A DNA stretch of 43,394 bases from Planctomycetota bacterium (lineage in GTDB: Bacteria > Planctomycetota > Planctomycetia > Pirellulales > Thermoguttaceae): positions 1 through 43,394 of the forward strand of contig DQVB01000391.1 in assembly GCA_015661985.1 (NCBI GenBank), read 5' to 3'. Shown here piece by piece: positions 1 to 43,394 of the stretch (positions within the stretch are counted from its first letter, which is position 1; every line of letters begins with the position of its first letter). Position numbers and translations under genes: made by a program. The notes beneath the pieces were generated by a model. The model saw nothing but the letters and a program-made list of their open reading frames with translations. It was not told where the DNA came from and did no database searches.

Positions 1-340
1 CCTCGCTCACCTGGCGGCGGCTGAGGGTCTGTAGACAGAGCTTCATCGAAGCGATAGGCGATTTGAATTCGTGGGTCACGCTATCGATGAAGTTCGACTG
101 GCGACGGTTGAGGTTGATCGTCTTGATGGAGAGCCCCAGATAGATGATCACACCCACCAGCAGCAAGACCAAGAAAGCGGACCCCACCGAAAGCAGGGTC
201 CAACTGAGACCGGCCAGCCGCGGCGCCCCCACAATGCCGAGCGTGGCCAGAAACACCCAGCCCACGGCCAACACGACCAGGATGGCGGTCATGGCTATGG
301 CCAGGATGATGGGCAAACCGAGCGAACGGCGGGCGGACAT
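1..340 (-). CDS. sensor histidine kinase, N-terminal part (partial, continues past left window edge)
   Basis: Not in the ORF track because it runs off the window. Reverse-strand ATG at 340..338 gives MSARRSLGLPIILAIAMTAILVVLAVGWVF... Two hydrophobic helices are followed by NFIDSVTHEFKSPIASMKL, a HisKA H-box. Confidence 0.75.
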   Translation of the reverse strand, partial: MSARRSLGLPIILAIAMTAILVVLAVGWVFLATLGIVGAPRLAGLSWTLLSVGSAFLVLLLVGVIIYLGLSIKTINLNRRQSNFIDSVTHEFKSPIASMKLCLQTLSRRQVSE

Positions 341-464
341 GGCAAGAACGCTCGTGAGCGAAGGTCCCATTGCCAGCGAAGTCTCATCAATCCTAGCACA
401 GCCCTGCGGCCCCCGTCAACGGTCGGCGCGGCGGGGTTACGGACCAGGTTCGCAGGGGGTCATC

Positions 465-2276
465 TCAGCCCCCGGCCACCACGGCCAACGGATCGGGGGC
501 GGGGCGGCTTCCCCGCTCCACTGTGGGGACGACCACACTCTGGCAGGGCTCCAGGCCTTCGGCCTTCGGGACGGCTGTTCGCCAGGCCGCTTCGTTGGCT
601 TCGTAGAAGGTAGGGGGCTCGTAGGTCCAGCCGCTGGCCAGGCGCTTTGCTTCCCGCCGTGTCTTCCAGAGCACGTAAGGTCCCCCCAGGACCGCGGCGA
701 CCCGCGACTTCCAGCCGAAATGGCGGTGCAGCTCGCCGAGGATCTCCCGCATCTTGGCGTACATGCGAGGCTGGTGGCGATAGTAGCCTTTCATGGCGGC
801 CAGCACGGCGGAATAAGTGGTGTCCAACTCACGCGCCTCCCAGGCGAAACGGCGGCGGATACGCGCGTGCGGATGGTTCCGGTACCGCTTCCAACCGGCC
901 AGGGTGGTGCGCACGATCCGCGCCACACTGGGCCCGTTCACCTCGAAGTCGCGGCGGAACGCTCGCCGCAACAGCTCCGTCTCCGCGCCCTCCGGGATGT
1001 GGGGATGCCGGTAATTGAAAATGTATTGCCCGTGGATGTCCGCCACATGATACTCGTCTTCGCCCTTCATGCGGCCCTGGGCGGAAAGCTCCGCAAAAAG
1101 CGGCGTTCCCGGAATCGGCGTGTACAGCATGAACTGATGGAAGTCCGTGTCGTAGCGCACGGCGTAGTCGATTACCGCGTCGATGTTCTCCGGGGTGTGG
1201 TCTTCCAGGCCGATGATCGTGGAGCCCAACACCCGAATGCCATGCGACTGGAGCTGGCGCACCAGCTGGAACGTGTCCGTGCCGCGGAGCTTCGCATAGC
1301 GGCTGTCCTTGCCCTCCAGGCCCATCCAGACCCACGAGATACCCAGTCCCACCAGCTGCTCCATGGAATAGCGACGCAACACATTGGCTGAGCTGAATAC
1401 GTGCAGCGCCCATGCTTTGTCATGCGCCTCCATCAGCTCCAGCAGCCGCAGGGCGCGCTTGCGATGGAGCAGGAAGTTCTCGTCCATCACAAAGAACGAA
1501 CAGACCTGCATGGCCTCCTCCACCTGGCACATGATCTGGAAAAGCTCATCGCCCGTTTCGTAGAAGTCGATGAACTTGCCTTTCCCGCCGAACATCGCCG
1601 AGGTGGAGCAGAAGTTGCAGCCCATGGGGCAACCCACCGACGGAATAATCGTGGCCGCCACATCCCCAGGTCTCTCCCGCGCGGAGATCCCCATGTTTCG
1701 CGTACCGAAGGCCGAAAGGATCAGCGGATGACGGATGGGAGCGTCCTCGTCCTGGCCCAAGAACCGCCGGAACCACCGCACCCCCTCGCCCTTGACCACC
1801 CAATCCGCATCGACCCGCTGGTCCAGGTCGGGCACATTGGCGATGTGGCCGCCCACGACGATGGTGGCCTCCGGCTGATACTGCCGGACCAGTTGGCACA
1901 TCTTCCGCACTTTGAGGAGGTTGGGGATGATGCTGCTGATGCCGACCACGTCATAGGGACGGCTCCGGAGTTCCTGGACGAATCGCTCCAAGCTGGGGAA
2001 ATCCAAAACGGTGCACGGGGCATCCAGGTTGCACTGGATGAGCATCAATCCCCATGAACGATGGAACATGCGCACCGAAAAAGGGCCCTGCTCCCGGGTG
2101 ACCTGGTTGTGGTAGAGCTCCATCGGGTTCATCCGCCGACTACCGTACTGGTCGTCCTCGCCGTACGGACCAAAGACGCTGGCCAGTAATACGCGAGCCC
2201 GGGATCCCAACGGATGAGTCGCCTTGGGGGAATGGGCAGCGAACTGGATTCTGGTAGGTCGATCAAGGGCTGGCAT
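465..2276 (-). CDS. B12-binding domain radical SAM protein (class B radical SAM family)
   Basis: ORF 465..2765, trimmed to the internal ATG at 2276 (MPALDRPTRIQF). The first 163 codons are Arg/Pro-rich junk. It has a B12-binding-like Rossmann segment (YDVVGISSIIPN...IVVGGHIA) and the CxxxCxxC motif GCPMGCNFCST. Confidence 0.85.
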   Translation of the reverse strand: MPALDRPTRIQFAAHSPKATHPLGSRARVLLASVFGPYGEDDQYGSRRMNPMELYHNQVTREQGPFSVRMFHRSWGLMLIQCNLDAPCTVLDFPSLERFVQELRSRPYDVVGISSIIPNLLKVRKMCQLVRQYQPEATIVVGGHIANVPDLDQRVDADWVVKGEGVRWFRRFLGQDEDAPIRHPLILSAFGTRNMGISARERPGDVAATIIPSVGCPMGCNFCSTSAMFGGKGKFIDFYETGDELFQIMCQVEEAMQVCSFFVMDENFLLHRKRALRLLELMEAHDKAWALHVFSSANVLRRYSMEQLVGLGISWVWMGLEGKDSRYAKLRGTDTFQLVRQLQSHGIRVLGSTIIGLEDHTPENIDAVIDYAVRYDTDFHQFMLYTPIPGTPLFAELSAQGRMKGEDEYHVADIHGQYIFNYRHPHIPEGAETELLRRAFRRDFEVNGPSVARIVRTTLAGWKRYRNHPHARIRRRFAWEARELDTTYSAVLAAMKGYYRHQPRMYAKMREILGELHRHFGWKSRVAAVLGGPYVLWKTRREAKRLASGWTYEPPTFYEANEAAWRTAVPKAEGLEPCQSVVVPTVERGSRPAPDPLAVVAGG

Positions 2277-3018
2277 GTTCGGAATCCTCTCCAATGGGGT
2301 GCCGTCCCGCTTGCCGTAGGTGCGGCGTCTTCCACGCGGTCGGGGCGATCGGGCAATCATAGCCTCTATCGCCTCCCCACAGGTCAACGATACGTCTGCA
2401 TTGTGTAAAACCTTTGTAATAGCCGGCCTGAGTGCATCTTCAGCCGGCCATCCGCCCTGCCGCTGGCTGCCCCGGGCACGGCAGCCTGGGGGGGCACGCC
2501 TTGGCCCGGGCCCCGGCGTCTCTCGGCTTGCAAGTCTCCGGGGACCCGGAGACGGCGGCCAGGCCTTCGCGCATCGGCCACCACAGGGCGCAGACGCCCA
2601 TGGCTGGCGCGTAAACCGGAGGGACTCGCCCGACGAAAACCGATGCCGCCATCCCCAGAAGCGCACGCCCACCGAAGTTGCCCTCCGGCGCGGGGGCTCG
2701 TCTCCGCGCCGGGCTTTCGCCGGCAGCGGGACGGGCACGGACGGTTGACAACGGGCTCGGGGCACCGGTAGGGTCGAGGTGTATTCCCCGTCAATGCCGT
2801 CGCGAGACGCTTTCGCCCTGGGCCGATGAACAAGGTCAGCGAGTCTCGTGGGACAAGCGTCCCCGCTTCTCCCGGTTGCCCGGATTCGATCACCCAGACT
2901 GCCTCAACAGACGTATCCTCATGTTCCGGGCAAGCGAGGACGCTTACCCAACGACTCTTTCCTCAGCTCAGCTTTCGCCCTGTTTCCCGCTCCCTTTCCT
3001 CAACCAAGGAGACTGGCC

Positions 3019-3486
3019 ATGCCCGTCAAACGGCTCAAACAGTTTCTGGACAGCCACAACGTGAATTACATCAGCATCACTCATTCGCCGGCCATCACCG
3101 CCCAGGAGATCGCCGCCAGCGCCCATGTGCCTGGCAAGGAATTGGCCAAGACCGTGATGGTCAAAATCGATGGCAAGATGGCGATGGCGGTCCTGCCGGC
3201 GTCGTACAAAGTCGACTTTCAGCTCTTGCGGGAGGCAGCCGGAGCCGAACAGGTCGAATTGGCCGACGAGCGTGAATTCAAAGACATGTTCCCCGAATGC
3301 GAAGTGGGAGCCATGCCGCCCTTTGGGAACCTCTATGACATGGAAGTCTACGTGTCTCGCAGCCTGGCCGAGGATGAGCAGATCGCCTTCAACGCCGGGA
3401 GCCACACGGAGCTGATCCGGTTGGCCTACCAGGACTTCGAGCGGCTGGTGAAGCCCAAGGTCGTACGGTTGGCTGCGAAAGACTGA
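3019..3486 (+). CDS. YbaK/ProX-type aminoacyl-tRNA deacylase domain protein
   Basis: ATG at 3019 preceded by AAGGAG (3006-3011). The sequence [17 protein letters not shown]...[24 protein letters not shown]...[10 protein letters not shown] is typical of the YbaK family. Confidence 0.8.
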
Positions 3487-3529
3487 AATGGCTGCCCCCG
3501 CCGGCACGCCGCCCGGGTCGGGCTCTGGC

Positions 3530-4558
3530 TCAAGGCCGACCGCAGCGGGCTGCTCCGGCGGCCGCATCAAGGAAGGCCAGGATGTTTTCCAGCGGAACGT
3601 CGGCTTGGATCGTGATGGCTGGCTCCAGCAAATAGCCGCCGCCCCAGCCCATGGCTCGTTGCAGTCGCCGCACCTCCTGGCGGAGTTGTTCGGGGGTAGC
3701 TTGCACCAGCGTCTGCTGGGTGCCCAGTCCACCGAAGAAGGTCAAATGCCTGCCGAATTGGCGTTTCAATTCCAGGATGTCCATCGCCTCGGGCTGGATC
3801 GGGTGCAGGATGTCCAACCCCAGATCGACCAGGTCAGGCACGATGGCCCGCACGTTGCCGCAGGAGTGGAGCATCACGGCCTTGCCGCCCGCCTTGGCGC
3901 GGGCGATGATCCGGGCCAGCCGGGGCTTGATCAACTGGCGCCAGTCTCGGGGGCTGATGACCAAAGCTCGCTGGGTGCCGTAGTCGTCGCTCAACGCCAC
4001 GCCGTCGAAGGCAAACCGCTCCAGGAGGACTTCCAAGGTACCCAGCACGTATTGGGCGATCGCTTCCAACAGGTCTGCCACGAACGGCTTCTGGAGGGCC
4101 ACATAGGTGAGCAGCTGCTCCATACCACACATGAAAGAGGCCCGCTCCCAAAGGTCTCCGATCCAGAGGATTGTATACTGGGACGCGTTTCGGCAGCACC
4201 ATGGGCCCAGCTCGGCAAAACGGTACGGCGCGGAGGGATCGGGAAAGCGGTAGCCCTTCAGCGTAGGAGCGTTCAGGCACGGCCCCACAGGGCTGCCGCG
4301 GTCGATCGGGCTGGTGGCCCATACCACCCCGAATTCGTCCACCGCCCGCGGCCCGAACTGTTGCGGGTGGGCATAGAGGGGTTTGATGCTCCGCGGCCCG
4401 GCCATGCGGATGGGCAAGTCCAGAAACGCCTCGACCTCCTCAGTCCCGTAGTACACCTCCAACGATCGTCGGGGCTGCGGGGAAAGCGGCAGGTGGTACG
4501 GGACGGGCAGCCCGTCCTGGTGATCCAATACCCGCTGGACCCATTCCTTGTTGGACAC
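3530..4558 (-). CDS. uroporphyrinogen decarboxylase (URO-D) family protein, MtaA/CmuA-like
   Basis: ORF 3530..4690. I prefer the GTG at 4558 (GGGAG lies 7 nt upstream); an alternative ATG is at 4648. URO-D-like C-terminal half: DDYGTQRALVISP...VMLHSCGNV...LDILHPIQPEAMD. Confidence 0.75.
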   Translation of the reverse strand: MSNKEWVQRVLDHQDGLPVPYHLPLSPQPRRSLEVYYGTEEVEAFLDLPIRMAGPRSIKPLYAHPQQFGPRAVDEFGVVWATSPIDRGSPVGPCLNAPTLKGYRFPDPSAPYRFAELGPWCCRNASQYTILWIGDLWERASFMCGMEQLLTYVALQKPFVADLLEAIAQYVLGTLEVLLERFAFDGVALSDDYGTQRALVISPRDWRQLIKPRLARIIARAKAGGKAVMLHSCGNVRAIVPDLVDLGLDILHPIQPEAMDILELKRQFGRHLTFFGGLGTQQTLVQATPEQLRQEVRRLQRAMGWGGGYLLEPAITIQADVPLENILAFLDAAAGAARCGRP

Positions 4559-4862
4559 CTTTGGGCTCCCTGGTGTAGCCAGCCTGGTGGCAGCCGACCT
4601 CGGGCCTCGCCATGGCCGGCGGCACCCTTCCGCACGAAGTCCACTCATGGTAACTTTAAGCGATTCTCGCAAGACCACGATGTCGCACACCGGGGCGGAT
4701 CAAGGTGCCGGGGGCTTGCGGGGCCGTTCGGCCGGGCGGAAGCCCGGTCGGTGGAGGTCTGGTGACAGCCTCTCACAACGTTGGCTGGCACGGGGCCCGA
4801 TGCCCTGGTCGGTGTAGATTATCTCCTCAACCAGGCTAAACTCCAACTGCGAAAGGGTTCCC

Positions 4863-5837
4863 ATGGGCCGGCGCTTCGTCAAAGAGTTAGGGCAACAGGA
4901 AAGCGTTGACGAGGTGTTTCTTGCTTCCGGCAAACAGCTTCGCCCCAATCGAAACGGCAACTTGTATCTTCAGGTGGAGCTGTCCGATCGGACCGGAGCC
5001 ATCAGCGCCCGGATGTGGAACGCCACCGAGTCGCTGTATCGGTCTTTTGACAACGGGGACTACGTGCGGGTCTGCGGCACCACCCAGCTGTACCAGGGTT
5101 CCCTGCAGCTGATCGCCACCCGCTTGACAAAGGTCTTTCCGGAGGAGGTGCGGGAGGAGGATTTCGTGCCCTTGCCCTCGACGGCCCTGGAAAAGCTGGT
5201 GGCAAGGCTTTCCGAACTGCTCCGCAGCCTCGAGGACCCGCAGCTGAAGACGTTGGCCGAGTGCTTCTTGCTGGACGACCAGTTCATGGAACAGTTCGCT
5301 CGCGCCCCGGCGGGGGTGAAGCACCACCACGCCTACCAGGGCGGATTGCTGGAGCATGTGGTGAACCTCATGGAGGTGGCCAACCGCGTGGCGCCCTGTT
5401 ATCCCCAGATCAACCGCGATCTGCTGTTGGCCGGAGCGTTTCTGCACGACATCGGCAAGGTGAGCGAATTGAGCTACCAGCGCGAACTGGCCTACACGGA
5501 CGAGGGGCAGCTGATCGGGCACCTGGTGATGGGCGTGGGCCTATTGGACGCCAAGGTGCGGGAAGCGGAGAGGCTTTCCGGCGAGGCCTTTCCGGAGGAT
5601 CTGCTGCTGCGGCTGAAGCACATGATCGTCAGCCATCATGGTCAGTACGAGTTCGGTAGCCCCAAGCTGCCGATGACGCTGGAAGCACTGGCGCTATACT
5701 ACCTGGACAGCTTGGACGCCAAGGTCTTTGCCTTCCACCAACAGCTGGAGGACGACCCCAACGTGGACAGCTCGTGGACGTGTTTTCATCCGACGCTGGG
5801 GCGGAAGCTCTTCAAGGGGATCGTGGCGCCGGAATGA
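4863..5837 (+). CDS. yhaM: 3'-5' exoribonuclease YhaM-like (OB-fold plus HD domain phosphohydrolase)
   Basis: N-terminal OB-fold (LYLQVELSDRTGAISARMWN). HD domain motifs HHHAYQGGLLEHV and FLHDIGK...SHHG. Sits directly upstream of rnr. Confidence 0.8.
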   Translation: MGRRFVKELGQQESVDEVFLASGKQLRPNRNGNLYLQVELSDRTGAISARMWNATESLYRSFDNGDYVRVCGTTQLYQGSLQLIATRLTKVFPEEVREEDFVPLPSTALEKLVARLSELLRSLEDPQLKTLAECFLLDDQFMEQFARAPAGVKHHHAYQGGLLEHVVNLMEVANRVAPCYPQINRDLLLAGAFLHDIGKVSELSYQRELAYTDEGQLIGHLVMGVGLLDAKVREAERLSGEAFPEDLLLRLKHMIVSHHGQYEFGSPKLPMTLEALALYYLDSLDAKVFAFHQQLEDDPNVDSSWTCFHPTLGRKLFKGIVAPE

Positions 5838-5911
5838 GCGGGCGACGGGCCGGCCTTTTGCGGCTGCGGGGTTGCCGGCCCTTCCCATTCCCATGCCGTA
5901 AGGACGGGGTG

Positions 5912-8158
5912 ATGGACCAGGGGGAACTGGAACAAGCCATTCTGGAGCATGTGGGTCAGCTGGGCTACGAGCCGGCCAAGCCGCGGGTGATTGCCCGGCG
6001 ATTGGGCATGGGGGGAGATGACGAGGCCCAGGTTCGGCGGGCGATCAAGCGCCTGGTGCATCAGGGCCGACTGCGGTACGGACCCAAGCACATGGTTCAA
6101 CCGGCCGATCCGACGCGCCCGCGCCCGGGGCGGGTGGTGGGCGTGTTCCGGCGGATGGAGGCCGGCTATGGCTTTGTGCGACCCTCGACGGTCCGGCCTG
6201 GGGAAACGGTCGAGGAGATCTTCATCCCGGCCCGCAGGACGCGCGACGCGGCTACCGGGGACGTGGTAGCCGTGGAGCTTTCCCGCAAGCGGGCTGGCCA
6301 GCCGCCGGGGCCCCGGGGCAAGATCGTCGAAGTGATCGAGCGCCAGACGCATCAGTTCGTGGGCACGTACAGCGAGTCGGCCGGGGCGGCGTACGTCGAG
6401 GTCGATGGGACGCTGTTCGCCCATCCGATTTACGTGGGCGACCCCGGCACGCATCGCGTACGCCCTGGGGACAAGGTGGTCATCGAAATGCTCCGGTTCC
6501 CTTCGCCCTTTCGGGAAGGCGAAGCGGTGATCACCGAGGTGCTCGGGCCCCTGAGCCGCCCGGGGGTGGATACGCTGAGCATCCTCCGCGAATTCAGCCT
6601 CCCTGAGGCGTTTCCCGAGGAGGTGGTGGAGGAAGCCCGCGCCGAAGCCGAGCGGTTCGATGAGGAGCAATTCGCCGATCGGGTCGACGCGACCAAGGAA
6701 ACCATCATCACCATCGATCCGCCCGACGCGAAGGATTTTGACGATGCCATCTCACTGGTCCCGCTGGAAGAGGGCCGCTGGCGACTGGGTGTCCATATCG
6801 CCGACGTGGCTCACTTCGTGCGACCGAAAACGGGACTGGACCGCGAGGCCCGTCAGCGGGCCACCAGCGTCTACCTGCCGGACCGCGTCATCCCCATGTT
6901 GCCCGAGTTGATCTCCAACGGGTTGGCCAGCCTTCAGCCGGGCAAACGGCGGCTGGCCAAATCGGTCTACATCGAACTGACGGCGGATGGACTGCCCGTG
7001 ACCACCGACATCCGCCGTTCGGTGATCAAGAGCCGCAAGCGGCTCACGTACCAGCAGGTGGACCAGGTGCTGGCCGATCCGGACCCGTGGCGACGCAAGT
7101 TGGGGGTGCGCGTGGTGGAGCTTTTGATGCGGATGCGCGAGTTGGCCAGGGTACTCCGCCAGCGCCGTTTCCGCCACGGTGCCCTGGAACTCTGCATGCC
7201 GGAGGTGGACGTTGACCTGGACCGGCACGGTCGCGTGGTGGGTGCCAGTGTGGTGCCGTACACCGAAAGCCATCAGATCATCGAAGAGTTCATGTTGGCG
7301 GCCAACGAGGCCATCGCCCGGTGGCTGGCGGAAAAGGAGATCCCCTTTTTGCGCCGGGTCCATCCCTCACCTACGCCGCGCAAGCTGAAGGCACTGACCG
7401 AGTTCGTCACAGAACTGGGACTGGCCGTCGGCAGCCTGGAGAACCGCTTCGAACTGCAGAAGCTGCTCCGCCATGTGACCGGCCGGCCGGAGCAGCATGC
7501 CGTGCACTACGCCGTGCTTCGGTCGCTGCCCCGGGCTGTTTACAGCCCCGAGCCGGCGGGGCATTACGCCCTGGCCAGCGACTGTTACTGCCATTTCACC
7601 TCGCCCATCCGCCGCTACCCCGACCTGACCGTCCACCGACTGGTCGACGCCGTGTTGGACGGCACGCGGCCAGCCATCGATGCGGATCAGCTGGTCGTGC
7701 TCGGCGAACACTGCTCCGAACAGGAACAGCGCGCCGAGGCTGCCGAGCGGGAACTAACCCGTCTGAAGCTGTTGGCCTATCTCAGCGATCGCATCGGCCA
7801 AGTCATGGAAGCCGTGGTGACCGGCGTGGAAAGCTACGGGCTCTTCGTCCAGGGCTTGGAGCTGCCCGCTGAAGGACTGATCCACATCAGCTCGTTGGCC
7901 GACGATTTCTATCGCTTCGACCGCGCCGGCCATACGCTGGCCGGCCACCGATCGGGCAACACGTTCCGGCTGGGCGACGTACTCCAGGTGGCCGTTCATC
8001 GCGTGGACCTGGAACGGCGCCAACTCGATTTCCGCCTGGTGGAAAAGCGCCGACCGAGCGAACGGGCGTTGGCCCCAGCCGGCCAGCGGGGGTACGTGGA
8101 GACGAAACGGAAAGGGTCGCCCAAGAAGACGACCAAGAAAAAACGCCGCAAGAAATGA
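5912..8158 (+). CDS. rnr: ribonuclease R
   Basis: ORF 5774..8158, trimmed to the ATG at 5912 (AAGGACGGGG upstream). RNB catalytic core (TIDPPDAKDFDDAISL, HFTSPIRRYPDL), C-terminal S1 domain and a Lys-rich tail. Confidence 0.93.
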   Translation: MDQGELEQAILEHVGQLGYEPAKPRVIARRLGMGGDDEAQVRRAIKRLVHQGRLRYGPKHMVQPADPTRPRPGRVVGVFRRMEAGYGFVRPSTVRPGETVEEIFIPARRTRDAATGDVVAVELSRKRAGQPPGPRGKIVEVIERQTHQFVGTYSESAGAAYVEVDGTLFAHPIYVGDPGTHRVRPGDKVVIEMLRFPSPFREGEAVITEVLGPLSRPGVDTLSILREFSLPEAFPEEVVEEARAEAERFDEEQFADRVDATKETIITIDPPDAKDFDDAISLVPLEEGRWRLGVHIADVAHFVRPKTGLDREARQRATSVYLPDRVIPMLPELISNGLASLQPGKRRLAKSVYIELTADGLPVTTDIRRSVIKSRKRLTYQQVDQVLADPDPWRRKLGVRVVELLMRMRELARVLRQRRFRHGALELCMPEVDVDLDRHGRVVGASVVPYTESHQIIEEFMLAANEAIARWLAEKEIPFLRRVHPSPTPRKLKALTEFVTELGLAVGSLENRFELQKLLRHVTGRPEQHAVHYAVLRSLPRAVYSPEPAGHYALASDCYCHFTSPIRRYPDLTVHRLVDAVLDGTRPAIDADQLVVLGEHCSEQEQRAEAAERELTRLKLLAYLSDRIGQVMEAVVTGVESYGLFVQGLELPAEGLIHISSLADDFYRFDRAGHTLAGHRSGNTFRLGDVLQVAVHRVDLERRQLDFRLVEKRRPSERALAPAGQRGYVETKRKGSPKKTTKKKRRKK

Positions 8159-8350
8159 CGGCACACAGCATCGTGAGGCCGGTTCTCCTGAGCCGGGCTT
8201 TGCGACGGTCAGGAGCAGAACACGCTCGGCTCGGAGAACTCCGCTCAGAGAGCCAAGCTGCGGAGATGGCCAGCAGCGAGCCTGTCGCGCCCCGTCGGGC
8301 TTGTCAGCGCAGGTGCCGGCTGAACACAATGGTGCGTGAAAGGCAGAGCC

Positions 8351-8956
8351 ATGCACCTTTTCGCCATGCCCCCGCCCCCGTCAGCCGGCCAATGCTTCAT
8401 TTTGGCCCTCGTTTTTGGGCTGCTCGGGCACCAATGCTGCCGGATGGCCTTCAGGCGCCTGCGCGTTGGGCGTGAACCGGCTCGGTGTGCCAAGTGGGTC
8501 TCCACCGGTGCGCTGGCCGGCGGTTTGCTTGCTGCTCTCGCCGGGCCGATAGCATTGCCTCCTGGTGCCATGCCGCATTGGATTGGTTACAACGTCCAGG
8601 ATACGCTCATCCGCTCTTTCCTCGGCGCTTTAGCCGGCATCGTGCTCGCGTCGCTGGCCGTTCGCTCGACGAAGGAGGGCAAAGCATCGAGGCCCCGTCC
8701 CGATGCCTTCCAGTTCGGTGTTTCGGGGCTTCTGCTTTTCACAACGCTCGTCGGTTTTTCCTGCGCCATCTTTGCGTCGTCCGCCTCCGTGGGGTCCCTG
8801 GTGTTCCTCGAGCTGTTTGTCATGGTGTACCCCTTCGCTGTCGACGTCCGTTCCGGCCTGGCAGACGCTGGCCGTGGCACAGAGAAACGAGGGAACTCCG
8901 ACACCTCTGGGCCGTCTGAGGTGCTCGACGACCGGACGCCGCGAAAGAAGGCCTGA
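8351..8956 (+). CDS. hypothetical membrane protein
   Basis: ORF 8336..8956. ATG at 8351 follows GAAAGG. It has 4-5 hydrophobic segments and T-rich third codon positions that are atypical for this window. I recognised no family. Confidence 0.5.
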   Translation: MHLFAMPPPPSAGQCFILALVFGLLGHQCCRMAFRRLRVGREPARCAKWVSTGALAGGLLAALAGPIALPPGAMPHWIGYNVQDTLIRSFLGALAGIVLASLAVRSTKEGKASRPRPDAFQFGVSGLLLFTTLVGFSCAIFASSASVGSLVFLELFVMVYPFAVDVRSGLADAGRGTEKRGNSDTSGPSEVLDDRTPRKKA

Positions 8957-9177
8957 CGGATACCCTCGCGTGGCCCTGCGTTAGTTGCCTTGGGGCAGCG
9001 CTGCGTGATGGCTCGGCGCGTCGAGTGTGGCGGCGATATCGTTATCTGTAGCGACCGAGCTGGCTGCGGGGCCTCGGGGAATGTGTGGTTCCCACCAGCG
9101 CCTGGCTTGTGGACTCATCGTCCTGTCCCACACCCCGAGGCTCAGCCCCTTGGCATCCGGCCGGCGTCGGGCACCGC

Positions 9178-9510
9178 TCAGTATTGGGAGATCCCCCACA
9201 CGGCGGCCAAGTATTCCAAGCCAACCGAACGCGAGATCGTCTCGAACCGCACCTCGGGCGGCTCGATGGACACGTCGATCAGGGCCACGAGGTTCCGATA
9301 CCGGTCGCTGCGCAGGTGGCGCACCAGATCGTCCTCCGTCTCCCACTGTTCGACGTAACTGATGGCATGTTCTTCTTCCGCATCCACGTAGAGATGACAG
9401 CGGATGCAACCGCGCTCGACCCGGGTGGGGCCGGCGAAAAGACGAAAGGCCCGCAGGATCTCGTCCCGTTTCCTTCGAGGTGCGACTATCCTCAAAGTGG
9501 CCTGGATCAT
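9178..9510 (-). CDS. ABM (antibiotic biosynthesis monooxygenase-like / Dabb) domain protein
   Basis: ORF 9178..9609, trimmed to the ATG at 9510 (MIQATLRIV...). The pattern RGCIRCHLYVD...YVEQWETEDDLVRHLRS is typical of a ferredoxin-like ABM fold. Confidence 0.65.
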   Translation of the reverse strand: MIQATLRIVAPRRKRDEILRAFRLFAGPTRVERGCIRCHLYVDAEEEHAISYVEQWETEDDLVRHLRSDRYRNLVALIDVSIEPPEVRFETISRSVGLEYLAAVWGISQY

Positions 9511-9723
9511 GGAACGACGCACCTCGTCCCCTGGCCGGCAATCGGCGCTGCCGACCGGCGGCTGGCCGTGAGCCCCGAGCCGCCGTACAGCCACGGTGTC
9601 ACGGGCCACATGATGGGGAGCGCTCTTCCCACGGGTTTTCTCCTTGGGCGCGACCGGAGGGCCACGCGTGACGGTACGCTTCCTCCGACGAGCTTCCGGC
9701 GGCCTCGCCTGGCCCGCTGAGGG

Positions 9724-11361
9724 CTACTCACCGATCGCTCGCAACGCCTGGCCCGCCGCCCGGCGCACTTCGGGGCTGGGATCTTTCAGCGCCTGGCGCA
9801 ACGCGGGGACCGCGTCCTTGGCCAACGCGCCCAGCGCCCCCAGCGCCTCGGCCGCATGCACGCGCGTGCTGGCCTCGCGTTCCTTGAGCCCGTTGATCAA
9901 CACGGCCACCGATCGGGCGGCCGTTTCGGCGCACTGGGGATCGATGCAGGCCAGTGCCCAGGCGCTGGCCAGAGCCAGGAACCTGTCCGGCGATTTCAGA
10001 TGCCTCTGCAACATCTCTTTGGCCACCTCGGCTTCGGTGCCCAACCTGCCCAAGCAGTAGCAAGCCGCGTAGCGGACCTTCAGGTCGGGATCGTTCAGGC
10101 ACTTGATCACGACCGAAGCAGCGGGCCGGGCGTCCGGACCTATGGCTGCCAGGGCCAACAGCACTTCGCTCCGCGTAGCTGCGTCGGGATCATCCAGGGC
10201 GTCGATCAAGGCGGGCACCGCCGCCTTGGCCTCCGGGCCGATCCGGGCAATGATCGCCGCGGCGCGGGCGCGGACCTCCTGAACCTCGAGCGCTTCGATC
10301 AGCCGTGGCAGCACCTTCAACCTCATGGCGGCCATGGCATCCATGGCCGTGTCCAACACTTCCGGCTTTGCACCCTCCAGCGCCTTCTTCAGCGCGGCCC
10401 GAACGATCTCGGGATCCGGATCCAGGTCGACCAGGGCTCTGGCGGCCGCCTCGCGGGCGAGGCGATGTTCGCACTTCAGTCCCTCGGCCAGGCACGCCAC
10501 GGCCTTCCGCATCCGGGTCTCGTCATCCCGGTGGGTGCGGGCCAGGGTCCAGACGCTGATGATGCGGAGCAAAGGATCACCGGCCTCGGTGTTCTCCTTG
10601 ATTCTCCTTTCCAGCGGCCTGGAGATGCCCCCTATCCTGCCCAACGCGTACGTTGCGGCCGCGGCGTGGATCTCGTCGTCCAACGCTCGGGCCAAAGCCG
10701 AGACGGCCGGCGCCGCGGCTGGACCGATCTCGGCCAGCGCCAATATGGCTTCGCGGCGCAACTGATGATCGGCTCCATCCAAGAGTTTCATCAGCGCAGG
10801 GACGGTCTCCGCAGCCTCCGGGCCCATCTCGCTGATCACCAGACAGGCCCAATAGGCGGCCTGTCCGTCCTGCAAGGCCTCCAACAAAAAGGGAACAGCC
10901 TCCTTGCCCCTGTCAGCCAAGGCGCTGGCCGCCCGAATGGCCACCTCGGGGGCGCTGTCGTTGAGCATTTTGACCAGCAACGGGACGGTCACCTTGGGCC
11001 CAGGACGGATGGCCGCCAACGCTTCGATCGCCTCTCGTCGCACCGCTCCGTCTTCATCGCCCACCAGCGACATCAGGGCGGGCACCGCGGAACGGGCTGC
11101 GCTGCCCATGCGCCCCAGCGAGTTGGCCGCGTGGGCACGGACCACCGCCGAAGGGTCCTTCAGCACGTTCGTCAAGGCCGGAACGGCCGCAGCGGCCTCC
11201 GAGCCCATCAAACCCAGTTGATCTATGCTGGCCAGCCGCTCCGCCGGGCGATCCGACTCCAAGGCCGCGATCAGTTCACGGACGCTCTTCTCTTCGGCCT
11301 TCGCCACCAAGGGGCAGACCACCATGGCCAGCAACAGGCCGGACCGTAACACGCTTTGCAT
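9724..11361 (-). CDS. secreted HEAT-repeat protein
   Basis: ATG at 11361 preceded by GAGGAG. Signal peptide MQSVLRSGLLLAMVVCPLVAKA. This is followed by more than 12 tandem HEAT/PBS-lyase-like repeats (AVPALxxxLxDxDxxVRxxAAxALGxIG). Confidence 0.85.
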   Translation of the reverse strand: MQSVLRSGLLLAMVVCPLVAKAEEKSVRELIAALESDRPAERLASIDQLGLMGSEAAAAVPALTNVLKDPSAVVRAHAANSLGRMGSAARSAVPALMSLVGDEDGAVRREAIEALAAIRPGPKVTVPLLVKMLNDSAPEVAIRAASALADRGKEAVPFLLEALQDGQAAYWACLVISEMGPEAAETVPALMKLLDGADHQLRREAILALAEIGPAAAPAVSALARALDDEIHAAAATYALGRIGGISRPLERRIKENTEAGDPLLRIISVWTLARTHRDDETRMRKAVACLAEGLKCEHRLAREAAARALVDLDPDPEIVRAALKKALEGAKPEVLDTAMDAMAAMRLKVLPRLIEALEVQEVRARAAAIIARIGPEAKAAVPALIDALDDPDAATRSEVLLALAAIGPDARPAASVVIKCLNDPDLKVRYAACYCLGRLGTEAEVAKEMLQRHLKSPDRFLALASAWALACIDPQCAETAARSVAVLINGLKEREASTRVHAAEALGALGALAKDAVPALRQALKDPSPEVRRAAGQALRAIGE

Positions 11362-11601
11362 CTCGTTCTCCTCGAAAAATTTCAGTTCTACGTTCCGTTG
11401 GTCGTGTGGATTCGCCGTTTTCTTGCCATCGTCGCAGGAACAGGAATCCGCCGTTGCCTCTTCACGACGGAGCGTGCCGAGCGCTTCGGTCACCTCCCGA
11501 TGGGGCTTGGCCTGGCGCCGGGGCCCTTTCGCGCCGCTTCACACACCAGACCGCCATGGAACCGAAAAGGTCGGGTCCCGGCCCAGGTGGCCTCCATGGG
11601 C

Positions 11602-12243
11602 TCACTGAACGACGGGCAGCGAGGCTTCATAGGCCAAGCTCTCGAGAAACCGTCTGGAAGCCGTGTAATCGGCGGCGCGAACCTCGCGGATCTGGGACTT
11701 CAGCTCCTCCAGCATCGCGTCCGTCGTGGCCTCCAGCTTCGCATGACGCTCGTAACTCAATGTGCCGGCAACGGCGCGATGGGCGAACAACGCTTCCAGC
11801 ACTTGGCGATACTTGGTGTAACGCTCGGTAGCCAACAGCCTTGGCCAATTGATCTTGCCCGTGACCACGTCCAGCTCGCTGGGGCTCAGCCTCGCCGGTT
11901 TCCCTGCCTGGGCCCAGCGCACTGCGTCCTCCATGGTGGGACGCGGCCGGCGCGCCGCCGCTCGGTAGGCCTTGTTGGCGGCCCGCATCTCGAAATACGT
12001 GTTCGTCCACTGCTCGCGGTTCTTCATGTGCTCCCGCTGGGCCTCCGTCATGTTGATCGCCGCCTGGGAGGTGAGCAGGTTATACGCCCCCTGGGAGCGA
12101 ATCACATTGCCTATCCCCCGGGCGTAGCCCTCGGCGGGCGTCGAGGCCCTGAAGTCCGCATAGGACGGATAGTAGTAATCCTGGCCCCATGCCAAGCCGA
12201 CACCTGTGGCCAGCACGACCAGGCCCGTTACGATAACTCTCAT
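11602..12243 (-). CDS. secreted hypothetical protein
   Basis: ATG at 12243 preceded by AGAGGTG. Signal peptide MRVIVTGLVVLATGVGLAWG. High GC3. No family recognised. Confidence 0.6.
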   Translation of the reverse strand: MRVIVTGLVVLATGVGLAWGQDYYYPSYADFRASTPAEGYARGIGNVIRSQGAYNLLTSQAAINMTEAQREHMKNREQWTNTYFEMRAANKAYRAAARRPRPTMEDAVRWAQAGKPARLSPSELDVVTGKINWPRLLATERYTKYRQVLEALFAHRAVAGTLSYERHAKLEATTDAMLEELKSQIREVRAADYTASRRFLESLAYEASLPVVQ

Positions 12244-12487
12244 TGGCTCGCACCTCTTTCTTGATCTGCAACTCGTGACAGGACAGCTTGCAACTTGTAC
12301 CCGTTCATGCACGGACGATCGTGTCCGTCGTGGCCACCACGGGGTGGACAGCCCACTGTGCCTTCGCCATCGACACCACTGATTTCGCCGCTATCCCAGG
12401 CCGGGAGTCCCGAACAGCCGCCATTGCTGGCCTGCTGAGCCGGCCCGGTGCGGCTTGTGCACCGCGCTTATGGCAGGCGTCCCAGAG

Positions 12488-12503
12488 AGCACGTTCGGTG
12501 CCA
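12488..12503 (-). promoter_or_regulatory. candidate sigma-54 promoter (TGGCACCGAACGTGCT)
   Basis: The reverse strand reads TTGGCAC-C-GAAC-GTGCT with correct GG-N10-GC spacing. It lies 123 bp downstream of the EBP stop and about 245 nt upstream of the 11602..12243 gene. The -12 element is GTGC rather than TTGC. Confidence 0.35.
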
Positions 12504-12625
12504 AAGGTGCGGCTCGAATGGTCATATCGGCGCAAGCCTCTTCGGCAAAACAAGTTGCGTCGACGCGGGACGGCAGCCGAGGGCAGCCGCTGAGAGTGCC
12601 GTCCTCCGAAATATCGGACAACCCA

Positions 12626-14284
12626 CTAGATTTCGTGGCTTCGTCCCGCCCGCCGGATGCCCAGTCTCCGCATACGAGACTCCAGTGTCGTGGGCTTCAG
12701 CCCCAGGAGTTCGGCGGCGCCGTTGTTGCCCCGGATCCGCCACCCGGTTCGTTCCAGGACCTGCAAGATGTGTCGCCGCTCCACATCGCGCAGGGTCAGG
12801 TCCGAAGTCACTCCAGCGCCCCCGCCCGCGCTGGGCACCTCGACGTGCAGGCAGGGGCCCCTGGTCAGGATCATCGCCCGCTCGATGACGTTCCTCAGTT
12901 CCCGCACGTTGCCCGGCCATGGGTATCGCCGGAGAGCTTCCATGGTCTTGCGCGGGATGGTCTCGATGATCTTGCCCATCCTCTGGCTGAACTCCTGAAC
13001 GAACGCCCACACCAAAAGCGGGATATCCTCGGGCCGCTCTCGGAGCGGTGGGACGTTGATGGGAAAGACGGTCAGGCGGTGGTAGAGGTCCTGGCGGAAT
13101 CGGCCCTTCCGAACAGCCTCCTCCAGGTCCCGGTTCGTAGCGGCGATCATCCGTACATCAACCCGGATGGTCTGAGAACTCCCCAACCGCTCGAACTGAC
13201 CCGTCTCCAGCACACGGAGTAGCTTGGCTTGAAGCTCCAGCGGCAGTTCCGCCACTTCGTCCAACAACATGGTCGACCCGTCGGCCACCTCGAAGCGCCC
13301 GGCCTGTTTGGACAACGCTCCCGTGTAAGCCCCTTCCTCGCGCCCGAACAATTCGCCCTCCACCAGCGTCGGTGGCAGCGCAGCACAGTTCACCGTGAGC
13401 ATGGGCCGGTCCCGCCGGCCGCTGAGTCGGTGGATCGCGCGGGCCAGCAACTCCTTCCCGCTGCCCGTCTCGCCGCAGATGAGCACGGTCGAGTCCGTAA
13501 CGGCCACCTGCTCGACCTGACGCAGCACCGCCCTGATGGCCGCACTCTCGCCTATGATCTCTTCGTGCTGATAGCGGAGCAAGATCTCTTCACGGAGATT
13601 GACGTTGTCACGTTCCAGACATTCCTTCAGTCGTTTGACCTCGTCAAGGGCCTGTTTCAACTCGAACTCGGCCTGTTTTCGCAAGTTGATGTCTTCGATG
13701 CAGACGACGACCCCGCGGCCTTCGGCCAGAGCCAAAGGCGCCGTGGAAACCAAGTAGTACGCAAAGTCCGGCGACGATCCTGCGCCGGTCTGCAACTTGA
13801 CTTCCACCTGGTGATGAAGGCGACCGCGCTGGCAGCTGTCCGCCACCAACCGGCGCACGGGGCAGTTCCGGCATTCAGGCCCCGCGCCGCATCCGCGCGG
13901 GTCATCGGCTGCGCGGACGCAACCGACGGCGCTGCCGAAACACCGCCCCTGAATGGCCCCCGACGGGCCACCCAGCGAACGCTCGGCTGTATGGTTCATC
14001 CCGCAGATCCGCTGTTGGCTGTCCAACAGCAACATGGCCACCGGCGCCTCCAGGAAGACCTTTCTGAAAACCGCCTCACCCGGGGCCACCGTCTGGTTCG
14101 TGTCCGATTGGTCCGTATCGGAGTCCGGTTGGCCACTTGGATCGAAGCACGCCGCGGCCAGCTTCGGATCCGCAGAGCTCAGATCCGCCACCGGCTCCGG
14201 CTCCGCCGCGGCCTCAGACTCCGAGCGGCTGGTCTGGTCGCAGCAGACACCGGCGCCGGGACGTGGAGGTTCACCAACTCTCAT
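12626..14284 (-). CDS. sigma-54-dependent transcriptional activator (PAS sensor, AAA+ domain, Fis-type HTH)
   Basis: ATG at 14284 (GGAGAGG upstream). Walker A GETGSGKE, a GAFTGA variant GAYTGA, and a C-terminal HTH AAELLGLKPTTLESRMRRLGI. The N-terminal PAS-like domain contains 6 Cys. Confidence 0.92.
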   Translation of the reverse strand: MRVGEPPRPGAGVCCDQTSRSESEAAAEPEPVADLSSADPKLAAACFDPSGQPDSDTDQSDTNQTVAPGEAVFRKVFLEAPVAMLLLDSQQRICGMNHTAERSLGGPSGAIQGRCFGSAVGCVRAADDPRGCGAGPECRNCPVRRLVADSCQRGRLHHQVEVKLQTGAGSSPDFAYYLVSTAPLALAEGRGVVVCIEDINLRKQAEFELKQALDEVKRLKECLERDNVNLREEILLRYQHEEIIGESAAIRAVLRQVEQVAVTDSTVLICGETGSGKELLARAIHRLSGRRDRPMLTVNCAALPPTLVEGELFGREEGAYTGALSKQAGRFEVADGSTMLLDEVAELPLELQAKLLRVLETGQFERLGSSQTIRVDVRMIAATNRDLEEAVRKGRFRQDLYHRLTVFPINVPPLRERPEDIPLLVWAFVQEFSQRMGKIIETIPRKTMEALRRYPWPGNVRELRNVIERAMILTRGPCLHVEVPSAGGGAGVTSDLTLRDVERRHILQVLERTGWRIRGNNGAAELLGLKPTTLESRMRRLGIRRAGRSHEI

Positions 14285-14717
14285 CTTCTTCGCCTCTCCC
14301 CAAACCACCCGGACCGACGGATCCGCCACCAAGATTCCCGGTCCCGTTCGCCTACGAAAGACCCTCCCGCACAGCCCGCAACCGGCGCCTACCGCCAGCC
14401 GTGCGATGCGGCCCGGTGGCACCCCACAAGGAGCTCATCCGCCGCGGCACCCGAGCGCTGGATCACGGCAATCCTGCGTGCGACCCCTCCGCGGTCACAC
14501 GGTAATGGTGACGGGCGAGGCCGCCAGGACGAGTCTGGGGGGCAATTGACCCGAATCGCTCGCCGCGCAGTCCCCACACCCCATCATCGCGCCCGCAATT
14601 CTACCGGGCCAGTGAACTTTGTGTAGTCTCGGGCCGTTTGCCCCGACGAGCCACTTCAGGGTACGGCGAAACCGGCTCGAGTTATCCGGCAAGGATGGTG
14701 GACACCTGTGGCGCCGC

Positions 14718-14742
14718 AAAAGCGGGGCGACTCGTGCCCCGC
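14718..14742 (-). terminator. intrinsic terminator downstream of rtcA
   Basis: On the reverse strand: GCGGGGC-ACGAGTC-GCCCCGC followed by TTTTG. It lies about 115 nt after the rtcA stop. Confidence 0.6.
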
Positions 14743-14858
14743 ATGACGGGCGCCGCACGTCGACACAGATGGGTGGTACCCGGCAGCAGGACGCAAGAGG
14801 GGCCGATGCAGCGGGGCGCCGACCGCCGGGTGAGTCAGGGCCCCTTGCGCATCGCCAC

Positions 14859-15899
14859 CTACCGGCGTGGTCCGATGCGCACGCAGACGTCGTCGCGCTG
14901 TGGCGACTCCACTTCGATATCCACCTGAAGGAACCAGTCCAGGAGTTCCAAATGGGTTCGGCTGTGTGAGGTCAGCTCCAACGTCCTGTACTGGCCGCCG
15001 CCGCTTCCTTGGTGAGCGCCGATGGCCAGGGGCAACATGAGCTGGTCGGCCAAATGCGGCCCAACGGGCACTTCGGCTTGCAGATACCGGCTCGCCTCGG
15101 ACCATACTTCGGCCGCCACCTGTTCGGCCGGCACCCCTTTGCGGCCAAAGGCTGTAAACACCTCGGTCACCGTTTCCGACTCGATCTCGATCATCACCAC
15201 GTTGCCCGGCCCGGGGGAATCGCGCACCAGTTCCGTGACAAAGCACTTCGGCTCCCAGCCGGAATGTGCAGCCAGGGTGCTACACTCGCGCCGGGCGATA
15301 TGCTCAGGCAAACGGGCCAGGAGAACGCGCCCGCGGCGGGCGATGAGGGGGCCGCGGCGGACGAGTTCCAGGCGGCCCAGTTGGCGGGCCGGCGTCACGG
15401 CGACACGCAGACGCCCGCCCCCGGCTGGATAGAAGCCCGGCCGCTCGAGCACGGCTTCCACGCGTGGGCCCAACCGGGCGATCAGCGGCAGGTAGGTTTT
15501 GGCCAGGAACTCGAAGGGCGGGGCCATGGGGTTGTGGGTCCCTCCTTCGAGCACCAGCTGCGAAGGGCCCCCTGCCGTCAGCAGGGCCGGCAGCACGGTC
15601 TGGAGCACCAGCGTCGTGCTGCCGGCGGTACCCACGTCGAACCGGTATGATCCCGGTTTGACGCGGCCAGGCTGGAAGCGCAGGCGCCGTGAGCCGAGCT
15701 GGGCCCCCTCCACCTCCGCCTCGCTCAGGCGGCCAGCGGCAGTCACCGCGGTCAAGTGCTGGCGTCTCAACCCGGGGCGCGGCCGCCCCGCGCGGATGTT
15801 GCGGATCTCCACCGGCTCGCCGGTTACCAGCGAAAGGGCAAGCGACGTGCGGATGATCTGTCCGCCACCCTCACCCATGGCACCGTCGATGGTCAACAC
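14859..15899 (-). CDS. rtcA: RNA 3'-terminal phosphate cyclase
   Basis: GTG at 15899 with GAGGGAG 7 nt upstream. The sequence LTIDGAMGEGGGQIIRTSLALSLVTGEPVEIRNIRAGRPRPGLRRQHL matches the RtcA N-terminal signature. Confidence 0.92.
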   Translation of the reverse strand: MLTIDGAMGEGGGQIIRTSLALSLVTGEPVEIRNIRAGRPRPGLRRQHLTAVTAAGRLSEAEVEGAQLGSRRLRFQPGRVKPGSYRFDVGTAGSTTLVLQTVLPALLTAGGPSQLVLEGGTHNPMAPPFEFLAKTYLPLIARLGPRVEAVLERPGFYPAGGGRLRVAVTPARQLGRLELVRRGPLIARRGRVLLARLPEHIARRECSTLAAHSGWEPKCFVTELVRDSPGPGNVVMIEIESETVTEVFTAFGRKGVPAEQVAAEVWSEASRYLQAEVPVGPHLADQLMLPLAIGAHQGSGGGQYRTLELTSHSRTHLELLDWFLQVDIEVESPQRDDVCVRIGPRR

Positions 15900-15941
15900 G
15901 GCCCGGCTCCCTCGCCCGCCAGCCCGCCGGTCGCCCCGTCC

Positions 15942-16940
15942 CTACTGGAACGCCACCCCAATCTTGCCGCCCAGCTCCAACAGGTATTGCCTGGACTTGT
16001 CATACTCCTCAGGCCCTTTCATGTGTTCGATCATCAGCGGCACGTCCCGGGGCAGGGCCGCCAGGCGTTTCAGGTAGGTCGCGTAATCCAGCACCCCGGT
16101 CCCCAAAGTCACTTCGCGGAAGTGGATCTGCATCTCCACCTCCCATGCCACGTCTTTGGCATGACAGCTGACGATCCACGGCCCCAGCTTGTCGAAACAT
16201 TCGTCCAGCAAAGCCGTGTTCTGATAGAACCGCGACGGGCAGTTGACCAGGTTGCAGGGATCCAGGTGCACGGCGAAAGCTTCCCGATCGACGGCCCGGA
16301 TCATCTCCAAGTAGGCGTCGGGGCTGTCCGGCAGCGCCCAGCCCATCATTTCATAACAGAACTTGGCCCGTTTGGGTTTCACGGCGTCGATGATAGCCCG
16401 GGCGTTTTCCACGGCCGCCTCGAAGAATTCCCGCGACAAGTTCTTCCGGTGCGGGCCGTACCAGACGTCGCGATTGAAGGACCCGGCGATGTCCACACAG
16501 CAGCGGGCACCGATCGCATCGGCCAGAGCCAAACCTTCGGTCACTCGCTTCAGGTTGGCCGCCCGTTTCTGGGGGTCTGCGTCCAAGAGATTGCACCAGC
16601 GGCCAACCTCGGCAATCACCACGTCGTGCTTGGCGAAGGCCCGCTCGATCTGGCGGATCCGAGCTGTGTCGTCGAGGTCGACCGGTGGACAATAGGCGGC
16701 TCGATAGCCGAGCCGGCGATGAGCCCGGGCCAACTGCTCGGGGTCCTCCGGGCGGCTGAAAACGGGGCCCCCGAGGCGAATGGGTCCGACGCCGGCCGCC
16801 CCATCCCGGGGGGACGCGCTGAAGGACACTGTCCGCCGTGGCCGTCTTGGCTCCGATGACCAACCCATCCCGCCCATCGCGGCCGTCGCCGCAAAGGCCT
16901 GCCGCAGCAATTGCCGACGAGTCTTTCGTTTGCTTCCCAT
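15942..16940 (-). CDS. sugar phosphate isomerase/epimerase (xylose isomerase-like TIM barrel) with Tat signal
   Basis: ATG at 16940 (AAGGGAG upstream). Twin-arginine signal MGSKRKTRRQLLRQAFAATAA. TIM-barrel AP-endonuclease-2-like body. Confidence 0.8.
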   Translation of the reverse strand: MGSKRKTRRQLLRQAFAATAAMGGMGWSSEPRRPRRTVSFSASPRDGAAGVGPIRLGGPVFSRPEDPEQLARAHRRLGYRAAYCPPVDLDDTARIRQIERAFAKHDVVIAEVGRWCNLLDADPQKRAANLKRVTEGLALADAIGARCCVDIAGSFNRDVWYGPHRKNLSREFFEAAVENARAIIDAVKPKRAKFCYEMMGWALPDSPDAYLEMIRAVDREAFAVHLDPCNLVNCPSRFYQNTALLDECFDKLGPWIVSCHAKDVAWEVEMQIHFREVTLGTGVLDYATYLKRLAALPRDVPLMIEHMKGPEEYDKSRQYLLELGGKIGVAFQ

Positions 16941-17067
16941 GGCGCTTTGCTCCCTTTGCGTGCCTTCCGGACGGTCTCGTGGACGGTCCATTATAGCCGC
17001 CCTGCGTACCGGCAGAAGCGATGACCGTCTGCTTGGCCGGATCACGTGCTTCGCCGACCCGAGCCGT

Positions 17068-17892
17068 TCAGGGGGAATGGCGGGGCCAGTTCAGTGGGCT
17101 GCGGACGGCCAATTTGGCGCGTGCGGCGCGCAGGGGAGAGGCCACTACGAACCAGCCCAGGACCAGGGGAATGACCAGTTCGGGAGCGGCGAGACTGGCC
17201 ACCACGGCGAAGATCAGCAGTATCAGCTGTTGGTAGCGATGCCGCCGGCGCAGAATCTGGTTCGTCACGTGAGGATAGCGGATGCGGGAGACCATCAGGC
17301 ACGCCAGCACGAGGGCGCAGAGCGGGATGATCTTGGCCGCAGCGGGCAAAACCCAAGTGCCAACGGCCCGGGCCAGGGGGGACATGGATGGGTCGGTCAA
17401 CTCGCTGACGCGCGGCATGGCGATGGCGAAAGAAGCCAGCGCCCCGGCTGCCGCCGGACTGGGCAGACCCATGAACGATTCGTGCGTGTCCTCCTCGTCC
17501 AGCTGCACGTTGAAGCGGGCCAGGCGCAAAGCGGCGCAAACCACAAACAGTACGGCCACCATCCAGAGCAGGCGGGGATGATAGGCCTGGGGGAACTTCA
17601 ACAGCAGAAAAGCGGGGGCCACACCGAAACTGACCAGATCGCACAGGCTATCCAGCTGCGAACCGAATTCGCTGGTCCGCCGCGTCCATCGCGCCACGTG
17701 CCCATCCAAAGCGTCGAACACCATGGCCAAGAAAATCAAAAACGCCGGGACCACCAGCGTATCGTACTCCGTAGCCACCGGTCCCACCTTGGCCGCCATG
17801 GTAATGCTGCCGAACCCGCAGACGGCATTGCCCAAGGTCAACAACGTCGGCAAGGCGGGAAACAGCTTTTCTTTCGGACTGATGGGTAGCAT
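17068..17892 (-). CDS. pssA: CDP-diacylglycerol--serine O-phosphatidyltransferase
   Basis: CDP-alcohol phosphatidyltransferase motif DALDGHVARWTRRTSEFGSQLDSLCD in a polytopic membrane protein. Its start overlaps the psd stop (TAATG). Confidence 0.9.
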   Translation of the reverse strand: MLPISPKEKLFPALPTLLTLGNAVCGFGSITMAAKVGPVATEYDTLVVPAFLIFLAMVFDALDGHVARWTRRTSEFGSQLDSLCDLVSFGVAPAFLLLKFPQAYHPRLLWMVAVLFVVCAALRLARFNVQLDEEDTHESFMGLPSPAAAGALASFAIAMPRVSELTDPSMSPLARAVGTWVLPAAAKIIPLCALVLACLMVSRIRYPHVTNQILRRRHRYQQLILLIFAVVASLAAPELVIPLVLGWFVVASPLRAARAKLAVRSPLNWPRHSP

Positions 17893-18908
17893 TACGATCC
17901 GCTTTCCTCCGCTCTGGGGGATTGACGACCCCGCGACTTCCCCGGGCCCGTCGCAACGGGCGCGAAACGGGCTACGACCGACACTCCAGCCCGGACCTTC
18001 TGGCCCACACGGGCTTCGACGACGAGCCCAGGCTCTCGCGGCAATACCAGCTCGGTGCGCGAACCCAACTTGATCATCCCGATCCTGGCACCCCGCTCGA
18101 TCCGCTCACCAGGCTGGAGCCAACAGACGATGCGACGAGCCACCGCCCCAGAGATCTGGCGCACCACCATCCGCCGGTGAGGCGGGCTCTTCTCCTCCAG
18201 GCGGATCGCCAGTTGTTCGTTTTCCCGAGCCGCTGCCGGCCGCATGGCGCTCAAGAACTTCCCCGGCCGATAGCTGAGGCCGATCACCCGAGCGGCCACG
18301 GGAGCGCGATTGATGTGCACGTCGAAAAGGGAAAGAAAAATGCTGATCACCACCGCCGGACCACCCACGTGCGGCTCGTCGTCCAACTCCTCCACAGCCA
18401 CCACCTTGCCGTCGGCCGGGGCCAATACCAAGCCCTCATCTTGCGGAACCCGCCGCGGTGGATCGCGAAAGAACCACAACACGACCAGACCCGCCAGCGC
18501 CGGCACCAGCGCCGCCGGCCACCACAAGGCTGCCAAAGCCGCGGCGATCAGAAAACAGCCGCCCCCAAAGATCACCACCTCGCCCAACCCGACGCGCGCC
18601 ACTGGGAGCCGGTCGCGCCACCGGAACGGATCGTCCTGCTCCGACCACCAATACCCGCCCTGGTTGCGGTAGTACTTCACATCGCGCGGGTCCAACACCT
18701 CGTGCGGACAGCGGTTCTCCCCGCCCCGGCGCAGGGCCCGCATCCTCGCCACATACCCCGGGCGGAATGTTTTCAAATACCACCGCCGCCAGTAGCCCCA
18801 AGCCAGCTCGATGCGCATACAAAACCCCCCGCCCGGCTGGATGGACGTGATCCCCGGGTCCATGGGCTCAACGACCACCGGCCCGGCAGGAGCATCAGAA
18901 ACCGACAT
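17892..18908 (-). CDS. psd: phosphatidylserine decarboxylase proenzyme (short Asd type) with N-terminal extension
   Basis: C-terminal core with the LGSRTE self-cleavage site. I chose the ATG at 18908; alternatives are at 18863 and 18818. The ORF upstream to 19388 is Arg-rich junk. Confidence 0.85.
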   Translation of the reverse strand: MSVSDAPAGPVVVEPMDPGITSIQPGGGFCMRIELAWGYWRRWYLKTFRPGYVARMRALRRGGENRCPHEVLDPRDVKYYRNQGGYWWSEQDDPFRWRDRLPVARVGLGEVVIFGGGCFLIAAALAALWWPAALVPALAGLVVLWFFRDPPRRVPQDEGLVLAPADGKVVAVEELDDEPHVGGPAVVISIFLSLFDVHINRAPVAARVIGLSYRPGKFLSAMRPAAARENEQLAIRLEEKSPPHRRMVVRQISGAVARRIVCWLQPGERIERGARIGMIKLGSRTELVLPREPGLVVEARVGQKVRAGVSVVARFAPVATGPGKSRGRQSPRAEESGS

Positions 18909-19543
18909 CCCAACCCTCACCTGGCACGAACTCTCTCCTCCACCGGCAGCACACCCCAACGACGCCGTCGGATGGGCCAACGCCTGTGAGGGTGACGGAG
19001 AAAACCTCACCGGCAAGCGCCCGGTCCACTGGCCGGCAACGCGACCGCTCGCTGGCCGGCGGCCAACGAGCAGTACCAGTATAGGCCCTCCGCCGCGGGA
19101 AAATCCAGAGGCTTCGGCCAGCCCCGCCGGTCTGAGCAACGCCGCTCCTGTGATTGGCCTCTCCGGGCCCGGGGTGTTTCGCCCCTCAGGCGCGGCAAAA
19201 CGCGGCTCCAACCGCCAGGCGCCGATCCGGCGTGCCGCCCGGCGCAAGTGCCGTCCTCGAAACAGGTTGCCAGCGGCAACAGCCGTAAAGTTGTGCTGTC
19301 CAACCATTGCCCAAGGCGAAAAGCGCGCCGGCTCATAACAGCAGCGATCCGGGCCGTCCAGCCTGCCTGAGACTCTCGTCTTGGCCAATCTCCCTGGCCG
19401 CTACAGCCGGCCCATCCCGACAGGAAGCCAAACAGCCGGCAAGTGCCAGTAGCGTGGCGCAAGCGGCCGGCCGGGCCGCGCGGATCGACCGCTGTTTGCA
19501 CTCTGCCTCCTCCGAACCGACCCTGCCAGCCCCAAGGTAACGC

Positions 19544-20476
19544 TCACGGTACGGATTGGAGAGCCAGGCTAACCAGGTCGTCCAACCGGGCTTCGGCCAC
19601 GCCGATGCAGGTGTCGGCGGCGCCGTAGTAAAGTTTCAAGGTGCCGTCCGGGTCGAGTACATGCCCGCAGGGGAAGACCACGTTGGGCACGTCGCCGGTC
19701 CGTTCGTAGACCTCTTCCGGCCCGAAGATGAAGTGGGGTGTGAAACCGAGGACACGCGAGGGATCGTCGCGATCGAGCATCATGGCCCCCAGCCGGTAGA
19801 GCCGGCCACTGGCGGTGATGCGCACACCGTGGTAGATGACCAGCCAGCCTTGAGGCGTCGGGACGGGCGGGGTGCAGGCCCCGAGTTTCGATTGGCCCCA
19901 ACCGGCCTGTGGGCTGAGCAACACCCGTGCGCGGCCCCAGTATACCAGGTCGGGCGAATAGGTGATCCAGATCGAGGCAGGCCGCTCATCCATGCCGCCG
20001 GGACGGTCAATCATGACGTAGTTGCCATGGATCTTTTCCGGAAACAGCACCGCGTCTTTGTTGTCCACTTCGGTCGCCAGGCAAAGCCGCTCGAAGCGCC
20101 GGAAATCGCGCGTGCGCCCGATGGCCACACGGGGGCCGTGCGGCCCATAAGCCGTGTAGGTGATGTAGTAATCCTGGCCGATCTGCGTGATCCGCGGGTC
20201 TTCGATCCCGTATTGTTCGAAGGGCGCGAAACCGGGGTCCTGGCTCGGCAGGATCCACGGCTCGGGCTCAACCTGGAAGTGGTAGCCATCCTCGGAGAAG
20301 GCCAGCGTCAGATGGCTGAGCCCATCGAGGCCCTCGACGCGCAACACCAGCACGTACCGGTCCTGGAAGCGACAGGCGGCCGCATTGAAGACCGTGTTGC
20401 ACTGGTATGGGATGTGGCTGGCCGTCAGAATGGGATTTCCGGGGTGGCGGCGGAAGGGGATGTACGGCTTGGGCAT
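19544..20476 (-). CDS. glycoside hydrolase family 130 protein (mannoside phosphorylase-like)
   Basis: ATG at 20476 preceded by AAGGTGA. MPKPYIPFRRHPGNPIL...FNAAA...GIEDPRIT...DNKDAVLFPE...YYGAAD is typical of the GH130 beta-propeller. Confidence 0.85.
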   Translation of the reverse strand: MPKPYIPFRRHPGNPILTASHIPYQCNTVFNAAACRFQDRYVLVLRVEGLDGLSHLTLAFSEDGYHFQVEPEPWILPSQDPGFAPFEQYGIEDPRITQIGQDYYITYTAYGPHGPRVAIGRTRDFRRFERLCLATEVDNKDAVLFPEKIHGNYVMIDRPGGMDERPASIWITYSPDLVYWGRARVLLSPQAGWGQSKLGACTPPVPTPQGWLVIYHGVRITASGRLYRLGAMMLDRDDPSRVLGFTPHFIFGPEEVYERTGDVPNVVFPCGHVLDPDGTLKLYYGAADTCIGVAEARLDDLVSLALQSVP

Positions 20477-21708
20477 GCACTCACCTTGGTCTCTATGGGC
20501 AGGTCTTCCCGGGCGATCGACCCGGCATCGGGCGCAGGTGCCCGGCCGGCTCCGGCCGGGGCCAGATCCCCTTCCGGTTCCGGGAAGTAGACGTATCGGC
20601 CCTTGCCGTAGGGCACCTGGACCACTTGATGATAAACGCTCACGTGTTTGCGGGCGATATGGCTCCAGCCTGCACGCTCGCGCACGTACCGGGCCATGTT
20701 CTCCTGGAGACGGCACCTCCGCTGGGGGTCGTTCAAGACTGTCAGGATGGCCTCCACAAACTCCTCGTCCGTGCGGCAGACGATCCCCCCGCCGCTCCGT
20801 TGGATCAAGAGCTGGAAGGCGGGCAGCGCCGAGACCACCGCGGGTCGGCGCAGGGCGAAGCATTGGGCCAGCATCCCGCTCTGGGAGCCCTTCTCGTAGG
20901 GCAGTACGATGCAGTCGGCTGCCGACAGGATCGTGTCAAACGTGTGTTGGGGAAACTGGCCCCGGAGGAACACGATCTGATCCACGACGGGGGACTGGTT
21001 CAGCTGGGTGAACAGCTGGCGCTGATAGTCCTGGGCCTCGATCCCCCGCACCTTGCCGGCCACCACCAGCACCGCATCGGGGTCGCGGCGGCAGATTTCG
21101 GGGAAGAAGTTGAGCACGCGATGGAATCCCTTGCTGGGTCGGAAATAGCCGCAGATCATGACCACCTTCTTGCCTTCCAGGTCCAGCTTGCGCTTGGCGT
21201 CCGGCACCGGTTCAATTTCGCGGATGCCGTGTTCGATCACATGGATCTTCTCGCCGTGGCCGAAATACTGGACCAGTGTCTCCTTCTGGAAAGGCTCGTG
21301 GACGATCACTGCGTCACTTTCGGCCAACACGTTGCGGAGGATGATCCTCTCGTCGCGAGCCGGTTCCGGGTAGACGGTGTGCAGCGTGGTGACCACAGGG
21401 ATGCCGGCCAGCCGGTAGCGGAGGATCAACTCCAGGATGGCTACACTCTTCTGGGACCCGTACAGGGCGAACTCATGCTGGATGTGCATCACGTCGGGCG
21501 TCATCCGCGTGCTGGTGTAGAAGATGTCGGCCGCCAGCGTGGGAGAGTCCGGCTGGTAGACGGGAAAGATCCCCTGGCCCTGCGCCCCGAATTGGCTCAT
21601 CACGAATGTCTCGTTGTCGAGCTTCCGGAGCGCGCGATTCAGGGCTTCGGTATAGGTGCCCACACCGCACTCAATGGGTGGATAACTGGATACGAAGCCG
21701 ATTCGCAT
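20425..21708 (-). CDS. glycosyltransferase family 4
   Basis: ATG at 21708 preceded by GGAGGAG. MRIGFVSSYPPIECGVGTYT followed by a GT-B fold body. The last 52 nt overlap the GH130 start. Confidence 0.88.
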   Translation of the reverse strand: MRIGFVSSYPPIECGVGTYTEALNRALRKLDNETFVMSQFGAQGQGIFPVYQPDSPTLAADIFYTSTRMTPDVMHIQHEFALYGSQKSVAILELILRYRLAGIPVVTTLHTVYPEPARDERIILRNVLAESDAVIVHEPFQKETLVQYFGHGEKIHVIEHGIREIEPVPDAKRKLDLEGKKVVMICGYFRPSKGFHRVLNFFPEICRRDPDAVLVVAGKVRGIEAQDYQRQLFTQLNQSPVVDQIVFLRGQFPQHTFDTILSAADCIVLPYEKGSQSGMLAQCFALRRPAVVSALPAFQLLIQRSGGGIVCRTDEEFVEAILTVLNDPQRRCRLQENMARYVRERAGWSHIARKHVSVYHQVVQVPYGKGRYVYFPEPEGDLAPAGAGRAPAPDAGSIAREDLPIETKVSACPSRTSPSAATPEIPF

Positions 21709-21948
21709 GGCAGCTCCTCCCTGAAGGTCAGGACCCCCGGGCAGCACGGCAGGCCGCCCCTTGTGCCCGGCGGGACGAATGACCAATCACTGGACCGCCA
21801 GCCGGTTCCGCACGTCCGTCGCTGCTCCCAACCCCGCTGCTGGCCGCTCCGACCGACTGGGCGACCCTCCCTGCGGACAACGAAAAAGGCCGCGGGCCCG
21901 TGGGACCGGGGTCCCGCAGCCTCACATGGCAGGAGAAGAGGTCCCGTC

Positions 21949-21970
21949 AAAAGGCGGAAGCAGTTCCGCC
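21949..21970 (-). terminator. intrinsic terminator after the first hsp20
   Basis: Reverse strand: GGCGGAA-CTGC-TTCCGCC followed by TTTTG, about 20 nt after the stop at 21991. Confidence 0.65.
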
Positions 21971-21990
21971 GCCGGTTGTCACGTGCCTCG

Positions 21991-22509
21991 TCAGGCACCC
22001 TTCACTTCGATCCGCTTGCCGCGCGCTGCTTCGGCTTTGGGCAGTCGGACTTCCAACACGCCACTGTGGTACCGGGCTTCGATCTCGTCCTGGTTCACGC
22101 CGTGCGGCAGCGTGAAGGAACGACAGAAGGAGCCGTACCGGTAACGGGCCCGGTGTTTCTCCTCCTTCTCCTCGCGACGCTGGGCACGCACGGTCAACAC
22201 GTTCCCGCTCACCTTGATGTCGAAGTCCTCCGGCTCAAACCCTGGCAGCTCGGCCTGGAACACATACTCGTCCTCGCGGTCCTCCAGATCCATATCCCAG
22301 GCCCAAGGCATCCTTTCGAAATCCTCCCACAGGCGGAGGCTGGGCCAGTCGCTCCACAGGCTCCGTCCGAAGAACCGATCCATCAGCGAATCGATCTCCT
22401 CGCGGAGCCGAGCCAGCGGAAGGAAGTCGTAGTCGTCGTCCCGACGAGGAACGTCGTGACGAACCCGGATGTTGCCGTTCCTCTTCTTCCAAGGAATCAA
22501 GCTCAACAT
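21991..22509 (-). CDS. Hsp20/alpha-crystallin small heat-shock protein (copy 1)
   Basis: ATG at 22509 lies 9 nt after AGGAGG. Alpha-crystallin domain DLEDREDEYVFQAELPGFEPEDFDIKVSGNVLTVRA...GVLEVRLPK. Confidence 0.92.
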   Translation of the reverse strand: MLSLIPWKKRNGNIRVRHDVPRRDDDYDFLPLARLREEIDSLMDRFFGRSLWSDWPSLRLWEDFERMPWAWDMDLEDREDEYVFQAELPGFEPEDFDIKVSGNVLTVRAQRREEKEEKHRARYRYGSFCRSFTLPHGVNQDEIEARYHSGVLEVRLPKAEAARGKRIEVKGA

Positions 22510-22706
22510 CGTCACCACCTCCTTTCCGTTCGTCCCAGCCCGGGCCGGATGGCCCGAGAGCTCGTTGTTGTGTCCTCACAAAACCCGCACAAAGATCGGT
22601 TGCCCTCTCGTCTTCCGCGGAGCCCTTCGCCCGCCCGGCGGATCACCCAGGCAGGCTGCCCCCCGCGGTCGGACATGTCGCTTACGGCCGTCTGTTGACG
22701 CCCCCC

Positions 22707-22747
22707 GGGCCTTCCGGCCGTCTCTTCGGCCACGTCCCGGAAGGCCC
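22707..22747 (-). terminator. terminator-like hairpin after the second hsp20
   Basis: Perfect 11-bp stem GGGCCTTCCGG/CCGGAAGGCCC starting 10 nt after the stop at 22757. There is no U-tract. Confidence 0.5.
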
Positions 22748-22756
22748 AGAACTGCC

Positions 22757-23155
22757 TCACGAGGTCTTCACCTCGATGCGACGGGGCTTGACCTCCTCGG
22801 CCTTGGGCAAGTGCAGCGTCAACTCGCCGTTTTTCAACTCCGCCGAGATCTTTTGAGCATCGATCGATTCACCGATCGTAAAGCTGCGGTAGAAATCACC
22901 GATGCCGTACTCGGCGTAAAGGAAATCAACGTCGTCGTGCCGCGGGCGGACCTTGCCGTGGATGGTCAGCTCCCGATCCTCGAAACGGATGTCCAGGTCC
23001 TCAGGGGCTACACCCGGCAAGTCGCCGTAGAGCACCAGTTCTTCATCGGTTTCGGCGATGTCGAACCGCGGGCTGTAGGTGACGCCGCTGCGAGTGCGTT
23101 CTGCGGTGGTTACCTCCGCGGGCCGTTCTTCTTTCTTGGTCAGTGCATCAGCCAT
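22757..23155 (-). CDS. Hsp20/alpha-crystallin small heat-shock protein (copy 2)
   Basis: ATG at 23155 preceded by AAGGAGG. FDIAETDEELVLYGDLPGVAPEDLDIRFEDRELTIHG...GELTLHLPK. Confidence 0.92.
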   Translation of the reverse strand: MADALTKKEERPAEVTTAERTRSGVTYSPRFDIAETDEELVLYGDLPGVAPEDLDIRFEDRELTIHGKVRPRHDDVDFLYAEYGIGDFYRSFTIGESIDAQKISAELKNGELTLHLPKAEEVKPRRIEVKTS

Positions 23156-23219
23156 GGTCTGGTCCTCCTTTCTTGCGGTTGGCTTGGAATCCGAGAGGAT
23201 CAAGGCCGTGCCGAGGGGC

Positions 23220-23235
23220 GCCGCCGGAAGGCGGC
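23220..23235 (-). terminator. hairpin after the third hsp20
   Basis: GCCGCC-GGAA-GGCGGC stem-loop 20 nt after the stop at 23255. There is no U-tract. Confidence 0.4.
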
Positions 23236-23254
23236 AAACCCCGGGCCATCCGCC

Positions 23255-23704
23255 TCAGCCGGTCTTGACCTCGATCTTCCGAGGCTTGGCCTCCTCACGC
23301 TTGGGCAGGGTGATCGTCAACACGCCGTGCTTCAACTCGGCAGTCACCTTGTCCGCGTCCACCGGGTGCGGAAGCTCGACCAACCGGCTGAAGCTGCCGT
23401 AGCCGCGTTCCTGACGATGCCACGTGCCTCCCTGCAGCTCCGGCTGCCTCCGCTCGCCCTTCAGCGACAGCTGATTCTCACCGGTCACGGTGATCTCCAG
23501 CTCGCTGAGCTCAAAGCCGGGCAACTCCGCCTCCACGTACAGGTTGTCCTCGTCCTCCCACAGGTTCAGCGGCGGGTAGGTTGCCCGAGCCAGCAGCCGG
23601 CCGCCGTCCCAGCCAAACCGGCTGAACAGCCGATCCATCTCCTCCCGGAGTCGGTTCATTTCCGCCATCATGCTCCCAAACGGTTGCCAACGAGTCGTCA
23701 ACAT
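23255..23704 (-). CDS. Hsp20/alpha-crystallin small heat-shock protein (copy 3)
   Basis: ATG at 23704 preceded by AGGAGG. NLWEDEDNLYVEAELPGFELSELEITVTGENQLSLKG...GVLTITLPK. Confidence 0.92.
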   Translation of the reverse strand: MLTTRWQPFGSMMAEMNRLREEMDRLFSRFGWDGGRLLARATYPPLNLWEDEDNLYVEAELPGFELSELEITVTGENQLSLKGERRQPELQGGTWHRQERGYGSFSRLVELPHPVDADKVTAELKHGVLTITLPKREEAKPRKIEVKTG

Positions 23705-23816
23705 GTTCCCACCTCCTTTCGCCACGAAACCAGGTTCGTGAAACGAGCGTCACTGTCCAGGTTGACCGTCGGCCGACCGCCGGTTTTGACAGCCAGCCGT
23801 TTCGTCTGTCCCCGTG

Positions 23817-23832
23817 AGCAACAAGCGTGCCA
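23817..23832 (-). promoter_or_regulatory. sigma-54 promoter upstream of hsp20 copy 3
   Basis: The reverse strand reads AATTGGCACGCTTGTTGCTCAC, which matches the YTGGCACG-N4-TTGCW consensus with exact spacing. The GC element is 114 nt upstream of the ATG at 23704. Confidence 0.6.
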
Positions 23833-23984
23833 ATTGCCCCGGGGGCTGGCGCGGCTGTTTTTGGCCCCAAAAACCGGCTTGCGGACCGCCCGCACCAGGA
23901 TCCAACGCCAAACTGGCCGGCCAGATTGCCCCGGGCAAAAAAGACAATCTGACGTTGCCCCTCGCCGCCGTCCCGAACGAACCG

Positions 23985-24061
23985 TACCGAAGACGGTATG
24001 GTTCTTCCCCGTGTCGAGCTCTTCCCGGGCCCAGCGCGGAAATGCCCAGCCGTGCGCCGTA
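23985..24061. repeat. 77-nt dispersed repeat, copy A
   Basis: Ungapped match to 35000..35076 with 63 of 77 identities. In the core 24011-24048 it is 34 of 38, and all four differences are C/T transitions. Confidence 0.75.
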
Positions 24062-24253
24062 TAGATACGCCGTATGGATATGGGTAGAAAGCCGTGAACT
24101 GTGCTCATATGCCACCAAAGGAGTGGAAGGTGAAGCCAGTCGGGTGGGCCAAGGTCGATCGACCCAGCGACAACCATCTCCCAGCCGGAAGGGGCGGCGA
24201 CGTGTCGATCTGGCCGACCAATGATCCGATGATCGGCCGCAGGTCGGTGGCGG

Positions 24254-24282
24254 TTGACACGGGCGTCTGGGGGGCGTATTTT
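24254..24282 (+). promoter_or_regulatory. sigma-70-type promoter for the cimA leader (TTGACA-N17-TATTTT)
   Basis: TTGACA at 24254-24259, a 17-nt spacer, then TATTTT at 24277-24282. It is an AT-rich island in GC-rich DNA, about 50 nt upstream of the leader ORF. Confidence 0.5.
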
Positions 24283-24331
24283 TTTTTGTGATCGTGGCTG
24301 TGTTGCCCACGTATGTAGTGGAAGTCGTCCG

Positions 24332-24433
24332 ATGGTTCGTCATGTCCGCCCCATCATGATCCGCCTACTGGCCGGCGTGATATCCGCCATTGGGTGGGTT
24401 ATGGTGATTATTATCGGCCCTTGGGGGGCTTGA
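24332..24433 (+). CDS. Ile/Val-rich leader peptide (33 aa) of a candidate cimA attenuator
   Basis: ATG at 24332 lies 7 nt after GGAAG; there is an internal ATG at 24356. The peptide is MVRHVRPIMIRLLAGVISAIGWVMVIIIGPWGA, with 7 Ile and 5 Val. It is below the ORF-track length cut-off. Confidence 0.55.
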   Translation: MVRHVRPIMIRLLAGVISAIGWVMVIIIGPWGA

Positions 24434-24472
24434 GGGCGGCGAGCGGTCGGCGGCAAACCGGTGAAGACGCGA

Positions 24473-24509
24473 GCCCTGAGGCCCCTGGGGTCTCGAGGGC
24501 GTTTTTTTT
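24473..24509 (+). terminator. intrinsic terminator (attenuator) between the leader ORF and cimA
   Basis: GCCCUGAGGCCC-CUG-GGGUCUCGAGGGC forms 12 bp with one bulge, followed by U8 (24502-24509). It ends 40 nt before the cimA ATG. Confidence 0.7.
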
Positions 24510-24548
24510 GCCTCTGGTTTGAGAATCGGGGTTGGAGCTGAGGGAGCG

Positions 24549-26147
24549 ATGCGCCGGATCGAGGTCTACGACACGACGCTGCGGGACGGGGCGCAGGCCG
24601 AAGGGATCAGCTTTTCTCTGCAGGACAAGCTCCTGTTGACCCGCCGCCTGGACAGCCTGGGGTTCGACTACGTCGAAGGTGGTTACCCGGCGTCGAACGA
24701 AAAGGATTGGGAGTACTTTCAGCGGGTTGGCGAACTGCCGCTGGAGCACGCCACGGTTTGTGCCTTCGGCATGACGCGGCGCAAGGACACCGCGGTCGAG
24801 GAGGACAAAGGGCTCAGGCGGCTCCTGGATTCGGGGGCCGAAGTGATCACGCTGGTGGGCAAGTCTTCGGCCTTCCAGGTCACGGCGGTCCTGGAGACAT
24901 CGCTGGAGGAGAACCTGGCCATGGTCGGCGACAGTGTCCGGCTGCTGCGCCAGTCGGGGCGGGCGGTGATCTTTGACGCCGAGCATTTCTTCGACGGTTG
25001 GAAGGCCGACGCCGGCTACGCCATGGCTGTGCTGGAGCGGGCGATCGAGGCGGGGGCGCGGATGGTGGTGCTCTGCGACACCAACGGTGGCAGTATGACT
25101 GAGCAGATCGGTTCGATTTGCCGGCAGGTGGTGGAGCGAGTCTCCGTGCCGGTGGGCATCCACTGCCACAACGACTGCGACCTGGCCGTGGCCAACACGC
25201 TGGCTGCGGTCGACGCCGGTGTGGTGCAGGTCCAGGGCACGGTGAACGGCTTCGGCGAGCGGTGCGGGAACGCCGATTTGATTTCGGTCATCGCCAACTT
25301 GGCAATCAAGAAGCGAGGGTACGAAGTGCTCCAGCCGGACAGCGTCCGTTCGCTGACCGAGCTGTCGCGCTACGTCTACGAAATGGTGAACATGAACTTC
25401 CGGCCCCATCAGCCGTTCGTGGGCAAAAGCGCCTTTGCCCACAAGGGCGGGATGCACGTCAGCGGCGTGCACCGTACCACCCGGAGCTATGAGCACATCG
25501 ATCCCCAGATGGTGGGCAACGAGCGCCGGGTGTTGTTGAGCGAATTGTCCGGGCGGTCGAACATCCTGGCGCTGACCAGCCGCTTGGCCATCCCCAAGGA
25601 TTCGGACCTGATGGACCGCATCCTGGCCAAGGTGGTGGCCATGGAGGCGGCCGGCTACCAGTTTGAAGCGGCCGAGGGGTCCTTCGACCTCTTGGTGCGG
25701 AAGTGCTCCGGCACGTACCGGGCCCATTTCCAGCCCCTGCATTACCATGTGAACGTGGACAACAAGGCGGGAGGCGAAGTGACGGCCGAGGCCATGGTGA
25801 AGATCCGCATTGGGGATGAGGTGCGATTCGAGGCGGCCGAGGGGCACGGGCCGGTGGATGCCTTGGACGCGGCGCTGCGTAAAGCGCTGAACGGCCGCTT
25901 TGAGGCCTTGAACCGTTTGCACTTGGTGGACTATAAAGTGCGCGTGATCAATTCAGAGGCAGCGACGGCGGCTTGGGTCCGCGTGGTGATCGAGAGCCAG
26001 GACGAGGACGACGTGTGGGGCACGGTGGGGGTGAGCGAGAACATCATCGAAGCCAGCTGGAATGCGCTGGTGGAGAGCTACGAGTACAAGTTGCACAAGG
26101 ACGAAGACATCTGTCCCGTGGCCGGTGGCCCGGCGGCTGCCGGGTGA
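24549..26147 (+). CDS. cimA: (R)-citramalate synthase (LeuA/CimA family, CimA-type)
   Basis: ATG at 24549 after GAGGGAG. MRRIEVYDTTLRDGAQAEGISFSLQDK...HCHNDCDLAVANTLAAV, plus a C-terminal LeuA-dimer regulatory domain. The overall pattern looks like the bacterial citramalate synthase subfamily rather than canonical LeuA. Confidence 0.8.
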   Translation: MRRIEVYDTTLRDGAQAEGISFSLQDKLLLTRRLDSLGFDYVEGGYPASNEKDWEYFQRVGELPLEHATVCAFGMTRRKDTAVEEDKGLRRLLDSGAEVITLVGKSSAFQVTAVLETSLEENLAMVGDSVRLLRQSGRAVIFDAEHFFDGWKADAGYAMAVLERAIEAGARMVVLCDTNGGSMTEQIGSICRQVVERVSVPVGIHCHNDCDLAVANTLAAVDAGVVQVQGTVNGFGERCGNADLISVIANLAIKKRGYEVLQPDSVRSLTELSRYVYEMVNMNFRPHQPFVGKSAFAHKGGMHVSGVHRTTRSYEHIDPQMVGNERRVLLSELSGRSNILALTSRLAIPKDSDLMDRILAKVVAMEAAGYQFEAAEGSFDLLVRKCSGTYRAHFQPLHYHVNVDNKAGGEVTAEAMVKIRIGDEVRFEAAEGHGPVDALDAALRKALNGRFEALNRLHLVDYKVRVINSEAATAAWVRVVIESQDEDDVWGTVGVSENIIEASWNALVESYEYKLHKDEDICPVAGGPAAAG

Positions 26148-26290
26148 GACGCCCGCTTGAGTGGTGGGACCGGGCTTTCCAGCCCGTGGGCAACACCCGG
26201 CTCGAGCGAGCCGAGGCTATGCGGGGCGGAGCGTGACCAAAGAATGTGCGTCCTGTGGGGCGGCCCTTTCAACGTCTCGGGAAAAGAACC

Positions 26291-29200
26291 ATGAGCGGCG
26301 CAGCAACCTCCCAGGATCTGCCCAAACAGTACGACCACGCTGCCGCCCAGAATCGCTGGTACCGGTTCTGGGAGGAGCAGGGGTACTTCCACAGCGAGCC
26401 CAACCCGGAGCGTGAGCCCTATACGATCGTCATTCCCCCGCCCAATGTGACCGGTGCCCTGCATCTGGGACACGCCCTGAATAACACGCTCCAGGACATT
26501 CTCATCCGTCAGAAGCGGATGCAAGGGTTCGAGACGCTTTGGGTGCCGGGCACCGACCATGCGGGCATCGCCACCCAGGCGGTGGTGGAACGACGCCTGT
26601 TGACCGAAGAGCAAAAGACCCGGCACGACGTGGGCCGCGAAGGGCTCATCGAGCGGATCTGGAAGTGGAAGCACGAATACGAAGGGCGGATCTTGAGTCA
26701 ATTGAAGCAGATGGGCTGCAGCTGCGACTGGCAGCGAACCCGCTTCACGCTCGACCCCGTCTGCGCCCGCGCCGTGCGTCACACGTTCTTCCGCCTGTTC
26801 CAGCAAGGGTTGATCTATCGCGGCAAACGCCTGGTCAACTGGGATACCTTCCTGCAGACGGCCGTCAGTGACGACGAGGTGTTCCACGAAACGGTGCCCG
26901 GGCATTTCTGGTACTTCCACTACCCGGTTATCGATCCCAAGCCGGGCGAGCCATCCTTGGTGACCATCGCCACCACGCGTCCGGAGACGATGCTGGGGGA
27001 CACCGCCGTGGCCGTGCATCCCTTCCCGGCGACGGCCTTGGAGCGGGCCATCGAGGAGCTGGAAGGGCGCATCGCTTCGGCGCCGTCCAAGATGCGGCCC
27101 GCGTTGGAGGCCGAGCTGGAAGAGCTCCGCCGGCGCCAACGGGCCCTGCTGCCGGAACTGATCCGGCTGCGCGACATGGCCTCCGATGGTCGCCAGGTGA
27201 TGCTGCCTCTGTTGAACCGCCCCATCCCGCTCATCGCCGACGATTGGGCCAAGCCCGAGCTAGGGACCGGTTGCGTGAAGATCACCCCGGCCCACGACCC
27301 GAACGACTACGAGGTGGGTCTGCGCCACCAGCTGCCCATGATCAACATCCTCAACCCCGACGGGACGCTCAACGAAAACGCGGGGCCCTATCGGGGCCAG
27401 ACGGTCATGGAGGCCCGCCAGCACGTGGTGGAGGATATGGAACGTCAAGGGCTGCTGGTGAAGGCGGAGGAGCGGGAGATCGAATTGGCGCATTCCGACC
27501 GTTCCAAGACGCCCATCGAGCCGCTGCTGACTGACCAGTGGTTCATCAAGATGGATCAGCTGGCCCAACTGGCCATGGACGCTGTGACCGACGGCCGTGT
27601 GAAGATCATCCCGCCGCGGTACGCCAAGGCGTATCTGGATTGGCTCAGCGAGAAGCGGGATTGGCCCATCAGCCGCCAGCTCTGGTGGGGCCACCAGATC
27701 CCGATCTGGTATTGCCGCACCGCCTCCCGCCAAGAGATCGAAGCGGCCTTCGCCGGGCGTCAAGACGTGGCGTGGCGGCGCGACGAATCGTCCGGCCAGT
27801 GGCTCATCTGCGCCCAAGAGGAAGATCTCCCGGAAGATGCCGTCCCCGGCCACCGACTGGTCCGCGAACAGGACGTGCTGGATACCTGGTTCAGCTCCGC
27901 CCTCTGGCCCCACTCCACCTTGGGTTGGCCCGAGCAGACCGCTGAGCTGCAGTACTACTATCCCACCAGTACCCTGATCACCAGCCGCGACATTATCACG
28001 CTGTGGGTGGCCCGCATGGTGCTGACCGGGCTTTTCAACGTGGGCGACGTCCCGTTCCGCGAAGTCTATATCCACCCGAAGATACTCGACGGCTACGGCG
28101 AAGGGATGTCCAAGTCCAAAGGCAACGGGGTCGATCCGCTGGACGTTATGGAGAAGTTCGGGGCCGATTCCCTCCGCTTCGGCCTGGCCTACCTGACCAC
28201 CGAAACGCAGGATATCCGCATGCCCGTCGATTTCGAATGCCCGCACTGCGGCGCGCTGGTGCCACAGACGCGGGCAAACCGTGTGTTGCCCCGGGTCCGC
28301 TGCGGGCAGTGCCGGCAGCATTTCGCCACCCAATGGGCGGAAAAGCCCCAGGACCGGGCGCTGCCGCGAGGCCCCGTGGTCAGCGACCGCTTTGAGGTGG
28401 CCCGCAACTTCTGCAACAAGCTGTGGAACGCCTCGCGCTTCGCTCTGCTGAACCTCGAGGGCTATACGCCCGGTCCAGTGGCCGATGCCGAACTGGAAGT
28501 GGAGGACTGCTGGATCCTCAGCCGGCTGGCCACGGTGACCCGCCAGGTGACCGAGGCGCTGGACGGTTACCGGTTTGCCGACGCTGCGCGCACTTTGTAC
28601 GCGTTCTCATGGGACGAGTTCTGCAGCTTCTACGTGGAGATGCTCAAACCGCGGCTTCAACACCCGGCGCGCCGGCCCCCGGCCCAACGACTGCTGGCCC
28701 ACACGCTGGACAACCTGCTGCGCCTGCTGCACCCGATCATCCCCTTCCTCACCGAGGACGTCTGGCAGCGGTTGGCCCGATCGGCCCCGCAGCGGGGCCT
28801 GCCGGAACCGCAACCGGCCGCCGAAAGCATCATGATCGCCCCCTGGCCGACCAGCGATACCCGCCGCGAGGACGCGGCCATCGAAGCCCGGTTCGCCTCT
28901 TTCCAACAGGTGCTGCGGGCGGTGCGGGAGATCCGCAGCCGCCAGAACCTGGCCCCTCAGCGGACCATCCGGTTCTCGGTGCGCTGCCCGGCCGCCGTGG
29001 CCGACCAGCTCCGGCCCATGGAGCCCTACTTCCGCTCCATGGCCAAGGCCGAGGCCGTCGGCTGGGGCCCCGACGTCCAGCCGCCCGCCTGGGCCGCCAC
29101 GGCCACGGCAGCCGATATGGAGGTCTTCGTCGACCTGGCCGGCTTGATGGACAAACAGGCGGAAATCCGCCGCAAACAAAAAGAGCTGGAAAAGCTGGAT

Positions 29201-29359
29201 ACCCTGATCAGCTCGAAACAAAAAAAACTGGCCAACGAACGGTTCCTGCAAAGGGCCCCGCGAGCCGTGGTAGAGCGTGAGCGGCAAAGCCTGCAGACGC
29301 TTCAACACCAGCGCAGCCTGATGGCGGAAACCCTGCGGCGGTTACAAGGAAGTGCTTGA
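26291..29359 (+). CDS. valS: valine--tRNA ligase
   Basis: ATG at 26291. HIGH-type motif PPPNVTGALHLGHA, KMSKS-type motif GMSKSKGN, the CP1 editing domain and a C-terminal coiled coil. Confidence 0.95.
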   Translation: MSGAATSQDLPKQYDHAAAQNRWYRFWEEQGYFHSEPNPEREPYTIVIPPPNVTGALHLGHALNNTLQDILIRQKRMQGFETLWVPGTDHAGIATQAVVERRLLTEEQKTRHDVGREGLIERIWKWKHEYEGRILSQLKQMGCSCDWQRTRFTLDPVCARAVRHTFFRLFQQGLIYRGKRLVNWDTFLQTAVSDDEVFHETVPGHFWYFHYPVIDPKPGEPSLVTIATTRPETMLGDTAVAVHPFPATALERAIEELEGRIASAPSKMRPALEAELEELRRRQRALLPELIRLRDMASDGRQVMLPLLNRPIPLIADDWAKPELGTGCVKITPAHDPNDYEVGLRHQLPMINILNPDGTLNENAGPYRGQTVMEARQHVVEDMERQGLLVKAEEREIELAHSDRSKTPIEPLLTDQWFIKMDQLAQLAMDAVTDGRVKIIPPRYAKAYLDWLSEKRDWPISRQLWWGHQIPIWYCRTASRQEIEAAFAGRQDVAWRRDESSGQWLICAQEEDLPEDAVPGHRLVREQDVLDTWFSSALWPHSTLGWPEQTAELQYYYPTSTLITSRDIITLWVARMVLTGLFNVGDVPFREVYIHPKILDGYGEGMSKSKGNGVDPLDVMEKFGADSLRFGLAYLTTETQDIRMPVDFECPHCGALVPQTRANRVLPRVRCGQCRQHFATQWAEKPQDRALPRGPVVSDRFEVARNFCNKLWNASRFALLNLEGYTPGPVADAELEVEDCWILSRLATVTRQVTEALDGYRFADAARTLYAFSWDEFCSFYVEMLKPRLQHPARRPPAQRLLAHTLDNLLRLLHPIIPFLTEDVWQRLARSAPQRGLPEPQPAAESIMIAPWPTSDTRREDAAIEARFASFQQVLRAVREIRSRQNLAPQRTIRFSVRCPAAVADQLRPMEPYFRSMAKAEAVGWGPDVQPPAWAATATAADMEVFVDLAGLMDKQAEIRRKQKELEKLDTLISSKQKKLANERFLQRAPRAVVERERQSLQTLQHQRSLMAETLRRLQGSA

Positions 29360-29557
29360 AGAAGCCGCCCGGGAAAGCCGGCCCGACGCGTTGGCAGCAA
29401 TCGAGGGGCCGGTCATTCCACCCGCTAGGTGGAACGGCTCCTGCTCCAAAGGTCCAGATACTTCGTCCGCAACCATGCGGATTGCCACCGCGCGCCCCGC
29501 CGGCATGGTCATGCAGGCCCTTCGCCTGCCCCCTGGCCTTCCCCTGCCAGACCGGCT

Positions 29558-29563
29558 TATAAT
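29558..29563 (+). promoter_or_regulatory. possible -10 element (TATAAT) upstream of the nuclease gene
   Basis: Perfect TATAAT in GC-rich intergenic DNA, 126 nt upstream of the ATG at 29689. The hairpin AGTGGT-TGAG-ACCACT follows at 29565-29580. The -35 element is weak. Confidence 0.3.
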
Positions 29564-29688
29564 GAGTGGTTGAGACCACTGGCGATCCCCGGAGCCCGGG
29601 GACGCATCGGGGCCAACGGCTGCAGGTCGGTCACCCGATGATGTTCCATTGCTCGCCGGATTTCGCCGCACCGTGAAAGGATCAGGCC

Positions 29689-30096
29689 ATGCCCGTGCCC
29701 ATGCAACTTTCCCGGATCATCATCAGCGACATCAACGACCATCAGGTGATCTACCTGAAGGAGATCGACGGGGACCGCCAGTTCCCGATCTTGATCGGGA
29801 TCTTCGAGGCCCACAGCATCAACCGGCGCGTCAACGGCTATACGTCGCCCCGGCCCCTGACCCATGACCTGATCGTCAACGTGGTGGAGAACCTCGGTGC
29901 GGAACTGCAAGACGTGGTGATCACCGAGCTGCGCGAACACACCTATTACGCCAAGCTCCGCGTGCGCCAGGAAGGGGAACTGGTGGAGATCGACGCCCGG
30001 CCCTCGGACGCCATCGCCGTGGCCGTCACCTGCAAGCCGCCCCTGCCTATCTACGTCAACGAAGAGGTGCTCAACGACGTGCTCGGCGACCATTAG
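29689..30096 (+). CDS. bifunctional nuclease (BFN / DUF151 family)
   Basis: ATG after AAAGGA. VIYLKEIDGDRQFPILIGIFEAHSI...RPLTHDL...YYAKL...IDARPSDAIAVAV is typical of the BFN domain. Confidence 0.8.
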   Translation: MPVPMQLSRIIISDINDHQVIYLKEIDGDRQFPILIGIFEAHSINRRVNGYTSPRPLTHDLIVNVVENLGAELQDVVITELREHTYYAKLRVRQEGELVEIDARPSDAIAVAVTCKPPLPIYVNEEVLNDVLGDH

Positions 30097-30409
30097 CTCC
30101 CGCCTTGGACGGGGGTAATCCATTGCCGGTAAGCGTTGGCGGATCGGCAACATCCGCGGCGCGGGCCAAACAAACTGCTTATTCGGGGGCGAGGCCCGCG
30201 CGCCGGGGGCAATTATCTGGCTGTGGAAAGCCGTGACCAGCCGCCGCACTCGAAAAAGGAGATGCCTCCCGCGCCGTGAACGGATGCCTTCGATCACCTG
30301 CCCGCACCCGCTCCACGTACTCATCCACACTGGGAGCCACGCCCAACATGGCAAACCGCCCGGTGTTCCCGTTTGATTACGAAGAAAGGCTGGCTTGCCA
30401 TTTCAGGAG

Positions 30410-30490
30410 GCCACAGAGGACTCAGAGATCACCGAGACTCAGAGCATCCGTACATCCGGCTCCCTCCGTGCCCTCTGTGTGCTCCGTGGC
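30410..30490. repeat. long imperfect inverted repeat built from CWCAGAG / CTCYGTG sub-repeats
   Basis: Arms 30410-30436 and 30464-30490 are complementary at 21 of 27 positions, with a 27-nt spacer. The arms themselves are degenerate short tandem repeats. Confidence 0.6.
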
Positions 30491-30896
30491 AACCCGATAG
30501 CTCTGCATCGCCGGCGCACAACAAGCCGAGCCACAGATCCCCTACTGTCACTGCGACTCACCTGGAAACGGCACCAAGGGGCTCTGGACTTCCTGCCCTC
30601 TCATTCCTTCTCCGCCGCTGCCAGGTGGAATTACCCGTGGCCCGTGACCGTCGGCCCATGCCGCACCAGATGGAACTGGCAAGGGACGGGTAGTCTTACC
30701 GGGTCACAAGAAACAAAGGGCGCCCCTGCGGCACGATAGTCGCAAGGAAATCAGGTTCCACTTGCCACGGGATTCGTTGCGGATCATGGTCGCAACTCCG
30801 ATGTCAGCTTCCCTCAGACCACGGGGTCCTCTACAATGATCCCACTTGCAGCGACAAATGATCGCAGCTGCCTGACCAGATCCGGCAAGCCATTTT

Positions 30897-31223
30897 TCAT
30901 GGAAGTCCGTCTTCTTGCTTCGGAAACCGGGTCTGTGGGATGTCTGCCGTACAAGGGCCAGGTCGGGTGGCGGGGCCTGGGCCGAAAACGTCGCAGCCAC
31001 TCGATACCCATCTCACCCTACGGAAGCGGCCACTGGAAGCGGATCGGTCGTGGTTGTACTCGATGTACAGCGTGCCGGCGTGCTCTTGGTATTCGTTGAC
31101 CGGCTTGCCCGTGGAATCGTACTGGAAGAGGACTTGGTTCAGGACAGCGCCGTCGCCGCTCGAGGAGCTGCCCCAGGGCGGTGTCGGCTGAGGATATTGA
31201 CTGTTTGCAAGGGACCGGTACAA
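30897..31223 (-). pseudogene. possible YD/RHS-repeat protein remnant
   Basis: Only the segment VLNQVLFQYDSTGKPVNEYQEHAGTLYIEY looks like a YD repeat. There is no credible N- or C-terminus, and it sits in a 1.2-kb gene-poor stretch. Confidence 0.3.
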
Positions 31224-31303
31224 TTCCGTGCTTCGCCGGTGGAGAGACGCGGATCCGAGTGGCTTGAAACAGGGAGGGGGTCAGGATTCGGAGAACTGGA
31301 TGT

Positions 31304-32224
31304 ATGACTTTCAAAGCTTTTGGACTCTCAGGTCGACGGCCAGTAACTCACGGCGTCCCTGCTGTGCTGGCCGCGATCCTGTTGTGTTTGCCTACCGCGC
31401 AGGCGGCCGCTGGATCGCAGGCCTATCCCAACAGCCGTCTGCTGGCTGAACCCGAGGACTTGTCGAGGCCGGCGCCCCGGGTCGTGCTGGATGTACGACC
31501 GAGGGCAGCGTACGCGGCTGGCCATATTCCTGGAGCGGTATGGATCGACACTGAGTTGTGGGCAACGAAAAGCCGCGAAGCAGGCGCGTTGGAGGATGCG
31601 GCCCTTTGGGCCCGGCTGGTCGGCGATCTGGGCATCGACGGCCGGACGCCCGTGGTGGTGTACGATGAGGTAGTCACGCCCACCGCAGCTCGTATCTGGT
31701 GGCTTTTGCGCTACGTGGGTCTTCCGGACGTTCGCATCGTCAACGGCGGGTTGGCGGCTTGGGAGAAGGCACACGGCGCGGTTACCGGAGAGGTACCGCA
31801 AGTCACGCGCGCGAACTTCCAGCCTCGATTCCAGCCGCACATGTTGGCCAACCGCCACTTCATCGCAAAGTCGCTGGGGCAGCCGGGCGTCTGTCTGGTG
31901 GACGCCCGTACGGAGGCGGAGTACAACGGCCAGCCGGCCCGTGGCGCTACAGGGGGACGGATTCCAGGTGCCCGGCATCTGGAATGGACCAACTTCGTGG
32001 ACGAGAACGGTCGCATGAAGCCCGCCGGGGAAATCCGCAAACTCGTTGAAGAGCACCAGATCACGGCCGACCAAACGATTGTGGCCTATTGCCGAAGTGG
32101 AGGCAAAGCTTCCCTGAATGCCTTCGCGCTGGAACTGATGGGGCTGAAGAGCGTCCGCAACTACTACGGTTCCTGGCTGGGTTGGAGCGCCGATCCAAGC
32201 CTGCCCACCGAGCCGCGTCCCTAG
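31304..32224 (+). CDS. secreted two-domain rhodanese-type sulfurtransferase
   Basis: Signal peptide ...AVLAAILLCLPTAQAAAG. Two rhodanese domains. Active-site loop YCRSGGKAS. Confidence 0.85.
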   Translation: MTFKAFGLSGRRPVTHGVPAVLAAILLCLPTAQAAAGSQAYPNSRLLAEPEDLSRPAPRVVLDVRPRAAYAAGHIPGAVWIDTELWATKSREAGALEDAALWARLVGDLGIDGRTPVVVYDEVVTPTAARIWWLLRYVGLPDVRIVNGGLAAWEKAHGAVTGEVPQVTRANFQPRFQPHMLANRHFIAKSLGQPGVCLVDARTEAEYNGQPARGATGGRIPGARHLEWTNFVDENGRMKPAGEIRKLVEEHQITADQTIVAYCRSGGKASLNAFALELMGLKSVRNYYGSWLGWSADPSLPTEPRP

Positions 32225-32257
32225 CCGAGTTGCAGGAGTCCGGCTGGTGCGCCGGCG

Positions 32258-32285
32258 GTCGCTGAGGCCAGGGGCAGCGACTTTT
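32258..32285 (+). terminator. intrinsic terminator after the rhodanese gene
   Basis: GTCGCTG-N10-CAGCGAC followed by TTTTG, 34 nt after the stop. Confidence 0.65.
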
Positions 32286-32470
32286 GTACGGCGGCCGCTG
32301 CGCCGGGCAGCTGGAGTTGATCGCGTCAATGGGCAGGCCTGGCCACGCGTTCGCCACCGCTGCCTCCTCTGTATCCCAACGTCGAGCTACGGCCACTGGG
32401 CGAGTTGCCAAAGGGCTGGACAACAGACGTAATGCGGGTAGGATGCGCAGAGAACAGGGTGTGAGGAGCG

Positions 32471-34345
32471 ATGTGGCGTGAATTCCTGGCCAGCGGCCAA
32501 GCGCTGGTGAAGACGTACCGTCGGCACTGGTTGCAACTGGCCGCCGTTGATTTGGCGTCCAAAGCGGCAGGTTTTATTGTGCTTGCTCCGGCGGCCGGCC
32601 TGCTAGCCCGCGCGCTGCTGGCCCTTTCCGGAAACGCTCTTCTGGCCGATCAGGACATCGTGGCGTTCCTGGCCGGACCGGTGGGCTGGGTTTTTCTTTT
32701 GGTCATCGTGTCGGCCAACCTGGCTGTTCTGGCCGTGGGTCTGTCCGCAGCGCTCGTCTACCTGGAGGCGGCGGATCACGTGGCCGGTTTTCGTTGGCCG
32801 GACGCTTTGACATTCTCGCTCCGCCGCCTTGGCAGGATCTTCGACCTGGCATGGCGAGTTGTCCTGAGGCTGGGGGCGTTGGTGGTCCCGTTTCTGGGCG
32901 CCGGTCTGCTTGTGGGCTGGATCCTTCTGAGCGAGCACGACATCAACTTCTATTTGGTTCACCGCCCGCCGGAATTGCTCATTGCCGTAGCCGTCGTTTC
33001 GGGCTTGGGGGCTGGTTATCTGGCTCTTGCGGCCGCCCTGATTGCCCGTTGGTTTTTTGCCCTTCCGTTGATTCTGCTGGAGGAGTACCCGCCGCGGCAG
33101 GCTATGGCTGAAAGTGCACGACGTTCGCAAGGCCACCGTGCGGCGGTGTTCGTGTTCATCCTCATCGTGGTGCTGGCGTTGGCGGTGTTTTCGGCGGCGA
33201 GTTCCGTTCTGGGGGCATGGGCCACGGCATGGGTGTTGGGAAGCGTCCAACGGACACCCGCCCTGTTCGTTGCGATTCTCGGTTTTGCGTTTCTGGGTTG
33301 GTCGCTGTGGCACGTGGTGCTGGGAGTTCTGGGCGACACGATCTTTGCGGCGGCCGTGGCGGTGGTCTACCGGCGTCACGGCCGCTTTGGTACTCGTCCA
33401 TCGCTGCTTGAGTCGTTCCACCCAGCCGGCCATTCCCGCCGGCTGCGCGTGCCGCGCTTCGCCCAGGGCTTGGCGATCCTGCTGGCCGTGCCCCTGGCCG
33501 GGGCCACCGGCTGGTATCTGTTGGCGCAGGTGCCTGTCGAGGAGTCGGTCGTCGTGCTGGCCCATCGCGCGGGGGCCACGGCGGCGGCGGAAAACACTTT
33601 GGCGGCCATCGAGAAAGCCATCCAGCTGGGGGCGGACTACGTGGAGATCGACGTCCAGCAGACGGCCGACGGCCATGTGGTACTCGCCCACGACCGGGAT
33701 CTGATGAGGGTGGCGGGGGTGCCCGTCGTGATAGAAGAGGCGACGCTGGAGGAGCTGAAGAGCGTGGACGTCGGGAGGTTCTTCGGGCCTCAGTGCGCCG
33801 GTCAGCGGGTACCCGAGCTGGCAGATGCCCTGTCCGCTTGTCGAGGCCGCATCGGGATGGCCATCGAACTGAAGCACTACGGCCAGGCGAACCGCCTGGA
33901 GGAAAGCGTGATCGAGTGCGTGGAGCGATTCGGCATGGCGGAAGAGGTTCTTCTTTTGTCGCTGGATCGCGGCACGGTCAGGAAGCTGAAACGGCTGCGT
34001 CCCAGCTGGCGTGTGGGCCAGTTGACGGCCGTCGCCGTGGGTGATCTGGCCAGGGATGAAGTCGATGTGCTCGCGGTGCACAGTTCGCTGGCCACCCTCT
34101 CCTTGGTCGAACGGGCCCACGGTCGGGGCCAGCAGCTGTTTGCATGGACGATCAATGACCCGGTGCTCCTGTCCGTGATGGCCAGCCGCGGTGTGGACGG
34201 CGTCATCACCGATGATGTTCAGATGGCTCGGGAGGTCCTGCGCCAGCGTGCCGAAATGACACCGCTGGAACGGCTCATGCTCGAAGCGGCCATCGTTTTG
34301 GGGCGCCAGCCCACTGTGCTCGCGCCGCGGGCCAATTCAAACTGA
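32471..34345 (+). CDS. membrane-anchored glycerophosphodiester phosphodiesterase (GDPD membrane domain plus GDPD catalytic domain)
   Basis: ATG after GAGGAG. About 340 aa with 7-8 TM helices, then VLAHRAGATAAAENTLAAIEKAIQLGADYVEIDVQQTADGHVVLAHD. Confidence 0.88.
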   Translation: MWREFLASGQALVKTYRRHWLQLAAVDLASKAAGFIVLAPAAGLLARALLALSGNALLADQDIVAFLAGPVGWVFLLVIVSANLAVLAVGLSAALVYLEAADHVAGFRWPDALTFSLRRLGRIFDLAWRVVLRLGALVVPFLGAGLLVGWILLSEHDINFYLVHRPPELLIAVAVVSGLGAGYLALAAALIARWFFALPLILLEEYPPRQAMAESARRSQGHRAAVFVFILIVVLALAVFSAASSVLGAWATAWVLGSVQRTPALFVAILGFAFLGWSLWHVVLGVLGDTIFAAAVAVVYRRHGRFGTRPSLLESFHPAGHSRRLRVPRFAQGLAILLAVPLAGATGWYLLAQVPVEESVVVLAHRAGATAAAENTLAAIEKAIQLGADYVEIDVQQTADGHVVLAHDRDLMRVAGVPVVIEEATLEELKSVDVGRFFGPQCAGQRVPELADALSACRGRIGMAIELKHYGQANRLEESVIECVERFGMAEEVLLLSLDRGTVRKLKRLRPSWRVGQLTAVAVGDLARDEVDVLAVHSSLATLSLVERAHGRGQQLFAWTINDPVLLSVMASRGVDGVITDDVQMAREVLRQRAEMTPLERLMLEAAIVLGRQPTVLAPRANSN

Positions 34346-34405
34346 TCACGTCGGAGTCGGCGATCAACATGACCGAAGCCCAGAGCAGGGAGGTTCAGAA
34401 TCGGA

Positions 34406-34678
34406 ATGCGGGGACGAACACGTGCTTTCCGATGCTGTCCGCCATCGGAAGCCGATAGCTTTGGCGTCGGTTGGTACTACCTGGGGACCAGTTCGGAATC
34501 GGGACCTTTGGCCTCACTCGGCGGCCCCGTCGCAGACGGACAGGGCGTGGAAGTGTTCTACAATTGGGAAGTGTCACCCTGGTTTCATCTGACCACGGAC
34601 CTCCAAGTGATGGTCCCGGCCCGCAAGACCGTCGGCCCGGCCCTGGTGCTCGGCTTCCGGGCGAAAATGGATTTCTGA
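34406..34678 (+). pseudogene. C-terminal remnant of an OprB-family carbohydrate porin
   Basis: DSFGVGWYYLGTS...VEVFYNWEVSPWFHLTTDLQVMVPA...VLGFRAKMDF resembles the last 75 aa of OprB porins. The frame opens only at 34373, 28 nt after the GDPD stop, so the N-terminal 80 percent or so is absent. Confidence 0.55.
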
Positions 34679-34999
34679 GCCAGCAGTCTACGTGCTATTC
34701 TGTGTCTGGCCATATTGGGGGACGCAGGCCCGTAGCTTCCCACTCCGGGCCTGGTGTCGGCTGACCTCCGGCCCAGCCACAGTCCAGCACCATACGGCCT
34801 CGGCAGGCCTTCCCATCGCGCGGGTAAGCGGTTTGCGTCTGGAGCAAAAGCTCTGAAAACTCCGGGATAGGGCGGAGAATCGATTACAGGGATCATCTGC
34901 CGTCTGCCGAAGGATGTAATTACCGACGGTTTTGCGGACTGGGCGTTCTGTGCGCATCGGCCGGTTATTCCGGTTACTGTGGTTGTGAGGGGGCTTGGC

Positions 35000-35076
35000 T
35001 ACCGGAGACGGTCCGGTTTTTCGGCGTGTCGAGCCCTTCCCGGGTCCAGTGCGGAAATGTCCAACGGTGTGCGGTA
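35000..35076. repeat. 77-nt dispersed repeat, copy B
   Basis: 63 of 77 identical to 23985..24061. The mismatches show no third-codon-position bias in the overlapping ORFs. Confidence 0.75.
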
Positions 35077-35239
35077 GAAGACAGGACCGTTCCACTGCCG
35101 GACACCGGCTGGGCAACCTTTTGGTCACCGTGGGCGGGGTTGTGCAGCTCCGGGGCGCCGCGAGGTGAAGCTCCGTTGGAGACAGAGAGCTGGCGTTTGT
35201 GGGCGCAGCAGGGGGCCTCGCCGCGGAGAATCCTATGGG

Positions 35240-35273
35240 GACGTGGGTTCATGGAAGACGTGGGTTCATGGAA
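35240..35273. repeat. perfect 17-bp tandem duplication (GACGTGGGTTCATGGAA x2)
   Basis: Read directly from the sequence: 35240-35256 equals 35257-35273. It lies 39 nt upstream of the likely OMP start. Confidence 0.95.
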
Positions 35274-35311
35274 TGTCGCCTTTGCAGGGGCGGTGTTTGC
35301 CGGCGTGGTTG

Positions 35312-36226
35312 ATGCGGAGCAACGCAGCCGCTTTGCTGGTGGTGGTTGCGGTTCTGGTGGCTGGCTCCGGGTGTACGGGTATCGGCCGCTGGGCTCGTCA
35401 GGGCTTCAAGGTGGGCCCGGATTACTTGCGGCCGTCCGCGCCGGTGGCTGAGGAGTGGATCGACTTCCAGGATCCAAGTATTGTCAACGAGCCGGCCGTC
35501 GATAGCAGCTGGTGGAGCGTGTTCGGCGATCCCCATCTCGACGAGCTGATCAACAGGGCTTCGCTCCAGAACTTGACGCTCCAAAGCGCGGGCACGCGCA
35601 TCCTGGAGGCGCGTGCCCGGCTGAACATCGCCCGCGGCAACCTGGCTCCGCAGATCCAGCAGGCCTTTGGAGACTGTGCGCGGATCAACACGTCGACCAC
35701 GGCGGCCGACGTGCTTCCGATCAACGACTACGACACTTGGGACGTCGGCTTCAATGCTTCCTGGGAGCTGGACTTCTGGGGACGATTCCGCCGGGCGATC
35801 GAGTCTGAGGAGGCCCTGCTGAACGCGGAGATCGAGAACTACGACAGCGTGCTCGTGCTGCTGCAGGCGGAAGTGGCCACAGCGTACATCCAGTATCGCA
35901 CGCTTCAGGAGCGGCTGGAGGTGGCGAAAGAGAATGTGGAACTCCAGAGACGCTCGCTCGAGATCGCCGACGTTCGCTTCCGCAACGGACAGGTGACCGA
36001 ACTGGATGTGGCCCAGGCCAAAGAGAACCTGGCGGCCACCGAATCGGTGATCCCCGATCTCGAGAGCAGGATCCGCCAGACGGGCAACGCCCTTTGCGTG
36101 CTGTTGGGCGTGCCGCCACACGACATGGGCGAAGAGCTCGGCGAGCGACCGGTCCCCGAGCCGCCGGGCGGAGGCCCGTACGGACGTATCGCGCTGACAA
36201 GCCACGCCACGAGTACGGCCAGATAG
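35312..36226 (+). pseudogene. RND efflux outer-membrane lipoprotein (NodT/OprM family), 3'-truncated
   Basis: Lipoprotein signal MRSNAAALLVVVAVLVAGSGC and first OEP repeat. Homology stops near ...LGERPVPEPP (about 36170), and the frame ends after unrelated residues. It is about 300 aa against about 470 expected. Confidence 0.7.
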
Positions 36227-36873
36227 AACTGCCCCAACACGGATTGCATCCACGCGATGGTTCGCGCCAGCGGCGATTGCGGCACGACGTCGCCGTAACC
36301 CAGGGTGGACATCGTCACAAAGCTGAAATACACTGCCTCCGAAAACGGCGCGATCGGTTTACCGGGTTCACCCTGTGGCTGCTCCTCAACGGCCTCGCGG
36401 CCGGGAAACGACAACGACTCCCGGTCGATGCGCTCGGTTGCCCAATACATCTCGGCGAAGGCCATCCCCAGCAGCAGGTACGCGCACACGCTGCCGAAGA
36501 CCGAGTGGACGGTGGCCATGTACTTCCTGAAGATGGTGGCGATGAGATTGACCGCGATGATTGTGTAGAAAACCGCTCCCACCACGCAGCTTGCCACAAA
36601 GAGCATTGGGAAGCTCACGACAAGCGTTGCCCAAGTGGCTGGCACGGCCAAAAGCGCCAGGGCGAGACTGGGAAAGAAAACCCGCGGACACGTGCGACTG
36701 GCAAATACACCGAATACCAGCACGGCCGTTGTGCCCGCGTGGATGAGAACTCGGCCACCAAAACGCGGCTCCAAAGCGGGAGCGACCAACAGAGCGAAGA
36801 GTAGTGAAATGAGCAGCAACGCCAGGTTACTGCTGTCAGGTGACAATGTCGCTCGATTCGCGTCGGCAGACAT
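35905..36873 (-). CDS. potassium-channel-type ion transport protein; the last ~95 codons are antisense to the OMP remnant
   Basis: ATG at 36873. TM helices, then pore helix and filter FSFVTMSTLGYGDV, then inner helix GQFYLAVLVAWLVS. Beyond about 36190 the ORF is Ser/Pro-rich antisense read-through. Confidence 0.7.
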   Translation of the reverse strand: MSADANRATLSPDSSNLALLLISLLFALLVAPALEPRFGGRVLIHAGTTAVLVFGVFASRTCPRVFFPSLALALLAVPATWATLVVSFPMLFVASCVVGAVFYTIIAVNLIATIFRKYMATVHSVFGSVCAYLLLGMAFAEMYWATERIDRESLSFPGREAVEEQPQGEPGKPIAPFSEAVYFSFVTMSTLGYGDVVPQSPLARTIAWMQSVLGQFYLAVLVAWLVSAIRPYGPPPGGSGTGRSPSSSPMSCGGTPNSTQRALPVWRILLSRSGITDSVAARFSLAWATSSSVTCPLRKRTSAISSERLWSSTFSFATSSRS

Positions 36874-36912
36874 GACAGATCATGTACCTCATGCGCGTTG
36901 CCTGAGCGTGTA

Positions 36913-37491
36913 TCAAAGCAGCAGGAAACACATCCAAACGACGATCGCAGGAACCAACGCCGCCGCGAGCAGGCCCAGCGGAGAGACCGCCTCGCCGAAG
37001 TGGTGCTTCAGGAGGAACTGCCCGGCCGGATTCGGGGCGTTGGCGATGATCGTCAGCCCGCCGCCGGCGACGGCCAGCATGATCGATTCCACCAGCTTCA
37101 AGGTCGGCCGCGTCGCGGCGAGCGTCATGATCACCACGACGAACGCCGCCTCGGTGAAGTTTACGTCATGGCTCACATACTGGACTACCGTGCCCCAGTC
37201 GTAGAACGCGGCGATCGCCACCATCAGGACGACCGCCCAAAGGCCGAACACGACCTCGACTTCACCCAGAAAATGAAGCAGCTCGGCCAGCGGGTCCAAT
37301 GATTCGCGCGGGGCTTCGCCACGGCGGATCTTCTCCGCATGCGCGTCGCGCCGTCGGTGTGAGATGACCGTGAATTTCCCAGCCAGGAGAGTGTGAATAA
37401 TGGCGGCAAGGAATATCAGCGATGCGGCAAGATTAAACGGTTCCCGGGCGATGCGATACAGGAGAATCTGCGGTACACCGGCAAGGCCCGC
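36913..37491 (-). pseudogene. polytopic membrane protein fragment (putative cation/H+ antiporter-like) without a start codon
   Basis: The open frame has no ATG, GTG or TTG between 37803 and 37299. Hydrophobic sequence ...LIFLAAIIHTLLAGKF...HFLGEVEVVFGLWAVV...GGGLTIIANAPNPAG...VVWMCFLLL. It abuts the truncated RND ORF. Confidence 0.45.
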
Positions 37492-37492
37492 A

Positions 37493-37807
37493 TCACCATA
37501 GCTGTCGAGGTTTCGCGGGAAGTCGGGAGGTGGAGGTGAAGAAGAGCCCGCGGTCGGACTTGGATTCGACCTCCTCGAGCTGCCCGAGCTGCTGGACCGC
37601 CTTTTCGATCTCGTCGGAGACCTCGGTTTCGACCTCCTGGGCCGTGGCCCCGGGATAGGGCGTGATGACCAGGGCTTCCTTGATCGTGAACTCGGGATCC
37701 TCCAGGCGCGGCAGGTTGTTGAACGAGATGATTCCGCCGACGAAAAACACGGTGGCCAGCACCAGCGTGGTCGTCTTGTTGCGAATGGCCAGTTCAGCGA
37801 GGTTCAT
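37493..37807 (-). pseudogene. RND efflux permease (AcrB/HAE1 family), only the N-terminal ~86 codons
   Basis: MNLAELAIRNKTTTLVLATVFFVGGIISFNNLPRLEDPEFTIKEALVITPYPGATAQEVETEV... is the canonical RND N-terminus. Homology ends at ...SKSDRGL, with the stop at 37493, against about 1050 aa expected. Confidence 0.8.
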
Positions 37808-37826
37808 GGAGAAGCAGCTCCCAGCG

Positions 37827-38906
37827 TCAAGGTTCGTACTTGCGGACTTGCATGCCCTCCCGGAGCAGCATCACCCCGGAAATCGCCACCATGTCGCCCT
37901 GTTTGACGCCGCCTTTCAGGAGCACGCGGTCGCCGGTCAGGGGCCCGAGCTGGACCGGGCACCTGGCGACCTTCATGCCGTCCGGATCGACCTTCCACAC
38001 GTAGGACTGCTTGTTCTCGTCGGCCTGGACCGCGGTGACCGGGACCGACCACGCGCTTTTCGGATCGATGACGATGCGCACGCGCGCGGTCATGCCGGGC
38101 AGGATGTTCACGTCCTTCGGGTTCTCGAAGATCAACTTGACCGGGAACGTCCGGGTGATCCGATCGGCGGTCATGGCGTATTCCTTGATGGCGGCCGGGA
38201 ACTCGCGGTCGGGGATGGCGCTGACGATCACCTTGGGCGCGAGGCGTTGGGTGGTCTGTTCCTTGGTCTCGCTCCGGCCCTTGCCCCGCACGAAATCGCG
38301 TTCCGGGACGGCGACCTCGATCTCCAGTTTGGAGATGTCCTGCAGGATGAGCACCGGCTGCTTGGCCAGGACGTTGGCGAAGTCCTCGACCAGCTTGCGG
38401 GCCATGACGCCGGCGAACGGGGCCCGGAGCTCGGTGTCGGCGACCGCTTTCTGGGCGATCTCCAGGTGTGCCTGGGCCACTTTCAACGCGCGGCGGTCGC
38501 GTTCGATCTCGTCGGCCGGGATCGCGCCGGGGTCTTCCTTGAAGATGTTCTGGCTGCGCGTGAGATCGGCTTGGGCCTTTTCCAGATTGGCCTTGGCGAC
38601 CTTCAATTCCGCTTAGTAATCCCGCGGATCCAGGCGGGCGAGCACGGCATCTTTTTCCACGCGATCCCCTTCCCGCACCAGGAACTCGGCGACGCGCCCG
38701 ACCACTTCGAACCCCATCTCCGCGGTCTGGTGCGCCCGGATCGTTCCGGGATACTCGATGATGGCCTCGGGCTCGAGCGACCCGATGACGTGAATTTTCA
38801 CGGGCCGGACCGGCGGTTCCGGCTCCGCCGGCGGTTCGCCGCATCCGGCGGCGAACAGCCCACAACCCAGGCTGAGGTCCAAAGTGAAACGTCGGATCGT
38901 CTCCAT
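37827..38906 (-). pseudogene. RND efflux membrane fusion protein (HlyD/AcrA family) with an in-frame TAA
   Basis: The two track ORFs (38613..38906 and 37827..38606) share a frame and are separated only by TAA at 38615-38613 (...LDPRDY*AELKVAKANLE...). Lipobox LFAAGC. Confidence 0.8.
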
Positions 38907-39136
38907 GAAGCTCGCCTTGCGTCTGAGAGATTCGATTTCAAGTGATACCAGGTGCAGAACTCGTGCAACGCGTTCGCCCCAGCCAAGCGGCCAAGTTCGG
39001 TCCGCGGCGGGGCGTTGTGGGCAAAAGCTCCCGCCAACGCTGCCCCGAGCCCAGGACGCTTTCCCGGGCCGGTGGGGTGAGCCCGCTGGCCGGTCCGCCA
39101 GCCCCCGTTGGGGGCTCGCACCGAGGGACCGCGTGC

Positions 39137-41428
39137 CTATTGGCGGTCATCGCGTCGCCTTTCCGATACTTGCAGGCACACCTGCCGGCCATCCGGTATC
39201 AATCGCACATCCAGCGGGCCTTGCAAGTCGTCATGTTTCCAGTAGGTATGGCGGAACGGCAGGGAGAACTGAATCCCCTGTTCCTCGAAGGCCTTGAAGA
39301 TCTCGAAATTCGCCTTTTCGGAGAATTCCAGGAATTTCCACAGCTCGGGAGGTGTAAACCAGTACATGATACGGATATTGAACGAGTCCGGGTTGAACTC
39401 GTTGAAATAGACACGGGGCGGATACTCAGGGTCCATGCCCTCCTGGTTTTCCAGCACGGCCCGGACGGCGGCCACGGCCTTTTGGATCTTTTCGCGGGGG
39501 GTATCCAGGGGAATGTGGAGATCCGTGATCCGGCTGATGTGTTTGCGCTTGCCGATATTCTGGATCTCGGCCTCGGCCATCTGGTCGTTAGGGATCGAGA
39601 TCAGGTTGTTCGTCAGGAACTCACGGAGCTTTGTCGAGCGCAGCCCGATTTCTTCGACAATCCCATCTTGGCCGTTGACGATGATCCGTTCCCCGACACG
39701 GTACGGCTTGTCCAGCAGGACGGTAACGGTACCGAAGAGCCCTTTGATCATGCCCTGGGCCGACAGCGCGATGGCCAGGCCGCCGATGCCGGCACTGGCC
39801 AACAGTGTCGTGATGGGCAGGCCCAGGTATCTTCCCCCTTCCAGGAATATGATGGCCGCCGCGACGAGTCCCAAGCCGCGGCAGAGAATGCGGATCAAGT
39901 AGACGTCAACACCGCGGAGTCGGGTTCGTGACATGGCGACGACGGCGTCGGCCAGACGGCTGGTGGCAGCCAGAACGACGATGATCACGGCCAGCAGGAA
40001 AGCCATGTTCGCCGCAAAGTTGATGGCGTAGAGGGCCTTGCCGCGTACGCTCAGGTACTCCATGACGACATGCTTGAACAGCAGGGGCACGCACATGGCC
40101 AGCAGGGCGAACAGCAGGGTGACCCAGTACCGCAGCAGGCTGTGTCGGCGCATAAGGGACCCCCGCGCTCGCCCCGCGCGATAGCAGAGGAGCATGGTGA
40201 TCAGGGCCAGTGGGGTAATCAGGATCATTCCGGCCCACTGCCACACGGCCATGCCGTAGACGCGGTGGCGGACCCAGAAAGGGAGCGAGTCGATCCAGGC
40301 GGCCACGGTCGGGTTGTGGGGAGAGTCCAGCCACCACTGATAAAGGCCCTTGGACACCGGACGGCCCTCGCTCCGATAGGGCAGATCCCTGACCTTCTCG
40401 TAGATTTCCGGCGCACGATTGACGGTCTCGGACGAAAAGAGGTATTCACCTTTCTGTGGCCCTTCGGTCATCCGCACGATGGTGATTTGGGTATTGGGCA
40501 CTTGCCAGCGGGCGAGGGGTTCGCCGTTGTCCGTTGCGCCCAGTTCCTCCGGGCCGGGTATCTGTTCGGCCGGCGGCAGTTCGACCCGGTCGAGGATCTC
40601 CTTCAGGCATACGGCCGCCTCGGCGGCATAGTCCTGGCGGTAATACTCCGGCACAGCGCTCAGATCCAGGCAGCTGTAGATGCGCATGACCTTCGGCACG
40701 AACGTCTGATCGCCGGCTTTGATGTGTCTTCCGGCGATGATCATCTCATAGATCTCGTTCACTGTAGTGATGAACAACGTCATCGTGCCGCGAGGGCTCG
40801 AAGTGTCCGCGGAAAGCTTGGGCTGCCGTTTGGTCATAGCCGTGTAACGGTCGAGAAGACCCGGCGAGACTTCCGGCCCCTCGGTGCGGTATGGCAAAGC
40901 CTTAACCGCGCTGTAGAACGTGGCAGCCTCTCGGACCGTTTCGGCCGAAAAGCGATACTCGCCCTCGTGCTGCCCTTCTGCCACCCGTACGATCATCAGC
41001 CGGGTGTCAGGGATCCGCCACCGGGCAAGGGGCTCGTCCTGTTCCGCCCTCTCCACCGCTTCCCGGCCCGGGATCTCCTCCTCGGGAGGCAGCGGGATCC
41101 GGTCCAAGACCTCTTTCAGATAGACTGCCGATTTCACCCCGACCGACTCGCGGAGATCCACGGGCAACTCGGTCAGGTCCAGACAATCCTGGATACGTTG
41201 CATCGGGGCGAGCATCTTCGAGGCGATGTCTTCGGTGGACGGTTCCGCCTTCGTCAGTTCGTAGAGCTCAATACACGCCTCGACGAAGCTGCGCAACATC
41301 CCCCGCGGGCTCGATGTGTCCGACGGCTGAAGCGGGGGCCGCGTGGTCCGTTCGGCCTCGCCAGCCACAATCAGTCCCACTGCAAAAAATCCCCAGATCA
41401 TGATTGTGAAACGAAACGTGACACTCAT
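39137..41428 (-). CDS. mechanosensitive ion channel family protein (MscS/MscK-like) with a large duplicated N-terminal domain
   Basis: ATG at 41428 with a signal/TM segment. C-terminal MscS core GGLAIALSAQGMIKGLFGTVTVLLDKPYRVGERI. The N-terminal ~330 aa consist of two homologous ~165-aa repeats. Confidence 0.9.
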   Translation of the reverse strand: MSVTFRFTIMIWGFFAVGLIVAGEAERTTRPPLQPSDTSSPRGMLRSFVEACIELYELTKAEPSTEDIASKMLAPMQRIQDCLDLTELPVDLRESVGVKSAVYLKEVLDRIPLPPEEEIPGREAVERAEQDEPLARWRIPDTRLMIVRVAEGQHEGEYRFSAETVREAATFYSAVKALPYRTEGPEVSPGLLDRYTAMTKRQPKLSADTSSPRGTMTLFITTVNEIYEMIIAGRHIKAGDQTFVPKVMRIYSCLDLSAVPEYYRQDYAAEAAVCLKEILDRVELPPAEQIPGPEELGATDNGEPLARWQVPNTQITIVRMTEGPQKGEYLFSSETVNRAPEIYEKVRDLPYRSEGRPVSKGLYQWWLDSPHNPTVAAWIDSLPFWVRHRVYGMAVWQWAGMILITPLALITMLLCYRAGRARGSLMRRHSLLRYWVTLLFALLAMCVPLLFKHVVMEYLSVRGKALYAINFAANMAFLLAVIIVVLAATSRLADAVVAMSRTRLRGVDVYLIRILCRGLGLVAAAIIFLEGGRYLGLPITTLLASAGIGGLAIALSAQGMIKGLFGTVTVLLDKPYRVGERIIVNGQDGIVEEIGLRSTKLREFLTNNLISIPNDQMAEAEIQNIGKRKHISRITDLHIPLDTPREKIQKAVAAVRAVLENQEGMDPEYPPRVYFNEFNPDSFNIRIMYWFTPPELWKFLEFSEKANFEIFKAFEEQGIQFSLPFRHTYWKHDDLQGPLDVRLIPDGRQVCLQVSERRRDDRQ

Positions 41429-41618
41429 CGGTCTGTTCCCGAAATGCTGTCTGGACGACTCCAGCGCCGGGTGGAGTAAACGCCAGCTCAGCCGACGCAA
41501 GGGTGATGCTCGGCCGAGCCGTCGAAAGCCCAACGCATCGCCGCGCTCCCAGCCGGCGGTAGCCGAAAGGCGCCTGGGCGCGGGTGCCCGACTGCTGTTC
41601 GTGTGATCTGTTGAAGCC

Positions 41619-41658
41619 GTTGTCCTACAGGTTGTCCTACAGGTTGTCCTACAGGTTG
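41619..41658. repeat. 12-bp tandem repeat GTTGTCCTACAG x3.3
   Basis: Read directly from the sequence: units at 41619, 41631 and 41643, plus a partial fourth unit. It overlaps the stop of the small minus-strand ORF and lies about 190-230 bp upstream of the MscS start. Confidence 0.95.
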
Positions 41659-41900
41659 ATTTTGTACCGTTCGGCCATCAGCCGTCGGATTTCGACCGTG
41701 GCCTCCTCGATCTGCGCGATGATCTGATGAACCGTGCCGGCCATGGCCGCGGTCTCTCGGGTGCGCACTTGGACGTCTCGCGATTGCTGGTCCGCCACAG
41801 CCGCGCGAAAGCCGTGGGCAACGGGGGCCCGGGTCCGGCCCGTGTTGAGGCTCGTCCGAACGGGTCGGTCGAGCAAGTGGCCTTCCTTGCCGGGCTGCAT
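41649..41900 (-). CDS. small hypothetical protein (83 aa, C-terminal amphipathic helix)
   Basis: High GC3 in this frame. The ATG at 41900 is chosen from ORF 41649..42122. It ends ...MAGTVHQIIAQIEEATVEIRRLMAERYKINL. No family recognised and the start is uncertain. Confidence 0.35.
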   Translation of the reverse strand: MQPGKEGHLLDRPVRTSLNTGRTRAPVAHGFRAAVADQQSRDVQVRTRETAAMAGTVHQIIAQIEEATVEIRRLMAERYKINL

Positions 41901-42051
41901 CCGCAGGCCCCACGAGCACAGCACCCGTTGCGATCGGCGGCTCAATGAGTTTGGCTCCATGGCCTGGATCGCGTCTTTGCGTTGAGCCGAGTACGATCTG
42001 GGGTTGCTGTGTCGCGGGCCCTCCGGTCTGCACTTCCAGTCCAGTCTGTGC

Positions 42052-43394
42052 TTATGGTTTCTGTGCCGGCTGAGCGGCTTGCACCTCCTGTTGCGCTTCC
42101 TTGGGCTCCTCCAATCGGACAAGGAGCCACGATTGCGTCTGGCCGTCTTCGAAGTGGACCAGCACGGGAGCCGTATCCTGGGTCAGGTTGGCGATTCCCG
42201 CTTCCATAATCGGCCATTTTTCGTCCACCACGGTCCAGGCGGACCGTTGGGTCTGTTTGTCAACCATCCCTTCGACCGGCTTGGTGACGTTGCTTGCCGA
42301 ATCGAAGAAGGTCCCGGCGATGATGCCTTGCTTGTTGACCGCCAGTTGGAGAAACAGGGTCGGTTCCGGTGCATCCTCTTCAGTCTGGGTCAAGGCAAAA
42401 ACACCCAGCGGCATCCATTCAGCCTGTTCATCCGGCTCGGGGGCGGACGTGGCGATCTCCTGCGCCTGGGCGGCGTACTCTTCGGCCGAGCAGAGCGCTT
42501 CATCTCCGTAATAGACAGTATCGCCTTGGTAGTAGACATTGTCGCCGTAGCTATAGTAGACCGGTTGGCTCCAGCCCCACGGGAACCAGGCGGTCACGAC
42601 CGTCCAGGTGGCCCAACGGTAGGGTCGGTGCCACCGCCAGTGGGCCCAGTGCGGATGGCTTTTCCAGAAATCCCAACGGGGATGATGTTGCTGCCAACGG
42701 TGCCGGATGTTCTTCGAACGATCACGCCGCGCTTCCAACCAATCGGCGCGGTTGATGATCCGGTGGATGGTCCGGGCGCGGTCGGGAATGCCTGGCCGCA
42801 CGCCAGGACGCAGCGGCCGATCCCCGGGGCGTACTCCGGGACGTTCAGGAAGCACGCCCGGTCGCTGGCCGGGCCGTTCGGGCAACACGCCCGGGCGGTG
42901 GTCCGGCCGTTCGGGTCGCTCTCCCGGGCGCACCGGTTGGATCGCGGGCCGCTGTCCCGGACGCTGAATCTGATGAATGGGCCGGCCGCGGTCGGGCATG
43001 CTATCCCCGGGGCGTCGGCTCTTGAGGAATTCTGCTGCCGCACCGCCTCCGATCACCGCAGCGCCGGCTCCGATCGCGGGCAGCGTCGAGGGCCGTCCTG
43101 TCGGGCGACCCGTGGAAGGCCGTGGCAGATCGAGGAACTTCTGCAGTTGGTCCCCCGAGGGTCGCGTCGTCGGGCCGGGACGCACGCCGGGTCGACTCGC
43201 CATGCCAGGGCGGAGGCCGGATCCGGGGCGTGTGGCAGGCCGGGTGCTCGGCCGTATACTGGGCCGCGTACTTGGCCGTCCGGGCGCCGGCGGACGTACG
43301 CTGGGGCGGCTGGGACGCACGCTGGGGCGAGGCATCGAAACGCTCGGCCGAGGTCGTGCCACCGGACGCGCAGCGCGACTCATCGAAGGCACCC
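42052..43394 (-). CDS. hypothetical protein with a proline-rich repeat N-terminal region and a conserved-looking C-terminal domain (partial at right edge)
   Basis: ORF 42052..43392 reaches the window edge. It has repeats of RPS(V/I)RP and RPG(V/Q)xPERPG, then a Trp/His-rich segment, then YYSYGDNVYYQGDTVYYGDE, then a globular tail. Confidence 0.6.
   Translation of the reverse strand, partial: VPSMSRAARPVARPRPSVSMPRPSVRPSRPSVRPPAPGRPSTRPSIRPSTRPATRPGSGLRPGMASRPGVRPGPTTRPSGDQLQKFLDLPRPSTGRPTGRPSTLPAIGAGAAVIGGGAAAEFLKSRRPGDSMPDRGRPIHQIQRPGQRPAIQPVRPGERPERPDHRPGVLPERPGQRPGVLPERPGVRPGDRPLRPGVRPGIPDRARTIHRIINRADWLEARRDRSKNIRHRWQQHHPRWDFWKSHPHWAHWRWHRPYRWATWTVVTAWFPWGWSQPVYYSYGDNVYYQGDTVYYGDEALCSAEEYAAQAQEIATSAPEPDEQAEWMPLGVFALTQTEEDAPEPTLFLQLAVNKQGIIAGTFFDSASNVTKPVEGMVDKQTQRSAWTVVDEKWPIMEAGIANLTQDTAPVLVHFEDGQTQSWLLVRLEEPKEAQQEVQAAQPAQKP

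Follow-up and report, generated by a model that had tools for sequence, protein, structure and literature searches.

A candidate ribosome-mediated attenuator with an isoleucine-codon leader upstream of cimA in Pirellulales-type planctomycetes

The region upstream of cimA in the window (the whole stretch of DNA that was analyzed, 43,394 nucleotides) contains a likely ribosome-mediated (leader-peptide) transcription attenuator, which would sense charged tRNA-Ile, and possibly tRNA-Val, and control read-through into cimA and probably valS. We assign this interpretation a probability of about 0.8. It draws on sequence comparison and folding models, and it is from these that we infer leader translation, stalling, termination and the isoleucine response. 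Judged by its conservation, the leader with its competing hairpins is a real element shared by cimA loci of this group.

In the proposed mechanism, transcription would start ~40 nt 5′ of the leader ORF of 33 codons. With ample Ile-tRNA, the ribosome would reach the TGA at 24431 and cover the antiterminator 5′ strand (24424–24441); the shared strand (24473–24485) would then pair with 24488–24500, and RNA polymerase would stop at the U8 tract. When Ile-tRNA is scarce the ribosome would stall at ATT ATT ATC (24407–24415) with its 3′ edge just before 24424, the 5′ strand would be free during the stall, and it would take the shared strand once this has been transcribed; no terminator would form, and cimA (with valS) would be transcribed. 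This logic, in which the strand is masked by a ribosome that has reached the stop codon and is freed by an isoleucine stall, had been put forward in the first-pass annotation and is supported by conservation, by compensatory changes in both helices, and by geometry.

Organization of the leader region and the cimA–valS locus

The features of the locus are as follows.

24254–24259 and 24277–24282, + strand: predicted promoter, with −35 TTGACA, N17 and −10 TATTTT, by direct reading of the sequence
24320–24324, + strand: Shine-Dalgarno-like GGAAG, 7 nt 5′ of the leader ATG
24332–24433, + strand: leader ORF, 33 codons and a TGA, encoding MVRHVRPIMIRLLAGVISAIGWVMVIIIGPWGA, by direct reading of the sequence
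24335–24351, + strand: window-specific partner of 24434–24444 in untranslated RNA, a possible 1:2-like anti-antiterminator
24398–24415, + strand: putative regulatory codons GTT ATG GTG ATT ATT ATC (Val-Met-Val-Ile-Ile-Ile)
24424–24441, + strand: antiterminator 5′ strand, with the last leader codons, the TGA stop (24431–24433) and GGGCGGCG
24447–24464, + strand: small hairpin in the spacer, located in the loop of the antiterminator, from folding
24468–24486, + strand: shared strand, both antiterminator 3′ strand and terminator 5′ arm, with the core GCCCUGAGGCCCC at 24473–24485
24473–24500 and 24502–24509, + strand: predicted intrinsic terminator, a hairpin of 12 bp with one bulged G and then U8, from folding
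24535–24546, + strand: cimA ribosome binding site, GGAG/GAGGGAG
24549–26147, + strand: cimA, citramalate synthase (TIGR00977, 643 bits; cutoff 450)
26291–29359, + strand: valS, valine-tRNA ligase; the ORF is open from a GTG at 26246, and the likely start is the ATG at 26291

All of the elements listed in the first-pass annotation are present where it had placed them, with two small corrections. First, the codon run at 24398–24415 is there, although it begins with GTT rather than GTG. Second, a ribosome binding site and an ATG do follow the terminator, although the position of the cimA ATG is corrected to 24549. The promoter is present as reported, 49 nt upstream of the leader ORF, and is the sole sigma-70-like match in the 20–30 kb part of the window; a transcription start is predicted near 24289–24292. 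Of 53 homologous leaders, 44 keep a TTGAC-N17-TAnnnT motif at 26–49 nt 5′ of their ATG, compared with 2% of background segments. The proposed Shine-Dalgarno sequence GGAAG is also present, but it is not conserved among the homologous leaders.

The leader ORF reads as had been claimed, with 7 Ile and 5 Val in MVRHVRPIMIRLLAGVISAIGWVMVIIIGPWGA, and a short, putatively translatable ORF between promoter and structural gene has equivalents in at least 53 loci. In 53 loci the homologous ORFs range from 20 to 72 codons (median 31), and the consensus C-terminus of their peptides is ...IIIREVRP followed by the stop codon. The last codon before the stop is for proline in 27 of the 53 leaders, and there is an internal Shine-Dalgarno-like GGAGG 9–13 nt 5′ of the leader stop in 28. 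The leader peptide is hydrophobic, with a semi-conserved N-P-I motif near its N-terminus (22 of 53 leaders); a search by inspection gave no convincing RNA partner for the N-terminal CCGAUA motif.

Downstream, 67 of the 80 loci have valS as the next gene after cimA, in the same orientation; the gap between the two has a median of ~80 nt and in most cases contains no T-run. The two genes are probably co-transcribed as one operon, and the attenuator probably controls both, which may explain the Val codons that accompany the Ile codons. CimA catalyzes the first step of the threonine-independent (pyruvate-derived) route to isoleucine, and an isoleucine sensor therefore fits.

Conservation of the element and codon choice in the leader

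A tblastn-confirmed scan with one genome per species gave 80 cimA loci, all of them from Pirellulales-type planctomycetes and with CimA identities of 62–76%. The layout, defined as an ORF of 20–72 codons that has an Ile/Val run close to its end, plus a T-run 50–80 nt after the stop, is present upstream of cimA in 52 of the 77 testable (full-length) loci, and the T-run is mostly 57–64 nt past the leader stop. The same layout is found in none of the 77 reverse complements and in 10 of 1309 random segments of the same loci (0.8%). Alignment of the 3′ halves (alignment A1) gives a consensus of GTN GTG ATT ATT ATT nnG GAG Gnn CGG CCn TAA GGGC, followed by a spacer of 23–34 nt, AGCCCUGAGGCC, a loop, GGCCUCAGGG and U6–9. 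A covariance model (R1) built from this alignment matches ~62 of the 80 loci, some of them outside the training set, always 5′ of cimA and with one match per locus; its single match in the 43-kb window is at 24401–24509 (52 bits). The element is absent from ~13–15 of the 80 cimA loci. The first-pass annotation had named absence of the mini-ORF and of the alternative pairings in relatives as an outcome that would count against its proposal, and the opposite is found, in that the ~62 matched Pirellulales loci carry them. One carrier, Bremerella cremea JCM 17758, is in culture. A metagenome pattern scan returned 80 loci, of which 77 are chance matches and two are further cimA leaders, and none of the loci returned has the element upstream of other branched-chain amino-acid genes.

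The amino acid composition of the last 12 leader codons departs from that of the adjacent cimA genes, with Ile at 24% (4.6% in cimA), Val at 18% (9.7%) and Leu depleted at 1.7% (8.5%), the enrichment figures being partly circular since the leader ORFs were picked by their Ile/Val content. No such circularity affects the preference for ATT, the spacing of the T-run or the matches of the covariance model. ATT makes up 83% of Ile codons in the leader tails and 20% in cimA; cimA and valS of the window together use ATT six times and ATC 60 times. An in-frame ATT-ATT is present in 43 of 53 leaders. Rare-codon use is typical of attenuator leaders, and the codons for the pathway's own amino acid are clustered, as in the ATT ATT ATC of the window. 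The codon counts indicate that selection acts on codon choice (ATT) and not on residue identity.

These patterns bear on the suggestion that the product of the mini-ORF is a small hydrophobic peptide with a function of its own, with the hairpin and U-run acting as a constitutive or partial terminator, or as an insulator, and no sensing involved. The hydrophobic character of the peptide and the N-P-I motif would be in keeping with it; however, the length and the N-terminal sequence vary among the leaders, there is no match to a peptide family, and the tail is conserved as nucleotides across reading frames (CGG CCG TAA in some leaders and GGG GCC TAG in others). Together with the selection for ATT rather than for the residue, these observations make a peptide function of this kind very hard to credit.

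Competing hairpins and the position of the ribosome

An intrinsic terminator is predicted after the leader and before the structural gene, and the 12-bp hairpin followed by U8 is as first proposed. The hairpin at 24473–24500 has a folding energy of about −22 kcal/mol, and was missed by a simple terminator scan because of its bulge. RNAalifold recovers it from the homolog alignment, and on an alignment fitted to the terminator 97.7% of cells are paired, with compensatory changes in six of nine pairs (62 sequences); none of 500 shuffles attains the observed covariation values. We also considered that this could be the end of an upstream gene, which is ruled out because the upstream genes are not conserved; the element therefore belongs to cimA, and the terminator is not that of a neighboring gene.

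The alternative pairing likewise holds as described, with 12 of 13 positions pairing between 24425–24437 (GGGGCUUGAGGGC) and 24473–24485 (GCCCUGAGGCCCC), one of them as G-U. The CCCUGAGGCC segment of the shared strand is nearly invariant among the homologs. The antiterminator duplex is predicted in 52 of 53 loci, with a mean energy of −17.6 kcal/mol compared with −19.4 kcal/mol for the terminator, and a mean z of −2.5 against dinucleotide shuffles. Swapping the strands between loci weakens the pairing from −17.6 to −16.1 kcal/mol, and none of 5000 permutations attains the native mean. Covariation in this helix was assessed on an alignment that was not fitted to it (A3), where 77.9% of cells pair as against 54–56% with the partner slid by one column, and where both sides have changed in 40 cells compared with 26.6 ± 4.1 expected; at one pair (27–88), 21 sequences have CG and 13 have GC. 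A single-register antiterminator of 10 pairs that omits the two outer pairs has covariation not above that of shuffles, and it becomes significant when these two pairs are added. On the alignment evidence, the two antiterminator strands co-vary across the homologs.

Formation of the antiterminator and the terminator is mutually exclusive, with the caveat that RNAalifold applied to a MAFFT alignment predicts no pairs for the antiterminator state. We attribute this null result to the occurrence of the strand in three registers, an example of the heterogeneity being GGCCG-UAA-GGGC in some leaders and GGGGCC-UAG-GGC in others. The small hairpin in the spacer is weak and variably present in the homologs (mean −4 kcal/mol; spacer 23–34 nt).

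The placement of the 5′ strand relative to the leader codons is consistent. The first nucleotide of the last Ile codon is a median of 13 nt (IQR 13–16) from the first paired nucleotide of the strand, and this distance holds at 11–16 nt even where the stop codon comes earlier. A ribosome covers ~12 nt downstream of its A site (PMC4833913), and the 13-nt spacing corresponds to the 3′ edge that a ribosome would have when stalled on the last Ile codon. Relative to the leader stop, the strand itself extends from −5 to +5 (medians), and in 81% of loci it is inside the footprint of a terminating ribosome. A stall is thus positioned to leave the strand free and a ribosome at the stop to mask it, and the state-specific folds agree.

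It is at this point that a switch set by a ligand or a protein (a riboswitch or a protein-dependent antiterminator), with the ORF incidental, can be weighed. Mutually exclusive hairpins and a conserved spacer would also constitute a riboswitch expression platform; however, the room for an aptamer is only the 23–34 nt of a weakly structured spacer, and Rfam, whose cis-regulatory families include the Leu, His, Thr and Trp leaders, T-boxes and riboswitches, gives no match in the window (gathering threshold), in positions 24000–24700 (E ≤ 10), or in 30 homologous loci. The in-frame rare ATT-ATT, the stop codon inside the 5′ strand and the constant 13-nt distance from Ile codon to strand would all be left without explanation, and we regard such a switch as most improbable.

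Folding of the 24290–24515 segment gives z = −3.4. For the window RNA downstream of a ribosome that has stalled on ATT 24407 or 24410, the predicted fold is the antiterminator, at −38.9 kcal/mol, with the terminator state at −32.1 kcal/mol; when the ribosome is instead at the stop, the downstream RNA folds into the terminator. These downstream-only folds switch with ribosome position, whereas whole-leader equilibrium folds with ribosome masks give the terminator in every state, because upstream RNA could pair across the ribosome. We also folded the 53 homologs as co-transcriptional snapshots, before the terminator 3′ arm exists, and the antiterminator forms in 51 with the ribosome stalled, in seven with the ribosome at the stop, and in 38 with no ribosome. 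At equilibrium the minimum free energy structure is the terminator in 35–43 of the 53 even with the 5′ strand free, and therefore the switch would depend on kinetic, co-transcriptional folding.

A classical four-segment attenuator differs in that termination under isoleucine sufficiency would come from a 1:2 anti-antiterminator or pause hairpin in which the leader's 5′ portion takes part, and not from the ribosome at the stop codon. Naked RNA of the window does have such pairings (24335–24351 with 24434–24444, and 24352–24367 with 24391–24406), which sequester the 5′ strand. However, no conserved 1:2 anti-antiterminator or pause hairpin is seen among the homologs; the window's own fold is the only one to have it, such pairings easily arise by chance in a sequence of 63% GC, and the untranslated leader forms the antiterminator in 38 of the 53 homologs. 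We consider the four-segment arrangement unlikely. With no conserved 1:2 hairpin, an untranslated leader would therefore read through in most homologs, and in the folding models it is the terminating ribosome that appears to be the anti-antiterminator.

A related issue is whether Ile is the codon that matters. If the 1:2 hairpin is missing, any stall 5′ of the 5′ strand should give read-through, and the element could be a dual or general sensor in which stalls at Val or at any other codon matter equally, with valS rather than cimA as the main target. The Val content of the last 12 codons (18% against 9.7% in cimA) and the presence of valS after cimA in most loci speak for it. The Val enrichment is modest, however, and the choice of ORFs by Ile/Val content has raised it; the positional and rare-codon signals are specific to Ile, and co-transcription of valS is our own deduction; we view this alternative as possible but doubtful. 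A further reading, which we advance tentatively and with rather less than even confidence, is that of a minimal design centered on the stop codon, with the terminating ribosome as sole anti-antiterminator, perhaps held there by the Pro-stop and the internal GGAGG. Expression of CimA and of the non-cognate ValRS would then be coupled to charging of Ile- and Val-tRNA, and tight transcription-translation coupling in Pirellulales would be implied.

Relationship to known systems and significance

The closest parallels to the proposed isoleucine attenuator are the leaders of the E. coli ilvGMEDA (IlvL) and ilvBN (IvbL) operons. Like the cimA element, these have a leader ORF close to the promoter (~32 codons, with runs of codons for branched-chain amino acids) and an antiterminator that overlaps the terminator, and they regulate branched-chain amino-acid biosynthesis; as proposed for cimA, their antiterminator strand is masked by a ribosome that has reached the stop codon. 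They are multivalent for Leu, Val and Ile, whereas the cimA element is centered on Ile with Leu depleted; it also differs in having no conserved 1:2 hairpin, in its target (cimA and valS), and in its Planctomycetota host. The first-pass annotation had noted a resemblance of the window peptide to IlvL (VIIIGP..GA). This is not homology: neither the window peptide nor three of four homolog peptides match any Pfam or NCBIfam family at E ≤ 10, including IlvGEDA_leader and IlvB_leader, which we take to be the Pfam leader peptide families, and the fourth has only chance matches (CcmD_alt and MgtS). The likeness is convergent, since the consensus of the cimA leaders ends in ...IIIREVRP and the stop.

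The E. coli pheST attenuator (leader pheM) is a leader-peptide attenuator 5′ of an aminoacyl-tRNA synthetase operon, and is similar in having a synthetase downstream, as valS is probably co-transcribed here; the codons in pheST match its own synthetase, whereas here the dominant codons are those for Ile, the synthetase gene encodes ValRS, and it is preceded by a biosynthetic gene. Firmicutes T-boxes (at ileS, valS and branched-chain genes) also sense tRNA charging through a choice between terminator and antiterminator and act on the same gene classes, and T-boxes are also found 5′ of leuA/cimA-like genes in some Deltaproteobacteria. T-boxes bind tRNA directly, however, whereas the cimA element is far too short to be a T-box and would sense through the translating ribosome; identity with a T-box or riboswitch is rejected, as Rfam has no match in the window or in the 30 homologous loci.

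Leader-peptide attenuation had been described in the first-pass annotation as known mainly from Proteobacteria and some Actinobacteria. This is too narrow, as there are experimentally supported ribosome-mediated attenuators in Firmicutes, with alternative structures and a short leader peptide in Rli60 of the Listeria monocytogenes ilv-leu operon (PMC5864092), and with alternative terminator and antiterminator and a leucine-rich leader at ilvD of Staphylococcus aureus (PMC5794164). Both are of the same mechanism class outside Proteobacteria, and differ from the cimA element in organism, sequence and target. Rli60 has a 13-aa leader, four segments and a layer of CodY control (PMC5864092), whereas the cimA element has 31–33 codons and a stop codon inside the antiterminator strand.

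The further suggestion that such attenuation is essentially undescribed for Planctomycetota or for cimA agrees with the searches, as no described equivalent is seen in Rfam, Pfam, NCBIfam or the literature searched. No cimA leader peptide or planctomycete attenuator is described in a full-text literature search (the attenuator survey of Lopatovskaya et al. 2010 being outside its coverage), and neither Rfam nor the literature searched describes an RNA or peptide regulator of cimA. The mechanism is a textbook one, and it is the family, the phylum and the target gene that are apparently new.

The element would extend leader-peptide attenuation to the Planctomycetota (order Pirellulales) and to cimA, and it predicts a cimA–valS regulatory unit. 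The covariance model and its ~62 instances are usable for annotation. Transcription-translation coupling has been questioned in Planctomycetota owing to their internal membranes. Attenuation needs a ribosome close behind RNA polymerase, and conservation of the element is therefore indirect evidence of coupling in Pirellulales. The cimA attenuator may serve as a simple reporter for this coupling, and the cultured Bremerella cremea JCM 17758 makes experiments feasible.

Motifs at the two ends of the leader

A semi-conserved N-P-I/N motif (AAY CCG ATA/AAT) is present close to the N-terminus in 22 of the 53 homologous leader ORFs analysed upstream of cimA; no RNA partner for this motif was identified. 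The leaders are enriched in ATA, the rarest Ile codon. At the 3′ end, a Shine-Dalgarno-like GGAG or GAGG is located at −13/−12 from the leader stop codon in 28/53 leaders, compared with a background rate of 3% further upstream in the leaders, and in 17 of the 53 there is a full GGAGG near the stop; the window's own leader does not have a stop-proximal GGAG or GAGG. The positions are as follows, with L numbers denoting individual Pirellulales cimA loci:

Codons 6–10, N-P-I/N motif: leaders of L002, L008, L009, L010, L014, L022 and others
Positions −13 to −9 relative to the leader stop, Shine-Dalgarno-like motif: leaders of L002, L009, L026, L032 and others

One speculation is that the spacing of the latter motif would allow the anti-Shine-Dalgarno sequence to hold the ribosome with its A site on the stop codon. 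A Pro codon followed by the stop forms the C-terminal end of 27 leaders (n = 53), and a functional role for this Pro-stop is likewise speculative.

Sequences around the probable attenuator and in single loci

Two long ORFs of 763 aa and 531 aa lie upstream of the attenuator (window 20407–24064, + strand); neither has a match in Pfam or NCBIfam, and neither has a relative among the 80 loci compared. Between these ORFs and the leader, a weak 6-bp hairpin with a T9 run (24263–24287) overlaps both the spacer and the −10 element of the promoter, and this might also act as a terminator of the upstream gene.

In L053, from a Lacipirellulaceae MAG, a 746-aa membrane/TPR ORF (1753–3993) separates the attenuator (1643–1741) from cimA:

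L053, 1643–4001: attenuator-to-cimA stretch

L013 contains, ~300 nt upstream of the leader, a group II intron domain that matches RF00029 at 54.9 bits (3512–3592), and L075 contains a TPP riboswitch (389–488). A scan of metagenomes for the attenuator layout upstream of other genes also caught, by chance, an element in an unrelated AT-rich contig (L093, 1465–1600), where a 27-codon ORF, MIIPGLSSLYNYYWWYYIRDGGPGIMV, with tandem TGG TGG codons is followed by a hairpin and T7 terminator immediately upstream of trpE-trpG; it resembles a Trp leader-peptide attenuator.

The cimA-valS neighbourhood

The gene 3′ of cimA in the window is valS:

26148–29359, same strand as cimA: valS region

The same arrangement, with valS 3′ of cimA on the same strand, is found in 67 of the 80 Pirellulales loci (L001–L080), the gaps between the two genes being short and mostly free of T-runs. 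The pairing of an Ile-pathway gene with a valine-tRNA ligase gene is conserved.
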